A stretch of 58,851 nucleotides of DNA, taken from positions 1-58,851 of the forward strand of contig PCXL01000011.1 of assembly GCA_002787695.1 (NCBI GenBank). The letters are read 5' to 3'. The notes below the pieces were generated by a model. That model did not search any database. It saw only the letters and a list, made by a program, of their open reading frames with translations, and had not been told where the DNA came from. Of the stretch, positions 1 through 58,851 are shown piece after piece (positions within the stretch are counted from its first letter, which is position 1; each line of letters starts with the position of its first letter). The position numbers were made by a program, and so were the translations under genes. This DNA is from Candidatus Zambryskibacteria bacterium CG10_big_fil_rev_8_21_14_0_10_42_12 (GTDB lineage: Bacteria; Patescibacteriota; Minisyncoccia; Phycocordibacterales; 1-14-0-10-42-12).

Positions 1-1304
<1,304 letters not shown>

Positions 1305-1390
1305 GAGATGTGTTCATTAAATTGAACTTATCCGGTCGATTGTTCACCTTTGGTGAATACAGATGTGATATATCATCTTTAAAAAATATT

Positions 1391-1478
1391 TGACTGCGGG
1401 AAAGACCGCCCCTCGTTCGGTCGCAAGATCGAGCCGGGTAAGAAGGCAAAGCGGAACAAGACACAGTAGAGAAGTCAG
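1391..1478 (+). ncRNA. Unassigned structured segment in the 16S trailer
   Basis: TGACT...AGTCA closing stem; GCGG-gaaaga-CCGC and TTCGGTC-GCAA-GATCGAG hairpins; no family recognised. Confidence 0.25.
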
Positions 1479-1492
1479 TATATGTATATTTT

Positions 1493-1530
1493 AACGCAAA
1501 TGAACCCGCCTAGGCGGGTTCATTTGCGTT
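1493..1530. terminator. Perfect 38-bp palindrome, probable terminator of the 16S transcript
   Basis: AACGCAAATGAACCCGCC-TA-GGCGGGTTCATTTGCGTT followed by T-rich sequence. Confidence 0.7.
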
Positions 1531-1595
1531 TCATGTAGTTTTATGATATAATAAAAATCAGAGAGATGTGCGCAACCCGCACAAGAGGAGGAACC

Positions 1596-1817
1596 ATGGT
1601 TGATCATGGTTTTGACATTCGCAAGCCCCGAGAATTCCGGCCAAAGTTCTGGATTTATGGAGCGGGGATTGCGGTGTTCGGATTGAGCGCTGCAAGTGAA
1701 GGCAATGATGATTGGCACTGGGCCGCGTTGGTTCTGCTGATCTGGACTGCATGCTTCCCTCTATGCTGGGGGCTAGGGCGGAGTATTGCGAACTGGTATC
1801 GCACTGGACATTGGTAA
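1596..1817 (+). CDS. Small membrane protein, 73 aa, unknown function
   Basis: ATG 1596 preceded by GAGGAGG; two hydrophobic Trp-rich segments; TGaTATAAT promoter at 1544-1552. The ORF track starts at 1566. Confidence 0.55.
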   Translation: MVDHGFDIRKPREFRPKFWIYGAGIAVFGLSAASEGNDDWHWAALVLLIWTACFPLCWGLGRSIANWYRTGHW

Positions 1818-1899
1818 GTCCTGCGATGTCGAAAATCGGCCAGGGTGCTCCCGCACACCCAGGCCGTTTTTGTTTTAAAATAGAGACAGGAGGTCCTGT

Positions 1900-2094
1900 A
1901 TGAGAGATTTTTGTTGGAGCACATCGGGAGATTGTTGGGTACCTTGGAAATTCATTATTCTTATGGTTTTTGTGGTGTTCTTTAGTTTTTACCCAGTAAT
2001 GTTCGGTGTAATTTTGTTGTGCGTGTCAGGTTCTGGTCTTTTTGTCGAAATTATATTCTTAATTTCGACAAAACGAAGTCGGTTGAACCGATAG
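1900..2094 (+). CDS. Possible small hydrophobic protein
   Basis: 64-aa ORF with upstream AGGAGG; low-complexity hydrophobic composition, could be spurious. Confidence 0.25.
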   Translation: MRDFCWSTSGDCWVPWKFIILMVFVVFFSFYPVMFGVILLCVSGSGLFVEIIFLISTKRSRLNR

Positions 2095-2195
2095 AGGGCG
2101 TACTAATGGTTACATGGTGCGCTCTTTCTTAATATCTTGTTTTTAGCCTATTTTTTTGATAGTTTAGTGAAGCTAAATTAGTTTCTCTCCAGTGT

Positions 2196-2269
2196 GCGCG
2201 ATTAGCTCAGGTGGTTAGAGCGCGTCACTGATAATGACGAGGTCCCAGGTTCGAGTCCTGGATCGCGCA
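2196..2269 (+). tRNA. tRNA-Ile(GAT)
   Basis: Acceptor GCGCGAT/ATCGCGC; anticodon arm CGTCA-CTGATAA-TGACG; T arm CCAGG-TTCGAGT-CCTGG; CCA not encoded. Confidence 0.96.
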
Positions 2270-2296
2270 CACTGAGGAGGAACGTTTTTATTTTTC

Positions 2297-3709
2297 ATGT
2301 TTACAAAACACACCAAAATTGTAGCGACGATTGGTCCTGCGACAGAAAGCAAAGAAATGCTAGAAAAACTCGTTCTTGCGGGGCTTAATGTCATGCGCCT
2401 CAATTTTTCTCATGGTGATTTTGCTGAGCATCAAGCTCGTGTTGATAACTTGCGTGCAGTCTCAAAAAAACTCGATAGACCAGTTGCAATTCTCCAAGAT
2501 CTCTCTGGTCCTAAAATTCGTATTGGTGAATTTGATACAGAGCGGGTTGACCTTGAGGCGGGAAAGAAAATTTCATTAGTAACCGGCAAAAAATTTATAG
2601 GAAACGAAACGCGCGTATGGGTAAACTATCCAACACTCCATAAAGAACTTCATAAAGGAAGTATAGTATTCGTTGATGATGGAAAGAAAAAACTAATCGT
2701 GGAATCAATCAAAAAAAACGAGATCGCTTGTAAAGTTATCGTTGGAGGAAATACAAAAGGACGTCGTGGAGTAAATCTTCCAGGTGCATACCTCAAGACT
2801 AGTTCACTTACAAAAAAAGACAGAGAGGATTTACAATTTGGTATCAAAAATGATGTAGACTTTTTCGCACTTTCTTTTGTGCGCCAAGCGAAAGATGTTG
2901 TAGAGCTCCGCGATATTTTGCAGCAAGCAAAGTCTGATGCACAGATTATTGCAAAGATTGAAACAGAAGAGGCGATAGAAAATCTAGAAGACATAATTGC
3001 AGTTGCAGACGGTATCATGATCGCGCGCGGAGACTTGGCTATTGAGGTACCAGCAGAAAAGGTTCCGCTCTATCAAAAACGAATGATTGAACTGTGTAGG
3101 CAAGCAAATAAACCAGTGATCACGGCAACACAGATGCTTGAAAGTATGATTAATTCTCCGGTACCGACTCGTGCAGAAGTGTCTGATGTGGCAAACGCTA
3201 TTTTCGACGGAACAGATGCGGTGATGCTCTCAGAAGAAACAACACTTGGTTCTTATCCGGTTGAAGCGGTGTCTGTTATGGCACGTGTTGCAAATGAAGT
3301 AGAGACACATGGGAGAGCTCATTTTAAAAACGGTCACGAAAACAAAATGCTCTATGATGAATTGGCGCAGTCAGCACTTCGTATCGCTGGGGCGGTAGAT
3401 GCAAAAGCCATCGTAGCTATTACAGAATCGGGAAGTACTGCACGAGCCCTTGCGTCCAGAAGGCCTACGCAGCCTATTATCGCAGCTACAGGAGATTTTA
3501 AGACAGAGACACGTCTTACACTTTCTTTTGGTTGTTTTCCGCTCCATACGACAGACAAGGGTTCATTTGAGTCTGTGATGAAGCAGGTATCTCTTTTTGT
3601 AAAGACAAATAAGCTAGCTAAAAGGGGTGACAATATTGTAGTTATTTTTGGTGAACCAGTTGGCAAAAAAGGAACAACAGCAAATGCGGTTTCAGTGCAA
3701 TGTATTTAA
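2297..3709 (+). CDS. pyk: Pyruvate kinase
   Basis: TKIVATIGPA, RLNFSHG, DLSGPKIR (Lys variant typical of K+-independent enzymes), ARGDL, TQMLESM, RAEVSD, DAVMLS. Confidence 0.97.
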   Translation: MFTKHTKIVATIGPATESKEMLEKLVLAGLNVMRLNFSHGDFAEHQARVDNLRAVSKKLDRPVAILQDLSGPKIRIGEFDTERVDLEAGKKISLVTGKKFIGNETRVWVNYPTLHKELHKGSIVFVDDGKKKLIVESIKKNEIACKVIVGGNTKGRRGVNLPGAYLKTSSLTKKDREDLQFGIKNDVDFFALSFVRQAKDVVELRDILQQAKSDAQIIAKIETEEAIENLEDIIAVADGIMIARGDLAIEVPAEKVPLYQKRMIELCRQANKPVITATQMLESMINSPVPTRAEVSDVANAIFDGTDAVMLSEETTLGSYPVEAVSVMARVANEVETHGRAHFKNGHENKMLYDELAQSALRIAGAVDAKAIVAITESGSTARALASRRPTQPIIAATGDFKTETRLTLSFGCFPLHTTDKGSFESVMKQVSLFVKTNKLAKRGDNIVVIFGEPVGKKGTTANAVSVQCI

Positions 3710-3730
3710 TATCAGTAATACGTGATGTTA

Positions 3731-3759
3731 TTGACAAAAATATTTTCGTGTGATAGTGT
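3731..3759 (+). promoter_or_regulatory. Sigma70-type promoter of the GC-rich ORFan
   Basis: TTGACA-17 nt-TAGTGT with extended -10 TG. Confidence 0.6.
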
Positions 3760-3820
3760 TTCTCGCTAGAAGTTCGGACCCTCTCTTGCTTGGGTCTATT
3801 TTCAATTAGAGGTATAGGCC

Positions 3821-4828
3821 ATGATGAAAGCCATCTCCGAGGCGCTCAATCGTCTCATTCAGGCGGGCACACTCCGCCTTCTCCGATCTATCTCGGGGGC
3901 TATCAAACAGTCTCCAGAGGTCACTACGGCACTTCAGTGCCAAATTGAGGTCTTGGTTTCGGTCAACGATACCAAGACGTTCCGGTGGGATCTGACCCGT
4001 CTGCTCCGTCTCCAGTTCGCCCAGCATGGCAGGTTGGTTCCGGTGGAACTCATGCAGATCGTTTCCGGCGAGAATCAAGAGCAACAGTCGACGCCACAAG
4101 TGGCGGGGAACAAGCTGGTGCCCCCCATCGAGAAGCCGCTGGCCAAGAAGAAACCGCTGGTCGACAAGGTGTTTGACAGGTGGTGCACACTGCTTGCCTC
4201 CGCGGCGGCGGGCGAACGTACGCCCTTCGAGGAGCTAAAGGAGCTCACGTGGCACTTTCTTTTCGAGGCGCCGCGTGATCTCACGAGCGAGATCTGGAGC
4301 GACTTGGTCGGAGCGATATTCTTCATTGATACGCATCGGCGGGCACTCTTCGCGTCCAAAGATGGTGCACGGAATATCTTCCGTCGGATGCCGGTCGGCA
4401 TTTTGCGGGAGGCGATCTTCGGGCAGGATGGTTTCTTGGTTCGGACCAACATCATGTTGGACGAGATCAAAAAGGATTCGGCTGACGTGCCACCGTGGGT
4501 TGTCGCCAAGACCTACTTTTTCCTGAATGCTCTCGAAGCACTCATGGAGAGGAAGGTGCTCGATGAAATGGAAACCGGTTTGGTCGAGCAGTTAATCGAT
4601 TCGCTGATCAAACAGGTGCGGATCCAAAATTTGCTCGACGAAGCCGAGCGGGTGGAAGGCATTCGCCCAAAAGCCAAAGCAGTCGGTGAACGTCGAATAG
4701 GCTGGGTCGACCCCGAGGCCGACAAACTTCGGAAGGAGGGCAAGCCGGTCAATTCGATCATGGCCGAAGCGCTTGTGGGTGTCCAGGCGGCTTTCAAGCC
4801 GAACGGCTCGCCGGCGAATCACACCTAA
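3821..4828 (+). CDS. Hypothetical protein, 335 aa, GC-rich, predicted helical
   Basis: Long ORF with own promoter and terminator; C/G-ending codons; no motif recognised. Confidence 0.8.
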   Translation: MMKAISEALNRLIQAGTLRLLRSISGAIKQSPEVTTALQCQIEVLVSVNDTKTFRWDLTRLLRLQFAQHGRLVPVELMQIVSGENQEQQSTPQVAGNKLVPPIEKPLAKKKPLVDKVFDRWCTLLASAAAGERTPFEELKELTWHFLFEAPRDLTSEIWSDLVGAIFFIDTHRRALFASKDGARNIFRRMPVGILREAIFGQDGFLVRTNIMLDEIKKDSADVPPWVVAKTYFFLNALEALMERKVLDEMETGLVEQLIDSLIKQVRIQNLLDEAERVEGIRPKAKAVGERRIGWVDPEADKLRKEGKPVNSIMAEALVGVQAAFKPNGSPANHT

Positions 4829-4844
4829 CCTAATCAGAACCACT

Positions 4845-4889
4845 GCGGTGGCGAGATGTACAAATGTACTATTCTCGCCACCGCGGTTT
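4845..4889. terminator. Bidirectional terminator between convergent genes
   Basis: GCGGTGGCGAGA (4845-4856) / TCTCGCCACCGC (4873-4884) followed by GTTTTGTTTT. Confidence 0.7.
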
Positions 4890-4893
4890 TGTT

Positions 4894-5904
4894 TTACATA
4901 ATAATATTCGGTTCAATTTCTAACATAATGTTGTATTTTTCTTTGATAGCATTTTGTATTTTTGTGACAAGAGTTGTGAGATCGTGAAAATTGCCTCCTC
5001 TATTAATCACGACTAACGCATTGTGCTCATATGTCCCAACAGGTCCAGGAAATCCTTTGAAACCAGTCTGCTCCAAAAGCCAGCCAGCAGGAATTTTATA
5101 GAGACCATCTGGTTCAATAAAATAGGGTGCCTTAGGAAACTGTTGGATAAACCGCACTCCTGCTTCTTTTGAGAGTCTCGGATTTTTGAAAAAAGAACCA
5201 CTATTTGGAATGAGTTTTGGATCGGGAAGTTTTGTTTTTCTAATTTCAATAATTGTATTTCTGATATCTGAGAGGGACGGTGTCTCGATTCCTTTTTCTG
5301 AAAGTTTTTCTGTAACTCCTTTGTAGGAGGGAATGGGCGTCTGATCGGTAGGATTCATTTTTTTGAGTGTGAGCGTAATGCTTGTGACGACAAATCTTCC
5401 GGGTATATGTTTAAACAAGCTGTCTCTGTAACCGAAAGAACAGTCTTTGTTTTGAATATCTGTAAACTCTTTTTTATCTCTATCGTAGACATGAACGTGC
5501 ACCAACACATCTCTGATCTCGCTTCCGTAGGCGCCAACATTTTGGATGGGTGTTGCGCCGACACTTCCCGGTATGGCAGAAAGCGCTTCAATGCCTTGGT
5601 AGCCGTGTCTTACTGCGTGTGCGACCAATTGGTCCCACGAAACACCTGTACCTATCTCTAAAGTAATAGTATCTGTATTCTCATGAACTGTATTGATGCC
5701 TGGGATATCAATTTTACCAATGGTTAGATCGTGATGGATATCGCTGAAAAGAGTATTGCTGCCACCGCCTAAAATAAATAATGTGTCGCCATAAGACTCA
5801 AGTAGACGTATAAGATCTTCTTTTTGTTGGATATGCTCTATCTTATTTACAGTCCCTCCTATATGCATAGTGAGATATGGACGAATTGACGCTGGGGATG
5901 ACAT
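4894..5904 (-). CDS. murB: UDP-N-acetylmuramate dehydrogenase
   Basis: LTMHIGG, LGGGSNTL, IPGSVGATPIQNVGAYG, FGYRDSLFK, NSGSFFKNP, GWLLEQ, EHNALV, LEIEP. Start uncertain (ORF track 5934; ATG 5904 preferred). Confidence 0.95.
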   Translation of the reverse strand: MSSPASIRPYLTMHIGGTVNKIEHIQQKEDLIRLLESYGDTLFILGGGSNTLFSDIHHDLTIGKIDIPGINTVHENTDTITLEIGTGVSWDQLVAHAVRHGYQGIEALSAIPGSVGATPIQNVGAYGSEIRDVLVHVHVYDRDKKEFTDIQNKDCSFGYRDSLFKHIPGRFVVTSITLTLKKMNPTDQTPIPSYKGVTEKLSEKGIETPSLSDIRNTIIEIRKTKLPDPKLIPNSGSFFKNPRLSKEAGVRFIQQFPKAPYFIEPDGLYKIPAGWLLEQTGFKGFPGPVGTYEHNALVVINRGGNFHDLTTLVTKIQNAIKEKYNIMLEIEPNIIM

Positions 5905-5959
5905 ATATATCATATATGATATATTAAATTTCATTAAAAAACTTCACCCTGCCTGTGAA

Positions 5960-6056
5960 AAACATATCTTAGTTACGAGATACTCGTCTCGACCTCATGA
6001 TAGCTTCGGCTATCCTTCGGTCTCCGACTCGATCTCTCACTGACAGATATGTGTTT
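5960..6056. repeat. Long imperfect hairpin in the murB/murA divergent spacer
   Basis: ACATATCT/AGATATGT outer stem, nested GAGAT/ATCTC and GACC/GGTC stems, apical GATAGC-TTCG-GCTATC. Confidence 0.55.
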
Positions 6057-6096
6057 CTCGGCTTGGGGACCTAACTTTTTTAATGAAATTATCCTT

Positions 6097-7608
6097 ATGA
6101 CGAATCAAGAACAAATAGCGTATTTTATTAGGTCTCTCAGGGAACAGAGGGGGCTCACACAACAAGAATTTGCAAAACGACTCGGCACTTCGCAAAGTGC
6201 AGTAGCTCGTATGGAAGCCGGAAAGCAAAATTTTACCGCCAAAGAATTATCAAAAATAAGTGATGCGCTTGAACATAAAATAATTTCTCTTGATGATTCT
6301 ATCGATTTTCGCATTACGGGTGGTAAGAAACTTTCGGGTTCAATTGAAACAAATACCTCTAAGAATGGAGCACTCGGCCTTATGTGTGCCGCACTGGTAA
6401 ACAAGGGTAAAACAACACTTCATGGTATTCCTCGTATCGAGGAGGTTAATCGGCTCATAGAAATATTTGAAAGTATAGGAATCTCTGTTATTTGGGTTGA
6501 TGAACGATCTCTTGAAATAAAACCTCCAAAGAAATTTTTATTACAAAATTTAGACGAGAAAGCTGCGAGCCGTATTCGTTCAGTACTTATGATGATAGGA
6601 CCCCTCCTGCATCATGTGGGGCACTTTACGATCCCACATGCGGGAGGTTGCAAGATGGGCAATAGAACTATTGAAGCACATAGGCACGGGCTCCAGGCGC
6701 TTGGTGCAAAGATTGTCACGAAGAGTACCCATTATGATGTTTCCGTAAAAAAAATGAAGCCAGCGGAGATCGTCATGTATGAAGCGAGCGATACCGCTAC
6801 GGAAAATATTTTGATGGCGGCCGCACTCGTTCCTGGTAAAACAGTTATTGAATTTGCACCACCAAACTATCAGGTGCAAGATGTCTGTTTCTTTTTAGAG
6901 AAACTAGGGGTAACAATTGAAGGAATCGGCAGTACGACACTCACTGTTCATGGTCTCTCTGACATTAATCAGAGTGTTGAATATACAAACAGTGAAGACC
7001 CTATTGAAGCCATGATGTTTATTTCTGCTGCGATTACAACTGGTTCAGAGCTTACGATTACTCGGGCGCCTATAGATTTTCTAAAGTTAGAGCTTTTAAA
7101 ACTTCAGAAAATGGGACTTACATACAAAATAGAAAAAGAATATTTTTCACACAATGGACGTACAAAACTGGTTGATATCATTGTGTACCCGTCAAAACTT
7201 AAGGCTGTGGGCGACAAAATCCACGCACTTCCATATCCGGGGATCAATACAGACAATCTTCCGTTTTTTGTACCGATTGCAACTCAGGCACAGGGGACAA
7301 CCATGATCCATGATTGGATGTGGGAAAATAGGGCAATTTATTTTACAGAGCTTAATCGACTTGGCGCTTCGGTTGTTCTCGCTGACCCGCATCGTGTATT
7401 TATTCAAGGGCCCACGAAACTTAAGAGCGCACAGGTTGTCTGTCCTCCTGCACTTCGTCCTGCAGTTATTATCTTGATCGGCATGCTTGCTGCAGAGGGC
7501 GTTTCGATGTTGCGCAATGTTTATTCGATCAGTCGTGGATATGAGGATATTGCAAAGCGATTAAATAGTATTGGGGCTCAAATAGAGGTGGTGCACGGAC
7601 ATATGTAA
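6097..7608 (+). CDS. murA: XRE-HTH / UDP-N-acetylglucosamine 1-carboxyvinyltransferase fusion
   Basis: N-terminal IRSLREQRGLTQQEFAKRLGTSQSAVARMEAG (XRE HTH); then SKNGAL, GGCKMGNR (catalytic Cys), PYPG, ENRAIY, LRPA, SRGYED. ATG 6097 preferred to 6049. Confidence 0.93.
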   Translation: MTNQEQIAYFIRSLREQRGLTQQEFAKRLGTSQSAVARMEAGKQNFTAKELSKISDALEHKIISLDDSIDFRITGGKKLSGSIETNTSKNGALGLMCAALVNKGKTTLHGIPRIEEVNRLIEIFESIGISVIWVDERSLEIKPPKKFLLQNLDEKAASRIRSVLMMIGPLLHHVGHFTIPHAGGCKMGNRTIEAHRHGLQALGAKIVTKSTHYDVSVKKMKPAEIVMYEASDTATENILMAAALVPGKTVIEFAPPNYQVQDVCFFLEKLGVTIEGIGSTTLTVHGLSDINQSVEYTNSEDPIEAMMFISAAITTGSELTITRAPIDFLKLELLKLQKMGLTYKIEKEYFSHNGRTKLVDIIVYPSKLKAVGDKIHALPYPGINTDNLPFFVPIATQAQGTTMIHDWMWENRAIYFTELNRLGASVVLADPHRVFIQGPTKLKSAQVVCPPALRPAVIILIGMLAAEGVSMLRNVYSISRGYEDIAKRLNSIGAQIEVVHGHM

Positions 7609-7622
7609 AAAGGAAGAGCCGG

Positions 7623-8441
7623 CTACCTTGTGTTGCCGGCCCCGTTTTGAACGAGTACAAGATTTCTCCTGTTGCTTCGTTCGGTCTTATGATCGCGATG
7701 TTGACTGTAAAGAAAGCCATCACCACAGGCAATCGTGCAGATTTTATTGCATGCTACACGATTGGTATCTCCTCCCGCTTCAGCGAAGAGTTGTCTGATG
7801 AGCGAATAGAGAGCGACGGACTTAAAGTTGTCAGTGCCCTCATACTTTGTCAGAAACCTCCTCAATTCGGGATGCGTTTTCTCTTGCAATTCATACGGCA
7901 AGTTGTGGGCACCGGCCGTAATGAAGGCCTGAAGTGTCGCAGGATCTGCTCCCAGCGCATTGATGAGATTGTCTACAACTCCTCGTGCAAGTGACAAGAG
8001 ACCGCAGTGGACAACACCGAGTCGTTTGCGGCTTGGGTCCCACACGAGTAATGTGGGACAGTCTGCTGAGCTAAGAGCGAAGGTCTGTCCTCTTTCAAGG
8101 ATGAGCCCGTCTGCCATAACTGGCGGATTGCCTCTCCACAGTCTGAATGGGTGATCTTCATGCAAACGGTATCCCTTGGTAAGCAGGGATTGGTTTGGTG
8201 TTACGAGCCCGTTAAACGTTGAGGGATTTGGAGCAAAGGCATCGGTGATGCCTCGTTCTGACGCGAGTCTCGAGAGGTGCCATAAACGTTGCGCGCAAAT
8301 TCCGGGATCACCGTGGGGACTGATCGCTTTGAAACTCCAGTCCAAATTCTCCTTATCTTGAAGGGCGCGAGGCCCAAAGAGTGAAGTGGTTACACCGCCA
8401 AAGAGTCGAAGCTCTTCGACAGGTGTGTATTGTTTGTGCAT
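7623..8441 (-). CDS. pgeF: YfiH/PgeF (laccase-domain) family protein, divergent
   Basis: ADGLIL, SADCPTLL, VHCG (HAG variant), CTIAC...YSQHR, RNL. The ORF-track TTG at 8480 coincides with the -35 box, so ATG 8441 is preferred. Confidence 0.75.
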   Translation of the reverse strand: MHKQYTPVEELRLFGGVTTSLFGPRALQDKENLDWSFKAISPHGDPGICAQRLWHLSRLASERGITDAFAPNPSTFNGLVTPNQSLLTKGYRLHEDHPFRLWRGNPPVMADGLILERGQTFALSSADCPTLLVWDPSRKRLGVVHCGLLSLARGVVDNLINALGADPATLQAFITAGAHNLPYELQEKTHPELRRFLTKYEGTDNFKSVALYSLIRQLFAEAGGDTNRVACNKICTIACGDGFLYSQHRDHKTERSNRRNLVLVQNGAGNTR

Positions 8442-8451
8442 TCCGTCAAAT

Positions 8452-8480
8452 ACGGTAATACAAATAATTAATACTGTCAA
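8452..8480 (-). promoter_or_regulatory. Sigma70-type promoter of pgeF
   Basis: TTGACA (8480-8475)-17 nt-TACCGT (8457-8452), 10 nt before ATG 8441. Confidence 0.55.
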
Positions 8481-9239
8481 TCAAAAGAGTCTTTTATCTT
8501 CTTTAAAACGATCAATATTGTCTACCACATGGTGCTCATCGTTGCGGCTTATGGTGCGCAGGTGTTTTATGTCTGTATTCCAGATATTACCGTCCCAAAA
8601 TTCAAGTGAATCAAAATTAGTTTTATACAACGCCTTGTCGCCATATACAGTACCGATGTAATAGTGTGTCTTGCCGGCTGACTGTGCTTCACGTATGCAG
8701 TCGAGCATAATCCAAAGCCCTAATGATTCATACGCATATATTAAATCGTAAAATGAGTACCAATAGTGTGACATGATTCCATCATCAATTTCTAGTGCAT
8801 AACCAACGATGTTCTGTGTATCTTTGTGCGTATAGGTGATCACAAAAATTGGGAAACCAGATGCAAGAATCGTCGAGAATCTTTCTTTAGGCATAACGTG
8901 TGGCCCGTGTCGTTTTGCAAAATATTCAATACAGAAAGAAATAAATTGATTGTTTGTATAATCAAAATCTGCAAGTGGAGTTTTGGAGCGTACAAGTTGT
9001 CCATCAAATTTTTTGGCGACACGCCGATTTTCACTATTTGGCGAAAATTTTTCTAAATTAACTCGTGCACTCCTCGCCATATAAAGTGTTTGTTTGATAT
9101 CAGAAGATCCGGTGTATGGTAAAAAACCTTGTTGGTATATATCTGACAAATTATCTCCATCTTCATAGATTGCATAATCACAGTAACCAAATGAGTATGA
9201 TGTATATGAATGAACAAATTCACTTTTAAAAATCTTCAT
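8481..9239 (-). CDS. Arginyl-tRNA-protein transferase / Bpt-like (ATE_N + ATE_C, GNAT fold) protein
   Basis: YSFYD...SLGLWIML..I..A...G...YYIG.......YK..F..LE matches the ATE_C/Bpt pattern; QQGF...RV....F.P...NRR..KK matches ATE_N. ATG 9239 overlaps the upstream ligase end. Confidence 0.7.
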   Translation of the reverse strand: MKIFKSEFVHSYTSYSFGYCDYAIYEDGDNLSDIYQQGFLPYTGSSDIKQTLYMARSARVNLEKFSPNSENRRVAKKFDGQLVRSKTPLADFDYTNNQFISFCIEYFAKRHGPHVMPKERFSTILASGFPIFVITYTHKDTQNIVGYALEIDDGIMSHYWYSFYDLIYAYESLGLWIMLDCIREAQSAGKTHYYIGTVYGDKALYKTNFDSLEFWDGNIWNTDIKHLRTISRNDEHHVVDNIDRFKEDKRLF

Positions 9240-10647
9240 GATGTTTAGGATAATTATGTTCAATAAAATCAGGAAGCAGACCAATGAGTCCTCCAAGGTT
9301 GCCTGATGTGACAAGGACAATCAGATCGTCCGGGTGTACCAATTCTTTTATTTTGTCGAGCGCTTCAGTTGATGAGTGAACAGCAAAAACTTTCGTGTTG
9401 TGTTGCTGTATGCGCGCAATGATTTCATCCAATGTTAGCTGGTCATGTGTGTCAGCGCCCTGGGTTGATGGTTCGTATACCAGGACAGTATCACTCGTAT
9501 CAAATACGTCGTCATAGTTGTGGATGTACGCTCTGTTACGCCAGCTGAATGTATGTGGCTCAAAGATGGTGAGTATTCTTCTTTGAGGGAAGTGGGTGTG
9601 GAGAGCAGCAAATGCAGTCTTGGCTTTCTCATACGATGAACCAAATGTCTCATATACTGATATAGAAGAATTCTGCGTTAATAATTCGAGTCTCCTCTTT
9701 ACTCCTTTAAACGTTGAAACTGCATGTTGAAATACTTCAGGCGAGATAATATTTTTTGGAAGCAGACATGCCGCTGCTGCTAGGATATTTTCAACATTGT
9801 GTTTACCTAAAAGTGTTGTGTCTATATCAATAATAGGTTGCTTTTTGTGCATCAGCGTAAAGGTGGTTGTTGTGCCAAATGAAATGGCCGTTGCGGACCA
9901 GTCGGCTTCTTCTGAAAAACCGTACGACGTTTTGTGTCCCGCAAAATTTTTACTGATGTCTGTTGCGTATTTTTCGTCAGCGTGGATTAAGGTGCCATTC
10001 TGTGGAATTGATTGCACTAATAACTTGAATGGTTCTAAGTATGATTCGTGCGTAGGAAAAATATTGATATGGTCGTGGATGGCACTTGTTAATACGACGT
10101 GGTCAGGCTTGTAATACAAAAATTTAGATGTGTTATCCCAGTTTGCTGACGGATACTCATCGCCTTCTAAAATAAAAAAATGGCCACTGCCGATATGACC
10201 ATGCATTGGAAAGTCATGAGTTACTTCACCGATGAAATAGCTAGGGTCTTGGTTAGCATCTGTCAGGCACCACGCGATAAGAGCAGTAAGCGTAGATTTT
10301 CCATATGAGCCGGCAACAACTATTCGTTCTTTATTTTTAGAAATTTCTTGAAGAATTTCTGGAAATGATTGTGTTGGTATATTGCGTCTTTTTGCTTCTG
10401 CTACTTCTGGATTTAATTCCGGAGTTAGACGTGCATTTTTTCCTATAATCACCACATCGACGTCATCCGGAATGTTGTCGGCGGCATAGTTTTTATTGTA
10501 TAGAATGCCGTATTGGTCGAGATATGTGCTCACAGGTGGATATGCACCTTCGTCAGATCCTGTGACCTCCCAACCGAGCTGTTTTAGCATAAGCGCAACA
10601 GCACTCATGCCCTTGCCGGCAATCCCTATAAAGTGAACTTTTTTCAT
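9226..10647 (-). CDS. mpl: Mur ligase, Mpl-like (UDP-MurNAc:tripeptide ligase) or divergent MurC
   Basis: HFIGIAGKGMS, GSD..AYPP, AGSYGKST, EGDEY, SKFLYYKP, DH.NIF, FKGVKRR, FEPHTFS. YPP and SKF.hY.P resemble Mpl more than MurC. Confidence 0.75.
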   Translation of the reverse strand: MKKVHFIGIAGKGMSAVALMLKQLGWEVTGSDEGAYPPVSTYLDQYGILYNKNYAADNIPDDVDVVIIGKNARLTPELNPEVAEAKRRNIPTQSFPEILQEISKNKERIVVAGSYGKSTLTALIAWCLTDANQDPSYFIGEVTHDFPMHGHIGSGHFFILEGDEYPSANWDNTSKFLYYKPDHVVLTSAIHDHINIFPTHESYLEPFKLLVQSIPQNGTLIHADEKYATDISKNFAGHKTSYGFSEEADWSATAISFGTTTTFTLMHKKQPIIDIDTTLLGKHNVENILAAAACLLPKNIISPEVFQHAVSTFKGVKRRLELLTQNSSISVYETFGSSYEKAKTAFAALHTHFPQRRILTIFEPHTFSWRNRAYIHNYDDVFDTSDTVLVYEPSTQGADTHDQLTLDEIIARIQQHNTKVFAVHSSTEALDKIKELVHPDDLIVLVTSGNLGGLIGLLPDFIEHNYPKHHEDF

Positions 10648-10722
10648 TATTGAGCATCATACCACGCTCAATATTGACTGTTAATTTGGAGAACAGGGGC
10701 AATTTCCTTTATAATCATGTAC

Positions 10723-11250
10723 ATGATTACTAAAACACGACTTCAATTCCTCGCCGCATTATTTCTAGTAGCACTTCCATTTTTAGGTATACCAGCATGG
10801 CTTGATACGATTCTTGTTTCGGCAAGCGGTCTTTTTATTGCGTTCACTACATTTTTGACTGCACGTGAAAGAAGGTTGCGAAGAAGAACTGCAAACATGA
10901 TTGATGCCCCAAAAGAGGTAGATGTTGCTGTTGCATTTGAAAAAAGACCGGCTGAAGCAGTGATAGCTAAACCAAAACGAACACGTAAAAAAAGTGTGAA
11001 GGAAGTCGTACAGCAAGACACAGCTCCCGTTGAACCAGTTTTAACACCGACTCCTGAAGTCGTTGAAGTGCATACACCTGAAGTACAACCAGAACCAGAA
11101 GTAGTACAACCAGAACCGGAACCAGAAGAGAATACATATGGCAATGAGCCGGTGCCATCTCCGATAGACCCACATACGATGATAAAGAAAGTTTCTCGAA
11201 GAAGAGTTAAAACTCCTGTTCTTGTTAATGACACAGAAGATACGGAATAA
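10723..11250 (+). CDS. Membrane protein with two N-terminal TM helices and a Pro/Glu-rich tail
   Basis: Hydrophobic N-terminus, then EP/VQPEPE low-complexity region; ATG 10723 lies 7 nt after TATAAT. Confidence 0.8.
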   Translation: MITKTRLQFLAALFLVALPFLGIPAWLDTILVSASGLFIAFTTFLTARERRLRRRTANMIDAPKEVDVAVAFEKRPAEAVIAKPKRTRKKSVKEVVQQDTAPVEPVLTPTPEVVEVHTPEVQPEPEVVQPEPEPEENTYGNEPVPSPIDPHTMIKKVSRRRVKTPVLVNDTEDTE

Positions 11251-11252
11251 AC

Positions 11253-12551
11253 ATGGCGCGTAAACCTCTATCTCGTACAGGTGTTTTTGTGATAAGCACC
11301 TTTGGGGTTTTACTTATTGCATTTGTAATTTACACAGTTCCCAAGTTATCTCAATTTACCTACGAATCAATTGATGTTGCGGGACTAGAGGAAGAAATGG
11401 TCTCAGAAGTAGATGTAATAAAAAAGAATGTATATAAAGCAAAACATCTAAAAACCCCCGATGCGGTGAAGGCAATTTATATGACAAGTTGGATTGCGGG
11501 CACGCCGTCTTTGCGGCAATCTCGTGTTATTGATGTGATTGATACAACAGAGATCAACAGTGTGGTAATTGATATTAAAGATGATACGGGTAAAATTTCA
11601 TTTATTACGGATGACCCGATGATTGAAGAACTTGGTTGGTCCGAGAATCGTGTGGCAGACATGAAAGATCTTATTGAAATGCTTCATGAGAAAGATATTT
11701 ACGTGATCGGACGACTGGCTGTGTTCCAAGATCCCTATATGACAAAAACGCGACCGGATCTTGCAGCAAAGTTTGCAAGTGATCCAACGAAAGTTTGGAC
11801 AGACAGAAAGGGGCTTTCGTGGATTGATCCGGGCGCTAAGGAATATTGGGATATGATTGCACGCATCGCGTTTGCTGCGCATCGCATAGGCTTTGATGAA
11901 ATAAATTTTGATTACATACGGTTTCCGTCAGACGGTAATGTGGACGATATTTATTATCCGTTTAGTGGCAATCGTATACTTGCATCCTCTTTTCATATGG
12001 AGAAGGCGAGAATTATCCAAGAGTTTTGGAAATATTTGTATGACGAAGTGCGGAATGGAAAAGACCCTATTACGGGAGACAAGTTTGAAGGGAAAATTTC
12101 AGCCGATATTTTTGGCATGACCACGACTGCGAGTGATGATATGCGGATTGGGCAAGTGTTTGAATATGCACTTCCGTATTTTGATTATATTGCACCGATG
12201 GTGTATCCGTCACATTATCCGACAGGCTTTTACGGAATTACTAATGTAAACGCTGTTCCCGGCACAGTGATATCTATTTCAATGGGTGAGGCGGTGCGTA
12301 GAGTGGAAGCGACAAGTACGATTCATTTGTTACCAGGCGAATCACAGATTGCATCTTCTACTTTGTTTACTAAAAAGTCATATGACAGAAACAAGCTACG
12401 TCCATGGCTGCAGGACAATGATTATCCGGTTCATTACACAGCCGAGATGGTCCGTGCACAGATAGATGCAAGCGAAGCACTTGGACTGAACTCTTGGATG
12501 CTCTGGGATCCTGCAAATACATATACAATTTCTGCGTTATTACCAGAATAG
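11253..12551 (+). CDS. Putative glycoside hydrolase, DUF4015 family, membrane-anchored
   Basis: KAIYMT, VIDIKDDTG, GFDEINFDYIRFP, SADIFG, PMVYPSHY, LRPWLQD, WMLWDPANTY. Confidence 0.85.
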   Translation: MARKPLSRTGVFVISTFGVLLIAFVIYTVPKLSQFTYESIDVAGLEEEMVSEVDVIKKNVYKAKHLKTPDAVKAIYMTSWIAGTPSLRQSRVIDVIDTTEINSVVIDIKDDTGKISFITDDPMIEELGWSENRVADMKDLIEMLHEKDIYVIGRLAVFQDPYMTKTRPDLAAKFASDPTKVWTDRKGLSWIDPGAKEYWDMIARIAFAAHRIGFDEINFDYIRFPSDGNVDDIYYPFSGNRILASSFHMEKARIIQEFWKYLYDEVRNGKDPITGDKFEGKISADIFGMTTTASDDMRIGQVFEYALPYFDYIAPMVYPSHYPTGFYGITNVNAVPGTVISISMGEAVRRVEATSTIHLLPGESQIASSTLFTKKSYDRNKLRPWLQDNDYPVHYTAEMVRAQIDASEALGLNSWMLWDPANTYTISALLPE

Positions 12552-12588
12552 ATCAAAATAATTTTGCTATACTTTAAGCAAGATTCTC

Positions 12589-14379
12589 ATGGATAACCAA
12601 GAGCAGATCACATATTTTGCGGAGACAGATGCACGTGGTAAACGTGTACCTTTTGGTATAAAAGCAAAAGATAGAACAAAGCACATGTATGTGATCGGCA
12701 AAACTGGTATGGGTAAGTCAACACTACTTGAGAATTTGGCAATCCAAGATATTAAAAACGGAAACGGGCTTTGCTTTATGGATCCGCACGGAAAGACTGC
12801 AGAATTACTCCTTGAGTACATTCCAAAGGAGCGCATGGATGATGTATTGTATTTTGCACCATTTGACCTCGATAACCCTATTTCGTTTAACATTATGGAA
12901 GATGTCGGATATGACAAGCGCCATTTGGTTGTGTCTGGACTCATGTCTGCCTTTAAGAAAATTTGGCTAGATGCATGGAGTGCTCGTATGGAGTATATTC
13001 TCACGAATACACTTCTGGCACTTCTTGAATACCCGGATGCGACACTGCTGTCGGTTAATCGTATGTATACGGACAAGGCGTATCGTAAAAAAGTAGTTGA
13101 AAATGTGACAGATGCGACGGTAAAAGCTTTTTGGACAGAAGAGTTTGCAAACTATACGGACAGATTTACACAAGATGCAACCCCGGCTATTCAAAACAAA
13201 GTTGGACAATTCACCTCGAACCCGGTTATCCGCAACATCATTGGACAACCGAAATCTTCTTTCGATCTTCGTGAAATCATGGATCAGAAAAAGATTTTAA
13301 TCGTGAACCTTTCCAAGGGGCGCGTAGGGGAAACAAATGCGAATCTGCTCGGTAGTATGCTCATCACCAAGATCTATCTGGCCGCTATGAGCAGAGCAGA
13401 TGCGGGAGATCAAGCGATTTCCAAAATGCCAAATTTCTACCTGTATGTGGACGAATTTCAGTCTTTTGCCAATGAATCGTTTGCAGATATTCTCTCAGAG
13501 GCACGTAAATATAAGCTTAACCTCACGATGGCGCACCAGTATATCGAACAAATGGCGGAAGAAGTGCGTTCGGCAGTCTTTGGAAACGTAGGAACGATGA
13601 TCACGTTTCGTGTGGGTGCCTATGATGCTGAAGTTTTAGAAAAAGAATTTGCACCCGTGTTTACCGCAGAAGATTTAGTGAATCTAGGGTTTACACAGAT
13701 TTATCTCAAACTCATGATTGATGGGGTATCGAGTCAGCCGTTTTCTGCAACAACTCTTCCTCCCTTACCTCATCCGGAAGATTCTCTTGTAGAAAATCTC
13801 ATAAAATCCTCTAAAGAGAAATTTGGTAAACCACGTGCTGAAGTTGAACAGGCTATACATGAATGGTATCAGGATGGCGCAAAACCTGCTCAAAATGAGC
13901 AAAAAAAAGATACAAAAGATGTGTCTGCGAAAAAAGATATTGGCACACATGATAGTCGTTCACATAAACCAATTTCAGATAAACCAAGAGACAAGAAACC
14001 TCATGTGCACGAGGTGCCCAAGATGGACGGCGCGACATCTATTAAAGAAGCAATGGAAAAAGCTCTCGATAGGACAGATGACAAAGGAAATTCTGAAAAA
14101 AATGAATCATTGCCACTTTCAACGCTTTTAAGTGACAAACAAAAGAAAGCTAACCCATCACCAGAGAAGGTGTCTTCTCTCAAGGATGCACTCTCTGAAC
14201 TCATGAAAAAGCATCCTCAGAACAATAGTCAAAAACAAAAAAGAAATGATGTTCCTCCTAAAAAAGTGGAGAGACGGGAAGCACAAAAAAGTGATCAACA
14301 GGTGACCGCCAATGAAAGTTCTCACAAAGAACAGGCAGGAGTTTCCCCTGATGAGCTCAAGAAAATTTTTGCAGATTAG
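12589..14379 (+). CDS. Type IV secretion coupling-protein-like ATPase (VirD4/TrwB family) with charged C-terminal tail
   Basis: Walker A GKTGMGKS, MDPHG, Walker B LYVDEFQ, SEARKY, AHQY..Q, FGNVGT. Confidence 0.88.
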   Translation: MDNQEQITYFAETDARGKRVPFGIKAKDRTKHMYVIGKTGMGKSTLLENLAIQDIKNGNGLCFMDPHGKTAELLLEYIPKERMDDVLYFAPFDLDNPISFNIMEDVGYDKRHLVVSGLMSAFKKIWLDAWSARMEYILTNTLLALLEYPDATLLSVNRMYTDKAYRKKVVENVTDATVKAFWTEEFANYTDRFTQDATPAIQNKVGQFTSNPVIRNIIGQPKSSFDLREIMDQKKILIVNLSKGRVGETNANLLGSMLITKIYLAAMSRADAGDQAISKMPNFYLYVDEFQSFANESFADILSEARKYKLNLTMAHQYIEQMAEEVRSAVFGNVGTMITFRVGAYDAEVLEKEFAPVFTAEDLVNLGFTQIYLKLMIDGVSSQPFSATTLPPLPHPEDSLVENLIKSSKEKFGKPRAEVEQAIHEWYQDGAKPAQNEQKKDTKDVSAKKDIGTHDSRSHKPISDKPRDKKPHVHEVPKMDGATSIKEAMEKALDRTDDKGNSEKNESLPLSTLLSDKQKKANPSPEKVSSLKDALSELMKKHPQNNSQKQKRNDVPPKKVERREAQKSDQQVTANESSHKEQAGVSPDELKKIFAD

Positions 14380-14853
14380 CATATACAAATAATATTTTTA
14401 CGAATCTACAAATGACTACAAATCGGAATGTGTCTAAAGAAATGGAAAAAGTCATTTACCCGCAATTATCCTATTCTCTTACAGGTATATTGTTTAAAGT
14501 TCATAATGAATTGGGACAGTATGCACGAGAAAAACAATATGGCGATTTGCTGGAGTCTTATTTAAAAGAGGCATGTATATCTTATAAACGAGAATTGAAC
14601 CTAGGAGATAGTGGTAATATTCTTGATTTTGTTATAGATAATAAAATTATCTTAGAATTGAAAGCGGTACGAGTGATCACGGGGGAGTCTTTTAGGCAGG
14701 TACAAAATTACCTACAGCAAAGTCACTTGAAGTTGGGTATATTGGTGAATTTTCGGGCAAAATATTTAAAACCTGCTCGAGTACTTCGAATTGATGGCCT
14801 GCATCATTTGTAGCCATTCGTTATAATTCGCATTATTTGTAGATTTGTATATG
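14380..14853. mobile_element. Stem-bracketed single-gene cassette carrying the GxxExxY gene
   Basis: Inverted repeats CATATACAAAT (14380-14390)/ATTTGTATATG (14843-14853) and CTACAAATG (14406-14414)/CATTTGTAG (14805-14813). Mobility is inferred, not shown. Confidence 0.5.
14412..14813 (+). CDS. GxxExxY protein (PD-(D/E)XK nuclease fold)
   Basis: VHNELG.YAREKQY (variant motif), DFVIDNKIILELKAV, QVQNYL, LGILVNF. Start could be 14442. Confidence 0.88.
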   Translation: MTTNRNVSKEMEKVIYPQLSYSLTGILFKVHNELGQYAREKQYGDLLESYLKEACISYKRELNLGDSGNILDFVIDNKIILELKAVRVITGESFRQVQNYLQQSHLKLGILVNFRAKYLKPARVLRIDGLHHL

Positions 14854-15993
14854 AAAAAAGTACTCATTTGTGCAACTGATTACCTTCCTCATGTTGGCGG
14901 GGCAGAACTTGCTGTATCTGAAATCGCAAAACGTTTGGCATCACAGGGATATATTTTTGATCTTATAACAGCACGGTTAGATACGAAACTTCCACGGTAT
15001 GAATATATCGATGGTGTCCATGTATTTCGTGTAGGCTTTGGTTTTTGGTTTGATAAGTTTCTACTTCCATGTCTGGGCCTTATGCGATATGTGTCGCTCA
15101 GCAGAAGACCGTATGACGTTGTCTGGTCATTGATGGCGAGTCAAGGTTCTGTGTTGGCGTCATGCATTTCGATCATCTCTAAAACTCCTCTCTTACTCAC
15201 TCTGCAAGAAGGAGATGAAGAAGAACATCTCGCGCGCTATGCCTTGGGCAGTCGCTTGTTATACCGATTGTTCATTAGACCTTGGCATGCACTTGTTTTT
15301 AAGAGGGCAAAACGCATCACGGCAATCAGTGAACACTTGAAGGTGCGGGCTGAACAACGTTCTCGTGCTCCTGTTGATATTGTGCCAAACGGTGTGAATC
15401 TTACTCATTTTAGCCAAGTCGATGATCAGCTGGTTGAACGTATTAAACAAACATATAACTTGGTTGGTAAAAAAGTTGTCGTATCGGTTTCTCGGTTGGT
15501 TAAGAAAAATAATATAGCAATGCTTGTTCGAGCATTCACACACGTGCTGGAAGATACGATGTTGTTTGTGGTAGGTGAAGGAGATCAAAAAAAATCGCTG
15601 GAATTACTGGTGGGTGCGCGTACCCTCTCCCACAGAGTCGTGTTTGTAGGTAGTGTTGATCCAAAAGAGGTTCCAGCATATGTGCATGCAGGAGATGTCT
15701 TTGCGAGAGTTTCTCTGTCTGAAGGATTTGGCAGTGCGTTTCTAGAGGCGTTTGCGGCCGGCGTACCAGTTGTTGCATCTCCGGTCGGTGGGATTGTCGA
15801 TATTGTAAAAGACGGTGAAACTGGTTTGCTTGTATCACCTGATGATGAACATGCTATTGCTCAAGCCATTGAAAGACTGTTTGCAGATGAACATCTTCGG
15901 CAAACACTTATCGATAATAGTAAAGTGATGGCACAAAAATACAGCTGGGATACTGTCGCAGATCTTATGAGACAATCATTTGACCAAATGTAA
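14851..15993 (+). CDS. Glycosyltransferase family 4
   Basis: YLPHVGGAE, IVPNGV, SRLVKK, EGFGSAFLEAFAAGVPVV. Confidence 0.92.
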   Translation: MKKVLICATDYLPHVGGAELAVSEIAKRLASQGYIFDLITARLDTKLPRYEYIDGVHVFRVGFGFWFDKFLLPCLGLMRYVSLSRRPYDVVWSLMASQGSVLASCISIISKTPLLLTLQEGDEEEHLARYALGSRLLYRLFIRPWHALVFKRAKRITAISEHLKVRAEQRSRAPVDIVPNGVNLTHFSQVDDQLVERIKQTYNLVGKKVVVSVSRLVKKNNIAMLVRAFTHVLEDTMLFVVGEGDQKKSLELLVGARTLSHRVVFVGSVDPKEVPAYVHAGDVFARVSLSEGFGSAFLEAFAAGVPVVASPVGGIVDIVKDGETGLLVSPDDEHAIAQAIERLFADEHLRQTLIDNSKVMAQKYSWDTVADLMRQSFDQM

Positions 15994-16014
15994 TCTAAAG
16001 CGCAGTATACCTCT

Positions 16015-17049
16015 ATGAACTCAAAAACTCAGAAGGTGTTATTGATCTCGGGAATCGTTTTCCCTGAGATAGGTGGACCTGCTACGTATGTACATAATTT
16101 ACAAAAGGAATTACGCCGTAAAGGGTTTACAGTTGATCTGATTTCGTATAATGCTTTTACTCGAAAACTACCAATCGGAATCAGACATCTTGCGCTCTGG
16201 CTCCAACTGCTTGTAAAAGGTTTGTTTTACGATCAGATGTGGGCTTTTGATGTTTTTTCAGCGGGCGTTCCTGCATATTTTGCTGCAAAGATTTTGAAAA
16301 AAAATTTTTTGGTACGGATTGGTGGCGACTCGCTCTGGGAGGCATACATTGCTCGTACAGAGGAAATGATCTTGCTTTCAGATTTTTATAAAGAAAAAAG
16401 ACAGTATACATTAAAAGAAAAGTTAATGTCTTGGTCAATACGACAAGTTGTCTCGGGTGCTGATGCGGTGGTCTTTAGCACACAATGGATGTATGACATT
16501 TGGAAACAACCATATCAGATTTGTAAAGATTCTGTGTATATTATTGAAAATGCCTACGTACCGTATGACCTACGTAACGAAAATAATAATCAGGTAGTAG
16601 AAGGTCAAAAGATTTTTGTGTGCCCAACCAGGGAAACGTTCTTTAAAAATAAAAAAATGCTTATAGAAGTATTCGAGCAATTGAGTAAACCTAACGATGA
16701 TATTGCACTTGATACAAAACCGCTCTCACATAAAGAGCATATAAGACGCATTAAGGCATCATATGCAGTTGTGATCCCGTCTCTTTCCGAAGTTAGCCCC
16801 AACCTATTACTTGATGCAATGTCAGTCGGTATACCATATATTATGACCAAAGATTCGGGATACGCTTATAGGTTTCCTGGTTGTGGCATATTGGTTGATC
16901 CGAGATCGCGAGAAGATCTTAAACATGCAATGACAAAAATATTAGATCCGCAAATATACATATCACTGAAAGAGCGGGCAAAGCATGTGCGTATCAACAG
17001 AACATATGCTGATGTTACGCTTGATTTTGAGCATAATTTTTTAAAGTAA
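16015..17049 (+). CDS. Glycosyltransferase family 4
   Basis: FPEIGGPATY, PSLSEVSPNLLLDAMSVGIP. Confidence 0.88.
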   Translation: MNSKTQKVLLISGIVFPEIGGPATYVHNLQKELRRKGFTVDLISYNAFTRKLPIGIRHLALWLQLLVKGLFYDQMWAFDVFSAGVPAYFAAKILKKNFLVRIGGDSLWEAYIARTEEMILLSDFYKEKRQYTLKEKLMSWSIRQVVSGADAVVFSTQWMYDIWKQPYQICKDSVYIIENAYVPYDLRNENNNQVVEGQKIFVCPTRETFFKNKKMLIEVFEQLSKPNDDIALDTKPLSHKEHIRRIKASYAVVIPSLSEVSPNLLLDAMSVGIPYIMTKDSGYAYRFPGCGILVDPRSREDLKHAMTKILDPQIYISLKERAKHVRINRTYADVTLDFEHNFLK

Positions 17050-17051
17050 AT

Positions 17052-18164
17052 ATGGAACGTATAACTGTACTTTCAATCGGTTCAGATAGAATGATGGCGG
17101 ATGTTAATAGTCGTGTTGCAGAGAGAGCACGGTTGTACGGAAAGGCATTTCATAAGATGTACACTATTGTTTTTTCGTTGAAACAACACCATACTCCGCA
17201 ACAGGTATCTTTAGGCAAAAATATAGAACTATTTTTTACAAATTCTAATCATCGTTCGTCTTATATTTTTGATGCTCTTCATATTGCAAAAAAAATAATA
17301 CAACAATCACAAAACAATACGTTAGTGATTTCGACGCAAGATCCATTTGAAGCTGGATTGGTGGGACTACTCCTTTCAAAAAAATTTAATATTCCTTTGC
17401 ATGTACAAATACATACAGATATTGGCAGTACTTTTTTTCGTACCCAGTCTATTCTCAACAGAGTAAGATTGTTTATAGCGCGTTTTGTATTGAAACAGGC
17501 AAAGGGTGTGCGAGTAGTCTCACCAGGTATCAAAAAATATCTTGTTGAGACATATGGTATGTCTGAATCCCAGATAACCGTGTTGCCTATTACTGGCAAT
17601 TTTCAGCCCATGCCTCGCCATGAGCCAACGGAGTATTACGTTTTAATGGTGTCTCGTTTGGAAAAAGAAAAACGTATTGATCGAGCACTTCAGATTTTTA
17701 AAGAAGTTCTCGTAAAGAAACCAGACCTCATACTTAAAATTGCTGGCAAGGGCAGGGAGGAGAAAAAACTCAAACAATTAGTGAAGAAGATTGGAATTGA
17801 AAATAATGTGCAGTTTCTTGGTGACGTACAAGATGTAGCGTTGCTGTATGCGCAGGCATCTTGTTTATTACATGCGGCAGCCTATGAGGGATTTGGTATG
17901 GTGCTGTATGAAGCAATGCAGACAGGGTGCCCTATTGTAACCACGCGGGTTGGTATTGCGTCGGATCTCCAAGAGAAACATTACGACATTACTGTTTGTG
18001 ATCTTAAGGATACAGATAAAATGTCACGGGCGATCGAATTTTATGCGAGTGAATTTAAGAAAAGTCATCCAGTCAATCTTGAATTTGTGGCTTCGGATAA
18101 GGATATATACATTAAGCACTATGTACAGTCTATCTGCCAAGCTTTAGGTACCAAGCTGGTATAA
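17052..18164 (+). CDS. Glycosyltransferase family 4
   Basis: SRLEKEK, AGKG, YEGFGMVLYEAMQTGCPIVTT. Confidence 0.9.
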   Translation: MERITVLSIGSDRMMADVNSRVAERARLYGKAFHKMYTIVFSLKQHHTPQQVSLGKNIELFFTNSNHRSSYIFDALHIAKKIIQQSQNNTLVISTQDPFEAGLVGLLLSKKFNIPLHVQIHTDIGSTFFRTQSILNRVRLFIARFVLKQAKGVRVVSPGIKKYLVETYGMSESQITVLPITGNFQPMPRHEPTEYYVLMVSRLEKEKRIDRALQIFKEVLVKKPDLILKIAGKGREEKKLKQLVKKIGIENNVQFLGDVQDVALLYAQASCLLHAAAYEGFGMVLYEAMQTGCPIVTTRVGIASDLQEKHYDITVCDLKDTDKMSRAIEFYASEFKKSHPVNLEFVASDKDIYIKHYVQSICQALGTKLV

Positions 18165-18173
18165 TTAACAAAT

Positions 18174-18590
18174 ATGTATTGGATTATTAAAGACGTTATT
18201 AAAAACCCTCATATTGCTGTGAGATATTTGCTTGCGGGTACAGTGGGGGCTTTTTCAAATGTTTTTTCATTCTATCTGTTTACACACTATCTCGATATTT
18301 GGTATGTATTGGCGGCTGTGATGGCAGCGTTTGTAGGTTATGTGACCGCTTTTTGCCTTCAAAAGTACTGGACATTTGGGGACTACAATCATCAAAAGTT
18401 TACTCGTCAGGCTCTCGCATACTTGGCGGTTACGTGTCTTAATATGCTTGGAGGAATTGCGATCCTTACGTTTCTGGTTGAGGTTGTATTATGGGGGCAC
18501 GTTGTGTCACAAACAATTGCTGTGTGCACGATGTCGATTACCAGTTTTGTAATAAATCGACATGTGACGTTTAATCACGACATTATCTGA
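18174..18590 (+). CDS. GtrA-family flippase-like protein
   Basis: 138 aa, four TM segments, RYLLAG...QKYWTF...INRHVTF. Confidence 0.88.
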   Translation: MYWIIKDVIKNPHIAVRYLLAGTVGAFSNVFSFYLFTHYLDIWYVLAAVMAAFVGYVTAFCLQKYWTFGDYNHQKFTRQALAYLAVTCLNMLGGIAILTFLVEVVLWGHVVSQTIAVCTMSITSFVINRHVTFNHDII

Positions 18591-18591
18591 T

Positions 18592-19617
18592 ATGCGATTG
18601 TTGATCCTCACGCAAGTGGTAGATAGAAATGATCCGGTTCTGGGTTTTTTTCATGAGTGGATTAATGCGTTCGCACTACATTTTGAATCAATTACGGTTA
18701 TTTGTCTCAAAAAAGGTGTATATAATTTACCTCACAATGTCCGTGTATTTTCTTTAGGAAAAGAAGAGGGGAAGAATAGATTTACGTACGTTCTGCGCTT
18801 TTTCACATGCATAATCTCATTACGCAACGAGTATGATAGCGTATTTGTTCATATGAACCAAGAGTATGTTTTACTCGGTGGCATTATATGGAAAATATTT
18901 CGGAAAAGAGTCTCTATGTGGAGAAATCACCATGCGGGAAGTTTTCTAACAGATATAGCTAGTTTTTTTTGTGATCAGGTTTTCTGCACATCTAAATATT
19001 CATATACGGCAAAATATAAAAAAATTATCTTTATGCCAGTTGGTATTGATGCGGATGTTTTTTATCCAAGGGATGTTACGAGAAAGAATAATACATTATT
19101 ATTCATTGCACGCATTGCACCTCCCAAAAATCTGCACCTGATTATCGATGCGCTCATTATCTTGAAACACAAAGGGTTAGATTTGGAATTAGACGTCTAT
19201 GGCGCGCCACTACCTAAAGATGAAGCATATTTTGAGAACATTAAACAATCTGTAAAAACACATAGGCTCCAGGTTATATTTCATGGTCCCATTAAAAACA
19301 CTGAGACTCCGTCTATATATACAAGCCACGATATATGTATCAACATGAGTTCAAGTGGTATGTATGACAAAACTATATTTGAGGCTATGGCGTGTGGCTG
19401 TCTTTCAATAGCCTCAAATAAGAATCTTGTTGGCTTAGTAAAGGATATATTTATTGTGAATCAAGATGATGCTCATGATCTCGCGCAAAAATTAGAGACG
19501 ATTGTAGGACTTGATTTAGAGCAAAAAAACGCTTATCGTTCCGAGCTAAGAAACATTGTGGTTATGCATCACAGTCTCCGGTCTTTAGCAGAAAAAATTC
19601 ATACCGTACTTTTATGA
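18592..19617 (+). CDS. Glycosyltransferase family 4
   Basis: LTQVVDRNDPVLGFFHEW, ARIAPPK, DKTIFEAMACG. Confidence 0.88.
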   Translation: MRLLILTQVVDRNDPVLGFFHEWINAFALHFESITVICLKKGVYNLPHNVRVFSLGKEEGKNRFTYVLRFFTCIISLRNEYDSVFVHMNQEYVLLGGIIWKIFRKRVSMWRNHHAGSFLTDIASFFCDQVFCTSKYSYTAKYKKIIFMPVGIDADVFYPRDVTRKNNTLLFIARIAPPKNLHLIIDALIILKHKGLDLELDVYGAPLPKDEAYFENIKQSVKTHRLQVIFHGPIKNTETPSIYTSHDICINMSSSGMYDKTIFEAMACGCLSIASNKNLVGLVKDIFIVNQDDAHDLAQKLETIVGLDLEQKNAYRSELRNIVVMHHSLRSLAEKIHTVLL

Positions 19618-20657
19618 GGATTTGTTATTTTGGTATTTACGAGCCCACTTTTGGTAGAAATAAGACATATATAGAGGCCTTAAGATCTCGTGGTCATCAT
19701 GTAATAGAGTGTAGGGATGATTCGCCAGGGATCAAAAAATTTTTTAATCTTTGGAATAAACACAAGCATATTGAGGATATGTATGATGTGCTTGTTGTTG
19801 GGTATCCCGGTCATGTTGTGGTGCCGTTTGCGCGTCTGATATCTTCTAAAAAAATTATCGTAGATGCACTCGGATCTTTATATGATGCTGAAGTTAATTC
19901 TCATTATCCTTCCTTATGGAAAAAAATAAAAAGTTATCTGATTGATTGGTTAATGATTATGTTTGCTCATAAGGTTATGTTGGAGACATACGAGCAAAAA
20001 AAATTCTTTGCTCATAAATTTGGTTTTGCTCATAAATATGAAGTCATATATACAGGTGCTGACTCAAAATTTTCAGGGGCATATAGGCATGATACGTATG
20101 ATAAAACGTTCCAAGTGTTATTTAGAGGCAAGCTGACGCCCGAATCTGGCATCATGTATATTTTGGAAGCTGCGAATTTATTAAAAGATTATGAGCACAT
20201 TCATTTTAAAATTATTGGAAATGGATACTTTTCACAGGATGTCATGGCGTACATAGAAAAACATAAACTTCGCAACATCACGATAGATTCTCGATTTTTA
20301 TCTGATAATGAATTAGTTTCTTCTATCTACAATTCAGATGTGATGCTTGGCCAGTTTGAAAATAATCCACGACTTAACCGCACAATTCCACATAAAGCAT
20401 TTGAGGCATTTGCACTTGGTATACCGTATGTCACAGGTGATGCACCTGCTATCAAGGAGGTCAATTCAGATAAACAGGCGGCCTTTTTTGTGCCACTTTC
20501 GAGTCCTCATGCTTTGGCGGAAAAAATCAAAATACTCTCATACAGACCCCATATTTTGAAAGAAGTTGCAGAAAATGGACATCGTGTCTATCTAGAAAAG
20601 TTCTCTAGTAATGTGATCGGTCAAAAAATTGAGCAACTTATGGAGGATATTACATAA
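19614..20657 (+). CDS. Glycosyltransferase family 4
   Basis: FRGKLTPESG, IPHKAFEAFALGIP. Confidence 0.87.
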   Translation: MRICYFGIYEPTFGRNKTYIEALRSRGHHVIECRDDSPGIKKFFNLWNKHKHIEDMYDVLVVGYPGHVVVPFARLISSKKIIVDALGSLYDAEVNSHYPSLWKKIKSYLIDWLMIMFAHKVMLETYEQKKFFAHKFGFAHKYEVIYTGADSKFSGAYRHDTYDKTFQVLFRGKLTPESGIMYILEAANLLKDYEHIHFKIIGNGYFSQDVMAYIEKHKLRNITIDSRFLSDNELVSSIYNSDVMLGQFENNPRLNRTIPHKAFEAFALGIPYVTGDAPAIKEVNSDKQAAFFVPLSSPHALAEKIKILSYRPHILKEVAENGHRVYLEKFSSNVIGQKIEQLMEDIT

Positions 20658-20774
20658 CGCACGTGTATGTACAGAGATAGTTGGAAACATCGATGTTGTC
20701 ATTTGAAGTTTAGTATATGTGGTTCTAAGGAATATAATGTCAGACAGGATTGCAGTTATGTGCACATGTTTGTA

Positions 20775-21470
20775 TTAATTATCTTTAACGAATATAGAAT
20801 CTTCAAAAAGAATCTCGCCGTCTTTTGCTACTTTTTGATGAAGTGCACCACGATAGGTAAAACCGATCTTGTATAAGGATTCATAAATATCTGGAAAGAG
20901 TTTTTGACCTTCATACAATGGTACAAAAGAATTTTCTACAATAAGGGCTTTTGCTTGAGAGATGGTGTTTATTCCGCCGGCGATAACTTTATCTTCAAAT
21001 CCTTGAGTATCAATTTTAATCAAGACACGTTTAACAAGTTCGATATCTTTACAGATATCATCCATGCGCGTGACAGTTATTTCTTCTGGTGTTGAGTCTT
21101 TTGTGTGTGGGAATGATGTTTTGTGTTTTTCTGACATCGATAACATAGATGAGCTTAATGTATATGAACTTTTATGAATAACATCTTTTTTGTTTGAGTC
21201 ACCAAGTGCCATATGATACGCGGTAAATTTACTATCTTGTTCCTCTCGTTTTTTAAGTTCATTGAAACACTCTGCTAACGGTTCGAAAGAATAGATGTGT
21301 GCTTCTTTGAAAAAAGATCGTATTTCGTGTGCGAATTGACCAGTATTCGCTCCAACATCAATTATGGTTTTGATATCAAACTTAGTGAGCCAGTTTAGTT
21401 TTTGTGGTACGTGACGATATCGATGGATATCAAGACCAAATTTTTGAACAATTTTGCGTAGAGGGTTCAT
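20775..21470 (-). CDS. FkbM-family methyltransferase
   Basis: IIDVGANTGQF, YSFEPL, LIKIDTQGFE. Confidence 0.92.
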   Translation of the reverse strand: MNPLRKIVQKFGLDIHRYRHVPQKLNWLTKFDIKTIIDVGANTGQFAHEIRSFFKEAHIYSFEPLAECFNELKKREEQDSKFTAYHMALGDSNKKDVIHKSSYTLSSSMLSMSEKHKTSFPHTKDSTPEEITVTRMDDICKDIELVKRVLIKIDTQGFEDKVIAGGINTISQAKALIVENSFVPLYEGQKLFPDIYESLYKIGFTYRGALHQKVAKDGEILFEDSIFVKDN

Positions 21471-21473
21471 GTC

Positions 21474-23729
21474 CTAAGATTTAGTAGAACCATAATATAT
21501 CGAAATTGCTTTCTTGGGTAATCTTTTTAAGCGTGAAAAAAAATTTTTTAAATAATTACTGTACATTTTGACAACAATCTCTACTTTTGTCCTTATAGGA
21601 AAAGAAGATTTTAACAATGTTCGTAATTGATCATACCTGTTTTTATAAAGATGTTTTAAAAGTATAAATCGTCTTTTTATATCTTTCTGGGAAGCAAGGT
21701 GTTTGTTTTCTGTATGGTAAGCCGATTCGTTGTGTTTTCTGTATTTTCGCAATGTGCGTGGAAGGGATACAATCTCTCCTTTATTTGCTACTCGACTAAG
21801 AAATGGTACTTCTGATGCTCGCACAAGTTTCTTGGGCCACGGCATCTGAGAATATATAGTGACAATAGTATCTTTTCTCATGAGGCCATATATCGACAGA
21901 GCAACATGTTGTCTTAAGTCACGATAAAATTCATAGCATCGTAAGTTCCAAGGAATATTTTCTCTAATTTTATCTAACACAGCAGTGTACATATGATTAC
22001 CGCGTTCATCAATGATCTCAAAATCGGATGTCACTAAGATACATTTTGGGTTTTGTAGTAAGTATGTGAATGATTCATATAAAAAGTCATTCATGAGTAA
22101 ATCGTCTTGAGAAAGAAATGTTATAAAATCTGCCTGTGCTTTCTTTAATAAAAAATTATTATTCCAAAAACCGCCACGATTAATGTCATGTCTAATATAC
22201 CGTATACGATAATCTTTCTGTGCATACCCCAAACATATTTCCTGTGTTTTATCAGTTGAACCATCATCAGATATGATTAGCTCAAAGTTCTTATAACTTT
22301 GATCCAACACAGAAGTGATAGCTTCTCTAATATATTTTTCACCGTTGTATGCAGCGAGGCAAACACTAATCAGTGGTTGATCTTCAGATTGTTTTTGGTT
22401 ACCATCCATTAATGAACTTAATTGTGATAAGTGTATATCATGAGGAAAAAAATTATGATAGTTATGGATTGTGCCTTTAGTTTTTGATTGCCAAGATACT
22501 AATTGTCCAAGATTGTATATTGTCTCGGTGTTTAAAGTATTATGAGGGTTTTCAATGTATTTTTGGAAAGGTTTGCCGTATTCACCTTGTGATTCCAAAA
22601 AGATATCAAAAGCCGAAAAATTAGAATTTTCTGCCATGCCCCACTGTTTAGTTGTGGAGGGTAAAGACAGCACATGTTTAAAAACATCTGTCCAACTTGA
22701 AACCATTGTATTAATCGAAAAATGATGCGAAGCGTATTGCTTTGCATTTGCAGAAAGTTGTAGTCGGAGGTTCTTATCAAGATATAGTTTGTGTATTGCT
22801 GCAATATATTCGTCTGAATTTTTTGCAACTATACCCGTTATTCCATTTCTGACCATGGATTTTTCCATAGGATTTTCCAACACAACAGGAACAACTCCTG
22901 CGGCCATACTTTCAGCCAATGCTTGATCGCAGGTTCCATAATGTGTTGGTGATAATGGGTATCCAAACACATCAAATATCGATAGATATTGTGTGATATC
23001 AGACACTATTCCGGTAAATGTTATCTTTTTATCGAGCCCTAATTTTATAGCTTCTTCTCGTATCTTTTTCTCCGATGATCCTCCGCATACTATAAAATGA
23101 ACATTTGGTATATCTATTTTTGCGCAAAGATGTAAGAAATTTTTACTAATTTTTGCATAATCGACTGTGCCAATGTAGCCTATATTAAATCCGGTGTGGT
23201 TCTCATGTATTATCCGACTGAATTTCTCTATATTTCTTGTTGACCAGATCGTGTATAGATGCTGTTTTCTTTTTGCAGTAGTTTTTTGTACGGCTTTATG
23301 CTGTAGGCTAATGGGTGTTGTAAAGACAAAAATATTCGGGTATGCGATTATTTTTTCAGTTAAAACTTGTGGAGGATGAAAACCTGCTATATGACTCCAA
23401 ATTATAACGCGACTTCTTGGCAGTTTGTTGCGTACTAAAAAATCATACATCAGTGGATGATTCCACCAGTGTATTAATACAATGTCGCTCTGTTCAATCG
23501 CATCTAATATGTCTTGATGTCTATGTGCCATATGATCCTTGTATGCAATAGACATATTATGTAAAACATTGGTAACGTGATCATCGGTATATCCTAGAGA
23601 AATAACAGAATGAATGAAGTCTCTATCACTTCGTGCTTCATTCAAATAATCTATAAGAACGGATCCGACTCCGCCTCCAAGATGTGTTGTTATATGCAAT
23701 ATTTTTTTGGGTGTACTATAAGCTTGCAT
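21474..23729 (-). CDS. Fused GT4 + GT2 glycosyltransferase
   Basis: N-terminal HLGGGVG...ESMAAGVVPV (GT4); C-terminal PLISVCLAAYNGEKYI, SDDGSTD, SQDD (GT2). Confidence 0.88.
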   Translation of the reverse strand: MQAYSTPKKILHITTHLGGGVGSVLIDYLNEARSDRDFIHSVISLGYTDDHVTNVLHNMSIAYKDHMAHRHQDILDAIEQSDIVLIHWWNHPLMYDFLVRNKLPRSRVIIWSHIAGFHPPQVLTEKIIAYPNIFVFTTPISLQHKAVQKTTAKRKQHLYTIWSTRNIEKFSRIIHENHTGFNIGYIGTVDYAKISKNFLHLCAKIDIPNVHFIVCGGSSEKKIREEAIKLGLDKKITFTGIVSDITQYLSIFDVFGYPLSPTHYGTCDQALAESMAAGVVPVVLENPMEKSMVRNGITGIVAKNSDEYIAAIHKLYLDKNLRLQLSANAKQYASHHFSINTMVSSWTDVFKHVLSLPSTTKQWGMAENSNFSAFDIFLESQGEYGKPFQKYIENPHNTLNTETIYNLGQLVSWQSKTKGTIHNYHNFFPHDIHLSQLSSLMDGNQKQSEDQPLISVCLAAYNGEKYIREAITSVLDQSYKNFELIISDDGSTDKTQEICLGYAQKDYRIRYIRHDINRGGFWNNNFLLKKAQADFITFLSQDDLLMNDFLYESFTYLLQNPKCILVTSDFEIIDERGNHMYTAVLDKIRENIPWNLRCYEFYRDLRQHVALSIYGLMRKDTIVTIYSQMPWPKKLVRASEVPFLSRVANKGEIVSLPRTLRKYRKHNESAYHTENKHLASQKDIKRRFILLKHLYKNRYDQLRTLLKSSFPIRTKVEIVVKMYSNYLKNFFSRLKRLPKKAISIYYGSTKS

Positions 23730-24420
23730 GTACGTCTAGCCAACCTAGTGCTAATTCTCTATTATCTTTTTTTTTCAATTCTTTATAATGGATATATTGT
23801 GTTAAAGCGTCATCAAACGTTAGCCATTTGTCTTTTGGTAAATCGTTACCAAAAAAACCTGATGAATGTTCTGTAAATTTATATACACCTTCTCTCCTAG
23901 GGTGGTTTAATTGATTGACCAGCTGAAATTTTTTATAACCTGCTACATAAAGCCAAGAAAATAATGCGTGATATGTTTGTTTAGATGTTTCAAATGATAC
24001 AAATTTTGGTTTTTCTTTAAGAGAGAATAATTCTTCTGCAACCATTGTATCACAACCCTCAACATCAACTTTTACGTAAAAAGGGGTGCCATAATCTGAG
24101 CATAATTTACTTAAAGAAACCGGGTGTACTGTTACGATTTTGGCTTTAGATCCATCTATTTCGGCTAATCTCTTATTGCAACTGCTCCAGTCAGATCGAT
24201 TTTGATTGATATAAAATTTAATTGGTTTATTGCCGGTATGCACAGCTTTGTTAAGTAGGGTGAGTTGGTTCTTTTGTATGTATGTTTTGAATCTATCGTT
24301 GCCGTTATGAACAAGTGTTGGATTTGCTTCAATGGCTACAACAGAGAAACCTTTGTGAAGGTAAAAATCTGTATCATCACCATTATGGAACCCTAAATCA
24401 AATATAAGTTTTTTATTCAT
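23716..24420 (-). CDS. FkbM-family methyltransferase
   Basis: IFDLGFHNGDD, AIEANP, VKVDVEG. Confidence 0.88.
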   Translation of the reverse strand: MNKKLIFDLGFHNGDDTDFYLHKGFSVVAIEANPTLVHNGNDRFKTYIQKNQLTLLNKAVHTGNKPIKFYINQNRSDWSSCNKRLAEIDGSKAKIVTVHPVSLSKLCSDYGTPFYVKVDVEGCDTMVAEELFSLKEKPKFVSFETSKQTYHALFSWLYVAGYKKFQLVNQLNHPRREGVYKFTEHSSGFFGNDLPKDKWLTFDDALTQYIHYKELKKKDNRELALGWLDVHASL

Positions 24421-24429
24421 ATTTTGTAA

Positions 24430-25575
24430 TTATTTTTTTATGCGCTCCCTTGGAACTGCATACAGTACTGCACCGGTTCCTGCCCATGTGTGCATCCGTA
24501 TATAGTATGTGTAATCTTTTAGTGTCTGCATTAACAATAAGGGTATTTTCCAGATACCATCAGCATTGTGATAAATAGTGATGGCAAGAATAGGTCGATA
24601 TTTTAAAATAGTTTTTATCGCACCTTTTAGTGTATTAAACTCGGCGCCTTCTAAATGCAGTTTTATAAATGTCGGTGCTAGATTTAGAACATCTATTTTT
24701 TTAGTGGGTACAAGGATATTTCCTTTTTTGTGTAGCTGTGAAGAAAAATTGAATCCCGAAAAAAAACGTTGGCGACTATTGCGATTAGAAAAAGCGCATG
24801 AGAATAGTGTAACCCTTGGTAGTTTACTTATTGATTTTGAAAGTGCCTTAAAGTTTTGAGGATCTGGTTCAATGGCATATATGTGTGAATATGAGTATTG
24901 AGTAATTTCGGCAAACTTTCTCGAAACATCACCTGTATGCGCGCCGCCATCAATGAAAATTTCTTGGTTATGTAATATGTTTGTGATTTCAGGGATGAAG
25001 AAGCGATGGGTATTATTTACGGTAAAATTTTTTAAAGACAGTTCTCTTTTTGAAATTCTCCATGCAAGGAATTGCGCATAATGTTCTTTAGAGTTGGTAT
25101 CCTCCAGAAAAGAAAAAACCTTTCTGATGTTTTCTTTATCCTTTTTTGTTAATTGTCCTTCCCAGACCCACCCGTTATTGAGAGGATATATTTTATTATA
25201 TGCTTGACTCACATTGTAAAAGAATTCTACATCTTCCCATCCTTCCTTCAATAATTTCTCTTTGAGGGGTGACAAAGGTGTTGTGACAATACACACGATG
25301 AGTAAACTATTTTTTTTATCGTAATCGGGTACTAAATCAGGGTGTATGACCTTCGTATGTTTCCATGTTTGATTTTTGGAATATTTGTCTGCATAGATAT
25401 CCACCGTATAAAGAAACGGTATGTGCAAATGGTTAAAAAAATCGTGAGCCATCTTACCCAAACTTCCTGCACCATAAAGAATGATCGACTTATCAATCAT
25501 TCTTGGTTTCCAATTTCGTTTGGATGCAAAAATATTGTCAAGTATTTTACTTGATATAGACGAAGATGATCTCAT
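24430..25575 (-). CDS. FkbM-family methyltransferase with N-terminal extension
   Basis: FIDGGAHTGD, AIEPD, FIKLHLEGAE, RPILAITIYH. Confidence 0.85.
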   Translation of the reverse strand: MRSSSSISSKILDNIFASKRNWKPRMIDKSIILYGAGSLGKMAHDFFNHLHIPFLYTVDIYADKYSKNQTWKHTKVIHPDLVPDYDKKNSLLIVCIVTTPLSPLKEKLLKEGWEDVEFFYNVSQAYNKIYPLNNGWVWEGQLTKKDKENIRKVFSFLEDTNSKEHYAQFLAWRISKRELSLKNFTVNNTHRFFIPEITNILHNQEIFIDGGAHTGDVSRKFAEITQYSYSHIYAIEPDPQNFKALSKSISKLPRVTLFSCAFSNRNSRQRFFSGFNFSSQLHKKGNILVPTKKIDVLNLAPTFIKLHLEGAEFNTLKGAIKTILKYRPILAITIYHNADGIWKIPLLLMQTLKDYTYYIRMHTWAGTGAVLYAVPRERIKK

Positions 25576-25629
25576 GAATTAATGGATGTTCATAGGTTAT
25601 CAGAGAGTATTATAAAAGGGAAGGCGGCA

Positions 25630-26664
25630 CTAAGGTGCCGCCGTTTGGATCTGTACGAGTTTCGCGAGTAGCTCCTCTCGATACGGATCTATATTATCAG
25701 GAGAGCCGTGGGTAAGTTGCCCGCAACTGCCACAGAGAGGACTGTTCTTCCTCTCTCCCCGAAGCATCATCTCCTGCCAGGCACGAAGCTGAGCTCCGTG
25801 CCAGATATCCACGACGCTTTCGGTCTTTGTGTCGCCGATTCGTCGTTGCCTGTCCCAGTCGAGAAAGCATGTGCTCGCCGTGCCGTCCGAGTTGATCGAG
25901 AACGAGTAGAAGACATAAGGGCAGACGAGCACTTCGCTGGGAAGTGTTTGGCCGTAAATCCCGACCGTTTGGTTGACCTCGACGCCGTGGGCGTCGTAGT
26001 CGAACCCAGACCAGCACGACATCACGTGTTCGTCGTTGATTTCGTGACAGATGTCGCCAAAGCTCTGATAGAACTTATCTCGAGTGGCACCAGGTACAAC
26101 GTCGCTGTTGATCTTGATGTTGATCACCAACTTGTCTCCGCCGTTCTCGTAGAGGTAGCGGATGTTTCTGACCAGCTCGTCAAACCTTACTTTCCTACCA
26201 GAGAATTCAACGTACTGGTCGGTACTCATCCCGTAGATGGAGATATTCATCCTGTCGAGGCCGGCCTCGATGATGTCATCAGTCATCTTTCGGGTGAGAA
26301 GTATTGCGTTGGTGGTTGTGTCGATTGCCTCCGAGCAGTTCTTTTCCTTGGCGTAGCGGACCATGTCGGCGAAGCGCGGGTTTGAGAGTGGCTCGCCGTC
26401 CTTGTAAAGGCGCAGAACCTTGACGGGCCGCTCGAAGTGGCAGATGTCATCGACCACCTTCTTGAAGAGGTCGAACTTCATTGGTCCGTGGTTCCTCCCC
26501 TCGGTAACCCGCATAAGATCGTGGTCGCCGGTCGGACAGAACTTGCATTGCAAGTTACACCTGTCCGACGGGTCTACGTTAATGATGAACGGGACATCCA
26601 ATGGGATGCGTTGTTCAAGTTGCGGCCTTTGAAGCCGGATTCGAGGATGGATCTTTGCTTGCAT
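25630..26664 (-). CDS. Radical SAM protein with SPASM/Twitch domain, GC-rich
   Basis: CNLQCKFC (CX3CX2C), GEPL, TTNA, CPYVF...DG....C...W...IG, CGSC. Confidence 0.93.
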   Translation of the reverse strand: MQAKIHPRIRLQRPQLEQRIPLDVPFIINVDPSDRCNLQCKFCPTGDHDLMRVTEGRNHGPMKFDLFKKVVDDICHFERPVKVLRLYKDGEPLSNPRFADMVRYAKEKNCSEAIDTTTNAILLTRKMTDDIIEAGLDRMNISIYGMSTDQYVEFSGRKVRFDELVRNIRYLYENGGDKLVINIKINSDVVPGATRDKFYQSFGDICHEINDEHVMSCWSGFDYDAHGVEVNQTVGIYGQTLPSEVLVCPYVFYSFSINSDGTASTCFLDWDRQRRIGDTKTESVVDIWHGAQLRAWQEMMLRGERKNSPLCGSCGQLTHGSPDNIDPYREELLAKLVQIQTAAP

Positions 26665-26731
26665 TGAAGAACCTCTATAAAATATAATAAATTATTTTTT
26701 AATATTAGTCAACAAATTGTAGATATAAATT

Positions 26732-28021
26732 CTAGTCTACACGTTCTTTAAATTGTGTTTCCCAGTGTAAAAGTGGTCGAATGATCCCAGGAATTTTGCC
26801 AGTGTATTCGCCACGCGCACTTGTGCCGTCAAACGAATCAATAATATTAAATGCAACTGCATCGCGCTCTTCAAAGTGAACCGTAAATGGGGAGAGTGTG
26901 CTCATAGCTATCCAAACAGTATACCTGCCTTCTGATAGTAAATTACCTGGTATGGTTGCTGTGGTTGTATACATTCCTTTAGGACGTACTTTACCGCGCC
27001 ATGTTTTTTCATAATCACCTGCAACAAAAACGCAAATATTATTGTCATTATACAGGTGGTAATTTGGATATAATACATGTCCAGCCTCTTTGACTTCATA
27101 TGCAGCTTCAATGTCGATAGGGTGTCTAATATCAATCGAATCTGTTACTTTTTGATTCTGTTTAATCTTTACGGAGCGTAATGAAACAATGTTATCTCTA
27201 GACACTCTGTCAGCCCATTTCTTTGAGGCACGCGGACCAATATGAGAGTTCATGTAGAGATCAATTACGTCCTGAGTGTTTCCGAACATAACCACTTCTC
27301 CCTTGTTGAGTAGAATTGTCTTTTGGCAAAGTTGTCGAATGGCTCCCATATTATGACTCACGAACAAGATTGTGCGTCCTTGTTCTTGGGTCACTTCTTC
27401 CATTTTGCCGAGGCATTTCTTCTGGAACTCTGCATCACCAACGGCGAGTACTTCATCGACAAGTAAAATATCTGGTTCCATGTGGGCTGCAACAGAGAAG
27501 GCAAGACGTACATACATACCGGACGAATAACGTTTTACGGGAGTATCAAGGAATTTTTCAATGCCGGCAAATTTTACGATAGCATCAAAATTCTTTTCGA
27601 TTTCTGATTTTGTCATACCCAAGATGGCACCATTGAGAAAAATATTTTCTCTTCCTGTTAGTTCAGGATGGAAGCCGGTCCCCACTTCAAGCAAAGATGA
27701 AACTCTGCCGCGCATGATAACTTCTCCTTCTGTAGGTGGTGTAATACCAGTAAGTATTTTGAGTAGCGTTGATTTGCCCGCGCCGTTTGCACCAATAATA
27801 CCAATGACCTCTCCTTTTTCTATAGAGAGGCTAATATCTTTAAGTGCCCAGAATTCTTCTTTTTTAGAAAGGCCAATGGCGTCCTTTACCTTATGTGTGG
27901 CAAATCGAAATGGATTTTTAAATACATGAGCAAGCACATCACGAAGTGCGACATAACCCCCGCGCATATGCTGTATGTCGTATTTTTTTCCAAGATTTTT
28001 TATTTCGATAATCGGTTTCAT
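26732..28021 (-). CDS. wzt: Polysaccharide ABC transporter ATP-binding protein with Wzt C-terminal domain
   Basis: GANGAGKST, YSSGMYVRLAF, LLVDEVL. True start ATG 28021; the ORF-track extension to 28186 overlaps another gene. Confidence 0.94.
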   Translation of the reverse strand: MKPIIEIKNLGKKYDIQHMRGGYVALRDVLAHVFKNPFRFATHKVKDAIGLSKKEEFWALKDISLSIEKGEVIGIIGANGAGKSTLLKILTGITPPTEGEVIMRGRVSSLLEVGTGFHPELTGRENIFLNGAILGMTKSEIEKNFDAIVKFAGIEKFLDTPVKRYSSGMYVRLAFSVAAHMEPDILLVDEVLAVGDAEFQKKCLGKMEEVTQEQGRTILFVSHNMGAIRQLCQKTILLNKGEVVMFGNTQDVIDLYMNSHIGPRASKKWADRVSRDNIVSLRSVKIKQNQKVTDSIDIRHPIDIEAAYEVKEAGHVLYPNYHLYNDNNICVFVAGDYEKTWRGKVRPKGMYTTTATIPGNLLSEGRYTVWIAMSTLSPFTVHFEERDAVAFNIIDSFDGTSARGEYTGKIPGIIRPLLHWETQFKERVD

Positions 28022-28026
28022 ATAAG

Positions 28027-28445
28027 TAGTTTGTAAAGCCGAAAGTTCATAAAGTCTATAAAGTTTTGATAAATCCAGAAAGCATTTTTGATATCTCAAC
28101 TGATGCACCGTATGTCTTAACAAACTCTTTTTTTGAAATGTATTGTAATTCAATAGCCATATAGAGCATTGAGCGCACCTCTCCACAGGATCCTTTTGCT
28201 ATAAACAAAAAATATTTTAGTTCTTTGTTACTTTTTCTCTCGAAACCTTCGGCTATATTATTCATAATCGAAATTGAGGCTCGTTGAATCTGGTCTTTGA
28301 AACCAATATCTTTATGTTTCTCAAAAAGAGTATATACCAAAAGAGTCAGTTCTTTCGCTTTTTGCCATGCCATAATATCTTCAAATTTTTCTATTTTCAT
28401 ACTCGATGTTTACTTTTCACTTTATGAACTTTCTACTTTCAACTA
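28027..28445. mobile_element. Stem-bracketed single-gene cassette carrying the four-helix-bundle gene
   Basis: Perfect 15-bp IR GAAAGTTCATAAAGT (28041-28055)/ACTTTATGAACTTTC (28419-28433), imperfectly extended to 28027 and 28445. Mobility is inferred. Confidence 0.5.
28056..28400 (-). CDS. Four-helix-bundle protein (23S rRNA IVS protein / TIGR02436-like)
   Basis: FEDIMAWQKA, DQIQRASISIMNNIAEG, FLFIAKGSCGE, KML.GFIK.L. Confidence 0.93.
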   Translation of the reverse strand: MKIEKFEDIMAWQKAKELTLLVYTLFEKHKDIGFKDQIQRASISIMNNIAEGFERKSNKELKYFLFIAKGSCGEVRSMLYMAIELQYISKKEFVKTYGASVEISKMLSGFIKTL

Positions 28446-29267
28446 AATGATGTCTGCAAAATAACTTTCCACTTTTTTAAAATATGCGATACCGATAATC
28501 ATGATGACTATACAGACAGTAGAAGAGAGAAGTAAAAGAGCCCAATTGATTGGTGTGGTGTGTAGAAGTCCTGCACGAGCCGTCTGTACGACCCCCATCA
28601 TGGGGTTCAGTGCTAAAATCCAAGAATATTTCCCTGCGATACTTGCAGGGTAAATAACTGGTGTTACGAATAAAAGTAGTTGGATGAAAAAGGGGAGTGC
28701 GTAGCGTACATCACGATATTTTACATTGACTGCAGATAAGAATAAACCGGCTCCAACAGCGACGAAAAAAGTAATAAGAAGGAGCACTGGTAGGATAAGG
28801 ATTCCGGTAAGACTCGGAACATAGTGATAGTAGAACATCATGCCGACTAAAATAATACTTGCGAGTATAAAATCGACAAATTTCGTGATAACTGCCGAAA
28901 CCGGCAAAATCAAACGAGGAAAATAGACTTTGGTTACAATAGATTGATTGGCGATAAGTGCCATTGAAGTATCAGAGAGAGCTGATGAAAAGAACTGCCA
29001 AAAGAGGAGTCCTACATACACAAAAATAGGATATGGTACGCCGTCTGAAGGAATGCCTGCGAGTTTTCCAAAAAATATAGTAAAGATAACCATGGTGACA
29101 AAGGGTTGTAAGATCGCCCAAAGACCTCCGATAGCCGTTTGTTTATATCGCACTTTAATATCGCGCCACGATAAAAAATATAAGAGACCACGATAATCCC
29201 ACAGCTCTTTTATATCTCGTAAGCTAAATGTTTTCTTAGGGCGAATGACAGTAACATTCGTTCGCAT
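28443..29267 (-). CDS. wzm: Polysaccharide ABC transporter permease
   Basis: RDIKVRYKQTAIG..W, KVYFPR, KYRDV, TPVIYP, NPM.GVV. Confidence 0.94.
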   Translation of the reverse strand: MRTNVTVIRPKKTFSLRDIKELWDYRGLLYFLSWRDIKVRYKQTAIGGLWAILQPFVTMVIFTIFFGKLAGIPSDGVPYPIFVYVGLLFWQFFSSALSDTSMALIANQSIVTKVYFPRLILPVSAVITKFVDFILASIILVGMMFYYHYVPSLTGILILPVLLLITFFVAVGAGLFLSAVNVKYRDVRYALPFFIQLLLFVTPVIYPASIAGKYSWILALNPMMGVVQTARAGLLHTTPINWALLLLSSTVCIVIMIIGIAYFKKVESYFADII

Positions 29268-29349
29268 AGCGCCCACTATAGCAGAATTACGACTTTTTTT
29301 GAATGTCAGATATCTGTATTGTTACCTATATATATGTATACTAAAAGAC

Positions 29350-30444
29350 ATGAAAAAAGTATTTGTATCCGGTTGTTATGATGTGCTACATGCAGGACAT
29401 GTAACTTTTTTTCAAGCTGCAAAAGCATTAGGGGATCATTTAATTGTTTGTTTTGCAAATGATGAAGTTCTAAGACTCGCCAAAAACCGTAAACCTTCAA
29501 TGCGTCAGGATTATAAAAAAATTTTAATTTCGTCTCTTCAGGTTGTTGACCAAGTTGTATCAAGTTCAAATATTGATCCTGTTTTTGACTTTATTGACCA
29601 TCTTCATGCGCTGAAACCTGATGTATGGGTTGTGACTGATGATGATCAACACATAGAAAAAAAGGAACAAGTAAGTAAGGACTTTGGTATTGAATTTGTC
29701 GTTTTATCAAAAAGGGAAATTGGTATTGATGATATTTCAACCACAAAAATCTTGGCACATATAAAAAATGTGATTGAAGTTCCTTTGCGTGTCGACTTTG
29801 CAGGTGGGTGGCTTGATGTCCCGCGCCATGCTCAGGAAGGAACATATATAGTAAATTGCACGATAACGCCACACGTTTCTTTAAGTAATTGGCCATACAA
29901 GAAAGGCGCAGGTCTTGGTGGCTCCGCAGCGTACTCTTTGTTGCAAACAAAAAGTGGATTGGATACAGAATTAAAGATGGGGGTGGGATGGCAGGATCCA
30001 GCGGTTATTGAAGAAACCGGATTGTGTGTCTGGCGATCAGGAGCAGAGCCAGTATTAGATTTTAAGGTAAATCCTGACTGGCTCTCTGGTCTTATGATGA
30101 TTGTGTGGACTGGAACACATCATGTGACGCCGAATCTGGCTGATCTTCCGAGAGATTATGACAAAATTGCAGCTGCTGGAAATGTCGCACGAGACGCGGT
30201 CCTCTCAAAAGATGTGCGCAAATTATGTGAGGCAGTAAACCTTAGTTATAATGTGCAATGCGAAGAAGGAATGGATACACTCCCAGAAATTGTAGGAGCG
30301 CGCGCTAAAAAATATATGGGTGGTGGTCATGGTGGATACGCGCTCTATATATTTGATTCACTCCACAGCCGTATGGAGGCGTTAGAATCTACAAAGGATG
30401 CTATGGCGATAGAACCGTATATAAGAACAAGCACAAAAATTTGA
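29350..30444 (+). CDS. Cytidylyltransferase-family nucleotidyltransferase fused to a GHMP sugar kinase
   Basis: SGCYDVLHAGH (HxGH); then PLRVDFAGGWLD, GAGLGGSAA, GWQDP, GGGHGGY. Confidence 0.8.
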   Translation: MKKVFVSGCYDVLHAGHVTFFQAAKALGDHLIVCFANDEVLRLAKNRKPSMRQDYKKILISSLQVVDQVVSSSNIDPVFDFIDHLHALKPDVWVVTDDDQHIEKKEQVSKDFGIEFVVLSKREIGIDDISTTKILAHIKNVIEVPLRVDFAGGWLDVPRHAQEGTYIVNCTITPHVSLSNWPYKKGAGLGGSAAYSLLQTKSGLDTELKMGVGWQDPAVIEETGLCVWRSGAEPVLDFKVNPDWLSGLMMIVWTGTHHVTPNLADLPRDYDKIAAAGNVARDAVLSKDVRKLCEAVNLSYNVQCEEGMDTLPEIVGARAKKYMGGGHGGYALYIFDSLHSRMEALESTKDAMAIEPYIRTSTKI

Positions 30445-30448
30445 TGTT

Positions 30449-31102
30449 ATGACAAACACGTTAGAATCCATATATCGCGAACATCATCAACAGCGCAGAG
30501 GGTCTGGTTTTGCAATTTTGAAAGATGCTCGTGGCAATTTTATAAAATCTGCAATCGGGACAGGTAAACATGTTTTGGATATAGGTTGTCGCGATGGTGC
30601 GCTGACGAGCCTGTTTGTAGATGATAATGTGGTAACAGGTGTTGATATAGACAAAGTTGCATTAGATATGGCTGAACGAACGTATGGGATTAAGACAATA
30701 CAACTGAATCTGAACGACACGTGGCCTTTTGTTGAAAAAAGCTTTGATGCTGCTGTGGCTGCTGAAGTTTTAGAACATGTGTATTATCCAGACCAAATTG
30801 TTCAAAAAATAGCATACGTACTTAAGCCATCAGGCGTATTTGCAGGTTCAGTACCAAATGCATATAGTTTGATAAACCGTTTACGATATCTTAAGGGGCA
30901 AAAAAGACATACTCCTTTATCTGATCCTACACACATTAATCATTTTTCATATACAGAGTTGCGAGATATGCTGAGCAAGCATTTTAAAGAGGTGAAAATC
31001 GTGCCCTTGGGAAGATTTGCATTTCTCGATAAATTTATTCCAGGTTTTTTTGCATTTGATTTTATGTTTCAAGCATCTCATGTGCGTCACATTGCATCAT
31101 AA
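30449..31102 (+). CDS. Class I SAM-dependent methyltransferase
   Basis: VLDIGCRDG, GVDID, FDAAVAAEVLEH. Confidence 0.9.
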   Translation: MTNTLESIYREHHQQRRGSGFAILKDARGNFIKSAIGTGKHVLDIGCRDGALTSLFVDDNVVTGVDIDKVALDMAERTYGIKTIQLNLNDTWPFVEKSFDAAVAAEVLEHVYYPDQIVQKIAYVLKPSGVFAGSVPNAYSLINRLRYLKGQKRHTPLSDPTHINHFSYTELRDMLSKHFKEVKIVPLGRFAFLDKFIPGFFAFDFMFQASHVRHIAS

Positions 31103-31127
31103 AGTTCAAGTGCTATAGTTATCCTCG

Positions 31128-33284
31128 ATGAATAGCATGCTTAGATGGGTTGTTATAGGAGGACTGTTTTTGCTCCCGTTTTCTGTGCTTGTTGTAGCAG
31201 ACTCACTCTTCTTTCCATTTATTACCGGTAAAGCGTTTTTTTATAGAATTGTCGTAGAAATTATTTTTGGTGCCTGGATTTTGCTTGCACTCAAGCATAC
31301 TGACCTGCGTCCCTATAAACAAAAGATCTATTATGTACTGTTTGCACTCCTAGGATTGCTTTTTATCTCAAATATGTTGAGCGCATTTCCATACAAGGCA
31401 TTTTGGAGTAATTTTGAACGCATGGATGGATTTATCGCGCTTATCCATCATACAATGTTTTTTGTTGTTATAAGTAGTGTATTTACGACATACAAGTTGT
31501 GGCAGAAATTCTGGAACGTGTCGCTTGGAGTGTCAGTCATCGTGTGTTTCTACGGACTTTTGCAGAGACTCGGTGTTATGGAAGCTATACAAGGAGGCGG
31601 AGCGCGAGTAGATGGCACATTTGGTAATGCGGCATATCTGGCAGTCTACAATCTCTTCCATGTCTTTTTAGCAGCGTGGCTCTTGTATAAAAGTAGAAGT
31701 AAGGGAGCGCGTATTCTCTATGGTGTGATCGGTCTCTTTAACCTCATGAATCTTTATTGGACCGCGACCCGTGGCGTGTTTGTTGGTTTTGTTGCCGGCA
31801 TCTTTGTTTCGCTCGTCATTGTCTTAGTGAAGGACAAAGAACATAAAAGACTGCGACAGATTGCTGGTGGCGCCCTGCTTCTAGTTGCTCTGTTAGTTGG
31901 ATCAATTTTTGCACTAAAAAATACCGAGTTTGTTTCAACCAACCCTACACTTGCGCGTTTATCAACAATATCTCTTTCTGAAGGACAAACACGTTTTACA
32001 GTCTGGCAGATGGCCATTAAGGGGGTGGCTGAAAAACCAATTATTGGGTGGGGCCAAGAAGGATTTTCATCTGTATTTGCCAAGTATTATGAGCCGAGTA
32101 TGTATAACCAAGAGCCGTGGTTTGATCGCGCACACAATATTGTGATTGATTGGCTTATAGCTGGCGGTGTCATTGGTCTCTTGCTCTATCTTAGTCTGCT
32201 TGGTTTCGGCGTTCGTTATATATGGAAATCGGAATGGTTCGATACCTTCGAGAAGGCGCTCTTTACCGGTTTATATGTTGGATATTTTGTACAAAACATT
32301 TTTGTGTTTGATAATGTGGGAAGCTATTTGTTGTTTTTCGCAACCCTTGCGTTCTTTACGGTTGGTGCAAGAGGTGATTCAGAACCTTGGTTTGCAAACA
32401 AAACTATATCATCATCTACTATACGTCTAGCACAACCAGCATTGGTAGTTCTACTTATCCTCGTTGTATATACAGCAAACATTAAACCGCTTCGTGCTGG
32501 ACAAGAATTTATTACTGCATATATTCCAAACCAAACACCAGAGCATATTGTCGGGGCATTTGAACAGGCACTTTCGAAAGATACATTCGCCGATTATGAG
32601 ATTACAGAACAAATGATGGTGCAGGGACCCGATTTTTTGCGGAGTCAAAATATATCAGAAGAATTAAAGCAACGATATTTTGCAATCCTTCAAGATTCAC
32701 TGGTTGAGGTAGAAAAACGTAACACCCAAAATGCAAGATTCAACTATGCGGCCGGTGTGTTCTATAACAATATTGGCCAGTCTGATAAAGCACGAGAGTA
32801 TTTGCTCAAAGCGCATGAACTTTCTCCAACAAAACAAATTATTTCTTTTGAACTCGCGTTTGCATATATCAATACAGGTGAACCAGAGATAGGTATGACC
32901 TTACTGAAGGAAACATATGAATTGGCTCCTGAATTTGATGAAGCGCGAAAAATGTATGCGCTCGGAGCGATTTATACGAGCAACCGTATGCTTGAAAATG
33001 AATTACTTCAATCGTTACCAGAAGATGTGATTGCTACAGATCAACGTTTTGTTCAGGCGTATGCGAATACAGGGCGGATTAATGATGTGATTGCATTGTT
33101 GGAAACACGGTTGGCACATAATCGTACTAATATTCAAAATTTCGTTTCACTTGCGGCTGCATATGTGGAGTCGGGTGATCGAACGCAGGCAATTAATATC
33201 TTACAACAAGCGATAGATATTGAACCTGGTTTTAAAGAACAAGGAGAGCAATATATTGCTGATATCCAAGCCGGTCGTCTATAA
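31128..33284 (+). CDS. O-antigen ligase (Wzy_C) family membrane protein with C-terminal TPRs
   Basis: Multiple TM segments, GTFGNAAYLA, TATRG, KPIIGWG, AHNIVIDW; C-terminal TPR-like helices. Confidence 0.88.
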   Translation: MNSMLRWVVIGGLFLLPFSVLVVADSLFFPFITGKAFFYRIVVEIIFGAWILLALKHTDLRPYKQKIYYVLFALLGLLFISNMLSAFPYKAFWSNFERMDGFIALIHHTMFFVVISSVFTTYKLWQKFWNVSLGVSVIVCFYGLLQRLGVMEAIQGGGARVDGTFGNAAYLAVYNLFHVFLAAWLLYKSRSKGARILYGVIGLFNLMNLYWTATRGVFVGFVAGIFVSLVIVLVKDKEHKRLRQIAGGALLLVALLVGSIFALKNTEFVSTNPTLARLSTISLSEGQTRFTVWQMAIKGVAEKPIIGWGQEGFSSVFAKYYEPSMYNQEPWFDRAHNIVIDWLIAGGVIGLLLYLSLLGFGVRYIWKSEWFDTFEKALFTGLYVGYFVQNIFVFDNVGSYLLFFATLAFFTVGARGDSEPWFANKTISSSTIRLAQPALVVLLILVVYTANIKPLRAGQEFITAYIPNQTPEHIVGAFEQALSKDTFADYEITEQMMVQGPDFLRSQNISEELKQRYFAILQDSLVEVEKRNTQNARFNYAAGVFYNNIGQSDKAREYLLKAHELSPTKQIISFELAFAYINTGEPEIGMTLLKETYELAPEFDEARKMYALGAIYTSNRMLENELLQSLPEDVIATDQRFVQAYANTGRINDVIALLETRLAHNRTNIQNFVSLAAAYVESGDRTQAINILQQAIDIEPGFKEQGEQYIADIQAGRL

Positions 33285-33504
33285 ACAGAAACTCGCCGCG
33301 CACGTACGTTGCTATTATTGCACGTGTTTTTAAGTGCTTTATCGCAAAATCCGGCTGGAGTGGTAAACCCCTTTTCATTACTATCATCAGATGTGCAACA
33401 AAACACAATGGCAAAGTATGTGCACGGCTTGCAATTTTCTAAAGAATATGCAATAATAGGCTACGTGAGTGCAGACGTGCAATACTCTGTACAATCAAAT
33501 GTCT

Positions 33505-33536
33505 AAGTAAGGTCCCGCTCCGGCGGGATTTTACTT
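33505..33536 (+). terminator. Intrinsic terminator
   Basis: AAGTAAGGTCCCGC-TCCG-GCGGGATTTTACTT followed by T-tract. Confidence 0.6.
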
Positions 33537-33565
33537 TTGTATTTTTTTGGTTACCATAGAGATAG

Positions 33566-33687
33566 GATTCTTTTCAGACATGACTAACGGCTCGCACTCA
33601 CAAAAGACATTTGTATGGAGCTAGCCGCCGTTAGTCGTGTGTGAACGGAATCAAAAAAGTTGCAACATCTGTTGCAACTTTTTTGAT
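33566..33687 (+). ncRNA. Candidate rod-shaped small RNA or repeat element followed by an 18-bp inverted repeat
   Basis: Nested stems GATTC/GAATC, TTCA/TGAA, GACTAACGGC (33582-33591)/GCCGTTAGTC (33627-33636), ACAAA/TTTGT; IR 33650-33667/33670-33687; TACCAT just upstream. Confidence 0.35.
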
Positions 33688-33905
33688 GGAAAACATCAGT
33701 ATAGAAAATAGAATGATAAAATTTTTTGCAAAAATTTTTAATTTTATTTTTTTAAAATAAAAAAGTTATCCACAAAATTATTTTTATTTTCATTGTTACA
33801 AATTTTTTTTACGCGATAATTAACATAGGTCGAATATATAAAAAAGTTTTAAATTTTTTATACAGATCTCTTCATTACTAAAGTAATTTGTGCGTGTAAA
33901 TAAAT

Positions 33906-34073
33906 ATGCCAGTAAAAAAGCGAAAAGCTTCAACAAAGAAAAAGGCAGCTCCTAAGAAGAAAGCAGCAAAGAAGACAGCAAAGCGAAAGACAACAAAGAA
34001 AAAGGCAGCTCCTAAGAAGAAAGCAGCAAAGAAGACAGCAAAGCGAAAGACAACAAAGAAAAAGAAGCGATAG
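33906..34073 (+). CDS. Histone-H1-like Lys/Ala-rich basic protein, 55 aa (absent from ORF track)
   Basis: MPVKKRKAS-TKKKAAPKKKAAKKTAKRKT-TKKKAAPKKKAAKKTAKRKT-TKKKKR; 27 Lys, 4 Arg, no acidic residues; exact 60-bp tandem repeat 33931-34064; terminator follows. Confidence 0.85.
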   Translation: MPVKKRKASTKKKAAPKKKAAKKTAKRKTTKKKAAPKKKAAKKTAKRKTTKKKKR

Positions 34074-34077
34074 TCTT

Positions 34078-34112
34078 AAACAAAAATCCCACATAATGTG
34101 GGGTTTTTGTTT
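34078..34112 (+). terminator. Intrinsic terminator of the H1-like gene
   Basis: AAACAAAAATCCCACA-TAA-TGTGGGGTTTTTGTTT. Confidence 0.75.
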
Positions 34113-34162
34113 TATTTTAAAAATTAGAAAAAACCCTATTTTATGCTAAAATAAAGCGCCAT

Positions 34163-36652
34163 ATGGGTTTTTTAACTAATATTTTTAAGGGATCGGGGCT
34201 TAAACGCCACTTTAATATAGTTACTGAGATCAACAAACTCGAACCAGTGTTCGAAGCTTTTTCGGATGAACAAATAAAACAAAAAACTCAAGAACTTAAG
34301 CAGGCTATCCAAGACGGAAAGACGCCCGATGAAATGTTGCCACAAGCATTTGCTCTTGTGCGGGAAGCGTCAAAGCGAACACTTGGCTTGCGTCATTTTG
34401 ATGTGCAGCTGGTTGGAGGTATCGTACTTCACGAGCGCGGCATTGCTGAAATGAAAACTGGTGAAGGTAAAACACTTGTCGCAACATTGCCTGCCTATTT
34501 GAATGCATTGTCTGGAAAAGGCGTGCACATTGTAACGGTTAATGATTATCTTTCTCGTCGCGATGCAGTGTGGATGGGGCAGATTTATGATGCGCTTGGT
34601 CTTACGGTGAGTGTCATTAATCATATGGAGTCGTTTATGTACGATCCGACTCATGTAGAAAAGGATGAAGAGCGCGATGAGGAGGGTTCATACAAAGTGG
34701 TGCATGAATTTTTGCGACCCGTGAGTCGCGGTGATGCATACAAGGCAGATATTACGTACGGTACAAACCAAGAATTTGGATTTGATTATTTGAGAGATAA
34801 TCTTGAATACAATCCGGAACACATTCGTCAGAAATATCATCATTACGCAATCGTCGACGAAGTTGATTCTATTTTAATTGATGAGGCACGAACCCCTTTG
34901 ATTATTTCTGCGCCAACACGCAGATCAGAAGATCTATACGTTCAATTTGCAGAGATTGCGAGCAAGCTAAAAGAAGGTGAGCATTACGAAGTTGATGAAA
35001 AACATCGTGCTATCAAGCTGTCTGACAGTGGTATCAGTGCTGCAGAGAAAGCCCTTAATATGGAGAATATTTATTCTGAAGGAGGTATTAAATATGTTCA
35101 CCATCTGGAAACCGCTGTGAAAGCGCAGGCGTTATACAAAAATGATAGAGAGTATGTAGTTCGAGATGGAGAAGTTGTCATAGTTGATACATTTACCGGT
35201 AGATTGCAACCGGGTAGACGATGGTCAGAAGGTCTTCATCAGGCCATTGAAGCGAAGGAGGGTGTAGCGGTCAAGGAGGAATCGCGAACATACGCATCAA
35301 TAACATATCAAAACTATTTCCGTATGTATGACAAACTTGCCGGTATGACAGGTACAGCGCTTACATCAAAAGAGGAGTTCTTTAAGGTATACAAATTAGA
35401 TACGATTGAAATACCAACAAATAAACCGATTACGAGAATTGATAATGATGACTTTATCTTTCAGACAGAGCAAGGTAAATGGAAGGCGATTGCGCGTGAA
35501 GTTAAAGAGCGTAACAAAAAGGGTCAGCCGGTACTTATTGGAACCGTGTCGATTGAAAAGAATGAGTTACTTGCAGATTTTTTGAAGAAAGAGGGTGTAA
35601 AGCATGAAGTTTTAAATGCTAAAAACCATGAGAGAGAAGGAGAGATTGTGGCACTTGCAGGTAAACAAGGTGCGGTGACTATTGCAACCAACATGGCGGG
35701 TCGCGGTGTTGATATTAAGCTCGGCGGACCACAAGCAACAGCGGAAGAAGCGAATGCAGTGAAAGAGCTCGGTGGTTTGTTTGTTTTGGGAACTGAACGT
35801 CATGAGGCACGCAGAATTGATAACCAGCTTCGTGGTCGTTCGGGCCGACAAGGAGATCCTGGCGAGACACAGTTTTTTGTATCGCTCGAAGATTCGCTTA
35901 TGAGGATTTTTGCAGGAGATAGAGTGAAAGCGATGATGGGTCGGTTTAACATTCCTGAGGATGAGCCAATTCGAAATAAACTGATTACTCGTTCACTTGA
36001 AAGTGCGCAACAAAAAATAGAAGGATTTAATTTTGATGCGCGAAAACATGTGTTGCAGTTTGACGATATTTTGAATCATCAACGTCGGATAGTGTATGGG
36101 CGCAGGCGTACTATGCTTGAAGGAAGTGATGAGGATGTAACTACATATATCGACGGATTATTTGTAAATGAGACAGAAGAGAATAAACAAGCACTTGCAA
36201 AGCACAAAGAAGAACTTGGAGAACGATTTGTAGATGTGGCACGACGGGCAATTCTTGAAACCAACGATCTCTTTTGGGTCGATCATTTGGAAATGATGGA
36301 TTACTTGCGGTCCAGTGTAAATCTGCGCGCATATGGTGGAAGAGACCCTCTTGTGGAATATAAAAAGGAAGGATTGCGTTTGTTTAAGGCTATGGAAGAG
36401 TCTATTGAAGATCAGTTGCGCACAGTGTTGCCAAAGGTTGGCGCTGGTATATTGGCGCGTGAGGAGACAGAAATGGCAGAAGCGAGAAAACAGGCAGAAC
36501 GTATCCTTGCAGAATCACAGGGAAGCTCCATTAGTGAACCAAAGGTTGGACGCAATGAAAAAGTAATGGTTGAGAGAAATGGTGAGAAGAAGGAAATTAA
36601 ATTCAAAAAACTTGATGAGCATATAAGAGACGGTTGGGTGCGTATAGACTAA
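34163..36652 (+). CDS. secA: Preprotein translocase ATPase SecA
   Basis: RHFDVQL, MKTGEGKT, VTVNDYL, DEVDSILIDEARTPLIIS, GMTGTA, QLRGRSGRQGDPG. Confidence 0.98.
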   Translation: MGFLTNIFKGSGLKRHFNIVTEINKLEPVFEAFSDEQIKQKTQELKQAIQDGKTPDEMLPQAFALVREASKRTLGLRHFDVQLVGGIVLHERGIAEMKTGEGKTLVATLPAYLNALSGKGVHIVTVNDYLSRRDAVWMGQIYDALGLTVSVINHMESFMYDPTHVEKDEERDEEGSYKVVHEFLRPVSRGDAYKADITYGTNQEFGFDYLRDNLEYNPEHIRQKYHHYAIVDEVDSILIDEARTPLIISAPTRRSEDLYVQFAEIASKLKEGEHYEVDEKHRAIKLSDSGISAAEKALNMENIYSEGGIKYVHHLETAVKAQALYKNDREYVVRDGEVVIVDTFTGRLQPGRRWSEGLHQAIEAKEGVAVKEESRTYASITYQNYFRMYDKLAGMTGTALTSKEEFFKVYKLDTIEIPTNKPITRIDNDDFIFQTEQGKWKAIAREVKERNKKGQPVLIGTVSIEKNELLADFLKKEGVKHEVLNAKNHEREGEIVALAGKQGAVTIATNMAGRGVDIKLGGPQATAEEANAVKELGGLFVLGTERHEARRIDNQLRGRSGRQGDPGETQFFVSLEDSLMRIFAGDRVKAMMGRFNIPEDEPIRNKLITRSLESAQQKIEGFNFDARKHVLQFDDILNHQRRIVYGRRRTMLEGSDEDVTTYIDGLFVNETEENKQALAKHKEELGERFVDVARRAILETNDLFWVDHLEMMDYLRSSVNLRAYGGRDPLVEYKKEGLRLFKAMEESIEDQLRTVLPKVGAGILAREETEMAEARKQAERILAESQGSSISEPKVGRNEKVMVERNGEKKEIKFKKLDEHIRDGWVRID

Positions 36653-36659
36653 ACGATTC

Positions 36660-37316
36660 ATGTTGGAATCAATTCTTCACTTTCTTACAGAAACTGTCTT
36701 ACCTCTCGGCCCCTTCGGTGTTTTTGTAGCTTCTCTTATAGAAGAAATAATCGCGCCGATACCATCGGCACTCGTGATGCTCGGAAGCGGATTCTTATTT
36801 GTTGATGGCTCCGTTGCCTTGCAGAGTATTCTTAGACTTGTCACGCATGTTGCGATACCGGTGGCACTTGGCGTGGCTATCGGATCTTTAGTCGTATATT
36901 CAATCGCTCGATATGCTGGGACAGCACTGTTACTTAAATGGGGAACAATATTTGGCATATCTGAGTCAGACGTTGAAAAAGCGCATGCGTATTTTAAAGA
37001 CAGCAAAAGAGATGATGTTGCTGTGTTTGTAGCACGAGTGATTCCGGTGGTTCCGGCAGTAGTGATTGCAGTTGGTGCGGGACTTATTGAAATGCCTGTT
37101 GTGCGGTACCTCGTAATTTCTGTTTTAGGTACGTTTATCCGCGCTCTTATTTTGGGTGCGATAGGATGGCAAGTTGGTTCTGTATACACAGAATATGCGA
37201 TGGTAATAGCTAGGTGGGAGAAGGTTATATGGGTTATGATAGGTGCTATTCTTATATACGGAATTGTGCGTTTGTATCAGAGAAAACAAAAGAATCAATC
37301 ATATGGAAACATTTAA
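36660..37316 (+). CDS. DedA/VTT-domain membrane protein
   Basis: EEIIAPIPS, G...Y.IARY.G, ARVIPVV, G.FIRA. Confidence 0.88.
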   Translation: MLESILHFLTETVLPLGPFGVFVASLIEEIIAPIPSALVMLGSGFLFVDGSVALQSILRLVTHVAIPVALGVAIGSLVVYSIARYAGTALLLKWGTIFGISESDVEKAHAYFKDSKRDDVAVFVARVIPVVPAVVIAVGAGLIEMPVVRYLVISVLGTFIRALILGAIGWQVGSVYTEYAMVIARWEKVIWVMIGAILIYGIVRLYQRKQKNQSYGNI

Positions 37317-37815
37317 TATTGTCGCTAGTATAGGCACCATCCTTTTATGTATTGCTACTGCTGTAATTCTCTTGGGTCAAAAACAGACTGATATTAAGCG
37401 CATGATTTCAGAAAAAGGTTTACTTATTGCCTTCTGTATTGCGTTTATCACAACACTAGGGTCACTTGCGTATTCTACCCTATGGAACTTGCCACCATGT
37501 CCTCTCTGTTGGTATCAGCGCATCTTTATGTTTCCACTACCAATTTTATTGTTTGTTGCCCTGATATCTAGAGATGATCGTGTGTGGAAGTACGTCACCC
37601 CGTTAGCTCTTATTGGACTCATTATCAGTGCGTATCAATCACTGTTGCAGACTGGCATATTTGGACAGTCACTTTTTTGTGAACCGGGGAGCATTGAATC
37701 ATGTAGTATTCCAGAAATTCAAGTGTTCGGATTTGTCACGCTCCCCCTCATGGCTTTTGTTTCTTTTCTTTCGATCTCAGTGATTTCTTTTCTTTCACAG
37801 CGTAAAACAAAATAA
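37303..37815 (+). CDS. dsbB: Disulfide bond formation protein B (DsbB/BdbC-like)
   Basis: PCPLCWYQRIF plus second Cys pair C.PGS..SC; four TM segments. Confidence 0.9.
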   Translation: METFNIVASIGTILLCIATAVILLGQKQTDIKRMISEKGLLIAFCIAFITTLGSLAYSTLWNLPPCPLCWYQRIFMFPLPILLFVALISRDDRVWKYVTPLALIGLIISAYQSLLQTGIFGQSLFCEPGSIESCSIPEIQVFGFVTLPLMAFVSFLSISVISFLSQRKTK

Positions 37816-37869
37816 TTAGTTCACAGCTTTGAGATACATATTCATCTGTAGATTGCTACTATATAGGTA

Positions 37870-38940
37870 ATGACATCAGAAAAACATCTGCGTCTTTTTT
37901 GGGTTATTCTTATTTTGCTCATAGGAATTATTCTGGCTTTTTTTGTATTTAAACCTTTTTTGGCTGAAATATTTTTGGCGATAGTGCTTGCTATTGTTGC
38001 GCATCCTCTCTATACGTATGTAAGAAAAGTTATTCCGAGTGCTGGCTTGGCCTCTTTTGCGACAACCATTCTAGTTTTGTTAGTAATCATAATCCCTGTA
38101 TCACTCCTGGGTGTCGCCCTTGTAAAAGAAACGGTTAGTTTTGCGACAAATATCACAAACTCGGGAGAGAGTCTTGCAGGACTTGTACAAAATATCGACA
38201 ATTTTTTTGCTCGTGTAATTCCGTACTATAAAATCGATACATTATCTATTGAATCAGCTTCTACATATATTGAGGATGGTGTATTGTGGTTTGTTCAAAA
38301 TCTACAAGGTATATTTTCAAATATTTTTGAGTGGCTTGTGAGCACCGCTATCATGCTTGTGGCTCTGTATTATCTGTTTAAAGATGGCAGCAAATTATAT
38401 GAAGGCGTTTTGTACATAAGTCCACTCGATGATGCTGTAGATAAGAAGATTGGTCATGAAATAGCAACAATAATGAGGGCAGTTATTTTGGGAAGAATTT
38501 TTGTAGGAGTTATTCAAGGACTCGCTGCATATGTTGGTTTTCTCTTTTTTGGCATCGAGAACCCTCTTCTTCTGACAGCATTGGTTATCATCGTAGCTAT
38601 TTTACCACTTATCGGCACCTTGTTCGTACTTGCTCCTGTGGCACTGTATCAATTTGCTATTGGCGCTACCTTGCCTGCTGTCGGTATATTACTGTGGGGT
38701 ATATTTATTGTTGGTCTTGTTGATAATGTTGTTGGTCCTATCTTTATACACGGCAAAACAAGGTTACATCCTTTTGCAATCCTCGTCTCTATTCTGGGAG
38801 GTATTCACATGTTTGGTCTCGTAGGTTTTGTTGCTGGCCCTGTCTTGCTCGGTGTGGTCTACGCTCTATTTAAGATGCTGCCACTTGTCTACGGCGAGAT
38901 TAAACCGAAGAAGAGGGTACGATCAAAGAAAACGGCATAA
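37870..38940 (+). CDS. AI-2E family transporter
   Basis: Multi-TM; YYLFKDG, ILPLIGT, DNVVGP, LHP..IL.SILGG..FG..G...GP. Confidence 0.9.
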   Translation: MTSEKHLRLFWVILILLIGIILAFFVFKPFLAEIFLAIVLAIVAHPLYTYVRKVIPSAGLASFATTILVLLVIIIPVSLLGVALVKETVSFATNITNSGESLAGLVQNIDNFFARVIPYYKIDTLSIESASTYIEDGVLWFVQNLQGIFSNIFEWLVSTAIMLVALYYLFKDGSKLYEGVLYISPLDDAVDKKIGHEIATIMRAVILGRIFVGVIQGLAAYVGFLFFGIENPLLLTALVIIVAILPLIGTLFVLAPVALYQFAIGATLPAVGILLWGIFIVGLVDNVVGPIFIHGKTRLHPFAILVSILGGIHMFGLVGFVAGPVLLGVVYALFKMLPLVYGEIKPKKRVRSKKTA

Positions 38941-38984
38941 GCAGATACTTGAGTATATATGTGTCTCATGAGAGGATGGTGCCA

Positions 38985-39893
38985 ATGACGAAAAAGACCC
39001 TAGTAACCCATAATGGGACTTTTCATGCGGATGATATTTTTGCAGTTGCAACACTCATGCTTCTTCATGATGATCAAATTTCTATTGTACGAACAAGAGA
39101 TGAGTCGGTCGTTGATAAGGCGGATATGGTCGTCGATGTGGGTATGGAATATGACCCGAGTCGACAGAGGTTTGATCACCATCAGGAAGGTGGAGCAGGT
39201 GCGAGAGTAAACGGAATCCCTTATTCATCATTCGGACTTGTGTGGAAGGAATACGGAGAAGAAATTTGTGGTGACAGAGCGGTCGCGGCCGATATTGAAG
39301 AGCGCCTTGTTGCTTCCATTGACGCTCTTGATAATGGTGTTGATACAACCAGTCGGGTAAAAGATGGCTACCCATTTAGGTACTCAATTTCTGATGTTAT
39401 GTGGTTGTACCGACCAACATGGGAGGAAGCAAGCGAAGAAACGTTATACGCAGGATTCCTTAAGGCTGTTTCTTTAGCTAAATTTATTATTTCTCGTGAA
39501 ATAGACAAACTAAAGAGTGATTTTAAGGCACAGGAATATATTCGTTCTGTATACGAAATGTCTCAAGATAAAAGGATATTAATCCTTGATTCGTGTGCAC
39601 CTTGGGAAAAAGTAGTAAGTGCATTTCCAGAAACTCTTTTTGTTGTACATCCAAGTTTGGCAAGTGATGTGAATTGGTCTGCAGAAGTTGTGCGTGATGA
39701 CTCGACTACATTTTCAAGTAACCGCATTTCTTTTCCTGAAAGTTGGGCCGGTAAACGAGAAGATGAACTCAGGGCTATCACGGGAATAGATGGCGCTATT
39801 TTTGCGCATAGAGCTCGTTTTAAGGTTGTGGCAGACAGTAAACAGGCAGTACTGGCACTTGTAAATATAGCTCTCAAAGAGGCTGGCAGATAA
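38985..39893 (+). CDS. MYG1-family (DHH) exonuclease-like protein
   Basis: VTHNGTFHADD, VDVG..YD, FDHHQ, SSFGLVW, IDALDNG. Confidence 0.9.
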   Translation: MTKKTLVTHNGTFHADDIFAVATLMLLHDDQISIVRTRDESVVDKADMVVDVGMEYDPSRQRFDHHQEGGAGARVNGIPYSSFGLVWKEYGEEICGDRAVAADIEERLVASIDALDNGVDTTSRVKDGYPFRYSISDVMWLYRPTWEEASEETLYAGFLKAVSLAKFIISREIDKLKSDFKAQEYIRSVYEMSQDKRILILDSCAPWEKVVSAFPETLFVVHPSLASDVNWSAEVVRDDSTTFSSNRISFPESWAGKREDELRAITGIDGAIFAHRARFKVVADSKQAVLALVNIALKEAGR

Positions 39894-39945
39894 GCTGGTA
39901 TACACTGGAAAAATGGTGTATTTCCTGTAAAATGGGGCTTATTCT

Positions 39946-41367
39946 ATGAAATATACGCCGACGATCGGACTTGAAATACATGCAGAGCTCAAAACCAGAA
40001 CAAAAATGTTCTGCAATTCTAAGAATGATACGGAAGAAAAACGGCCTAATGTAAATATCTGTCCGGTGTGCATGGGACATCCCGGAACCTTGCCTGTTAT
40101 CAATAAGGAAGCGGTAAAACATGTGGTTTCAATCGGGTTAGCAGTAGGCGGCACTATTGCCGATTTTACGGAATTTGACCGTAAAAACTATTTTTACCCT
40201 GATATTCCAAAAGGATATCAGATTAGTCAGTTTGCATACCCACTCGTCAGAGGTGGGTCTATAAGCGGTGTGGAACTCACACGTATTCATCTTGAAGAAG
40301 ACACGGCAAAATCATCTCACGATAAGGGTGATTATTCACTAGTTGATTTCAATCGTGCTGGCGTACCGCTTATGGAGTTGGTTACGGAACCTGTTATTCA
40401 TGATGCAAAAACTGCTGGAGACTTTGCACGTGAGTTACAACTACTCCTCCAGTATCTAGGTATTGGGGACGCTAATATGGAGAAAGGAGAAATGCGTGTT
40501 GAAGCGAACATTTCTATTAGTGATGATCTAAACAAACTTGGTACTAAGGTTGAAGTAAAAAATTTAAACTCTTTTAAATCAGTAGAGAAGGCGATTGAAT
40601 ATGAAATCAAGCGACACGCAGAAATTTTAGATGCGGGTGGCACCATTACACAAGAGACTCGTGGATGGGACGAAGGGAAGCAGGAAACATTTTCGCAGAG
40701 AGCAAAAGAGGAGTCTCACGACTATAGATATTTTCCAGACCCAGATCTACCCAAGCTTAAACTTTCTCTACTGGATGAATTCGATCTTGAGAAGGGTAAG
40801 AGTGCATTGCCTGAATTGCCGTGGCACAAACGGGAGCGTATGGTTGGTGACTATGGTATCAAGACAGAACACGCAGAATTCTATGTGCGCAACCGAGGGT
40901 GGGGGGCATATTTTGAAACTGTAGCATCCCAGGTCTCTGACAAGGAATATGTGCAACTTGCGTCAAATTATATCGTATCTGATATAACAGGATTGGTCTC
41001 AGATGAACACATTTCTGAAGAGTCAGTTGGCAAGTTGACACCAGACGCGCTCGTCGCAGTCGTACAAATGATTGCTTCGGGAGAACTTTCATCACGTGGT
41101 GCAAAAGATACGATCGCAATTTTATTTAAAGAGGGAGGTGATGCAAAAGAAGTTGCAGAAAAAAATAATTTAATACAAAAAAATGATCCAGAATTTTTGA
41201 AAAAAATTGTTCATGAGGTGATCAAAGAAAACCAAACTGTTGTAGATGAATACAAGAGTGGTAAAGAACAATCACTACAATTTTTAGTTGGGCAGGTTAT
41301 GAAAAAATCCCAAGGTAGTGCAAACCCGGGATTGGCAAAAGAGTCGTTACTAGCTGCAATTCAATAG
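39946..41367 (+). CDS. gatB: Asp-tRNA(Asn)/Glu-tRNA(Gln) amidotransferase subunit B
   Basis: IGLEIHAEL, RKNYFYPD, RIHLEED, NRAGVPLMELVTEP, EVKNLNS, YRYFPDPDL. Confidence 0.98.
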   Translation: MKYTPTIGLEIHAELKTRTKMFCNSKNDTEEKRPNVNICPVCMGHPGTLPVINKEAVKHVVSIGLAVGGTIADFTEFDRKNYFYPDIPKGYQISQFAYPLVRGGSISGVELTRIHLEEDTAKSSHDKGDYSLVDFNRAGVPLMELVTEPVIHDAKTAGDFARELQLLLQYLGIGDANMEKGEMRVEANISISDDLNKLGTKVEVKNLNSFKSVEKAIEYEIKRHAEILDAGGTITQETRGWDEGKQETFSQRAKEESHDYRYFPDPDLPKLKLSLLDEFDLEKGKSALPELPWHKRERMVGDYGIKTEHAEFYVRNRGWGAYFETVASQVSDKEYVQLASNYIVSDITGLVSDEHISEESVGKLTPDALVAVVQMIASGELSSRGAKDTIAILFKEGGDAKEVAEKNNLIQKNDPEFLKKIVHEVIKENQTVVDEYKSGKEQSLQFLVGQVMKKSQGSANPGLAKESLLAAIQ

Positions 41368-41371
41368 GCTC

Positions 41372-41617
41372 TCAATTTTCGTAGTCGAGGTGGCGTATAG
41401 GCAACTTGCGCGCCTCGTTTCTTTTATTGGTAGTGTTCTTGTTAAATTCAAGATCCTCAGCAATCTTCATGAGGTCAGAAACTTTGTAGACCCTGTAGTT
41501 ATTCATCGGGTGTCTTGTGGTCGGGAACTTACCAGATTTGTCCCAATTGCGAAGGGTAAGTGGGGTTACGCCGAGGATCTCTGCTGCTTTTTTTATTGTC
41601 ACAAATTGCTCATTCAT
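41372..41617 (-). CDS. MerR/excisionase-type HTH protein, 81 aa
   Basis: VTIKKAAEILGVTPLTLRNWDKSG...R...NNYRVY. Confidence 0.88.
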   Translation of the reverse strand: MNEQFVTIKKAAEILGVTPLTLRNWDKSGKFPTTRHPMNNYRVYKVSDLMKIAEDLEFNKNTTNKRNEARKLPIRHLDYEN

Positions 41618-41627
41618 AATATATAAA

Positions 41628-41708
41628 CCTATATAAACATTACTATTATCATACCAAAACATTGATATTAAACATGTGTATAAGTATATAGGATTAGTAA
41701 TGTTTATA
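41628..41708. promoter_or_regulatory. Inverted-repeat operator-like array upstream of the MerR-HTH gene
   Basis: TATAAACATTACTA (41632-41645)/TAGTAATGTTTATA (41695-41708); CCTATATA (41628-41635)/TATATAGG (41685-41692). Confidence 0.45.
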
Positions 41709-41954
41709 CATACATATGTGTTATCATCTCACGTTACATACCCTCTGCATGTTACTATTGTTCGTGTGTCACATGTTCATTTTAGATTAGGTATGAGAGT
41801 GGACCTTTAAAGATATGCAGGTGGAATGGCTTATTTTGTGCGTATATATTTTTGAACAATTTAGTTACGAATACTCTATGGAAAAACAAAGTACATGATT
41901 GAAGGTGAGATTCAGCGTACCCATATTGACCGCTAATAAAAGAAGAATAAATCT

Positions 41955-41972
41955 TACAAGGGTGCCCCTTGT
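41955..41972 (+). repeat. REP-like palindrome, copy A
   Basis: TACAAGGGTGCCCCTTGT, identical to the first 18 nt of the copies beside the RAYT gene. Confidence 0.8.
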
Positions 41973-42156
41973 TCTGGCTCTAAAATTTTACCAAGCGCTG
42001 GTAAGTGGTTAATTTATTTGTTATTTGTACAGTTTGTCCCTTGTATTACCCGAGACGAGATGTCTTTAATTATCCACATGTATTTGTATACCACTGTTCT
42101 TGCACGAGCGTATACTTATATACAAGTGGTTACTAACATGTGGAGACCTGCTAGTG

Positions 42157-45100
42157 ATGTCTGAACAATCTTTTGATCTAAATAATAAATTCATAACCTC
42201 GAGAGAAGCGGCACAACATGCCGGCTATTCAAACGACTACATTGGTCAGTTGTGTCGTGAAGGAAGAGTGGATGCAAAAAAAGTTGGTAAGATTTGGTCT
42301 GTATCTAAAAGCTCACTTGATGAGTATCTTGATTCAGAGAGAAGTAAAGTTCTGGAATCTAAAACAACTCTGACTGGTTCCCGAGATGTTGCCATACATA
42401 ATGACATCTCGGATGCCGAGATATCCAACAAGTCATTTTCATACAGGTCTGTCTCTCATGCGAACATACCAATTTTGAATGATCAGCGAGATGCGTATCG
42501 TGATCAATATAAGAGGGATGACTTAGAGAAACATACTAATAATACGAATACTTCATTTTTTGCTTCTCGTGTCGCTCCTGTTATTTTAGGAATTACATTT
42601 GTAAGTGCTGGACTGGCTTATGCGTACGACATGAAAGGTTGGGGATCTGTCATCAGTTTCCTAGGAGAGGCAGGAAGTGATCGAATCGTGTATGACGCTG
42701 TGTCACTTAAAACTATTGAGCCGAAAAGTGTATTAACGCGAGTTTCTGAGAAAGTATCACGGATGGATGATTATGTGTATCAACGATTTGATGACGGGAA
42801 GACATCTTTATTGTTGGCACAGGCAAACATGGACTCAAATGTATTTGATACATTTGCACAATATGTCTATCGTTCTATAAACAGTGTCGTATGTCTTTTT
42901 TGGTGTGACCGAGAACATGAACAGGAGAATGTTATTGTTGAGGATGATCGAAAAGATGAGGCGCTCGTACGTGAGCCTCTTAATATTTCAAACCAACATG
43001 GTGTAGTATCGATTCAGACGGTGGTTCAGTCGGAGAGAGTGATCGAGCGCGTGACCGAACCCGTATTTATATCGCAGGGCACCATTACGCGCGAAGAGTT
43101 TGAGGCACGACTCGGCGCTCTGCAGTCAGAGGTCAAAACAATCCCGCGATATGCAGATTCTCCAACAGGTAGTAGTGGCGGTGGCTCTGTTGTCTATCGT
43201 GATGCAGGTGCAAATAATTATGGCTTGAATGGCGATCAAATCACTATTCCCGGAAATCTTTATGCAAACGGTAATTCATATTTTGATACCGATACACTCG
43301 TAGTAGATGATACAAATAGAAAAGTGGGTATCGGGACGACTAGTCCGTTTGCGAAGTTTAGTATTGCAGGTGATTTGGTCTTGACTGGTAAATTCTACGA
43401 TGCCAATAGTTCAGCAGGTACTAATGGCTTTGTACTCCGGACAACAGGTACAACAACAGAATGGGTTGCAGTCGGAGATCTCGGTATTTCGCAAACATTT
43501 ACAGGCCTTACTGACACGCTCTCGTCTTTGACGGCTAGTCGAATTATTTATACGAGTGCGGATGGAACAACTCTCACCGACTCTGCAAACTTTGTCTTTG
43601 ACGGAACCAATCTGGGAGTTGGTACAACAACACCAGGATACAGGGTTGGCATCGGTGGCACACTTGGCGTAACGGGTACAACCAACCTTGCAACCACAAC
43701 CATTACAGGACTCCTCACTGTAAACGGCAACACCAACATCACCGAAGGTGGCGAACTCACTGTGGGAGACAAAGTGATTTCCGAAGGCGAGATCGGTGCC
43801 GGCACCTCAACGCCGGCTGCAAAGCTCGCGGTGCAAAATACACTGACCGACCAAACTGCGTCACTTATCTATGGTGCAGTTGGCCAAACGGCGCCTCTCT
43901 TTGATGTCTTTGATAATCCAACAATTAATGCAAATCTATTTCGTATAACGGCTGATGGTAAAGTGGGCGTTGGTACGACGAGTCCGTTTGCTAAATTTGC
44001 GATCAGAGGAGATGGTACGAGTACTGGATTGAATTTTCAAACAACAAATGTGAATCATACGCCTTTGTTTACTATTTTGGATAACGGAAGAGTTGGTATA
44101 AATAATAGTAGCCCTGCGTATCCACTTGATGTAACTGGGGAAATTAGGACTACTGACGATATTCAATTTACCGGTGCGGCTGGTGTGGGTATGAAATATT
44201 TTAATGCAAGCATTACATTTAGTAATTCAAATGGGTCTATAACATTAAATCCTCATCTGGGTAATACACTGTTTAGTGCAGGTAATGTGGGTATCGGTAC
44301 TACCTCTCCATACGCAAAACTTTCTGTTGTGGGGGATATTGTAGGTTCTTATTTTAATGCCACTTCCTCTACAGGTTATCAATTGGGTGGTTCAACCATT
44401 TTAACCGCATCAACGTCGAATAATTCTCTATTCATAGGTTCTAATGCTGGATTAAATATGCTTTCTACAGGAACTGGTAATATTGGTATTGGTTTAAATG
44501 CCTTGTATACAAATACTACTGGTGATTATTCTGTTGCAATCGGAAATAGTGCATTGCGGTTGGCACTGACTGCACAAAGAAATGTGGCTATTGGGTATGA
44601 GGCAATGGAATCAACAACAGGGAGTAGTAATACGGCGGTTGGTTATAATGTACTAAAAGCAAATACAACTGGAAGCGAAAATGTTGCTATAGGAGAGAAT
44701 GCTATGTCTCTTAGTACTGCATCACAAAATACAGCAGTCGGTTATCAGTCCCTCATTCAGTCTGCAAATTCTGGTAATAGTGCCTTTGGTCATAGTACAT
44801 TATTTAGTAATACAAGTGGACAACAAAATATAGCAATTGGTTTTCAAGCAGGTTATGGTGTTAGTACGGGCAATAGGAACATTCTAGTTGGTTATCAGGC
44901 AGGGGTAACGGGTGGAAGTCTTACAACAGGTTCTAATAATATTTTGATTGGTCACCAAGCCGGTGCAACATCTAGTACTATGACAAATGGTTTAAATATT
45001 GGAAATTTAATTTATGGAACAGGGTTGGGCGGGACAGGTACCACACTATCTACAGGTAATATCGGCATTGGCACCACCTCACCTGGATATAAATTACATG

Positions 45101-46104
45101 TATACGTTGGCACAGACACCGATGTCGCAGGCTTCACTGATAGTAATGGCACCTGTACGATTAATCCGACAAGTACTGCGCTCTCTTGCTCATCAGACAG
45201 AACTCTTAAAAAGGATATTTCATCTCTTGATCCAGTTACGATGCTCCAGAATGTCGTAGCACTCAATGCGGTTAATTATCACTGGAAGACAGAAGACTCT
45301 GGCAATCCGCTCCGTCTCGGCTTTATTGCACAAGAAGTTGAAAAAGTATTTCCAGAGTTCGTCACTATCGGACCAAACGGTAAAAAAGCAGTCTCTTACG
45401 GTTCTTTCACTCCGGTGCTTGCAAGTGCTATTCAAGCTATCTATAAGGATATTTATGAGATGGAGCCTGTTAATACAAAAGGTCAGTCGACATTACTCGG
45501 AAGACTGTTGCAGTACTTTGAAAATGCTGGCGTGAAAATTGCTAATGGTCTTACGACAATTAAGGATTTGGTAGCACACAAACTTACCGTCGGTACGAGT
45601 GATAAGCCAACGGGCATCACCTTGTATGATGAAGTGTCTGGTAATCCGTACTGTCTTGTTATAAGAAGTGGACAACCGACTACATATGCTGGCGAATGTG
45701 GAACAGGAGCGCAAACTGTTGCTGTTGCAAACTCTGGCAGTAGTCCTGCGGCGAGTGATGCTGGTACTGAGAATAGCACTGGTGAAGAAATTATTGATGT
45801 AGAACAGCAGGGAGATATGGCTACAAGTACAGAAGATATTGTTGAAGAAGCAACTGAAGAAAATAATAATGAAGCGGTGACTGATGGCACACAAACCGTA
45901 GTGGAAGAATCATCAGACGAAGAGGTAAGTGAGCCAGATGTGCAACAAGAAGCAGTTGTAGCTCCTGCAGAACCAGAAGAGTCAGTAGAGGAGACCTCTC
46001 CACCAGAGCCAGAAAATACTGAGCCAAACGTTGAGGAACCACAACAATCAGCATCTTCTAGCGAAGATTCAACTTCTGAACCGTTTGTAGGTGACGCTTC
46101 ATAA
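42157..46104 (+). CDS. Large membrane-anchored fibre/adhesin-like protein: HTH - TM - beta-repeats - peptidase S74 chaperone - acidic tail
   Basis: FITSREAAQHAGYSNDYIGQLCREG..DAKKVGKIWSV (excisionase-like HTH); TM VAPVILGITFVSAGLAYAY; seven xGxGTTSP-type repeats; about 11 NxAxGxxA repeats; SSDRTLKKDI...LGFIAQEVEKVFPEFV (S74). ATG 42157 preferred to 42100. Confidence 0.88.
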   Translation: MSEQSFDLNNKFITSREAAQHAGYSNDYIGQLCREGRVDAKKVGKIWSVSKSSLDEYLDSERSKVLESKTTLTGSRDVAIHNDISDAEISNKSFSYRSVSHANIPILNDQRDAYRDQYKRDDLEKHTNNTNTSFFASRVAPVILGITFVSAGLAYAYDMKGWGSVISFLGEAGSDRIVYDAVSLKTIEPKSVLTRVSEKVSRMDDYVYQRFDDGKTSLLLAQANMDSNVFDTFAQYVYRSINSVVCLFWCDREHEQENVIVEDDRKDEALVREPLNISNQHGVVSIQTVVQSERVIERVTEPVFISQGTITREEFEARLGALQSEVKTIPRYADSPTGSSGGGSVVYRDAGANNYGLNGDQITIPGNLYANGNSYFDTDTLVVDDTNRKVGIGTTSPFAKFSIAGDLVLTGKFYDANSSAGTNGFVLRTTGTTTEWVAVGDLGISQTFTGLTDTLSSLTASRIIYTSADGTTLTDSANFVFDGTNLGVGTTTPGYRVGIGGTLGVTGTTNLATTTITGLLTVNGNTNITEGGELTVGDKVISEGEIGAGTSTPAAKLAVQNTLTDQTASLIYGAVGQTAPLFDVFDNPTINANLFRITADGKVGVGTTSPFAKFAIRGDGTSTGLNFQTTNVNHTPLFTILDNGRVGINNSSPAYPLDVTGEIRTTDDIQFTGAAGVGMKYFNASITFSNSNGSITLNPHLGNTLFSAGNVGIGTTSPYAKLSVVGDIVGSYFNATSSTGYQLGGSTILTASTSNNSLFIGSNAGLNMLSTGTGNIGIGLNALYTNTTGDYSVAIGNSALRLALTAQRNVAIGYEAMESTTGSSNTAVGYNVLKANTTGSENVAIGENAMSLSTASQNTAVGYQSLIQSANSGNSAFGHSTLFSNTSGQQNIAIGFQAGYGVSTGNRNILVGYQAGVTGGSLTTGSNNILIGHQAGATSSTMTNGLNIGNLIYGTGLGGTGTTLSTGNIGIGTTSPGYKLHVYVGTDTDVAGFTDSNGTCTINPTSTALSCSSDRTLKKDISSLDPVTMLQNVVALNAVNYHWKTEDSGNPLRLGFIAQEVEKVFPEFVTIGPNGKKAVSYGSFTPVLASAIQAIYKDIYEMEPVNTKGQSTLLGRLLQYFENAGVKIANGLTTIKDLVAHKLTVGTSDKPTGITLYDEVSGNPYCLVIRSGQPTTYAGECGTGAQTVAVANSGSSPAASDAGTENSTGEEIIDVEQQGDMATSTEDIVEEATEENNNEAVTDGTQTVVEESSDEEVSEPDVQQEAVVAPAEPEESVEETSPPEPENTEPNVEEPQQSASSSEDSTSEPFVGDAS

Positions 46105-46142
46105 AACAAAAAAGAACACTCGTGCAAGTTTGCCTATAAACC

Positions 46143-46205
46143 TACAAGGGGCACCCTTGTAATTTTGTAAACCTTTATATTACCCCTACAAGGGTGCCCC
46201 TTGTA
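46143..46205. repeat. REP doublet (REPIN-like): two inverted copies
   Basis: TACAAGGGGCACCCTTGTA (46143-46161) is the reverse complement of TACAAGGGTGCCCCTTGTA (46187-46205). Confidence 0.85.
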
Positions 46206-46237
46206 GGGCTTTTATCTCATGATATGATTTGAATATT

Positions 46238-46885
46238 ATGCATGCGCGTGATTATAAGCAGTTTGCACCAAACGAGTTTTACCATATTTACAATCGCGGT
46301 GTTGGTAAAATGAATATTTTTCTAGACGATGAGGATTACAATTTTTTTCTTACTCGACTCAAAGAGAACTTGTTTCCTAGTAGCATAAGTATGTCTAATA
46401 AAATAAGGAGAAAACTTTTGCCGGCAGGCTCATTTGATTTGGTTTGTTATTGTTTGATGCCAAATCATTTTCATCTTTTGTTTTTTCAAAAGACAGAGGT
46501 GTCAATTAGTGCGTTAATGTTGAAAGTTATGACGGGGTATGTGATCTATTTCAATAAAAAATATGATCGCGTCGGCTCGCTATTTCAAGATCAATTCAAA
46601 GCGGTATGTGTAAAATCTGACGAACAACTTTTATGGCTTTCTGCATATATTCACACAAATCCATCAGTTGCGCAGCTAGTATCTGATGATATGCAATATG
46701 CGTGGAGTAGTCTGAGGGAGTATATAACAAAAGATAGGGGTATGTGTGTGACAGATCATATACTGCAGTCATATCGTTCTCCGGCATACTACAAAAAACT
46801 GATGATGGAGGCAAAGAAGGTTATTTATGGAAATAAGAAAGATAAGGCGAGCACATCAGCTTTAGGGGCAGTGTTTGATCTGTAA
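46238..46885 (+). CDS. REP-associated tyrosine transposase (RAYT, IS200/IS605 Y1 HUH family)
   Basis: FYHIYNRGV, IFLDDEDY, YCLMPNHFHLL (HUH), YFNKKY.R.G.LFQ, YIHTNP (catalytic Tyr), YAWSS..EY; flanked by REP palindromes. Confidence 0.92.
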   Translation: MHARDYKQFAPNEFYHIYNRGVGKMNIFLDDEDYNFFLTRLKENLFPSSISMSNKIRRKLLPAGSFDLVCYCLMPNHFHLLFFQKTEVSISALMLKVMTGYVIYFNKKYDRVGSLFQDQFKAVCVKSDEQLLWLSAYIHTNPSVAQLVSDDMQYAWSSLREYITKDRGMCVTDHILQSYRSPAYYKKLMMEAKKVIYGNKKDKASTSALGAVFDL

Positions 46886-46905
46886 CTTTGAGAGATATAC
46901 CAATT

Positions 46906-46924
46906 TACAAGGGTGCCCCTTGTA
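46906..46924 (+). repeat. REP-like palindrome downstream of RAYT
   Basis: TACAAGGGTGCCCCTTGTA followed by short TGTAAA repeats. Confidence 0.85.
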
Positions 46925-46984
46925 AACTTGTAAAGTGTAAAACAATATCAAAAAGACACCGCGTATACAGTGTCTTTTTGATAT

Positions 46985-47410
46985 TGTTGCTTGTAAGCCG
47001 AATTCTGTACCCAGCACCACTTTTGTATTCGAGCACACTTAACTCGATGTATACTCAACTTACAAAAGTGGTGCTGGGCGATAGTCATATATCTGGTCCC
47101 TCAATTGCTTTCGGGATCAAGCGGCTCTCTCCAAAAATGGAGCACGGCCTTGCACTCGGGTAAGGATTTTGCCGTTTCACTCCCTCACATGCGCGCATGT
47201 GAGGGGCTACGCCATCATTAAACGCGTGGCGTCCTAATTTATTTCTAAATCAGGCGTCTCTGCTCGCACCTCTTCGCCACACTTTCAAAAAGTGTGGCGA
47301 GACGGGTGTTACCCGCTACCTGTACCCAGCACCACTCTGTGACAGAGTGGTGCTGGGTAGAGTGTTCGGACTTTCCTCCCAGCTGTAAGGCTGGGCGACT
47401 ATCCAGCTAT
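46985..47410 (-). ncRNA. rnpB: RNase P RNA with palindromic expansions
   Basis: On the minus strand: GGATAGTCGCC, GAGGAAAGTCC (P4), GGGTAACACCC, GTGAAACGGC, GAGTGCAAGG, AGATATATGACT, ACAGAATTCGGCTTA. Ends approximate. Confidence 0.93.
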
Positions 47411-47544
47411 ATAATTATAACATGATATTTATATATAGCAATTTTCCCTATGCACGGCTTTAATAAAGAGAAATTAACATGAGGGATAATTACAATGAGG
47501 TAGTATAATAGCAAGGTTATAAAAACGAGATACGTGATTTTGTC

Positions 47545-49212
47545 ATGGTAGAAAGAATAGGAAAATTATTTGCAAGCAAGGTTAGCAGTCTGCATACAGC
47601 GGCGTATATCATGGGTGCCTTTACCATCGTATCTTCTCTGTTGGCACTTGTTCGCGATAGGCTACTCGCATCTTCATTTGGTGCGGGTTCAGAGCTTGAT
47701 ATGTACTATGCTGCATTTCGTATTCCCGATCTATTGTTTGTATCTGTTGGGTCATTAGTTTCTGTCTCAGTCTTGATCCCGCTATTGGCAAAACGAGAAA
47801 AGGAAGCGGTAGACGGGGGGGAAGCTTTTGAACTTTCTAAGGCGACTACATTTTTCGCAGTGATTATCAGTGTGTCATCAGTACTACTATTTGTTGTGTT
47901 GCCATATGTTGTTCCAGTTGTTTTTATCGGTTTTGATATGGAACTACAAGGTGAAGTAGTCCGTCTCTCCCGATGGCTACTGCTTTCTCCGATTATCCTC
48001 GGTTTCTCAAATGTCTTCGGATCTGTTACTCAATTGCAAAATAGATTTGTGTTGTATGCGTTGAGTCCGGTGCTATACAATGTTGGAATAATTATCGGTA
48101 TCATTTTTCTTGCACCACTTTCCGGTATTACCGGAGTAGTGTACGGAGTAATTATCGGTGCACTGCTACACCTGTTACCGCAAGCTCTATATGTCTACAA
48201 AGTAAAATTGTGGCCTCGAATCGTGCGTATTTCATGGGTATATGCAAAATCACTTGCTGCTCTTTCTGCGTCACGCACCATTGCACTTTCTCTATCTCAT
48301 CTTGTCTTACTGCTACTTGTTGCGATCGCGAGTTCTTTAGCGGCTGGGACGATTGCCGTCTTTACATTTTCATATAATTTACAGTCTGTATTTGTGGGCG
48401 TTATTGGTGTGAGCTATTCACTCGCTGCTTTTTCAGCACTCTCTAAATTGGTAGCCGATAACGATTGGGATGAATACAAAAGAGAATTAACATCCTCCTT
48501 TAGGCAGTTGCTTTTTTGGTCAATTCCAGCAGCCGTACTCTTGATCATCCTTCGAGCTCAGATTGTCCGTACAGTTCTTGGTGGAGGAATGTTTAGTTGG
48601 GCAGACACTCGTTTGACTGCAGCAGCGCTTGCTATATTTGCAATTGCAACTATTTTCCAAAGCGCGAGCCTCCTTTTTACCAGAGCGTTTTATGCGCAGG
48701 GCGAAACAAAAAAACCGTTGATCGCTCATGTCACAGGTTCTGGTATTGCCATTATTCTCGGTGTCTTGTTTTTACGTATGAGTCCAGAGGGTTTTTTGGA
48801 GACAATGTCATATCTACTAAAGATAACTGATCTCGATCCGCACGTGTTACTTCTGCCAACTGCATTTGCTATTGGCTCATTGGTAACCGTGATATTGCTT
48901 GCTATCCCACTTTTTGTAAAAAAACTTGTTGGTGTATCCCTCCGTTTTGTAGCAGAAGTTGTGGGTGGCAGTCTTACCATGGGTGCAGTTGCATATATTG
49001 GTCTTATAATTTTTGAACCACTACTCGGAACCGATACGCTTGTTGGTATTTTCTCACAAGGGCTTTTTGCAGGACTATTGGGAATAATGAGTGGTATAGG
49101 TTTTCTGTGGGTGATTGGCAATACAGATGTTCGAGATGCAATATTCTTCCTAACACCAAAACGAGAAAAAGTAGACTTGCCAGCAACTGATGTGAGCGAG
49201 ATGGCGCCTTAG
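47545..49212 (+). CDS. murJ: Lipid II flippase MurJ (MviN)
   Basis: LALVRDRLLAS.FGAG..LD.Y.AAFRIPD, TRAFYA....KKP; multi-TM. Confidence 0.93.
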   Translation: MVERIGKLFASKVSSLHTAAYIMGAFTIVSSLLALVRDRLLASSFGAGSELDMYYAAFRIPDLLFVSVGSLVSVSVLIPLLAKREKEAVDGGEAFELSKATTFFAVIISVSSVLLFVVLPYVVPVVFIGFDMELQGEVVRLSRWLLLSPIILGFSNVFGSVTQLQNRFVLYALSPVLYNVGIIIGIIFLAPLSGITGVVYGVIIGALLHLLPQALYVYKVKLWPRIVRISWVYAKSLAALSASRTIALSLSHLVLLLLVAIASSLAAGTIAVFTFSYNLQSVFVGVIGVSYSLAAFSALSKLVADNDWDEYKRELTSSFRQLLFWSIPAAVLLIILRAQIVRTVLGGGMFSWADTRLTAAALAIFAIATIFQSASLLFTRAFYAQGETKKPLIAHVTGSGIAIILGVLFLRMSPEGFLETMSYLLKITDLDPHVLLLPTAFAIGSLVTVILLAIPLFVKKLVGVSLRFVAEVVGGSLTMGAVAYIGLIIFEPLLGTDTLVGIFSQGLFAGLLGIMSGIGFLWVIGNTDVRDAIFFLTPKREKVDLPATDVSEMAP

Positions 49213-49247
49213 TGCCTACGCCTATTTTGTGCTAGATTAGTGCCTGT

Positions 49248-51038
49248 ATGTCGAATAGACTTAACAATATACGGAATTTTTCCATTATCGCTCACATAGA
49301 CCACGGGAAGTCGACACTTGCCGATCGTATGCTTGAGGTGACGCATACGATTGAGAAGCGAAAGATGAAAGATCAGGTTCTCGACAATATGGAGCTTGAG
49401 CGCGAGAGAGGTATTACTATAAAAATGCGTCCAGTCCGCATGAATCTTACGCGTGGGGATGAGACATTTGTGCTCAATCTGATTGATACGCCAGGTCATA
49501 TTGATTTTTCATATGAAGTATCACGTGCACTCACTGCTGTTGAGGGTGCAATTCTCTTGGTTGATGCCACTCAGGGTGTACAGGCTCAAACGCTTACTAC
49601 GCTTAAGACGGCACAGGAATTAGGTCTTGTTATCATTCCTGTTGTATCAAAAATTGATTCTCCGCTCGCACGTGTTGATGAGGTATCGGAAGAATTGGCA
49701 AAACTTCTTGCTGTATCCAAGGATACAGTTCTCAGGGTATCTGGAAAAACAGGAGAAGGTGTTCTTGAACTTTTAGAAAAACTTGTTGATCGTGTCCCTC
49801 CACCTCAAATCGAAATTCAGAATAATTTTCGATCACTCGTATTTGATTTTTCATACTCGAATCATAGGGGAGTTATTGTATTCATCCGTGTGACTGATGG
49901 GGAAGTTCGTAAAAACGACACGCTTGTATTTCGTGCATCAAACAGTTCTTTTGTTGCACACGAAGTTGGTATTTTTACGCCTGAAGAAAAATCGGTTGAT
50001 GTTCTGAAGGCGGGGGAGATCGGGTATATCGTAACTGGCATAAAAGAGCCGGGGGTTGCTGCTGTAGGAGATACTGTTTCTATCAAAGGAAGTCCTCTAC
50101 CGCCGCTTTCTGGATACATGGAGCCCCGACCAGTTGTGTGGGCATCAATTTACCCAGAAAGCCAAGATGATTTTGTTTTACTCCGCCAATCACTTGAGCG
50201 ACTCAGACTTTCGGACTCCTCTCTTTCATTTGAAGAAGAAGTCTCTGGTGTGATTGGGCGGGGGTTCCGCTGTGGTTTTTTGGGTATGCTCCATATGGAA
50301 ATTATTACTGAGCGACTCCGACGTGAATTTACTTTAGAAATTATCGTGACCGCACCATCCATAACCTATGAAGTAATTCTCAAAAATAATAAAAGAGAAA
50401 TTGTTTATTCCCCACATCTTTTTCCAGATGAAGGAAATATTTTAGAAATCCATGAGCCGTGGGTGTTGGTCAAAATCATCACACCTTCAGATTATATGGG
50501 TGAACTTTCTCAGCTACTTTATAACCATGAAGCAGAACTTGTTGATACGGACAATTTTAGCGAAGATCGCATTTCACTTGTCTTCCATATGCCACTTCGA
50601 GAACTTATGCGCAATTTCTTTGATGAAGTAAAAAGTGTGACATCTGGTTACGCATCACTCTCATATGAAATAGGGGAATTACGTGTGGCAGATGTGACGA
50701 AACTTGAGATCTTGGTGGCAGATGAGCCGGTACCTGCCTTTACTCGTATTGTTGCTCGACGTTTGGCACAAGAAGAATCAGAAAAGCTGGTTGAGAAGCT
50801 TTACACAGTTTTGCCGCGTCAACAGTTTATAACGAAAATCCAAGGTAAGGCACTTGGTAGAATTCTCTCGTCTAAAACACTTTCAGCGCTTAAAAAAGAT
50901 GTTACGGGACATCTCTACGGAGGAGACATTACTCGAAAGCGTAAACTCTGGGAGAAGCAGAAAAAAGGAAAGAAGAAACTGAAGGAGCAAGGAAAGGTCA
51001 ATATTCCTCACGATGTGTTTCTAAAGATGATCAAATAG
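49248..51038 (+). CDS. lepA: Elongation factor 4
   Basis: IRNFSIIAHIDHGKSTLADR, ERERGITIK, DTPGH, GFRCGFLGMLH, KDVT..LYGGDITRKRKL.EKQK.GKK. Confidence 0.98.
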   Translation: MSNRLNNIRNFSIIAHIDHGKSTLADRMLEVTHTIEKRKMKDQVLDNMELERERGITIKMRPVRMNLTRGDETFVLNLIDTPGHIDFSYEVSRALTAVEGAILLVDATQGVQAQTLTTLKTAQELGLVIIPVVSKIDSPLARVDEVSEELAKLLAVSKDTVLRVSGKTGEGVLELLEKLVDRVPPPQIEIQNNFRSLVFDFSYSNHRGVIVFIRVTDGEVRKNDTLVFRASNSSFVAHEVGIFTPEEKSVDVLKAGEIGYIVTGIKEPGVAAVGDTVSIKGSPLPPLSGYMEPRPVVWASIYPESQDDFVLLRQSLERLRLSDSSLSFEEEVSGVIGRGFRCGFLGMLHMEIITERLRREFTLEIIVTAPSITYEVILKNNKREIVYSPHLFPDEGNILEIHEPWVLVKIITPSDYMGELSQLLYNHEAELVDTDNFSEDRISLVFHMPLRELMRNFFDEVKSVTSGYASLSYEIGELRVADVTKLEILVADEPVPAFTRIVARRLAQEESEKLVEKLYTVLPRQQFITKIQGKALGRILSSKTLSALKKDVTGHLYGGDITRKRKLWEKQKKGKKKLKEQGKVNIPHDVFLKMIK

Positions 51039-51146
51039 TTAGAACAGGGGTGCTACGAGTAGCAGGATCATGCTGAGCGCCACTAAGACACCTAAAATAG
51101 TGAATAGTATGTGTGCGATCTTGCGGCCTCGTTTTGAGAACATCAT
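51039..51146 (-). CDS. Small single-TM protein, 35 aa
   Basis: MMFSKRGRKIAHILFTILGVLVALSMILLLVAPLF; ATG 7 nt after a TATACT box. Confidence 0.6.
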   Translation of the reverse strand: MMFSKRGRKIAHILFTILGVLVALSMILLLVAPLF

Positions 51147-51190
51147 GCTCCACAGTATACTGTAAAACAAGTTATTTATGTATATCTTGT

Positions 51191-51574
51191 ATGGATACGT
51201 TGCGTAGACGAAAATCTTCTCGTTCAATAGGAAAAAAAATAATATCGGTAATATTGTTTCTCGTTTTACTATTGCTTATGAATGCTACATGGAAAATGTA
51301 TCGATCGTATAAAGAGAGTGTTGAGCGAAAAGAGACAGTATCGGATGAGTTTGGGGAGATTGAGGGTCGTATTCAGGCTGTGGAGACAAAGGTCGCAAGC
51401 CTCCAAACAATTGAAGGTAGGGAAGCTGAAATCAGGAGTTCATTTAATGTGGTAAAGCCGGGAGAGCAGGTTGCGATAGTGGTGCCAACTGAAGAAACGG
51501 TCCAAAAGAAAGTGGAAAAACGTCCGTGGTACACGTGGTTGTGGAGGGGAAATTTGATTGGAGTTGAAAACTAG
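51191..51574 (+). CDS. Septum formation initiator (FtsB/DivIC-like)
   Basis: Basic N-terminus, one TM, coiled coil, EAEIR..FNVVKPGE. Confidence 0.8.
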   Translation: MDTLRRRKSSRSIGKKIISVILFLVLLLLMNATWKMYRSYKESVERKETVSDEFGEIEGRIQAVETKVASLQTIEGREAEIRSSFNVVKPGEQVAIVVPTEETVQKKVEKRPWYTWLWRGNLIGVEN

Positions 51575-51579
51575 TTTGG

Positions 51580-51743
51580 TGTCAGGAGGCAGGCTCGGTC
51601 ACAACTCTCCTGTTTCGATAAACCGAGCACTTACAATGTAAGTGCTCGGTAAATCTTCACAACGGAGGTCGCGACCCCACCTCGCGCACCTCTCGACAAG
51701 CTCGAGGGCTTCGCGCGCTCCGGCTTTCGAACCTTTTCCTGAC
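51580..51743 (-). ncRNA. tRNA-3'-mimic three-way-junction element downstream of tRNA-Phe
   Basis: Closed by GTCAGGA..GGTTCG / CGAGC.TGCCTCCTGACA (copy of tRNA-Phe 3' end); shares three motifs with 52471-52628. Confidence 0.55.
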
Positions 51744-51793
51744 GTGAAATAAAAGTCGCGGAGCACTTTCGTACTCCGTTCCTTTATTTCATG

Positions 51794-51866
51794 TGTCAGG
51801 AGGCGGGCTCGAACCGCCGACCCTTCGCTCTTCAGGCGAATGCTCTACCAACTGAGCTATCCTGAC
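51794..51866 (-). tRNA. tRNA-Phe(GAA)
   Basis: Acceptor GTCAGGA/TCCTGAC; anticodon arm TTCGC-CTGAAGA-GCGAA; T arm GGCGG-TTCGAGC-CCGCC. Confidence 0.96.
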
Positions 51867-51885
51867 ATATTTATTTCTTAAGAAA

Positions 51886-51953
51886 CTCTACCAACTGACC
51901 CGCCTGCCATCGCCTGCGGCTTCAGCCAATGGCGGGCAGGGCTATCCTGACAT
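51886..51953 (-). pseudogene. Duplicated 5' fragment (nt 1-24) of tRNA-Phe interrupted by a 42-bp hairpin
   Basis: CTCTACCAACTGA (51886-51898) and GCTATCCTGACAT (51941-51953) match the tRNA exactly; GC-rich palindrome at 51899-51940 between them. Confidence 0.75.
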
Positions 51954-52238
51954 TTATTCTTCACTCTTGAAGAAATCTAAGAAATTTTGAAGATTACCTT
52001 GAAACTCCTCGTCTACTGCTGTGAATCGTGCATCTACATCGTTATAGAATTGCTGTGCGCCCTCAATATATGGTTGGATAAAATAATATGCTCCAATCGC
52101 TGCCCCCGCCAAGATGAGCCAGTAGACCACACGCATAATATTAGCAATGCGCTGGCTACGGCGCATTTTGTGAAGCATCGTGTTGTTTTCTCGTGTCAGA
52201 GAAAGCAGTTCTTGCACTTTTCTATCCATCGGATCCAC
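51954..52238 (-). CDS. Small single-TM hypothetical protein
   Basis: 94 aa; GTG start 7 nt after TGcTACATT; TM VVYWLILAGAAIGAYYFI. Confidence 0.8.
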   Translation of the reverse strand: MDPMDRKVQELLSLTRENNTMLHKMRRSQRIANIMRVVYWLILAGAAIGAYYFIQPYIEGAQQFYNDVDARFTAVDEEFQGNLQNFLDFFKSEE

Positions 52239-52383
52239 GACTTCAAATGTAGCAAAAATGGGGTCTTTTTACAATATTCGTGATAGAGTATTTTCGTCCG
52301 GCGCCCTTGCATGAGAATTCCCATGCAAGGTAAGCCATTCGGACATAATACAGAAATAAATTACTGTATTATGATCCTCATTT

Positions 52384-52455
52384 GCCCTTGTAGTTCAATG
52401 GATAGAACAGCGCACTCCTAACGCGCCGATTCAGGTTCGACTCCTGACGAGGGCA
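52384..52455 (+). tRNA. tRNA-Arg(CCT)
   Basis: Acceptor GCCCTTG/CGAGGGC; D arm GTTC/GAAC; anticodon loop CTCCTAA (A-C mismatch at the stem base); T arm TCAGG-TTCGACT-CCTGA. Confidence 0.93.
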
Positions 52456-52470
52456 CACTTAAACTACTTT

Positions 52471-52628
52471 TTAAGTGTGCCCTCGTAAAAACTGTATTGA
52501 TACAGTTTTGTCAGGAGTCGAAAGACGGAACTGTGTTTTGTGAGCACACAAAACAGTCGAGTCGGGGTCGAGAAATTTTATGAGTGACGACGAGTAAAAT
52601 ATTCGTGATCGATTCCTGGCAAGGGCAC
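52471..52628 (+). ncRNA. tRNA-3'-mimic three-way-junction element downstream of tRNA-Arg
   Basis: Inverted copy of the tRNA 3' end (52471-52486, 52510-52522) and direct copy TCGATTCCTGGCAAGGGCAC (52609-52628) enclose motifs shared with the tRNA-Phe element. Confidence 0.55.
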
Positions 52629-52636
52629 AGAAATTA

Positions 52637-52678
52637 AACCAAAAATTGTCTGGAATTAATTCCAGACAATTTTTGGTT
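52637..52678. terminator. Perfect 42-bp palindrome, bidirectional terminator
   Basis: AACCAAAAATTGTCTGGAATT/AATTCCAGACAATTTTTGGTT, abutting the hsp20 stop. Confidence 0.7.
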
Positions 52679-53204
52679 ACGCACTTCCTCTTACCTTGAG
52701 TTTTGTTTGCCTATTTTTATCTATCTTTGGAAGTTTAATAACAAGCAGTCCATGCTTTTCAATAGCTTCTGCTGCCTCAACATCTATTTCGGCAGGGAGG
52801 GAGATGGTGCGTGAAAAAGCACCCCAATAAAGTTCTTTATATATATGGTGATTATCTTCCGCAGTTCGTTCATGCTCACGTTTACCTTTGATAGTTACAC
52901 TATCTCGGGTAATGGCAACATCTAAATCTTCTGGTTTTACACCGGCAACCATTGTCTTGATGATAAGGTCGTCCCCAGCGTCATGCATGTCAACTGCGAG
53001 TTCACCTTCAGATTCGAGTTCTTCTTCTGCTGGTGTAGCTGCCCAGTCGTCATCAGTATTAACTGCCAAATGTTTACTACGACCACGTCGTGGTTTTTCT
53101 TCTACGACTTCGACTTCGTCCTCTTCAGGATCCTCATACTCGTAGTCGTCTACTTTGACAGCGCCTGTTAATCTTTCAAAAAATGATCTGCGATCTCGGA
53201 ACAT
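52677..53204 (-). CDS. Hsp20/alpha-crystallin small heat shock protein
   Basis: GELAVDM, VAGVKPEDLDV, VTIKGKR, ELYWGAFSRTISLP, A.EKHGLL.IKLPK. Confidence 0.94.
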   Translation of the reverse strand: MFRDRRSFFERLTGAVKVDDYEYEDPEEDEVEVVEEKPRRGRSKHLAVNTDDDWAATPAEEELESEGELAVDMHDAGDDLIIKTMVAGVKPEDLDVAITRDSVTIKGKREHERTAEDNHHIYKELYWGAFSRTISLPAEIDVEAAEAIEKHGLLVIKLPKIDKNRQTKLKVRGSA

Positions 53205-53206
53205 AT

Positions 53207-53917
53207 TTATAGTTTAATCTCTTCTGACAAAGGAGAGAGCTTTTTAATCCGTTCAATAATTGCAATAAAGGCGACGATGAAGATCCAGACAGATATAAAA
53301 GCGATGGTGGTATGCCTTAGAGCACCTTCAATTATAAGCAGATTAAAGACTGCATGCAATGCAATAGCTGTCAGTAATCCACAGAATGCATATAATTTTC
53401 GGACTTTTGGAGTTTTATAAAAGCCGAAAGCAATGAAAGATCCGAGCACAACAGATGATAGAAAATGAAGCATTGAAGCCCCTACAAAGCGGAAATTGGA
53501 AACGACAATGCTTTCGAGCAAGCTACTGCCATTAAGTGAATTTAAGATGTAGAGGGTGTTTTCAAAAGCAGCGAATCCGAGTGCGGTTGTCAGCATATAA
53601 ATGATGGCATCTATCGGTTCGTTGTAAGAGCTTTTCATAAAACCGCCAAGAAGGGCTCCCCAGTATTTAAAAACTTCTTCAATCACTGACCAAACAAGAA
53701 TGATGAGAAATAAATTATTTTTCAGATACGGTAGTGCGAATCTCTCAGCAACAACAGAAAAGAAAACGGCAACACCTCCGAGCAAAAAGCAAGAAATGAT
53801 GACGCGCAATGGTTCTGGATGTTTCTTGTCTTCACGCAGCCAAAAAAGCAACCAGATTGCAGCTGGGATAGTTCCTAGGGTCAAAGCCCATAGCAATGTG
53901 TCTGGTTGTGCGTTCAT
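53207..53917 (-). CDS. PrsW-family intramembrane metalloprotease
   Basis: D..HPEP, IEEVFK, ALGFAAFEN, H motifs (MLH, ALHAVFN). Confidence 0.92.
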   Translation of the reverse strand: MNAQPDTLLWALTLGTIPAAIWLLFWLREDKKHPEPLRVIISCFLLGGVAVFFSVVAERFALPYLKNNLFLIILVWSVIEEVFKYWGALLGGFMKSSYNEPIDAIIYMLTTALGFAAFENTLYILNSLNGSSLLESIVVSNFRFVGASMLHFLSSVVLGSFIAFGFYKTPKVRKLYAFCGLLTAIALHAVFNLLIIEGALRHTTIAFISVWIFIVAFIAIIERIKKLSPLSEEIKL

Positions 53918-56203
53918 CTACTTCGAAAGGGGCCAGCGCGTTACAATGAGATCGCGATCGTCCTCTCTCTTTATATCTTGCCAGATTTCTTCGGTGATGA
54001 AAGGCATAAATGGATGGAGAAGAATGAGGGAAGTACGAAGTATATGGCGAAGCGTGTATCGTGCTGAAGTTTTTTCAGTCTCGTTTCCTTCAGAGAGAAT
54101 CTTTTTTTCCTGCTCTAAAATAATATCGGCAAATGTGTGCCATACGTAGTGGTAGAGATTGTCGCTTGCGAAATGGTATTTAAATTCTTTTATTTGATTA
54201 GTAACGTTCGCAGTGAGTGTCTCAAGTTCTTGTATATACGCCGTATCTGTTTCGGATAAGTTATCAGGTTTTGTATCGTCAGTTTCCTCTGTTTGTTCGA
54301 GAACAAAGCGAGTGATATTCCAGAGTTTGTTAGCAAATTTACGGTATGCGCGGATTTTATCTTCGGAAAGATTCAGGTCGTTTCCTGGACCATTACCGAC
54401 GATAAATGACATGCGCAGTGCATCTGTGCCGTATGTTTCTATGAGATCAAGAGGATCAATAATATTGCCGAGCGACTTGCTCATCTTGCGTCCGTTTTTA
54501 TCTCGTACGAGACCGTGAAGGTATACGGTCTTGAAGGGAATAGTGCCGAGTGTATATGTGGTCATCAAGATCATGCGAGCAACCCAGAAGAACAAAATGT
54601 CATAGCCTGTTTCAAGTACGCTCGTTGGATGATAAATACCGAGGTCACTTTCTGGATTAATGGTGCCGTCTGGTTGCAATGTGGGTTTACCCCGAGCGTC
54701 GTCGAGGGGCCACCCGAGTGTAGAGAATGTCCAAAGTCCTGAAGAGAACCATGTGTCGAGCGTATCAGGATCTTGTTCCCAACCATTGCCCTCTGGAGGT
54801 TCTATACCAACATATGTTTCAACTCCTCGACTATCGCTCGGGGTACCGTTCTGCCTGCCGTGAGCGTTAGTCGAACGGTACCACACAGGTATTTGGTGTC
54901 CAAACCAGATTTGTCGGGAAATATTCCAATCGTGCAAATTATCTATCCAATGGAAGTATGTTTTTTCAAAGCGTTCGGGCAAAATCTCTGTGAGACCTTT
55001 TTCTACTACATGACGCATGAGTTGCTTGAGAGTCACGGTTGCACCACTTTTGATACCATCAAGATGTGATGTGCGTAATGTGAAAGGTGTATCAACCGCA
55101 ATGAACCACTGCTTCATTATCTGTGGCTCGATGATGCCTCCTGTGCGTTCTGCGGTTGCAATGTTATGAGTATAATCTTCTTCTTTAATGAATAAACCTT
55201 TTTCTTTTAGTTTTTCTAGAATTTTTTCACGTGCTTCGGTTATCTTGATGCCGGCAAACTCTTGCGCTACCGGAAGGAGTTTCCCGTACTGATCAATGAT
55301 CTGTTCTTTATCCAATTTATGTTTTTCAGCAATTTGAAAATCGACAGCGGAATGCCATGGGGTAATCGTCATGACGCCCGTACCAAATTCCATATCGATA
55401 CTCTCATCTTTGATGATAGTGGTCGTAATCGGACCATTGATCCACTCAATCTCTAATGTATCTCCGTGCTTGTATTTTTCATACCGTTTATCGTCTGGGT
55501 GCATGACTACATATTTGTCACCAAATTTTGTTTCTGGCCGCGCGGTACCAATAGTGAATGGTCCGTATTTCAAGTAGTAAAATTTTGTTTTCTCTTCTTG
55601 GTACACGATTTCGTCATCTGAAATTGTCGTCTGACCTTTCGGATCCCAGTTAACAATCTTTTCGCCTCTGTAAATCAAACCGTCTTCATACATCATTTTA
55701 AAAACCGTTCTCACCGCAACTGATCTTTGTTCATCGAGTGTGTATGCTTCGCGTGACCAATCAACAGATGCGCCCATCTTCTTTACTTGATTTACGATAG
55801 TGTCATGACTGTTTTGTGCAAACTCGCGTACTTTTTCAAGAAAAGCATCTCGTCCGAGGTCATGCTTGCGCACACCATCTTTCGCGAGTTCTTTTTCGAC
55901 TTTAGATTGAGTTGCGATAGCGGCATGGTCGGTACCAGGTAACCACAGAGTTTTGTTACCATTCATGCGATGAAAACGCACCATGATGTCTTCGATGGTG
56001 AGACCGAGTGCATGTCCTGTATGAAGGGTGCCGGTTACGTTTGGAGGAGGAAGGACAATCGAAAAAGAGGGGGTTTGTGTATCAGAATCTCCTGCAGCTA
56101 ATGTGTCGGGGTTAAAGTATCGTGAAGATTCCCATTTCCTATAAACAGTAGGCTCTGCTTGTGTGTGATCGTAGGGCTTCAAGTATTTTTCTGGAACTCG
56201 CAT
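53918..56203 (-). CDS. valS: Valine--tRNA ligase, short form without the C-terminal coiled coil
   Basis: PPPNVTGTLHTGH, PGTDHAAIATQ, WNISRQIWFGH, DTLDTWFSS, GYDILFFWVARM, KMSKS. Confidence 0.97.
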   Translation of the reverse strand: MRVPEKYLKPYDHTQAEPTVYRKWESSRYFNPDTLAAGDSDTQTPSFSIVLPPPNVTGTLHTGHALGLTIEDIMVRFHRMNGNKTLWLPGTDHAAIATQSKVEKELAKDGVRKHDLGRDAFLEKVREFAQNSHDTIVNQVKKMGASVDWSREAYTLDEQRSVAVRTVFKMMYEDGLIYRGEKIVNWDPKGQTTISDDEIVYQEEKTKFYYLKYGPFTIGTARPETKFGDKYVVMHPDDKRYEKYKHGDTLEIEWINGPITTTIIKDESIDMEFGTGVMTITPWHSAVDFQIAEKHKLDKEQIIDQYGKLLPVAQEFAGIKITEAREKILEKLKEKGLFIKEEDYTHNIATAERTGGIIEPQIMKQWFIAVDTPFTLRTSHLDGIKSGATVTLKQLMRHVVEKGLTEILPERFEKTYFHWIDNLHDWNISRQIWFGHQIPVWYRSTNAHGRQNGTPSDSRGVETYVGIEPPEGNGWEQDPDTLDTWFSSGLWTFSTLGWPLDDARGKPTLQPDGTINPESDLGIYHPTSVLETGYDILFFWVARMILMTTYTLGTIPFKTVYLHGLVRDKNGRKMSKSLGNIIDPLDLIETYGTDALRMSFIVGNGPGNDLNLSEDKIRAYRKFANKLWNITRFVLEQTEETDDTKPDNLSETDTAYIQELETLTANVTNQIKEFKYHFASDNLYHYVWHTFADIILEQEKKILSEGNETEKTSARYTLRHILRTSLILLHPFMPFITEEIWQDIKREDDRDLIVTRWPLSK
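54688..54874. repeat. Two in-frame palindromic-repeat insertions inside valS
   Basis: CCTCGACTATCGCTCGGGGTA (54825-54845) and its inverted relative TACCCCGAGCGTCGTCGAGG (54688-54707); 48-bp hairpin 54827-54874. Confidence 0.7.
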
Positions 56204-56428
56204 ATATTTTCTTTAAAAGTAAAAATATCATATCACAGGAGAAAATAAGACATGTTTTGTCTTATACGTATAAAGGACATTAATATAATAAAATGTCCTT
56301 TAAGTCAAAAAAGCGAGTCTTTTAGCGACATTAGGACATTCATAAAAGACAGTTTTTTGTAATAGACAAAAATTCGATTAAATGCCTATAAATAAGGGTA
56401 TTTTTAATGAGAACACATATTCAAAAAC

Positions 56429-56457
56429 TTGACAAATTAAACTTATAAGAGTATTAT
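56429..56457 (+). promoter_or_regulatory. Sigma70-type promoter of the surface-protein gene
   Basis: TTGACA-17 nt-TATTAT. Confidence 0.7.
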
Positions 56458-56541
56458 CACGGCATAAATTTTTTGGTAATGGTTCACCGAAATTTAACAG
56501 TGAAGTGATTAGCAGAGGATTGAGTTAAAGAACTTACAAAT

Positions 56542-58851
56542 ATGAAATTCAGAAATACATTCGCATCAGTCTTGATGATGACCGTGCTGTTTACACAGAG
56601 CGCAGTTTTTGCAGGTTTGCCGCAGATTGCGTTTGCAGAAGAAATTGTTTCTGCAGATGGAAGTGCAACTACGTCAGAGGATGCTGGAGAAAATACTTCT
56701 TCTGATGAAACAAATGAGTCTGTAGATGAACGTACTGATGCATCATCTGGTGAAGATTTGTCAGTCGACGAGTCTTCAGAAGAAGTTGTTGCTGATGCAA
56801 ACGAAACGGAAGAAGTTATAGAAGAGAACAAATCGTCTGAAGAAAAGGTGAACCAAACTGAAGATACATCTACACTCGTAGAAGAAACTCCTGTGTCTGA
56901 TGGAGAAGTCGTTAAGGAGAAAACAGAAGAGGTTATAGAAACAATGTCGTCTGAAAACACTGTTCAGACACAAAACACATATCAATTTCCCGGTTATAAC
57001 TTTGGAGGTAGTTATTCGTCAGGTGGACTTTCTGTATATAACTACACAAGCTCAAATACAAACACAAACTCAAGCACAGACTCAGAAAATCATGAAGTTG
57101 TATCATATACACTCAATAATTCATGTGACTTTAGTTGTCTAGCTGATATTAGTACTTCAGGAAATGGTGATATCCAGACAATCGGTGTGAGCTACAACAC
57201 AGCAGAAAAGGATCTTGAAGAAATTGCTGCGCAATTTGGTTATACAATCAACGCAAATCAGGATCAGCTACCTATTGAGCGCTGGAGACTTGAAACCGCT
57301 GAAGATTTTACCTTTGAGGTAACACTGCTTGCTCGTGAGGCTGCATACCGACACGAAATTGGTTACTACTCATGGTTTGATATAGGAACATACAAAGCAA
57401 TCGGTAAGACAGGAAATACGGTTGTGGGAAGTGCGCCATATATGACAGTCGGTGATCAGGTAAGTTTTACAATCGGTGACGGTAAGCAGTTTGGTTTTGC
57501 TATTAAATCTTATGACAATGGTGTGTATCGAGGTACACATGCAACAGAGAGAGCTGCAAACAGTGACGACATGACTGTCGATAATGCACTCGTATATAAG
57601 GTGAATGATGGTTACATAATTGGTTTTGAAGATCTTCCTGCAAATGGTCCTCGAGACAATGACTTTAATGATGTTGTATTGCTTGTTCGTCCAACAGATT
57701 GTGACGACAACAATGGTGGAGAAGATCCAAAAGGTATCGACCTTTCTGTTTCAAAGACAGCATCAGTTGCGACAACAACAGTAGGAACTTCGTTTACTTA
57801 CACAATTTCACTTACAAATAATGGTCCTGAACATGCGACAGACGTAACGGTATATGATGCAATGCCAACAGGACTTACTATTCTTAATAAGGATGCCACT
57901 GTGGGAACCTTTGACCAAAACACACTCGTGTGGACCGTGGGAGATTTGACCGCACAGGATACGCAGACACTTACGCTTACCGTGAGTGCAAACACAACAG
58001 GTACATATGTAAATACGGCGGTAGCAACTTCAACAAGTAGTAAGACTGATACAGATTTGGATAACAACAGTGATACGGTAACTGTCGTGGTTGGTGAGGA
58101 TAATAGTGGTGGAGAAAATATGTGTCTTGCCTACGTTACACCTTTTGGTAACGATAGCTCAATCTCTACAGGAGAAAGTTTCGAATCTACAGAAAAAACA
58201 TTGCAAGATATTCTTGATGAAAATGGATATGGATCAGTTGATGCTGATGCCGACCAAAAGCCTTATGAGAAATGGGGTATTGCAAACGACAAATCAGTTA
58301 CGTTTGAAGTAAGAGTACTCGGTAAACAGGCATACTACGAAGACATCTTTGGTGTATATAAGGCAGGAGACCTAGATAGTTTTGAAGCTCTTGGACGCAC
58401 AGGTGTTATTCCAGCACCGGCAACTACAACAGCACCTCTAACTCAAGTGGGTGAGGGTCAAGTATTTACCATGGAGGATGGTGATACCTTTGGTCTTGCT
58501 ATCAAAGCCTACGATCCAAATGGTCCATTCATTCAGACATTTGCGACAGAAAATGATCTCAACATCGATACTAATTCAGATCATGCAATTGTCTTTGAGG
58601 TAGCAGATGGATACATCGTTGCGTTTGAAGATATTCCAGCAGGATGGGTGCGTGACAATGACTACAATGATCTTGTGCTTCTCATCACGCCTATCAGTTG
58701 TTCAGATATACCAAGTAATGGAGACAAAGGTATCGACCTCTCTGTTTCAAAGACAGCTTCGGTTGCCACAACGACTGCAAACGCATCATTCACCTACACA
58801 ATTTCAGTAACAAACGCAGGTCCTGAAACTGCAACGGGTGTAGAAGTGACA
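56542..58851 (+). CDS. Secreted surface protein, 3'-partial, with tandem DUF4114-like + DUF11 modules (absent from ORF track because no stop)
   Basis: Open frame to the window end; signal peptide MKFRNTFAS...AFA-EE; acidic linker; GFEDL...DNDFNDVV and AFEDI...DNDYNDLV; DLSVSKTAS...FTYTIS.TN.GP..AT.V twice. Confidence 0.9.
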   Translation, partial: MKFRNTFASVLMMTVLFTQSAVFAGLPQIAFAEEIVSADGSATTSEDAGENTSSDETNESVDERTDASSGEDLSVDESSEEVVADANETEEVIEENKSSEEKVNQTEDTSTLVEETPVSDGEVVKEKTEEVIETMSSENTVQTQNTYQFPGYNFGGSYSSGGLSVYNYTSSNTNTNSSTDSENHEVVSYTLNNSCDFSCLADISTSGNGDIQTIGVSYNTAEKDLEEIAAQFGYTINANQDQLPIERWRLETAEDFTFEVTLLAREAAYRHEIGYYSWFDIGTYKAIGKTGNTVVGSAPYMTVGDQVSFTIGDGKQFGFAIKSYDNGVYRGTHATERAANSDDMTVDNALVYKVNDGYIIGFEDLPANGPRDNDFNDVVLLVRPTDCDDNNGGEDPKGIDLSVSKTASVATTTVGTSFTYTISLTNNGPEHATDVTVYDAMPTGLTILNKDATVGTFDQNTLVWTVGDLTAQDTQTLTLTVSANTTGTYVNTAVATSTSSKTDTDLDNNSDTVTVVVGEDNSGGENMCLAYVTPFGNDSSISTGESFESTEKTLQDILDENGYGSVDADADQKPYEKWGIANDKSVTFEVRVLGKQAYYEDIFGVYKAGDLDSFEALGRTGVIPAPATTTAPLTQVGEGQVFTMEDGDTFGLAIKAYDPNGPFIQTFATENDLNIDTNSDHAIVFEVADGYIVAFEDIPAGWVRDNDYNDLVLLITPISCSDIPSNGDKGIDLSVSKTASVATTTANASFTYTISVTNAGPETATGVEVT

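Follow-up and report, generated by a model that had tools for sequence, protein, structure and literature searches.

The window analyzed here, a stretch of 58,851 nucleotides from a Patescibacteria genome (675 kb, 98% complete), contains a minus-strand operon of three genes. The first gene (9226..10647, minus strand) encodes a Mur ligase of the MurC/Mpl family with 473 amino acids and three Mur-ligase domains, which is referred to as the partner ligase. It is followed by a gene (8481..9239, minus strand) for a 252-aa protein without a Cys cluster that Pfam ATE_C and the AlphaFold2 (AF2) fold identify as a putative aminoacyl-tRNA transferase similar to ATE1/Bpt (ATE-like protein). The third gene (7623..8480, minus strand; likely true start, ATG 8441) codes for a divergent PgeF/YfiH-like protein with a Cu-oxidase_4 match. 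The genes murA and murB are located immediately beside this operon, in line with a previous sequence-only reading that had placed the transferase in a cell wall cluster. MurB (4894..5934, minus strand) scored 312 bits with NF000755 (cut-off, 277). MurA (6049..7608, plus strand) scored 175 bits with EPSP_synthase and exceeded the cut-off of the UDP-GlcNAc carboxyvinyltransferase subfamily model (354.6 bits). Judging from this context, both enzymes supply UDP-MurNAc, the substrate of the partner ligase. The full-length MurA is fused to an N-terminal XRE-type helix-turn-helix (HTH) of about 80 aa (HTH_3, 55 bits), an unusual combination of a DNA-binding domain and the first committed wall enzyme. 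Upstream of the operon, genes for a putative DUF4015 glycosyl hydrolase and a TraG/VirD4-like coupling ATPase are found (11253-14379, plus strand). Many related loci show both genes in this position, a pattern suggestive of conserved synteny and not of a functional link.

The open reading frame (ORF) of the ATE-like protein extends from ATG 9239 to TGA 8481. Its homologues all begin at an equivalent motif (MK.F.SE, i.e., M-K-x-F-x-S-E), so a TTG farther upstream (9320) was not considered to be the start. Direct reading of the sequence confirmed the reported 14-nt overlap of this start with the region ending in the ligase stop codon (9228-9226). Pfam ATE_C (PF04377) matched residues 105 to 214 with 30.3 bits (gathering score, 25), and the same precomputed match is present on most homologues; together with the ATE1-like fold described below, this upheld the proposed Arg/Leu-tRNA-protein transferase pattern. 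The suggested hidden Markov model (HMM) search was positive only in this part, as the Pfam search returned no match to ATE_N (PF04376). FemAB was not matched in Pfam either. The best NCBIfam arginyltransferase model reached 48.9 bits against a cut-off of 267, about one fifth of what is needed (range of the cut-offs, 170 to 267), and the protein therefore is a distant relative of arginyltransferases. The lack of an N-terminal Cys cluster extended to the family, since an alignment of 64 diverse homologues revealed no conserved cysteine column up to residue 70. A search of 1.84 billion proteins yielded 339 clusters at 50% identity, nearly all with a length of about 250 aa. Several sources name homologues arginyl- or leucyl-tRNA-protein transferases, and homologues were assigned to Saprospiraceae, Spirosomataceae, Cyclobacteriaceae, and the named Bacteroidota species Roseihalotalea indica, on contigs of up to 6.8 Mb. 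A dedicated search for longer, fused forms found none, which constitutes weak evidence. The sole fusion seen was an 809-aa protein (P0143) that joins an ATE-like homologue to PPDK_N and PEP-utilizer domains, and a PEP-utilizer gene is located directly downstream in another ATE-like locus (L018:2995-4443).

The transferase adopts a predicted ATE1-like fold

The AF2 model of the ATE-like protein, built on 64 homologues, showed a mean pLDDT of 97. A Foldseek search with this model returned ATE1 first (E = 9e-11), followed by FemX, MprF, Sba18/Sbb17, and the L/F-transferase. VIA-align resulted in a Z score of 17.8 with human ATE1 (226 residues aligned) and of 16.1 to 16.2 with Kluyveromyces lactis Ate1 (klAte1; 230 to 231 of 252 residues aligned). 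The N-terminal lobe superposed on ATE1 from residue 1 despite the missing ATE_N match. Weaker matches were obtained for MprF (Z of 13) and the Fem enzymes (Z of 11 to 12); the previously inferred relationship to the Fem fold was thus recovered, with FemX ranking behind ATE1. Because ATE1 was the best structural match along the whole length, the modeled protein is classified as a minimal ATE1/Bpt-type aminoacyl-tRNA transferase.

Four residues of the ATE-like protein (R56, R59, Y205, and K206) are conserved to 98 to 100% in the 64 homologues. R56 and R59 constitute a basic N-terminal pair (98 to 100%), and Y205-K206 (98%) is found in a K-x-x-Y-K context. In klAte1, Tyr303-Lys304 is the catalytic pair, and a basic pocket (Arg80) of ATE1/Bpt binds the acidic N-terminal residue, whose α-amine serves as the acceptor (PMC9351520). 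Y205-K206 and R56/R59 resemble this pair and this pocket, respectively, by motif only and without a residue-level superposition. A family profile run against the sequences of solved structures gave merely marginal GNAT and ATE1 matches (E of 1e-4 to 0.2), and the C-terminal half alone gave no match in that set. Residues were therefore not mapped onto the ATE1 pockets.

The partner ligase belongs to a separate clade

Pfam detected all three Mur-ligase domains in the partner ligase, the N-terminal one being of the MurC/Mpl type, and no further MurC/Mpl-type ligase is encoded in the source genome. Among the curated models, TIGR01082 (murC) scored best, with 266 bits (cut-off, 335, not met), and TIGR01081 (mpl) scored 226 bits (cut-off, 389, not met). 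Canonical MurC proteins of the same class reach 340 to 468 bits with the murC model. The E. coli Mpl sequence matched the partner ligase better (182 bits) than did E. coli MurC (147 bits). The linkage to mpl or murC that had been suggested as a check thus holds for the MurC/Mpl family and not for either enzyme by its curated cut-off.

In a maximum-likelihood tree, 55 ligases linked to ATE-like genes formed one clade (SH-aLRT, 100), and the canonical MurC proteins of the class grouped with E. coli MurC, apart from this clade. In a second tree, the ligases from outside Patescibacteria grouped together (100), with the ATE-linked clade of Patescibacteria (99) as their sister group (83). The position of E. 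coli Mpl next to the ATE-linked ligases was supported in one tree (93) and appeared as a polytomy in the other. Its three domains and the type of its N-terminal domain connect the partner ligase with MurC and Mpl, but on sequence grounds it is predicted to be neither of them, falling below both cut-offs and representing its own clade across three phyla.

Transferase and ligase genes are conserved as a pair

The ATE-like ORF was found in 75 of the 80 genomic loci searched. In 52 of these, the ligase gene immediately precedes it on the same strand; in 3, the ligase gene is two genes upstream, and in 1, it follows directly. It is thus adjoining or near in 56 of 75 loci, with frequent overlaps of 4 or 14 nt, and the two genes are tightly coupled at the translation level. 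The outcome that would have refuted the earlier hypothesis, a lack of conserved linkage to mur genes, was therefore not observed. Outside Patescibacteria, the two genes usually are not adjacent. The neighborhoods of unlinked ATE-like copies were examined and gave no signal, and no other conserved neighbor able to add Glu was found in the 75 loci.

A glutamate racemase or racemase-like gene flanks the pair in three loci (L072, L017, and L024), a class-IV aminotransferase gene does so in four, and an alanine racemase gene does so in one. Such flanking racemases and aminotransferases could be the producers of D-Glu in several genomes. The class-IV aminotransferases could not be assigned to either the D-amino acid or the branched-chain enzymes. 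RsmI-type methylase, PheRS subunits, GyrB, the CCA-adding enzyme, and fasciclin were recurrent neighbors of the housekeeping type that look like plain synteny and were rejected as partners.

The PgeF-like protein of the third gene reached the Pfam threshold of the YfiH/PgeF family (Cu-oxidase_4, 57 bits) and remained far under the cut-off of the PgeF equivalog model TIGR00726 (37.7 bits; cut-off, 141). As the Pfam model was too insensitive for this divergent subfamily, we built a separate profile. A homologue is located beside the ligase/ATE-like pair, either 5′ of the ligase or 3′ of the transferase gene, in 25 of 75 loci, i.e., in only about a third of the modules. In the class sample, strong matches to our profile were restricted to G000 and G059; the gene therefore is enriched beside the pair and not obligatory. 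The coupling to pgeF that had been suggested was consequently retained as gene order and not as an identification of PgeF itself. D124, C141, and H158 are invariant in the alignment of 25 members. The canonical YfiH family possesses a His-Cys-His metal site; here, the invariant Asp takes the place of the first metal-binding His, and the invariant Cys and His are retained. The metal site of this subfamily may thus be changed.

MurC and MurD are absent from the examined genomes with the transferase

Only three Mur ligases are encoded in the source genome, namely, the partner ligase, MurE, and MurF; neither MurD nor a canonical MurC was detected above the curated cut-offs. Since mraY, ftsW, and murG are contiguous and leave no room for murD, the absence of the latter does not represent an assembly gap. 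In canonical relatives, murI often adjoins murD. The genome encodes Ddl and a class-IV aminotransferase. Searches of this 98%-complete genome for ClpS, glutamate racemase, and DUF1611 were negative, which also settles the earlier proposal to check for clpS.

Among the 42 other Patescibacteria genomes carrying the ATE-like gene, none showed MurD above the cut-off (0/42; best score, 87 bits) or canonical MurC (0/42). In a sample of 121 genomes of the class, MurD was above the cut-off in 98 and canonical MurC was present in 87. Related genomes in the carrier counts are not independent samples. A single MurC/Mpl-family ligase with 204 to 265 bits was detected in 40 of the 42 carriers; as an exception, G139 displayed a second, weaker match to this family (172 bits). 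The remaining two (G143 and G161) lacked any Mur ligase match and may represent incomplete bins or, alternatively, an enzyme that is able to work without the ligase. Within the class sample, the ATE-like gene was limited to G000 and G047, both of which are devoid of MurC and MurD. Thus, all genomes with an ATE-like gene that were examined are without both enzymes.

The reverse was not the case. About 20 other genomes of the class contain neither MurD nor the ATE-like gene, showing that the loss of MurD does not require the ATE-like/ligase module. Two Mur ligases only (MurE- and MurF-like), without MurC, MurD, or an ATE-like protein, were seen in the complete 0.65-Mb genome G018 and in G004, G014, and G079. 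Glutamate racemase was discarded as a discriminating marker because most genomes of the class are without it, irrespective of the presence of MurD, which also leaves the origin of D-Glu in them unclear.

The pattern was replicated in five carriers outside Patescibacteria (an Acidobacteriota chromosome, two Saprospiraceae, one Flavobacteriales, and one Cytophagales). MurD above the cut-off and canonical MurC were absent from all five (0/5 each), each possesses one MurC/Mpl-family ligase (209 to 243 bits), and a canonical Bpt (ATE_N) was not found in any of them. In three Bacteroidota carriers, the dcw cluster consists of abutting genes in the order ftsI-murE-mraY-ftsW-murG-ftsQ-ftsA-ftsZ, without murD or murC (ftsQ, ftsA, and ftsZ were named by length and position only). 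In one of these otherwise intact clusters, that of the Flavobacteriales carrier, a 160-aa ORF located between mraY and ftsW (L141:9145-9627, minus strand) aligns with MurD in the C-terminal domain alone (126 bits; model positions 285 to 440) and, from this partial match, looks like the decaying remnant of a murD gene. The 40 relatives of a Saprospiraceae carrier (G165) comprised 24 genomes with MurD above the cut-off and 13 without any MurD match. The ten relatives at the top of the list (G167 to G176; 3.9 to 5.4 Mb) are among the latter. MurD may thus be missing from an entire clade of free-living Bacteroidota around G165.

Discussion

MurC and MurD catalyze textbook essential steps, are near-universal, and are long-standing antibiotic targets. 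In light of their absence from the carriers, we regard it as probable that the partner ligase and the ATE-like transferase together substitute for both. With respect to the reactions involved, we lean, with only modest confidence, toward a tRNA-dependent bypass; its details are inferred, and no biochemistry exists. The transferase would move L-Ala from Ala-tRNA to D-Glu, resulting in L-Ala-D-Glu. The partner ligase would then attach this dipeptide to UDP-MurNAc by Mpl-type chemistry, providing the substrate of MurE. The donor, the acceptor, the order of the steps, and the contribution of the PgeF-like enzyme are all inferences. The latter probably would be an accessory proofreading hydrolase that acts on wrongly built precursors; canonical PgeF deals with an incorrect first residue that MurC has installed (PMC8844914).

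The proposed order of steps follows from chemical constraints. An aminoacyl-tRNA transferase delivers an activated carboxyl group to an amine, and neither UDP-MurNAc nor UDP-MurNAc-L-Ala possesses a free amine. For this reason, stem peptide elongation in the canonical direction is not open to the ATE-like enzyme, and only the synthesis of the dipeptide prior to its ligation fits. The α-amine of an acidic residue is the known acceptor of ATE1/Bpt; the same chemistry would be needed to acylate Glu, and this recognition, by analogy, fits Glu as the acceptor. The sequence-only reading had suggested peptidoglycan precursors or another envelope substrate. An envelope function agrees with the conserved mur linkage, the missing ClpS, and the ATE1-like fold; however, as the carriers are without MurC and MurD, free D-Glu is a more likely acceptor than a UDP-MurNAc-peptide or lipid II. 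Mpl couples ready-made peptides to UDP-MurNAc, and L-Ala-D-Glu is a weak substrate that it uses at a low rate (PMC3060825). Unlike Mpl, the partner ligase would be essential and not a recycling enzyme, since no other ligase of this type is present in the genomes without MurC and MurD.

Other explanations have to be considered. The transferase might act like a Fem enzyme and add an amino acid to the ε-amino group of Lys or diaminopimelate (DAP) in a UDP-MurNAc-peptide or lipid II, with the loss of MurC and MurD being covered otherwise. The fold is common to FemX/FemA (Z of about 11) and MprF, the gene is located inside a cell wall cluster, and tRNA-dependent peptidoglycan branching is an established precedent (PMC2655667). 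We nevertheless consider this unlikely, since it explains neither the absence of MurC and MurD from every carrier examined nor the partnership with a UDP-MurNAc-type ligase of its own clade, and since ATE1 is a clearly better match than Fem in the absence of a Pfam FemAB match. Alternatively, the pair might serve salvage: the ligase would reattach scavenged wall peptides in the manner of Mpl, and the transferase would repair trimmed ones, e.g., by transferring L-Ala onto γ-D-Glu-diamino acid. Patescibacteria are thought to be host dependent, some relatives keep only MurE and MurF, and the similarity of the ligase to Mpl is no lower than that to MurC. This idea is difficult to reconcile with the retention of MurE, which would be needless if tripeptides were attached, in the dcw cluster of all carriers examined at the locus level. 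Furthermore, 4- to 5-Mb Bacteroidota and an Acidobacteriota with a 5.1-Mb chromosome hardly qualify as scavengers of wall peptides, and salvage appears improbable to us.

We are equally doubtful that the ligase is merely a divergent MurC that adds L-Ala, with an unrecognized enzyme adding position 2 and the transferase using an unrelated envelope or small-molecule substrate. The source genome encodes no fourth Mur ligase and the carriers have at most three, a further conserved Glu-adding neighbor was missing from the 75 loci, and transferase and ligase are tightly coupled in translation. It remains conceivable because murC is the best curated model for the ligase (266 bits), the placement relative to MurC and Mpl is unresolved in one tree, and the PPDK_N/PEP-utilizer fusion of one homologue and the PEP-utilizer gene downstream in L018 could point to another substrate. 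A role in the N-degron pathway, in which Leu or Arg would be transferred onto proteins with N-terminal Asp or Glu for degradation by ClpS/ClpAP and the adjacency to mur genes would be due to chance, is the assignment that annotation would suggest, given that the protein matches no families better than Pfam ATE_C and NCBIfam arginyltransferase and that homologues carry the corresponding names in several sources. Yet ClpS was not found in the 98%-complete source genome, the ATE_N match and the Cys cluster are missing, the scores are far under the equivalog cut-offs, and both gene linkage and phyletic pattern go with cell wall genes, which makes this role very unlikely.

The proposed dipeptide synthase can be compared to several known systems. 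With ATE1/Bpt, it has in common the two-lobed GNAT-type fold over the whole length (Z of 16 to 18), ATE_C, and, by motif only, the conserved Tyr-Lys pair and the conserved basic N-terminal pocket. It differs in the absence of ATE_N, of the Cys cluster, and of a detectable ClpS partner, in its linkage to a Mur ligase, and in the proposed acceptor, which is a free amino acid instead of a protein. FemX, FemABX, and MurM possess a related fold, and Fem enzymes use aminoacyl-tRNA in cell wall peptide synthesis; however, they decorate the finished stem peptide at the Lys side chain, whereas the ATE-like enzyme would form the first core bond (L-Ala to D-Glu) before attachment to the sugar nucleotide. 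The aminoacyl-tRNA-dependent peptide synthases Sba18/Sbb17 (PDB 9wqy and 9wqw), which act on small-molecule amines, are structural matches with a Z of about 11, and this fold family has been solved with the small-molecule ligand streptothrisamine. In contrast to the proposed pair, they belong, by name, to streptothrisamine and not to primary cell wall synthesis, and they are more distant from the ATE-like protein than ATE1. A noncanonical route to stem position 2 (D-Glu) has been described for MurD2/MurL of Xanthomonas (PMC5808125). There, MurD2 is a MurD-type ligase that acts on UDP-MurNAc-L-Ala prior to epimerization; in contrast to the proposed pair, this route does without tRNA and keeps MurC.

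We found no description of a tRNA-dependent bypass of MurC and MurD in the literature searched; the absence of both enzymes from the carriers, the same finding in further phyla, and the model of a dipeptide intermediate are new. On balance, we slightly favor the view that in at least three phyla, including free-living Bacteroidota of 4 to 5 Mb, MurC and MurD have been replaced by a tRNA-dependent dipeptide synthase with the ATE1/Bpt fold and a dedicated ligase that joins the dipeptide to UDP-MurNAc, so that the core of the stem peptide is started from a charged tRNA. If true, this would constitute a nonorthologous displacement in the core of cell wall synthesis and a small-molecule substrate for ATE1/Bpt-type enzymes. 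Translation would be linked to the formation of the first peptidoglycan peptide bond, a new function of aminoacyl-tRNA in primary metabolism. Genome-based calls of an "incomplete" wall pathway would have to be corrected, which bears on the reading of Patescibacteria as wall-less or host dependent.

Two further gene arrangements were observed. In three genomes of the class that are without MurD, canonical MurC, and the ATE-like gene, the gene of a DgcN-like P-loop protein (DUF1611) is clustered with those of a MurC/Mpl-family ligase and a PLP enzyme similar to threonine synthase (L121:4638-8168, L122:3772-6785, and L123:4218-8137). The ligase of this cluster represents a separate, sister-type clade, and the cluster may be a second, nonhomologous bypass of the same steps. 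In one Flavobacteriales genome (L079:6222-7964, plus strand), the ATE-like gene is located directly downstream of the aspartyl-tRNA synthetase gene, a single case that could hint at a different donor in this genome.

Follow-up and report, generated by a model that had tools for sequence, protein, structure and literature searches.

How does a 474-base segment carrying one small nuclease gene come to lie exactly between two genes that normally overlap, in an ultra-small groundwater bacterium, and what maintains the mirrored ends of the segment? The insert (positions 14380–14853 of the 58.8-kb stretch of DNA analyzed, here called the window) consists of a single gene, the passenger, between two mirrored arrays of a 7-base word, TACRAAT. 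Its features are collected in Table 1.

Table 1. Features of the insert and of the flanking host genes, in window coordinates.
Feature	Position	Strand	Matches and remarks
Upstream host gene, TraD/VirD4/HerA-like P-loop ATPase	12589–14379	+	Pfam T4SS-DNA_transf, TrwB_AAD_bind, DUF87; NCBIfam TraD-like
Left arm: terminal CATA, then TACRAAT units	14380–14423	+	Polar arrays also in 59 homologous loci
Dominant long-range RNA helix (predicted), 5′ side, with the passenger AUG	14399–14415	+	MFE structure
Passenger gene, GxxExxY / PDDEXK_3, 133 aa	14412–14813	+	PF13366, TIGR04256
Right arm: five inverted units, then TATG containing the start codon of the downstream gene	14805–14853	+	
Dominant long-range RNA helix (predicted), 3′ side, up to 1 nt before the AUG of the downstream gene	14833–14849	+	
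Downstream host gene, GT4-family glycosyltransferase (GT)	14851–15993	+	Pfam Glycos_transf_1, Glyco_transf_4

The insert and its host junction

The ATPase stop codon (TAG, 14377–14379) directly precedes the left arm. The outer inverted repeat, CATATACAAAT at 14380–14390 against ATTTGTATATG at 14843–14853, is perfect over 11 nt, and the last three bases of ATTTGTATATG are the ATG start codon of the GT gene. An inner repeat is formed by CTACAAATGA (14406–14415), which includes the passenger ATG and perfectly complements TCATTTGTAG (14804–14813), which includes the passenger stop codon TAG. ACGAAT at positions 14400–14405 is also complementary to ATTCGT at 14816–14821. A preliminary description of this DNA had reported an inverted repeat built of TAC(A/G)AAT units that runs from stop codon to start codon; this is confirmed at the same coordinates.

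In the left arm TACRAAT is found on the + strand at 14384, 14399, 14407 and 14417; the third of these overlaps the passenger ATG and the fourth lies on codons 2–4. The right arm has the exact inverted form ATTYGTA, as ATTTGTA, at 14806 (where it overlaps the passenger TAG at 14811–14813), 14835 and 14843, and degenerate units at 14816 (ATTCGTT) and 14826 (ATTCGCA). These five units are spaced by 10, 10, 9 and 8, in agreement with the family-wide mode of 10. Passenger ATG (14412–14414) is formed by the tail of TACAAAT plus G, and passenger TAG by the tail of ATTTGTA plus G.

There are 34 TACRAAT matches in the window, of which seven are within the 470 bases of the cassette, all oriented as an inverted pair; a scan of the window for further TACRAAT clusters or GxxExxY genes gave none besides the cassette. 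Alignment of the left arm with the reverse complement of the right arm gives a score of 46, and the mean over 58 loci is 45 compared with 20 for shuffled arms. A chance inverted repeat is ruled out by this difference and by the clustering of the units in the window. An Rfam search of the element gave no match at E ≤ 1.

In 80 metagenome loci with a related ATPase (56%–78% identical) no GxxExxY gene is present. Both the ATPase and the GT are present in 49 of these loci, and in 28 of the 49 the distance from ATPase stop to GT start is −17 to +37 nt. The two genes overlap in 15 relatives, most often by 11 nt, and the relatives share the gene order DUF4015-ATPase-GT-GT-GT. The cassette is shown to be an insertion into the normally overlapping ATPase/GT junction of a conserved operon. 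Empty sites, for which the preliminary description had called, thus exist, since the junction overlaps or abuts in these 28 relatives.

No target-site duplication is visible at 14380/14853; outside the repeat stand GATTAG (left) and AAAAAAG (right), which have no direct repeat in common. In the source population no contig that skips 14380–14853 was found as evidence of excision or of an empty allele, and the three sequencing runs that hold the stretch are all of groundwater DNA. One contig of 1553 nt in the source metagenome joins position 14423 to 14806 via 18 unrelated bases. It was rejected as an excision product, as it represents another locus, with the 18 foreign bases and six mismatches in the right arm.

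The passenger protein and the arms in related loci

The passenger protein matches PF13366 (E-value = 3.5e-20, 72.9 bits against a cutoff of 22, profile positions 2–109 of 117) and TIGR04256 (68.5 bits against a cutoff of 35, profile positions 2–115 of 116). Both scores are above the curated thresholds and both matches are near full length, in keeping with the identification as a GxxExxY gene made earlier from the sequence. Residues E40, D72, E82 and K84 are invariant in an alignment of 28 homologues. The AF2 model (pLDDT 80.8) displays strands at positions 72–75 and 79–84; D72 opens strand 2 and E82-x-K84 is on strand 3. A fold search gave weak matches to Cas4 and lambda-exonuclease-like nucleases (best E-value 3.6e-3, TM 0.44), and a PDB sequence search with the passenger protein detected no relative. 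On the basis of model and alignment the passenger is assigned to the PD-(D/E)XK superfamily as a putative nuclease. A census of that superfamily lists the function of GxxExxY/PDDEXK_3 as “unknown” (PMC3424549). The dN/dS ratio is about 0.12, with dS saturated (median 1.9), and by this estimate the protein is shown to be under strong purifying selection. PF13366 is the only open reading frame in the element, with no match to Y1_Tnp or another recognized transposase.

Inverted arrays at the flanks of GxxExxY genes are the rule; their absence would have spoken against the preliminary description. In 59 homologous loci from Patescibacteria the polarity of the units is strict and their spacing is about 10 bp: ahead of the gene the + strand has about 120 copies of TACRAAT and no inverted copy, and about 135 copies of ATTYGTA stand at the passenger stop or beyond it. 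Of the instances of the best 6-mer, 305 have the expected orientation and six the opposite one. Spacing has its mode at 10 and a second peak at 17–20. We use heptamer-armed cassette as a working term for elements in which inverted arrays surround the gene, with at least three like-oriented 7-nt units per arm, about 8–11 bp apart, and in which unit tails furnish the start and stop codons, a form that the present locus and the 59 loci display; the arm types across cassettes include TACGAAT and TACGAAAAT-type units.

The coincidence of arm ends with the codons of the neighboring genes, first noted at this one junction, also holds across loci. The gap between arm and neighbor has a median of 3 nt, both at the upstream stop and at the downstream start, and the neighbors are on the same strand by gene calls. 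In 14 of 47 loci the arm reads ATTYGTATG and its ATG serves as the start codon of the downstream gene.

The two arms are complementary at 90% of unit positions and at 73% of spacer positions, and they are true inverted repeats because the spacers too are complementary. The top 6-mer derived from TACGAAT or TACAAAT is retained in 42 of 58 loci. Conservation of the heptamer, with its orientation and spacing, in cassettes whose synonymous sites are saturated suggests that a protein reads it, and the arms have the look of sites that a protein recognizes, not just of an RNA stem.

RNA folding and other explanations of the arms

An alternative is that the arms are kept for a long-range stem in the operon transcript, which would serve for excision by RNase III or for coupling or masking of the GT start. 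We consider this unlikely, although several observations speak for it. A 17-bp closing helix between 14399–14415 and 14833–14849 is predicted with pair probabilities of 0.73–1.0 and is also present in the MFE structure. It would bury the passenger AUG and leave the GT AUG just 3′ of the helix. Pairing of arm with arm is predicted in 50 of 57 loci, the arms adjoin stop and start codons as described above, and the ancestral junction is an overlap of the kind typical of coupled genes. The organism rarely uses Shine-Dalgarno sequences, therefore local structure should matter for initiation. In addition, a PF05635 “23S rRNA IVS protein” gene lies between wzm and wzt in the same window, and the stem that loops it out runs from the wzm UAG to a point 5 nt upstream of the wzt AUG. 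Two passenger families, GxxExxY and PF05635, thus share the stop-to-start layout in one 59-kb window. The 23S rRNA intervening sequence (IVS) of Coxiella is closed by a 28-bp terminal stem, carries heptamer repeats ahead of its open reading frame and is cleaved by RNase III (PMC4990558).

However, the signature of selection on the sense strand is absent by duplex energy, by mismatch type and by partition-function pairing. The + strand gives the better duplex energy in 28 loci and the − strand in 29 (p = 0.83); 88 arm mismatches are G·U-compatible and 103 are of the A·C type; and the arms pair equally well in sense and in antisense (p = 0.77). The heptamer is conserved as sequence and does not drift by compensatory change, and it is hard to see what purpose identical, oriented units phased at 10 bp would serve in an RNA helix.

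The predicted fold also differs from the one first proposed, in which nested stems join the flanking stop and start codons. The complementarity of those stems stands, as all segments pair perfectly, but the dominant predicted pairing is the 17-bp helix instead. The repeats in the arms allow several pairings that exclude one another; the favored register leaves the stop-adjacent 11-mer unpaired with the GT AUG, and the outer stop-to-start stem, with the joining of the two codons that it would bring about, is absent from the predicted ensemble. Unmasking of the GT start by a ribosome at the ATPase stop was rejected as a mechanism, for in silico occupation of positions 14362–14392 only changes the pairing of the GT start from 0.62 to 0.60, and that pairing is ordinary for the genome (0.56 ± 0.14). 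Looping-out of the passenger in the RNA is partly supported by these models.

It is quite improbable that the phased ATTYGTA units are a host binding platform or promoter module that Paceibacteria place before many genes, with the right arm serving the GT and the GxxExxY gene being merely one gene so equipped. Solo arrays of inverted units are found directly upstream of unrelated genes in two loci (L066 and L070), a TATAAT hexamer arises where ATTCGTA units follow each other at 9 bp, and the native genes lack Shine-Dalgarno sequences and have −10-like boxes close to the ATG. But a GxxExxY gene adjoins 75 of the 84 unit clusters counted in 1.06 Mb of locus sequence, the inverted pair encloses the gene and its left array points away from any gene start. 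The complementarity of the spacers and the lack of clusters elsewhere in the window also speak against this explanation, as does a promoter and terminator scan of the cassette, where no signal was above that of shuffled sequences and no terminator was found inside the cassette. The solo arrays upstream of genes could themselves be host regulatory sites.

The distribution of the cassettes bears on a further explanation. The architecture occurs at about 30 different same-strand junctions with unrelated flanks among 58 Patescibacteria loci, mostly as singletons, and some junction types are shared between species: at least nine have wzm|wzt, six dnaB-like|recR, four ruvA|fpg and four permease|ABC ATPase. 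Together with the ATPase|GT junction, which exists both empty and occupied, and with the somewhat higher identity of proteins at the same site (71%, against 64% at different sites), this recurrence would fit a free-standing gene of the homing endonuclease kind that cuts empty junctions and is copied in by repair, with the arms as by-products. We hold this to be very doubtful given the number of unrelated junctions, the conservation of the arm array inside the element rather than of a flanking target, the gene-less hairpins that carry arms, and the different passenger family at the wzm|wzt junction of the window.

Paralogues in the same genome are 62%–84% identical and not near-identical. Three proteins were each found on 17–24 contigs from many samples (58 contigs), and none of them was present in two contexts. 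As identical copies never occur at two sites, movement is rare. The cassette mobilized by its nuclease, one of the possibilities raised in the preliminary description, is plausible, but it would be a slow process. Terminal inverted repeats and presence/absence polymorphism are features of insertion sequences and MITEs that the cassette displays; no target duplication is visible, the gene matches no recognized transposase, and on the 58 contigs no protein had identical copies at several sites.

A probable resident cassette and its relation to known elements

The insert at 14380–14853 is probably, though with little assurance, a stable resident copy of a family of selfish nuclease-plus-repeat cassettes that resemble the 23S rRNA IVS. 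Each unit is a PD-(D/E)XK gene of about 130 aa that merges at its start and end codons with a pair of inverted arrays, each of four to five TACRAAT heptamers phased at about one DNA turn. The heptamers would be sequence-specific recognition sites, most likely for the nuclease-fold protein of the cassette itself, which may promote rare copying or insertion of the unit, or its retention. The insertion may be tolerated because the arm ends flush with the upstream stop, an ATG is carried or preserved for the downstream gene and the cassette is without a terminator. A 17-bp helix in the operon transcript would loop out the passenger and hide its start, and the downstream AUG would stay at the foot of the helix. 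The RNA fold would then be a consequence of the inverted repeat, which may be exploited as in the 23S rRNA IVS, and not what maintains the arms.

A bolder form of this proposal, which appears rather improbable, is that of a self-sufficient 0.47-kb element. Its only protein, the 133-aa PD-(D/E)XK nuclease, would read the phased heptamers for rare copying into operon junctions, and the arms would make a portable “mRNA intervening sequence” that loops out and silences the passenger and gives the downstream gene its start codon. The arms would be cleaved by RNase III or bypassed by ribosomes, all of which would let a tightly coupled gene pair survive the splitting, and the four-helix-bundle PF05635 cassette at wzm|wzt in the window would be a sister system.

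To return to the proposed resident selfish cassette, its closest parallel is the 23S rRNA IVS with an S23p four-helix-bundle open reading frame, as in Coxiella and Leptospira (PMC4990558). Both are units of about 0.43–0.47 kb with one open reading frame of about 115–135 codons that lacks a Shine-Dalgarno sequence, and in both terminal inverted repeats close a long stem (17 bp predicted here, around 133 codons). Heptamer repeats immediately precede the start of the open reading frame, which is looped out of the host transcript (a prediction in the present case), and PF05635, that same IVS family, is found in this window with the same layout. Unlike the IVS, the host here is an mRNA operon junction between protein genes, not helix 25 or 45 of 23S rRNA, and the passenger is a PD-(D/E)XK nuclease by assignment, not a four-helix bundle. 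Both arms have their units in a phase of about 10 bp, whereas IVS heptamers are tandem at 7 bp. The S23p open reading frame of Coxiella is decaying and that of the cassette is under strong purifying selection. Excision by RNase III has been shown for the IVS; for the cassette it is hypothetical.

RAYTs are HUH/Y1 transposases that act on REP hairpins. REP/REPIN-RAYT systems also have one small gene of the nuclease type between inverted copies of a short repeat that its product presumably recognizes, gene-less hairpin derivatives between genes and a slow, mostly vertical turnover. In the cassette family nine of the 84 unit clusters are without a gene, and these include hairpins that end in the ATG of the next gene. 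Identity with REP/RAYT was rejected because the fold is PD-(D/E)XK with no Y1_Tnp match; in addition, the arms are arrays of four to five phased heptamers, and the cassette of this window, placed within an operon junction, contributes codons both to its own gene and to the neighboring one.

Correia elements are MITEs of Neisseria that are non-coding, show a TA target duplication and have no cognate gene. They are co-transcribed, fold into hairpins that are sensitive to RNase III and can supply a promoter or a start signal. The cassettes are likewise small elements bounded by terminal inverted repeats that are inserted beside start codons and presumably co-transcribed with their neighbors, but a complete cassette codes for a conserved protein, and no duplication is visible. 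In the “Min Jou” interaction of the MS2 coat and replicase genes, long-range RNA pairing couples the translation of neighboring cistrons. The mechanism implied in the preliminary description is similar, a segment by the upstream coding end pairing with the downstream start region; unlike MS2, the GT start codon is not the paired partner in the predicted ensemble, and occupying the upstream stop region in silico leaves its accessibility as it was.

Ssn GIY-YIG nucleases are associated with NTS/SRM repeats, and cleavage of ssDNA by them has been demonstrated (PMC11893778). Here again a small single-domain nuclease gene is framed by the repeats that its product recognizes (in the cassette, would recognize), which in Ssn are dispersed around genes. 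The nuclease superfamily and the repeat structure differ.

The homologous loci point to a widespread cassette family, and a literature search for a heptamer-armed GxxExxY cassette found no printed description. GxxExxY/PDDEXK_3 is a very large protein family, and it is rarely mentioned in the literature searched. The present locus and its relatives give the family a concrete and testable context, with a candidate substrate in a 7-base word that stands in phased, oriented arrays and is fixed while silent sites saturate. Such a protein, should it turn out to be a nuclease that finds its sequence by a modular heptamer code, would also have appeal as a tool. The cassette also links two puzzles: the old one of the nature of 23S rRNA intervening sequences and their open reading frames, and that of how ultra-small bacteria with compact, overlapping operons tolerate insertions between coupled genes.

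The ATPase/glycosyltransferase junction and its insert

The passenger gene of the cassette (positions 14412–14813) encodes a 133 amino acid GxxExxY (PDDEXK_3) protein and is the only gene of this kind in the window. By the names of the protein homologues, the source organism belongs to the Patescibacteria/Parcubacteria. Residues E40, D72, E82 and K84 are invariant in an alignment of homologues. In the AF2 model (pLDDT 80.8), D72 opens strand 2 and E82-x-K84 is on strand 3, and the modelled placement is that of the canonical PD-(D/E)XK geometry. The arm-encoded protein termini (residues 1–11 and 130–133) are disordered in this model. A fold search gave weak matches to Cas4 SSO0001 (E 3.6e-3, TM 0.44), a lambda-exonuclease-like enzyme and tRNA-splicing endonucleases; a sequence search of the PDB with the passenger protein showed no relative. 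The function of the family is given as unknown (PMC3424549).

Re-examination of the sequence reproduces the arms, repeats and stop and start positions of the preliminary description. Both arms consist of heptamer units, TACRAAT on the left and the inverted ATTYGTA on the right, and the right-arm units are spaced by 10, 10, 9 and 8. Seven of the 34 TACRAAT matches in the window fall within the 470 bases of the cassette and all seven are oriented as the inverted pair requires. This clustering exceeds chance.

Positions of the cassettes, their repeats and neighboring genes, and of gene-less hairpins at fetched loci of relatives (L-numbers)
Feature	Position	Strand	Remarks
ATPase gene	12589-14379	+	stop TAG at 14377-14379
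GT4 glycosyltransferase (GT) gene	14851-15993	+	start codon is the last three bases of ATTTGTATATG
Outer inverted repeat	CATATACAAAT 14380-14390 / ATTTGTATATG 14843-14853		perfect, 11 nt
Inner repeat	CTACAAATGA 14406-14415 / TCATTTGTAG 14804-14813		perfect complement; left copy with passenger ATG, right copy with passenger stop
Short pairing	ACGAAT 14400-14405 / ATTCGT 14816-14821		
Left-arm TACRAAT units	14384, 14399, 14407, 14417	+	
Right-arm ATTYGTA units	14806, 14835, 14843		degenerate: ATTCGTT 14816, ATTCGCA 14826
PF05635 "23S rRNA intervening sequence protein" gene	28059-28400	-	flanked by wzm (28446-29276) and wzt (start codon near 28020)
Second cassette, whole	28021-28445	-	layout as in the GxxExxY cassette
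Gene-less hairpins	L064 3453-3548; L068 2530-2569; L073 386-468, 1842-1897; L075 3876-3990		~90 nt, TACRAAT/ATTYGTA arrays, loops 10-20 nt

The comparison set for the junction comprised 80 metagenome loci whose ATPase is 56%–78% identical to that of the window. These relatives widely share the gene order DUF4015-ATPase-GT-GT-GT, and none of the 80 loci carries a GxxExxY gene. The distance from ATPase stop to GT start is within −17 to +37 nt in 28 of the 49 loci where both genes are present. Relatives with an empty site, asked for in the preliminary description, are thus found. The two genes overlap in 15 loci, most commonly by 11 nt (...gATGtctccTAAaaag...). Overlapping or abutting gene junctions are usually taken as translationally coupled. 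In the window, 471 nt separate the ATPase TAG from the GT ATG and thus interrupt a junction of this type. Both host open reading frames are intact and have ordinary termini. By this comparison the window copy of the cassette is an insertion.

The same junction is a recurrent landing place. A different insert of 150–270 nt, encoding a small hydrophobic peptide, is located between ATPase and GT in L093, L094, L103, L105, L106 and L111, and the L134 junction contains a 105 amino acid coiled-coil-like open reading frame on the opposite strand.

A cassette family in Patescibacteria

A homologue scan with one genome per species gave 80 loci (54%–73% identical), all 80 in Patescibacteria, of which 59 could be anchored. 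Over the 160 nt preceding the conserved PELSY motif, these 59 have about 120 copies of TACRAAT on the coding strand and none in the inverted orientation, and ATTYGTA is present about 135 times between 40 nt before and 80 nt after the stop codon. For the most frequent 6-mer of each cassette, 305 occurrences have the expected orientation and six the wrong one. Unit spacing across the family peaks at 10 (range 8–11), with a second peak at 17–20. Some sub-lineages have other words, e.g. TACGAAAAT, TACTAAT and TACCAAT(CTCC), and both arms switch together. Most loci have a start codon formed by the end of a unit (TACGA-ATG or TACAA-ATG) and a stop codon formed by the end of an inverted unit (ATTCG-TAA or ATTCG-TAG), thus the open reading frame extends into both arms. 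Complementarity between arms is 90% at unit positions and 73% in the spacers; because the spacers are complementary as well, the arms are true inverted repeats and not arrays alone.

About 30 different junctions are represented among 58 loci, and wzm/wzt, dnaB-like/recR, ruvA/fpg and permease/ABC ATPase recur across species. Independent gene calls confirm the same-strand neighbors at wzm/wzt, ruvA/fpg and NUDIX/small ORF. At both ends the median distance is 3 nt, measured from the stop of the upstream gene (on the same strand) to the beginning of the first unit (0–12 nt in 27 of 40) and from the end of the last unit to the downstream ATG (−3 to +12 in 37 of 47). At 14 of 47 loci the ATG of ATTYGTATG is itself the downstream start. 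The coincidence of arm ends with the stop and start codons of the neighbors, first noticed in the window, is therefore a property of the family.

Several right arms (L002, L011, L012 and others) have two ATTCGTA units 9 bp apart, which creates a perfect TATAAT hexamer (ATTCGTATAATTCGTA), and TTATAAT is present in the window cassette at 14822–14828. With these hexamers the arms could carry outward-facing −10 elements. In the left flanks of L011 and L014 the whole left arm is tandemly duplicated along with a few codons from the beginning of the gene. At L024 (~2400–2940) the 5′ end of wzt (ATGTTAAACTCAGCAATTGAAATAAAAAATG) is found as a direct repeat of ~29 nt, once immediately ahead of the GxxExxY start and once at the genuine start of wzt, with the left arm upstream of the first copy. 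This odd arrangement might be a record of how gene and arms were joined.

Predicted RNA stem or proposed protein recognition site

The preliminary description proposed that the passenger is looped out by stems joining the upstream stop to the downstream start. A long-range helix is present in the predicted MFE structure and ensemble of the cassette RNA; the dominant predicted register, however, is not the nested stem pair drawn there but a pairing of 14399–14415 with 14833–14849 (17 bp, p 0.73–1.0). This register buries the passenger AUG (predicted paired probability 0.98). The GT AUG, which lies a single base 3′ of the predicted helix, is largely unpaired in the prediction (0.31). Forcing 14362–14392 open, which mimics a ribosome at the ATPase stop, leaves GT start pairing unchanged (0.62 to 0.60), and the degree of structure at the GT start does not exceed that at other window starts (0.56 +/- 0.14).

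No selection for pairing in the sense strand was seen in arm duplex energy (sense better in 28 loci, antisense in 29, p = 0.83), in mismatch type (88 G·U-compatible, 103 of A·C type) or in full partition functions, where sense and antisense arm pairing are equal (p = 0.77). Synonymous divergence among the cassettes has reached saturation (median dS 1.9; dN/dS 0.12), yet a top 6-mer derived from TACGAAT or TACAAAT is kept in 42 of 58 loci, in fixed orientation and with a spacing of ~10 bp. A helix requires complementarity only, yet here one repeated, helically phased word is conserved, from which we infer that the units are recognition sites for a protein. The GxxExxY protein is the sole component always co-inherited with the units, and we infer, as for all of the cassette mechanism beyond sequence comparison, that it is their reader.

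Most window genes lack a Shine-Dalgarno motif (SD-like sequences are found in only ~4 of 41 long open reading frames). Local structure probably governs the choice of start, which leaves room for the RNA reading as a secondary role. Many window genes display a −10-like hexamer 8–15 nt ahead of the ATG. This pattern suggests SD-independent, near-leaderless expression.

Related inserts and turnover

The PF05635 gene of the second cassette is enclosed by an inverted repeat (28035–28055/28419–28439; 21 nt, 90%, GAAAGTn units), and the predicted MFE closing stem extends from the wzm UAG to 5 nt before the wzt AUG. In other genomes, this type of junction is filled by GxxExxY cassettes. The Coxiella 23S rRNA intervening sequence (IVS) is 428 nt in length and contains an open reading frame (ORF) of the PF05635 family, with heptamer repeats ahead of its start; it has a terminal stem of 28 bp and is cleaved by RNase III (PMC4990558). 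The PF05635 passenger of the window, in the layout of the GxxExxY cassette, favors comparing the latter with IVSs. ORF-bearing 23S IVSs, REP/RAYT, Ssn/NTS nuclease-repeat pairs (PMC11893778) and transcribed MITEs are the closest printed analogues, and the cassette differs from each in its defining feature. Unlike the 23S IVS it is not located in rRNA; unlike REP/RAYT it has no HUH enzyme; and unlike Ssn/NTS, no GIY-YIG enzyme. It has neither transposase nor target duplication. A literature search on "GxxExxY" found no paper about the armed-cassette architecture. We rate the cassette among nuclease-plus-repeat selfish cassettes or IVS-like inserts, and the window copy is a clean, well-bounded example.

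Identical-protein contexts, paralogues, source-metagenome contigs and the cassette ends give no indication of present-day movement. Three proteins, each on 17–24 contigs from many samples, have one junction apiece; GxxExxY paralogues inside one genome are 62%–84% identical; no source-metagenome contig skips the cassette; and no target duplication is visible at cassette ends. Short conserved core segments of the gene (window positions 14490–14670) have a summed contig depth of >1000 in groundwater metagenome runs X1–X3, whereas the depth of this genome is 15. Close homologues are carried by a very large number of other organisms of the groundwater sample.

Unit clusters without a gene make up nine of 84 in 1.06 Mb of fetched DNA. 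The gene-less hairpin of L064 terminates in ...ATTTGTATG, the start of the next gene. A 1553-nt contig from the source sample joins left-arm bases to 14423 with right-arm bases from 14806 via 18 unrelated bases, at a depth of 17.4 compared with 15.3 for the contig of the window. Solo one-sided arrays are also found (L066 1215–1249, 1749–1783 and 3649–3674; L070 1353–1397); left-type arrays enter the 5′ ends of other open reading frames and right-type arrays are just upstream of gene starts. These could be cassette relics or independent regulatory sites. The picture for the family is one of old, slowly turning-over elements.

Follow-up and report, generated by a model that had tools for sequence, protein, structure and literature searches.

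For about 30 years, neither an origin nor a function has, to our knowledge, been established for the intervening sequences (IVSs) of bacterial rRNA and the S23p/IVS protein, and we know of no function assigned to PF05635, which is among the larger small-protein families of this kind. ORF-bearing 23S IVSs occur in Coxiella burnetii and Leptospira (PMC4990558; Ralph and McClelland 1993, as cited therein). The helix-45 IVS of C. burnetii has a 28-bp stem, inside which it is cleaved by RNase III, and its S23p start is preceded by tandem heptamers (GACAGAT) (PMC4990558).

Here, we analyzed an O-polysaccharide locus of Patescibacteria in a stretch of DNA of 58,851 nucleotides, referred to as the window, in which a gene for a four-helix-bundle (4HB) protein is located between wzm and wzt and is bracketed by inverted arrays of a short repeat. 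The closest known relative of this arrangement is the ORF-bearing 23S rRNA IVS. The two have in common the protein family encoded in the loop, tandem heptamer-type repeats just upstream of the ORF start, and terminal inverted repeats with a stem of ~26-28 bp containing one mismatch and a bulge; in addition, they share a size of ~430 nt, a sporadic distribution, and a suspected mobile origin. In contrast to the IVSs, the present copy lies between two protein-coding cistrons and not in an rRNA helix, so that no fragment must remain functional. Furthermore, its arms are arrays on both sides, and RNase III cutting is only predicted here. Compared to the IVS literature, the precise recent exchange, the junction hot spot, and the residue-base rule described below are new. 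The original prediction knew of no account of such a class, and in the literature we likewise found none, either for the class or for its form in operons.

Four further systems invite comparison. Avd, the accessory variability determinant of diversity-generating retroelements (DGRs; 4DWL; DGR RNP 8UB7 and related entries), has the four-helix-bundle fold as well, and its solved relatives are homopentamers. Since Avd is a nucleic-acid- and RT-binding cofactor, a nucleic-acid-binding role is plausible for the 4HB protein by analogy. However, sequence identity amounts to ~10%, no reverse transcriptase was found among the neighboring genes within ~8 kb, which speaks against a DGR component, and inverted repeat arrays are not a feature of DGRs. 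Integron cassettes resemble the present unit in being small, promoterless single-gene units that are inserted in sense and expressed by read-through, and also in their hairpin-forming imperfect inverted repeat, the interchangeable passengers per site, and their spread across taxa. In contrast, the present cassette has repeats on either side of its gene and not a single 3' attC, these repeats are built as tandem iterons of 7-9 nt, and the sites are stop/start junctions of ordinary operons. No integrase-like family was detected among the 10 ORFs scanned around the cassette, where neither an IntI integrase nor attI or a Pc promoter was found.

Heptamer repeats of the GGGNATC type from Xanthomonas and Nostoc are transcribed and consist of tandem 7-nt units, of which about four copies are preferred (PMC4692102). 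They often form inverted pairs that converge, occur preferentially between ORFs of like orientation at sites within 50 bp of stops and starts, and have been read as G-quadruplex formers, with no link made to a four-helix-bundle gene (PMC4692102). The present units differ from them in being A/T-rich (AAAGT-N) and in bracketing a gene. Finally, TRAP is a ring-shaped RNA-binding attenuator with 11 (G/U)AG repeats separated by 2-3-nt spacers. As an analogy only, implying no membership, a short repeated core with variable spacers of 2-4 nt and a unit number close to the expected number of oligomer subunits are found in the present arrays too; the fold is unrelated, however, the present arrays occur in both orientations, and binding is only putative here.

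Layout of the cassette and its insertion between wzm and wzt

All genes of the wzm-4HB-wzt stretch are encoded on the minus strand (Table 1). The original prediction had described a stem that begins at the wzm TAG and stops 5 nt short of the wzt ATG, with a perfect 15-bp core abutting the stop of the passenger, and the coordinates of both were confirmed. The whole unit comprises 425 bp. Four AAAGT units are found inside the 45 nt upstream of the 4HB ORF, while the first ACTTT unit already lies within the ORF, in its final codons (K-T-L-stop). The wzt gene starts with the ATG at 28021..28019; we rejected the GTG at 28186, which gives the longest ORF. The Wzt_C match of the encoded protein (22.3 bits) is below the cut-off of 30.4.

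Table 1 Features of the wzm-wzt junction and other elements of the window (positions of the window).
Feature	Position	Strand	Description
wzm	28443..29276	-	ABC-2 permease, 277 aa; PF01061 (ABC2_membrane), 61 bits
wzm TAG stop	28445..28443	-	Outermost pairs of 5' arm
5' arm	28419..28445	-	TAGTTGAAAGTAGAAAGTTCATAAAGT; array of AAAGT-N units
5' arm, by units	28419..28445	-	TAG-TTGAAAGT-AGAAAGT-TCATAAAGT
Spacer before 4HB start	28401..28418	-	One further unit (GAAAAGT); no strong Shine-Dalgarno
Passenger 4HB gene	28056..28400	-	114 aa; PF05635/TIGR02436
4HB TAG stop	28058..28056	-	Directly abuts 3' arm
3' arm	28027..28055	-	ACTTTATGAACTTTCGGCTTTACAAACTA; array of N-ACTTT units
Spacer, stem base to wzt ATG	28022..28026	-	5 nt, CTTAT
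wzt	26732..28021	-	429 aa; ABC_tran and weak Wzt_C match
Inverted repeat	28035-28055 / 28419-28439		21 nt, 90% complementarity (repeat search)
Perfect core of stem	28041-28055 / 28419-28433		15 bp
Exchanged block	28014..28448	-	95% identical to L161; flanks 78% on each side
GxxExxY cassette	14380..14850	+	GxxExxY / PD-(D/E)XK gene 14412-14813
Arms of GxxExxY cassette	14399-14413 / 14835-14849		TAC(A/G)AAT and ATT(C/T)GTA
16S rRNA	1-1304		Sole rRNA of the window
Periodic hairpin in 16S rRNA	about 815-950		CAGCTTA units

The neighboring genes within ~8 kb encode radical SAM proteins, FkbM methyltransferases, glycosyltransferases, a cytidylyltransferase, and Wzy_C. Within this distance of the cassette, we found no gene for a transposase, a recombinase, or a reverse transcriptase. 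As had been expected, wzm and wzt are usually adjacent. In 61 of the 81 Wzm-related loci, they are separated by a gap of -4 to 42 nt with no intervening gene. Empty alleles, the search for which had been proposed as a check, are thus available and include that of L001, the sister of the window. The empty junctions have spacers of 3-10 nt with no visible Shine-Dalgarno sequence, which implies translational coupling of wzm and wzt. These comparisons show that the cassette is an insertion into wzm-wzt.

We also looked for a cassette-less variant in the source samples, where no contig joined wzm directly to wzt; one low-confidence joint, with a side of 24 nt, resembles a gene-less hairpin of another organism. 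Inspection of the present locus, L161, L043, L055, and the empty junctions revealed no convincing target-site duplication; the alignment of L039 with L055 gave no information on this point, as the L055 sequence breaks off shortly behind the cassette. An IS- or MITE-type element was rejected, as the cassette carries no transposase, the arms have no flanking direct repeat, and the iteron arrays differ between copies.

When folded in isolation, the arms give a stem of 26 pairs that includes one G.U and is interrupted by one mismatch and two 1-nt bulges (-27.1 kcal/mol, z = -8.8 compared to 200 shuffles), and the stem is retained in the MFE fold of the entire 471-nt region. The pairing score of the flanks (Smith-Waterman) was 34, compared to a shuffle mean of 13.4 and a maximum of 28; as none of 1000 shuffles reached 34, a chance repeat is ruled out. 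The best flank score among the 45 other genes of the window was 26.

The 4HB protein and the repeat units

The passenger had been predicted to be an IVS-type four-helix-bundle gene with structural kinship to DGR Avd. This assignment holds: the protein scores 113.5 bits against PF05635 (cut-off 33.8) and 110 bits against TIGR02436 (cut-off 24), and phmmer matched it to 2GSC with E = 8e-11. Its fold as predicted by AF2 (pLDDT 96.8) consists of helices 10-26, 32-54, 58-84, and 90-113. The model has a TM of 0.89 to XCC0516 (2GSC, pentameric) and of 0.82-0.84 to BT_0352 (2RLD), and the TM of 0.78 to Avd, including Avd within the DGR RNP, is consistent with the proposed kinship. The 2GSC and 2RLD structures hold five chains each, and by analogy with these and Avd the 4HB protein probably forms a pentamer. 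The polar motif R-x3-S-x3-N-x2-E of helix 2 is present (R40, S44, N48, and E51), and its residues are invariant or nearly invariant in 36 homologues; the leading G of the published family motif GxxRxxxSxxxNxxE (PMC3936711) corresponds to Q37 in the present protein. In the model, helix 3 is N-capped by Asn58. The dN/dS of the gene is ~0.2, which shows that the protein is under purifying selection.

PF05635 is large; a first search already yielded thousands of homologues. About 80 close homologues from many phyla have arms of AAAGT-N units, each arm comprising 3-5 of them at a spacing of 7-9 nt. Cultured carriers of close homologues with arms include Segatella hominis BCRC 81118 (L086) and Labilibacter sediminis CG51 (L117). 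Among 76 close homologues, the density of AAAGT upstream of the gene was 4.1 per 100 nt and that of ACTTT downstream was 3.4, compared to 0.2 in the background. Inverted repeats, for which the original prediction had suggested a survey, are enriched around these homologues, since at least three units on each side were present in 49 of the 76 but only in 0.9% of background windows. An rRNA context was found for none of the 20 homologous loci scanned.

A comparison of protein and repeat positions revealed a correspondence between residue 58 and the base that follows AAAGT. Of the 415 units that accompany an Asn58 protein, 72% have T at this place, 18% have A, and 4% have C, whereas 79% of the 202 units that accompany Asp58 have C. 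The mutual information between residue 58 and the base is 0.84 bit, a value reached in none of 300 permutations, and among the residue/unit-position pairs, significant mutual information was confined to residues 57-58 with position +6. The tree needs ~7 switches of residue 58, which the unit base follows; the rule is drawn from related sequences, however, and the well-supported branches force only 2-3 switches. Blind predictions on new loci were correct in six out of six cases. These data show that one protein residue co-varies with one repeat-unit base, and the 4HB protein apparently recognizes the repeats of its own cassette.

We favor, with a probability of roughly 0.6, the interpretation of the locus as an IVS-type junction cassette, i.e. 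a promoterless, discrete 425-bp unit composed of a PF05635 gene and inverted arrays and inserted in sense into the coupled wzm-wzt gap. With an AAAGT-N array upstream and an N-ACTTT array downstream, the gene would have entered the 3-10-nt stop/start gap sense-wise. The protein, as a pentamer, may bind the units of its own arms with approximately one unit per subunit and with residue 58 as the putative contact of the base that follows AAAGT. Transcription would occur by read-through from the host operon. In the transcript, the arms would close a stem of ~26 bp, by which the wzm stop is brought beside the wzt start, and this stem would be a plausible substrate of RNase III, as in the 23S rRNA IVSs of the PF05635 family.

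Alternatively, in line with the 'mRNA intervening cassettes' of the original prediction, the arms might act purely as RNA, which we consider unlikely. They would then fold the polycistronic mRNA, looping out the passenger or allowing RNase III to excise it, and would thereby keep wzm and wzt coupled; the units would have no protein partner, and the element would be an mRNA intervening sequence. The stem between the wzm stop and a point 5 nt short of the wzt ATG (-27 kcal/mol) agrees with this explanation, and its geometry is identical in L043, L167/168, and L171. So do the coupling implied by the empty 3-10-nt junctions that lack a Shine-Dalgarno sequence, the proven excision of an rRNA IVS of the PF05635 family by RNase III, and the sense orientation of 64 out of 64 cassettes between co-oriented neighbors, with none in antisense. 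Additionally, cognate arms pair better than non-cognate ones (scores of 39.3 and 30.5, respectively), but the latter value is already high, since both arms are arrays of one shared unit, which accounts for most of the complementarity. In 63 cassette stems, 54 G:U compared to 67 A:C mismatches were counted (p = 0.28); with no sense-strand excess of G:U, selection on an RNA helix is unsupported. Furthermore, single-orientation arrays and solo arms exist, and the co-variation of residue 58 and the unit base is unexplained without a protein reader. The only matching RNA-labelled run, X11 from another environment, contained one 224-nt contig with 97% identity to the gene and an arm fragment; it shows no ends or joints and may stem from DNA contamination. 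Overall, the evidence points to arms that are binding sites of the cassette's own protein, within an exchangeable DNA unit, at least as much as it points to the RNA explanation.

Exchange of the cassette and the wzm-wzt hot spot

The same cassette is present at the same site in L161, a relative from lake water. We found 407 of 427 nt to be identical (95%), including 43 of 45 and 33 of 34 nt in the arms, compared to 78% in the flanks (232 of the last 297 nt of wzm and 144 of the first 185 nt of wzt). Accordingly, dS was 0.15 in the cassette but about 2.0 in wzm and saturated in wzt. On the wzm side, the nearest flank mismatch precedes the stop codon by 4 nt, and on the wzt side it follows the ATG by 6 nt; the step in identity falls within 3-5 nt of the arms, which led us to reject a transfer by homologous recombination with long flanks. 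The alignments show that the cassette was exchanged much more recently than its neighbor genes diverged, with the dS contrast drawn from one pair, and that it moves or is exchanged as a discrete unit bordered by the outer arm ends. The dS contrast could also have arisen if the two genes at its sides had been replaced, the glycan locus being prone to recombination.

Hosts whose wzm genes are 86-93% identical at the nucleotide level differ in the gene at the junction, which is a 4HB gene in L043, a MazF-like gene in L024, an NYN gene in L017, and a truncated GxxExxY remnant in L038. Further 4HB cassettes at wzm-wzt were identified in L096, L103, L116, L134, L143, L157, L167/168, and L171. The suggested non-random placement from stop to start is thereby substantiated, with the same junction used in at least 10 other genomes. 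The wzm-wzt cassettes are scattered in the 4HB tree and have at least four independent origins. This shows that the wzm-wzt junction is a hot spot occupied independently by different cassette lineages and passengers.

The original prediction regarded hairpin-bracketed cassettes as a general class and pointed to a GxxExxY gene and a periodic hairpin in the 16S rRNA of the same window. Both exist (Table 1). The GxxExxY cassette lies between the stop of a T4SS-ATPase-like gene and the start of a glycosyltransferase gene, and its arms are real but weaker than those of the 4HB cassette, as 1 of 1000 shuffles reaches their score. The idea of a class gains from the relatives, in which GxxExxY cassettes with their own TAC(G/A)AAT arms share the wzm-wzt junction.

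The exchange could also be that of a DNA mobile element with a helper in trans, an explanation that we regard as doubtful. The arrays would fold as ssDNA or cruciform and act as integration and excision sites, analogous to integron attC, IS200/IS605 ends, or homing, with the 4HB protein in an accessory role like that of Avd for the DGR reverse transcriptase. The enzyme would be encoded elsewhere or, in nuclease-bearing cassettes (PD-(D/E)XK, MazF, NYN), by the passenger itself. An exchanged block bordered precisely at the arm ends would be expected of such an element, and different passengers at one junction of near-identical hosts and one chimera of a 4HB-type 5' arm and a MazF-like gene are in agreement with it. 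The same is true for paralogous cassettes at unrelated sites of one MAG (L095/L126), 87%-identical 4HB genes with unrelated flanks in different phyla, gene-less hairpins of AAAGT units at other junctions, which resemble non-autonomous copies, and a Y1 (IS200-like) gene in the window. However, there is neither a target duplication nor a recombinase linked to any examined cassette, and no filled/empty polymorphism was seen in the source population. No close relatives were found in IMG/VR or INPHARED phages, and plasmids yielded only distant homologues (47% identity or less). Strict sense orientation is not required by this explanation, which would need selection to account for it.

The four passenger types at wzm-wzt (4HB, GxxExxY nuclease, solo MazF-like toxin, and NYN RNase) are all small nucleic-acid-directed proteins, and the genes flanking the homologues are enriched for surface polysaccharide genes. 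Together with the presence of PF05635 genes inside cas loci (PMC3936711), this might suggest a slot for small, interchangeable defense or addiction genes that benefit the host, for example by phage defense near surface-glycan genes, with the arms being secondary. We consider this improbable, as the arrays are missing from the MazF-like and NYN inserts, the unit-specific arms and the residue-base rule are left unexplained, and cassettes are also located in housekeeping operons such as rpsG-fusA and beside PrgI genes. It is hardly credible that the 4HB gene, although intact, under purifying selection, and part of a coherent polysaccharide locus, is simply a regulatory gene that the exporter operon has inherited vertically, next to an inverted repeat that is due to chance or resembles a terminator, since this is contradicted by the empty sister locus and the absence from most relatives, the dS contrast (0.15 versus about 2), the identity borders, the recurrence of the gene with its arms in unrelated operons of many phyla, and an inverted repeat far beyond chance.

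Implications for the PF05635 family

Beyond the junction cassette at the present locus, we put forward a wider proposal, tentatively and against somewhat unfavorable odds. PF05635 proteins would be oligomeric, base-specific readers of tandem repeats, and arrays and gene together would constitute transposase-less cassettes that occur across phyla and home precisely into coupled stop/start junctions. As part of this proposal, the first residue of helix 3 would set the base after AAAGT, with Asn specifying T or A and Asp specifying C, and the cassettes would be tolerated because they ride on the host transcript. The rRNA IVSs would then represent the rRNA-resident subset, and gene-less heptamer hairpins the non-autonomous subset.

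The same unit of a gene and inverted arrays lives in ordinary operons of many phyla, and the residue-base correspondence makes the question of the rRNA IVSs testable. If the rule holds, it would provide a small, orthogonal, and programmable protein/repeat pair. If the wider proposal is true, it would offer an explanation for the abundant heptamer repeats between co-oriented genes. In addition, the finding bears on the question of how Patescibacteria, with their very small genomes, tolerate gene insertions into translationally coupled pairs.

The cassette between wzm and wzt

A four-helix-bundle gene (4HB; PF05635/TIGR02436) separates wzm from wzt in a surface-polysaccharide locus (radical SAM/SPASM, FkbM methyltransferases, glycosyltransferases, cytidylyltransferase, Wzy_C) of a Patescibacteria (CPR) bacterium sourced from groundwater. 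The gene is flanked by inverted arrays of short units, AAAGT-N upstream and N-ACTTT downstream. A repeat finder aligned these arms over 21 nt at 90% complementarity, and a 15-bp perfect core abuts the 4HB stop codon. Closed by a tetraloop, the arms folded into 26 pairs (-27.1 kcal/mol, z = -8.8), and the MFE fold computed for the entire region contains this stem too. The flank pairing score of the cassette was 34, compared to a maximum of 28 in 1000 shuffles and of 26 among 45 other window genes. The original prediction of a stem that runs from the wzm stop to 5 nt before the wzt ATG, with its core at the stop of the passenger gene, was thus correct in every detail according to coordinates, repeat search, folds and shuffles.

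Features of the window and gene-less hairpins of compared loci
Feature	Position	Strand	Remarks
wzm	29276..28443	minus	ABC-2 permease; TAG stop 28445..28443
5' arm of 4HB cassette	28445..28419	minus	
4HB passenger ORF	28400..28056	minus	114 aa; PF05635 113.5 bits, TIGR02436 110 bits
3' arm of 4HB cassette	28055..28027	minus	ends 5 nt short of wzt ATG
wzt	ATG at 28021	minus	ABC_tran domain; Wzt_C match weak, below cut-off
Insert in 16S rRNA gene	815-950		~130 nt
Region of the 16S to tRNA-Ile spacer	1305-2300		~890 nt
GxxExxY cassette	14380-14850		PF13366, PD-(D/E)XK
IS200-like Y1 transposase gene	46229-46885		RAYT-type
Gene-less AAAGT/ACTTT hairpins	L084:870-960; L113:2880-2960, 3665-3775; L112:1-100; L143:1725-1800, 3570-3740; L148:4990-5070		

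Two further genes of the window carry inverted repeats. The GxxExxY gene lies between TAC(A/G)AAT-type arms, and its cassette takes up all the space between a T4SS coupling-ATPase-like gene, from its stop, and a glycosyltransferase gene, up to its start. Next in the window by score of its flanking inverted repeats (26) comes the IS200-like Y1 gene, in keeping with REP-like flanks; these repeats bear no relation to the AAAGT units.

Insertion and recent exchange at the wzm-wzt junction

The closest homologue of the window 4HB protein is P0001 (93% identity), encoded on the lake-water contig L161, where its neighbours are again a gene for an ABC-2 permease and wzt. Comparison of the two loci revealed 78% identity in the last 297 nt of wzm (232/297; dS ~2.0 over the whole gene, 274 codons), 95% from stop to ATG (407/427; dS 0.15 in the ORF) and again 78% in the first 185 nt of wzt (144/185; dS saturated). 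The arms with their spacers were as similar as the gene (43/45 identical positions on the 5' side, 33/34 on the 3' side), and dN/dS of the passenger was ~0.2. Both steps in identity lie no more than 3-5 nt from the arm ends, with the last mismatches of the flanks at 28449 and 28013, so that the borders of the exchanged block are the outer arm ends and no flanks were co-transferred. By this sequence contrast, the cassette appears to be much younger than the flanking wzm and wzt, which implies that at least one of the two lineages acquired it, or had it replaced, long after their divergence. Replacement of both flanking genes instead, with breakpoints exactly at the cassette, is less parsimonious and would likewise single out the cassette as a discrete unit. 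The window cassette is a promoterless, sense-oriented discrete unit that was exchanged recently.

Other pairs also offer evidence that points to spread of such cassettes: within a single MAG, 4HB genes located at unrelated sites are 88.5% identical (L095/L126), and those of a Spirochaetota and a Bacillota MAG are 87% identical with unrelated flanks (L143/L159). No target duplication was found at the window cassette, nor any recombinase or reverse transcriptase among the genes within ~8 kb of it. No close relative turned up in phage collections, and plasmids carried only homologues of at most 47% identity.

Our survey of the junction covered 81 loci, namely the window and 80 metagenomic loci encoding relatives of Wzm (65-81% identity). 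As predicted, wzm and wzt are normally adjacent, with no intervening gene in 61 of the 81; the gene-free spacers span -4 to 42 nt, mostly 3-10 nt, and a Shine-Dalgarno sequence is not evident. In the Wzm tree, the gene-free locus L001 is the sister of the window (support 100/99). These comparisons identify the 4HB cassette as an insertion into a tight junction. The exact stop-to-start placement recurs: another 4HB cassette sits at exactly this junction in L043, and further ones, scattered in the 4HB tree, were found there in L096, L103, L116, L134, L143, L157, L167/168 and L171.

The sequences surveyed show that this junction is a hot spot for small inserted genes of several kinds. GxxExxY/PD-(D/E)XK genes with their own TAC(G/A)AAT/ATT(C/T)GTA arrays, the same kind of cassette and unit as at the GxxExxY gene of the window, occupy it in L012/13, L052, L054 and L055, and a truncated GxxExxY remnant was found in L038/40. 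PemK/MazF-like genes are present in L024 and L002/3, an NYN-domain gene in L017, and an apparent solo AAAGT-type arm has been retained in L020/22. The wzm genes of L043, L024 and L017 are 86-93% identical at the nucleotide level, yet their passengers differ. At least four changes of the GxxExxY label and two of the 4HB label are needed on the Wzm tree.

Several details of these junctions were observed in addition. The last 3'-arm unit supplies the wzt start and first codons in some cassettes (L043:2223-2300; L171:745-790), as in L043, where wzt begins with ATG GAC TTA TCT compared to ATG TCA AGC in sister loci. The MazF/PemK-like inserts (L003:2000-2086; L024:2660-2718) have no adjacent antitoxin gene. 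A 3' GGAGGCCGAAGCC hairpin motif is common to both, as is a wzt start rebuilt in the same way (ATG TCA AGC). The MazF-like gene of L002/L003 is preceded by a 4HB-type 5' arm, the only such arm there, and the arrangement resembles a chimeric cassette. A long conserved hairpin, GCACCG-(N)-TTAAGGAC(G/A)AAACCTTAA-(N)-GGTGC, lies 3' of the NYN gene (L017:3560-3640) and again between two array blocks in L052 (3890-3960), and is thus another small structured element of the junction. The 42-nt spacer of L001 (911-953), the closest gene-free Wzm relative of the window, carries a GC-rich hairpin, TCATTCCCGC-GAAA-GCGGGAATC; the junction hence also gathers small gene-less hairpins of other kinds.

A cassette class and the co-variation of protein and repeat unit

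We further analyzed 80 loci that encode proteins 61-75% identical to the window 4HB. All were taken from species-representative genomes, which belong to Patescibacteria, Bacteroidota, Spirochaetota, Omnitrophota, Pseudomonadota, Bacillota and other groups. On average, AAAGT occurred 4.1 times per 100 nt upstream and ACTTT 3.4 times downstream, compared to 0.2 in the background and 0.5 in the opposite orientation. At least three units on each side were present in 49 of 76 loci, but in only 0.9% of background windows. Units are spaced by 7, 8 or 9 nt with a modal count of 3-5 per arm, and the first ACTTT unit often lies within the conserved C-terminal K-T-L-stop codons. Wherever the neighbours were mutually co-oriented, the cassette was in sense (64/64; antisense 0); co-oriented triplets have a background rate of 67%. 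Among the flanking genes, ABC2_membrane (9) and ABC_tran (7) are the most frequent, followed by genes for glycosyltransferases and sugar-nucleotide genes, and PrgI as well as rpsG/fusA were also found. The design of gene plus inverted arrays is general for the subfamily of the window 4HB. Together with the GxxExxY cassettes at wzm-wzt, this enrichment across phyla upholds the proposal of a general class of hairpin-bracketed cassettes.

Gene-less hairpins of AAAGT/ACTTT units at other junctions of 4HB-bearing contigs look like non-autonomous copies; the base that follows AAAGT in them agrees with residue 58 of the 4HB protein encoded nearby. In L148 (4475-4560), at least 13 tandem ACTTT(C/T)(A/C/T) heptamers follow one orientation with no inverted partner nearby.

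Cognate arms pair better than arms from different cassettes (mean score 39.3 compared to 30.5, p = 4e-9; shuffled arms, 16.3), which indicates that the shared unit accounts for most of the complementarity and that a modest further part is specific to the cassette. On the sense strand, 63 stems contained 54 G:T and 67 A:C mismatches, giving no sign of RNA-helix selection in the sense transcript. The original interpretation is therefore upheld in part: the class and the placement at the junction stand, and the putative 'intervening' role at the RNA level gains no backing from this mismatch comparison.

Residue 58 of the 4HB protein, the first of helix 3 in the model (pLDDT 96.8), tracks the base after AAAGT. 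Among 415 units accompanied by Asn58, 72% continue with T, 18% with A and 4% with C, and among 202 units accompanied by Asp58, 79% continue with C; cassette consensus counts were N-T 42, D-C 23, N-A 3 and others 4. The mutual information of 0.84 bit was reached in 0 of 300 permutations, and no other pair of residue and unit position approached it. Residue 58 switched about seven times on the 4HB tree, two to three of these forced by strongly supported branches, and the unit base follows: the predicted base was present in 23/26 Asp58 and 47/54 Asn58 cassettes, with one clear exception (L093). For six further proteins picked by residue alone, the predicted base was right in all six. The window protein has Asn58, and its units continue with A, T or G and a single C. 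Protein and repeat unit therefore co-vary in the sequences compared, and the simplest reading would be that the 4HB protein binds its own units base-specifically. Its fold matches pentameric XCC0516 (TM 0.89), BT_0352 and DGR Avd, including Avd in the DGR ribonucleoprotein; short cores, variable spacers and ~4-5 units would be compatible with an oligomeric ring that sits on a single strand.

Relation to rRNA intervening sequences and proposed mechanism

The window cassette is not an IS/MITE: it contains no transposase, its arms are not flanked by a direct repeat, and they are iteron arrays that differ between copies. It is probably neither an integron cassette nor part of a DGR, as its tandem units lie on both sides of the gene instead of in one 3' attC, and the 10 ORFs scanned within ~8 kb included no integrase-like family and no reverse transcriptase. 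The closest known entity is the ORF-bearing intervening sequence (IVS) of 23S rRNA, which has the gene family, the stem and tandem repeats in common with the window cassette. In contrast to that entity, which is defined by residing in rRNA, the window cassette does not, and no rRNA was found in 20 scanned 4HB-cassette loci. The window cassette is thus an IVS-type element outside rRNA. Full-text literature searches yielded no description of a class of cassettes at operon junctions, nor of a rule linking residue 58 to the unit base.

The window itself contains a periodic hairpin insert in its 16S rRNA gene, with CAGCTT(A/T) units facing (T/A)AAGCTG-type units and a closing stem CCCCCGCTTAAGC / GTTTAAGCGGGGG. 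This insert has no ORF and hence represents an empty array hairpin in rRNA; its units are unlike those of the 4HB cassette. The spacer to tRNA-Ile holds two small hydrophobic ORFs, and protein genes from 2297 instead of a 23S rRNA gene follow tRNA-Ile, indicating that the rRNA genes of this organism are unlinked, as is common in CPR bacteria.

Heptamer repeats forming inverted pairs between co-oriented genes were described in Xanthomonas and Nostoc with no link made to a PF05635 protein (PMC4692102), and PF05635 genes were noted inside cas operons (PMC3936711). The Coxiella IVS of the PF05635 family has a 28-bp stem and GACAGAT heptamers before its ORF, and RNase III cuts within the stem were demonstrated (PMC4990558). 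At the wzm-wzt junction, the cassette would be expressed by read-through from the host operon and its 4HB protein would bind the arm arrays, and in the transcript the stem would place the wzm stop beside the wzt start and might serve as an RNase III substrate.

Follow-up and report, generated by a model that had tools for sequence, protein, structure and literature searches.

A RAYT-type transposase gene with cognate REP hairpins beside a fibre gene in a Patescibacteria genome: a probable REPtron

Among the known systems nearest to the locus described here is E. coli TnpA-REP (YafM, PDB 4ER8; Messing et al. 2012, PMC3479197), an enzyme with a Y1 HUH fold that carries an HUH motif and the signature YIxxNP...W.(F/Y)SS, and whose gene is flanked by its own REP hairpins in a REPtron. 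In the REPIN-RAYT systems of Pseudomonas, inverted REP doublets are found both beside the RAYT gene and dispersed elsewhere (Bertels and Rainey 2011, PMC3116915; Bertels et al. 2017, PMC5581495). RAYT genes whose flanking repeats have no GTAG tag are known, as are intragenic REPs (Di Nocera et al. 2013, PMC3733652); the Rickettsia RPEs are a further example of palindromic elements that lie in frame inside genes. The TnpA proteins of IS200, IS608 and ISDra2 (PDB 2A6O, 2XM3 and 2F4F) have the same catalytic fold, and same-direction subterminal hairpins lie on either side of their genes.

We analyzed a stretch of 58,851 nucleotides (hereafter the window) from an ultra-small Patescibacteria (CPR) bacterium of groundwater, in which a RAYT-type gene and a long fibre gene lie between merR and rnpB together with four copies of one REP, designated REP1 to REP4 (Table 1). 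We estimate at about 75% the probability that this locus is an ordinary REPtron, with REP1 as a stray copy and the fibre gene as a neighbour, not as cargo. The REP doublet upstream of the RAYT gene and the single REP downstream identify it as a REPtron: a single RAYT-type Y1 HUH gene is bracketed by its cognate 19-nt REP at 46141-46208 and 46906-46924. If it acts like E. coli TnpA-REP and the TnpA proteins of IS200/IS608, the RAYT would bind the folded REP hairpin on single-stranded DNA, then cut and rejoin beside it, so that REP units would be copied to new sites. REP1 would be one such copy, derived from local spread into the first upstream intergenic spacer of appreciable size. REP copies are not numerous in the window, and local clustering around the RAYT gene, not genome-wide abundance, thus explains the layout. 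Since all four copies lie within 5 kb, the proximity of REP1 to the RAYT gene is not a chance outcome of high copy number and calls for local spread or a shared origin.

Table 1. Annotated features between merR and rnpB in the window, including both neighbours.
Feature	Position	Strand	Evidence or description
merR-like HTH gene, 96 aa (left neighbour)	41372..41662	-	Pfam MerR, 8.8e-11
Extra segment, ~5.2 kb	~41720..46939		Missing from nearest relatives (blastn, MAFFT)
REP1 (solo)	41955-41973	+	TGC loop; stem of 7 bp, with a mismatch (T for A) at its final base
Possible decayed REP partner, TACAGTTTGTCCCTTGTA	42028..42045		3 substitutions and 1 deletion relative to consensus; weak evidence
Fibre gene, 1315 aa	42157..46104	+	HTH_17/excisionase-like N-terminus; Peptidase_S74
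REP2	46143-46161 (feature 46141..46161)	-	GCA loop, opposite orientation
REP3	46187-46205 (extended stem 46184..46208)	+	TGC loop
RAYT-type Y1 HUH gene, 215 aa	46238..46885	+	Pfam Y1_Tnp, motifs, fold
REP4	46906-46924	+	TGC loop; -9.1 kcal/mol, z = -4.5
Hairpin past the rnpB 3′ end (right flank)	46941..46988		Perfect 19-bp stem, -18 kcal/mol; probable RNase P RNA terminator
RNase P RNA (right neighbour)	46989..47410	-	Rfam RF00011, 66.3 bits (gathering score 97), E 1.4e-17, full model length

The assignment of the RAYT protein rests on its motifs and on its predicted fold. The HUH motif (HFH, within YCLMPNHFHL) and the catalytic Tyr (within YIHTNP) were invariant in 18 homologues. Against Pfam Y1_Tnp the protein scored 34.4 bits (cutoff of 23), and against the NCBIfam model REP_Tyr_transpos (NF047646) it scored 43.3 bits, under the cutoff of 80, so that it is distantly related to the proteobacterial enzyme without being its equivalog. 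The sole sequence-profile match in the PDB was 4ER8, in which both motifs were aligned at a weak E-value (0.36); the same profile alignment revealed the C-terminal motif YIxxNP..lV....W.(F/Y)SS, with YIHENPKKAKLVEDLEKYKYSSY paired with YIYINPVKHGWVKQVSDWPFSTF. This motif, which follows the Tyr, separates RAYTs from IS200 TnpA. The AF2 model (pLDDT 84) found its best fold match in E. coli TnpA-REP (4ER8, E 1.8e-5, target TM 0.70), followed by the TnpA proteins of ISDra2, IS200 and IS608 at ranks 7-38. Together with the presence of REPs on both sides, the HUH and YIxxNP motifs and this fold match uphold the sequence-only reading in its identification of a RAYT with cognate REPs. Like its E. coli counterpart, the gene has its own REP hairpins on either side and is present in one copy in the data read here; an identical protein was found in a single genomic context, and identity to the nearest homologue is 58%. 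The two systems differ in several respects, as the window RAYT shares only ~11% identity with E. coli TnpA-REP, is ~50 aa longer with a C-terminal helical extension, belongs to a CPR host, and is accompanied by a REP made of a short perfect 8-bp stem and a 3-nt loop without an unpaired GTAG. A phage origin of the RAYT was considered and rejected, given that no relative was found among IMG/VR viral contigs and that GenBank phages yielded one match only, 23.6% identical.

A search for TACAAGGG-TGC-CCCTTGTA with up to 2 mismatches returned exactly the four copies initially reported and no others in the 58.8 kb, with a chance expectation of 0 (zero matches in 100 shuffles). None of the copies is intragenic in the window, and the flanking arrangement initially described was confirmed, with REP2 and REP3 upstream of the RAYT gene, REP4 downstream, and REP1, the only copy outside the immediate RAYT flanks, on the far side of the fibre gene. 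Relaxing the search to an edit distance of ≤4 added just two weak matches, at 17921 and 42028, the latter of which may be a decayed partner located 55 nt past REP1. The fold is a hairpin of 8 bp with a loop of 3 nt in all copies but REP1, whose shorter stem has a DNA folding energy of -5.7 kcal/mol (z = -2.9) and which lies 184 nt before the fibre ATG. REP2 starts 37 nt past the fibre stop codon and looks terminator-like on the + strand, as it is followed by ATTTTGT. The stem of REP3 reaches 11 bp (CCCTACAAGGG/CCCTTGTAGGG) and is followed by CTTTTAT, and the RAYT ATG lies 29 nt past the end of this copy; REP4 starts 20 nt past the RAYT stop codon. REP2 and REP3 form a REPIN-like inverted doublet with a 25-nt spacer and 21/21 complementarity, predicted to fold into a long 21-bp hairpin (-25.5 kcal/mol, z = -7.5).

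Since the REP unit is itself palindromic, its orientation depends only on the 3-nt loop. The description of REP1 as inverted relative to the copy at 46143 stands insofar as the two loops are opposite and the copies are 19/19 complementary as inverted repeats, yet it rests on those 3 nt, and the same two copies are 15/19 identical as direct repeats. The alignment of 44 REP copies from several genomes revealed no conserved unpaired GTAG tag, in agreement with the absence of an external tetranucleotide reported from the sequence; GTA is part of the stem in these copies (TA...TA extends the stem), with G as the next base in 17 of the 44. Given the RAYT genes flanked by repeats without GTAG (PMC3733652), the missing tag weakens the fit to a classic REP and not the fit to a RAYT. 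The TTGTAG of REP3 was rejected as a -35 box of a RAYT promoter, matching 3/6 positions and not being called by the scan. A blastn comparison of the three intergenic spacers with all fetched loci recovered only the 19-23-nt REP itself and no larger shared element.

The family to which the RAYT belongs numbers over 7,400 proteins from Patescibacteria. Most homologues in a set of 80 metagenome loci have a private hairpin with a 7-10 bp stem both upstream and downstream, and these flanking hairpins change together with the RAYT protein, REP and RAYT co-diverging along the RAYT tree. The clade of the window RAYT (support 100/99) contains 4 of the 5 RAYTs located near the same REP; its other members have stem variants such as TACAAAGGG-CGC-CCCTTTGTA and AACAAAGG-TGC-CCTTTGTT. 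The three closest homologues (58-59% identical) have ACAAGGATGACCCTTGT-type variants and share a conserved hisS-RNaseH-like-RAYT synteny devoid of a fibre gene, which suggests vertical inheritance. Both this synteny and the co-divergence are reminiscent of the Pseudomonas REPIN-RAYT systems. We found no description in the literature of a large CPR RAYT-like family with co-evolving mini-hairpins.

The exact 19-mer was detected on 6 contigs of one MAG and 5 contigs of another, in a set of scanned contigs from genomes other than that of the window, mostly as inverted doublets far from any RAYT. Inverted doublets that occur beside a RAYT and, in other MAGs, in dispersed form recall Pseudomonas REPINs. 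The CPR copies differ from these in being far less numerous (a handful of sites per MAG for the exact 19-mer), in lying in many instances in frame inside genes and not between them, and in that an identical REP sequence is common to several CPR lineages. One locus of the window RAYT clade (L014) has a REP doublet 2.4 kb beyond its RAYT gene, past gap-rpiB-rpe. In related MAGs, the doublet lies in frame within genes coding for MurC, IleRS, MnmA, FemAB, PfkB, PGI and PMT, a likeness to Rickettsia RPEs confined to these MAGs.

Comparison with other genomes allowed us to delineate the segment that distinguishes the window. The gene merR also follows gatB in seven other loci (L021-L026 and L110) and is kept in relatives that have neither the fibre gene nor the RAYT. 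In the nearest relatives (L021-L025, GatB 78-79% identical), homology ends at ~41718-41722 and restarts at ~46940, and ~20-25 nt take the place of the segment, with the merR promoter region on one side and on the other the rnpB terminator, whose hairpin marks the right flank of the segment and has a counterpart in these relatives. The extra segment contains REP1, the fibre gene, REP2/REP3, the RAYT gene and REP4. The edges of this segment do not coincide with the REPs, contrary to the proposal of a fibre gene captured as REP-bounded cargo. With 235 nt between its left edge and REP1, the segment has no REP boundary on that side, and as the RAYT gene lies inside it, the fibre gene is not its sole content. 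In a more distant relative (L110, GatB 65% identical), merR is followed by an HTH-anchored homologue and a fibre-like gene without RAYT or REP, the N-terminal HTH domain being 40% identical to that of the window fibre, and other contents occupy the slot after merR in L112 and L021-L026. The one other fibre-RAYT locus with a readable upstream side (L064) has no REP before its fibre gene. Neither this locus, nor the L110 homologue, nor the REP copies scattered far from RAYTs supports the view that the REP bracket marks a fibre cassette.

The fibre protein comprises an N-terminal HTH_17/excisionase-like domain, a hydrophobic helix, GIGTTSP-type repeats, a Peptidase_S74 domain (an intramolecular chaperone) and an acidic tail. 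Close homologues are lacking: even the best matches cover only part of the protein at 30-51% identity, and the highest of these identities, 51%, extends over 10% of its length. None of three fibre homologues examined adjoins a RAYT, and one of them is a marine phage tail fibre; these homologues thus gave no sign of transfer of the two genes together. The fibre gene is best read as a rapidly evolving surface gene that is resident in the variable slot separating merR from rnpB, where it neighbours a REPtron, with nothing found that marks it as cargo.

RAYT genes immediately follow the 3′ end of fibre-type genes much more frequently than expected by chance. In 6 of 65 RAYT loci the adjacent upstream gene, in the same direction, is of the fibre type, against 0 of 64 for the adjacent downstream gene, a disparity that indicates that the word neighbour may understate the relation between the two genes. 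Fibre-type genes lie within two genes of a RAYT in ~10 of 83 loci distributed over several RAYT clades, and within one clade the window, L014, L031 and L032 have fibre-then-RAYT pairs with differing downstream neighbours. These counts, along with the joint absence of the fibre gene and the RAYT from the nearest relatives, are compatible with a specific tie of Patescibacteria RAYT/REP systems to fibre genes, by homing to their 3′ end or as a two-gene cassette, with a role in fibre gain, loss and turnover at variable slots; we consider such a tie unlikely. Host-dependent CPR bacteria probably use surface fibres for attachment, and a functional association would link a single-stranded DNA transposase to the turnover of these fibres. 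On its own the window locus is a routine REPtron, and capture or flipping of an adhesin gene by the RAYT is not upheld. What stands out in CPR genomes is one REP across lineages, in-frame copies tolerated in essential genes, and RAYTs just after fibre genes.

The hairpins could alternatively serve now mainly as host terminators or insulators of a strongly expressed fibre gene, with a domesticated or idle RAYT relic and a clustering that reflects selection for termination. REP2, REP3 and the minus strand of REP1 indeed score as terminator-like, with a hairpin followed by a T-rich tail, and the conserved housekeeping context of the closest RAYT homologues is that expected of vertically inherited, domesticated RAYTs (Bertels et al. 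2017, PMC5581495). However, the same REP lies elsewhere in frame within housekeeping genes, where no terminator role is possible, and the catalytic motifs of the RAYT are intact and invariant. As the main explanation we regard this one as rather improbable. Judging from their T-rich runs, the hairpins probably also terminate transcription of the fibre and RAYT genes, and such a role can hold alongside the REPtron reading.

Still less probable, in our view, is that REP1 to REP4 delimit one IS200/IS605-like unit with the fibre gene as passenger, the RAYT moving 5 kb of single-stranded DNA with REP1 and REP4 as subterminal hairpins on the same strand. Several observations point in this direction and by the same token run counter to the REPtron reading: the fibre gene and the RAYT are jointly missing from the nearest relatives; only 15 nt separate the end of REP4 from the right-hand edge of the indel, a geometry resembling the right end of IS608 and of IS200/IS605 elements generally; and REP1 and REP4 have the same TGC loop orientation, as the left and right ends of an element would. 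The same-direction hairpins on either side of the RAYT gene (REP3 and REP4) and the recurrence of fibre-then-RAYT pairs in varying downstream contexts also fit such a unit. Yet the left edge lies 235 nt before REP1 instead of the ~20-40 nt expected, L110 has its HTH/fibre homologue in the slot without RAYT or REP, and the L064 fibre gene lacks an upstream REP. Moreover, neither the RAYT nor the fibre gene has a second copy or another context, all three fibre homologues are without an adjoining RAYT, and the three closest RAYT homologues lie in their hisS-RNaseH-like context in the absence of a fibre gene. Unlike IS200, IS608 and ISDra2, the locus shows no multiple identical copies, no signs of recent movement and no tnpB, and the C-terminal motif of its enzyme is of the RAYT type. 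The single RAYT context, the nearest homologue at 58% and the identity of same-strain assemblies are not those of an autonomous IS200/IS605 element.

That the RAYT, or homologous recombination, inverts or shuffles the fibre gene between REP1 and REP2 as a switch for phase or antigen variation is very improbable even though these 19/19 complementary repeats bracket the gene and surface fibres are plausible targets of variation, because the gene has one and the same orientation in the window and in the two independent assemblies spanning it, the inverted character of a palindromic REP amounts to 3 nt, an inversion would carry the whole gene with its own upstream region and so leaves no switch logic apparent, 19 bp is short for RecA-driven recombination, and Y1 HUH enzymes, judging from the IS200/IS605 mechanism, are not known to invert double-stranded segments. 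Three assemblies of the same strain (L018, L019 and L020) match the window collinearly, their identity being 99.995-100%; two of these, independent of each other, span the whole fibre gene, and the third covers its 3′ part, the RAYT gene and REP2-REP4. Six sequencing runs contain the region as fragmented Logan contigs of low depth, which break where conserved parts of the RAYT and RNase P genes also occur in other members of the community; rare structural variants would not be visible in them. Contig L020 starts with 29 bases that have no match; these were considered as a possible junction and rejected as adapter, as they match what we take to be an Illumina adapter sequence.

The locus is a REPtron (a RAYT gene with its own flanking REPs) within a large CPR family that appears little described, and has the gene order gatB, merR-like gene, fibre gene, RAYT, RNase P RNA, murJ and lepA. 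The sequence-only reading had named the gene a RAYT accompanied by REPs, which is confirmed by the Pfam match of an intact Y1 HUH gene, by RAYT-type motifs and fold, and by cognate hairpins on both sides. In 18 RAYT homologues the sequences YCLMPNHFHL (HUH motif) and Y-I/V-H-x-N-P (Tyr motif) are invariant, and the sole PDB match of a profile built from these homologues is E. coli TnpA-REP (4ER8), with both motifs aligned. In a fold search with the AlphaFold model (pLDDT 84, pTM 0.82), 4ER8 ranks first (E 1.8e-5, target TM 0.70), ahead of the TnpA proteins of ISDra2, IS200 and IS608. The protein scores 43 bits against the NCBIfam REP-associated tyrosine transposase model, under the equivalog cutoff of 80. 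Homologues number more than 7,400, the nearest being 58% identical, and several from Patescibacteria are labelled RayT or transposase; no close relative was found in IMG/VR or among GenBank phages. The literature searched yielded no description of RAYT/REP systems in Patescibacteria, an absence that is no proof of absence. GatB relatives bear the names Taylorbacteria, Paceibacterota or Parcubacteria, and the runs containing this DNA are groundwater and aquifer metagenomes; together with the 16S rRNA gene in the window, this places the organism among the Patescibacteria (CPR).

Coordinates of the features discussed (L-numbers denote contigs or loci from other assemblies)
Feature	Position	Strand	Details
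merR-like gene	41372-41662	minus	
REP1	41955		TGC loop; last stem base mismatched
Fibre gene	42157-46104		1315 aa; N-terminal HTH_17/excisionase-like domain, hydrophobic helix, repeated segments, Peptidase_S74 chaperone domain
REP2	46143		GCA loop, opposite orientation
REP3	46187		TGC loop
RAYT	46238-46885		215 aa; Pfam Y1_Tnp match above threshold
REP4	46906		TGC loop
RNase P RNA	46989-47410	minus	Rfam class B model, full length; 66 bits (below the gathering score of 97 bits), E 1.4e-17
L110 slot, HTH domain gene	11016-11927		compared with window 42157-42400
L110 slot, fibre-like gene	17313 onward		>1,177 aa
hisS-context RAYT, L114	2695-3342		
hisS-context RAYT, L115	3899-4558		
hisS-context RAYT, L116	5095-5754		
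hisS-context RAYT, L117	2515-3174		
In-frame REP, L010	7573-7614		
In-frame REP, L016	2601-2643		
In-frame REP, L015, L005, L009, L011, L017, L007			

The hairpin had been reported at four places and nowhere else in the window, and a pattern search of all 58,851 nt for TACAAGGG-NNN-CCCTTGTA with up to 2 mismatches bore this out, giving exactly four matches and none in 100 shuffles. A looser search of the window (edit distance up to 4) added only two matches, at 17921 and at 42028; the latter, 55 nt after REP1, could be its decayed partner. When single-stranded, each unit forms a DNA hairpin of 8 bp closed by a 3-nt loop, the stem being 11 bp in REP3 and 7 bp in REP1. REP2 and REP3 pair over 21 bp as an inverted doublet, separated by 25 nt (−25.5 kcal/mol, z = −7.5). 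Since every unit is a palindrome, the three bases of its loop are all that makes a copy “inverted”. T-rich runs follow REP2, REP3 and, on the minus strand, REP1, and all three score as terminator-like, so these REPs may have an extra role in ending fibre-gene transcription. The lack of the usual external GTAG tag was also upheld, no unpaired GTAG being conserved in the aligned REP copies.

We surveyed 80 loci with RAYT homologues found by scanning metagenome contigs. At most of them the gene is flanked on both sides by a short, perfect hairpin (stem 7-10 bp, loop 3-5 nt) whose sequence varies from locus to locus, and at some a third copy lies within the gene. In a maximum-likelihood tree, the RAYT of the window falls in a 15-member clade (support 100/99) that includes four of the five RAYTs found near the window's REP, and whose remaining members carry stem variants such as TACAAAGGG-CGC-CCCTTTGTA and AACAAAGG-TGC-CCTTTGTT. 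ACAAGGATGACCCTTGT-type hairpins accompany the three closest homologues (58-59% identical). These clade-wise variants indicate that enzyme and hairpin co-diverge, which supports a cognate pair. All three closest homologues follow hisS and a gene for a 192-aa RNase-H-like exonuclease, a context that suggests long vertical inheritance; conserved surroundings of this kind match what RAYTs passed on vertically should show (Bertels et al. 2017, PMC5581495). The window's RAYT occupies a different site. On the metagenome contig L044, a pair of RAYT paralogues, with about 40% identity to the window's RAYT, lie in opposite orientation and 3 kb apart, at 8001-8591 and 11546-12121.

Copies of the same REP are dispersed in other genomes. 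Among GTDB species genomes, 17 loci contain the exact 19-mer, on six contigs of one MAG, on five of another and at single sites in Taylorbacteria, Yanofskybacteria and other Patescibacteria MAGs. Inverted doublets with 0-5 nt spacers make up most of the sites, and only 2 of the 17 loci contain a RAYT homologue. At one of these REP loci, L014, a RAYT 47% identical to ours has REPs on both sides and a further doublet stands 2.4 kb on, past gap-rpiB-rpe; chance bracketing of ordinary genes by REPs therefore occurs elsewhere. Many doublets lie in frame within housekeeping genes (MurC, IleRS, MnmA, FemAB, PfkB, PGI and a PMT-family glycosyltransferase), where they encode peptides such as KGHPCKGTRVPLV. 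Two genomes share one orthologous MurC insertion and, since their MurC proteins are 81% identical, it is by this comparison old and tolerated. By analogy with E. coli TnpA-REP and IS200/IS608, the enzyme would bind the hairpin folded in single-stranded DNA and would cut and rejoin beside it, probably while working at the replication fork, whereby REP or REPIN units would spread; such spread would have given rise to REP1 locally. The CAYHPG01 MAG (L003, L006, L008, L009 and L016) carries this CPR REP under the label “uncultured Gammaproteobacteria”, and an unclassified “bacterium” MAG, which also carries the REP, has a MurC 81% identical to its own; the Gammaproteobacteria label looks doubtful.

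ORF clustering revealed a fibre-type gene adjoining the RAYT in 10 of 83 RAYT loci, spread over several RAYT clades, against a background below 1% of ORFs away from RAYTs. Homology to S74 or to fibre repeats identifies these genes, and the one at locus L041 also encodes an N-terminal MerR/HTH domain. Of the 65 loci with a readable upstream ORF, 6 have a co-directional fibre-type gene as the next gene upstream of the RAYT, whereas the next gene downstream is of fibre type in none of 64. One locus with the window's REP, L031, repeats the fibre-RAYT arrangement, with an in-frame copy in the fibre tail, another 7 nt after the stop, the RAYT and a further REP. Such adjacency could reflect a functional or co-mobile link between RAYT and fibre genes; seen from the fibre side, all three fibre homologues examined lack a RAYT beside them. 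On the simplest reading, these compact genomes have few permissive, variable sites and both fibre genes and RAYTs gather there, or else the unit favours the terminators of long monocistronic genes as its location.

The sequence-only reading had further proposed that REP1 and REP2 bracket the fibre gene as RAYT-driven cargo or an invertible cassette. An identical RAYT protein occurs on five contigs of other assemblies, in the same context each time. Three contigs, two covering the fibre gene and all four REPs (L018, L019) and one the fibre 3′ part, RAYT and REP2-REP4 (L020), align collinearly with the window (99.995-100% identity), as assembled contigs in which rare inversions or circles would not show. 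A candidate junction at L020 1-29 (ERZ27293414 k141_353999) was dropped as an assembly artefact with an adapter-like start; we take these 29 nt (TCTTTCCCTACACGACGCTCTTCCGATCT) to be Illumina adapter. The nearest relatives (L021-L026; GatB 78-79% identical) keep the order secA ... gatB, merR, RNase P RNA, murJ, lepA. Between merR and rnpB they lack fibre gene, RAYT and all REPs, and the left edge of the missing segment is not at REP1: homology ends near 41720 and restarts near 46940, at the hairpin following the RNase P RNA gene, so that the extra 5.2 kb starts 235 nt before REP1, ends 15 nt after REP4 and includes the RAYT. In a more distant relative, L110 (GatB 65%), the gene directly after merR, in the same orientation, encodes an N-terminal HTH domain that shares 40% identity with the fibre protein's, a fibre-like gene of more than 1,177 aa stands further on, and the slot contains neither RAYT nor REP; in L112 it holds two small ORFs. 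With different surface-type genes in each relative, the slot is, on these contents, a variable site for surface genes, in which the fibre gene would most simply be a resident lost by the nearest relatives. L064, the only other fibre-RAYT locus with a readable upstream side, has no REP before its fibre gene, and only the 19-23-nt REP itself is common to the window's spacers and any other locus. The cargo reading is thus not supported by the collinear assemblies, the indel edge, L110 or L064. The cytoplasmic HTH (MerR/excisionase-like) domain of the fibre protein is conserved at the same position in L110, and the gene bearing it adjoins the divergently transcribed, free-standing merR-like gene.

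The window also contains a 16S rRNA gene. The RNase P RNA gene contains long, perfect hairpins at 47010-47078 and 47320-47362; they are based on CCCAGCACCAC and look like inserted palindromes. A 94-nt tRNA-Met called by ARAGORN at 48338-48431, within the murJ coding region, is probably a false positive because Rfam does not find it there. A perfect, loopless palindrome of 42 nt (AACCAAAAATTGTCTGGAATT|AATTCCAGACAATTTTTGGTT; 52637-52678) stands about 180 nt after a tRNA-Arg and may terminate transcription in both directions or form a cruciform.
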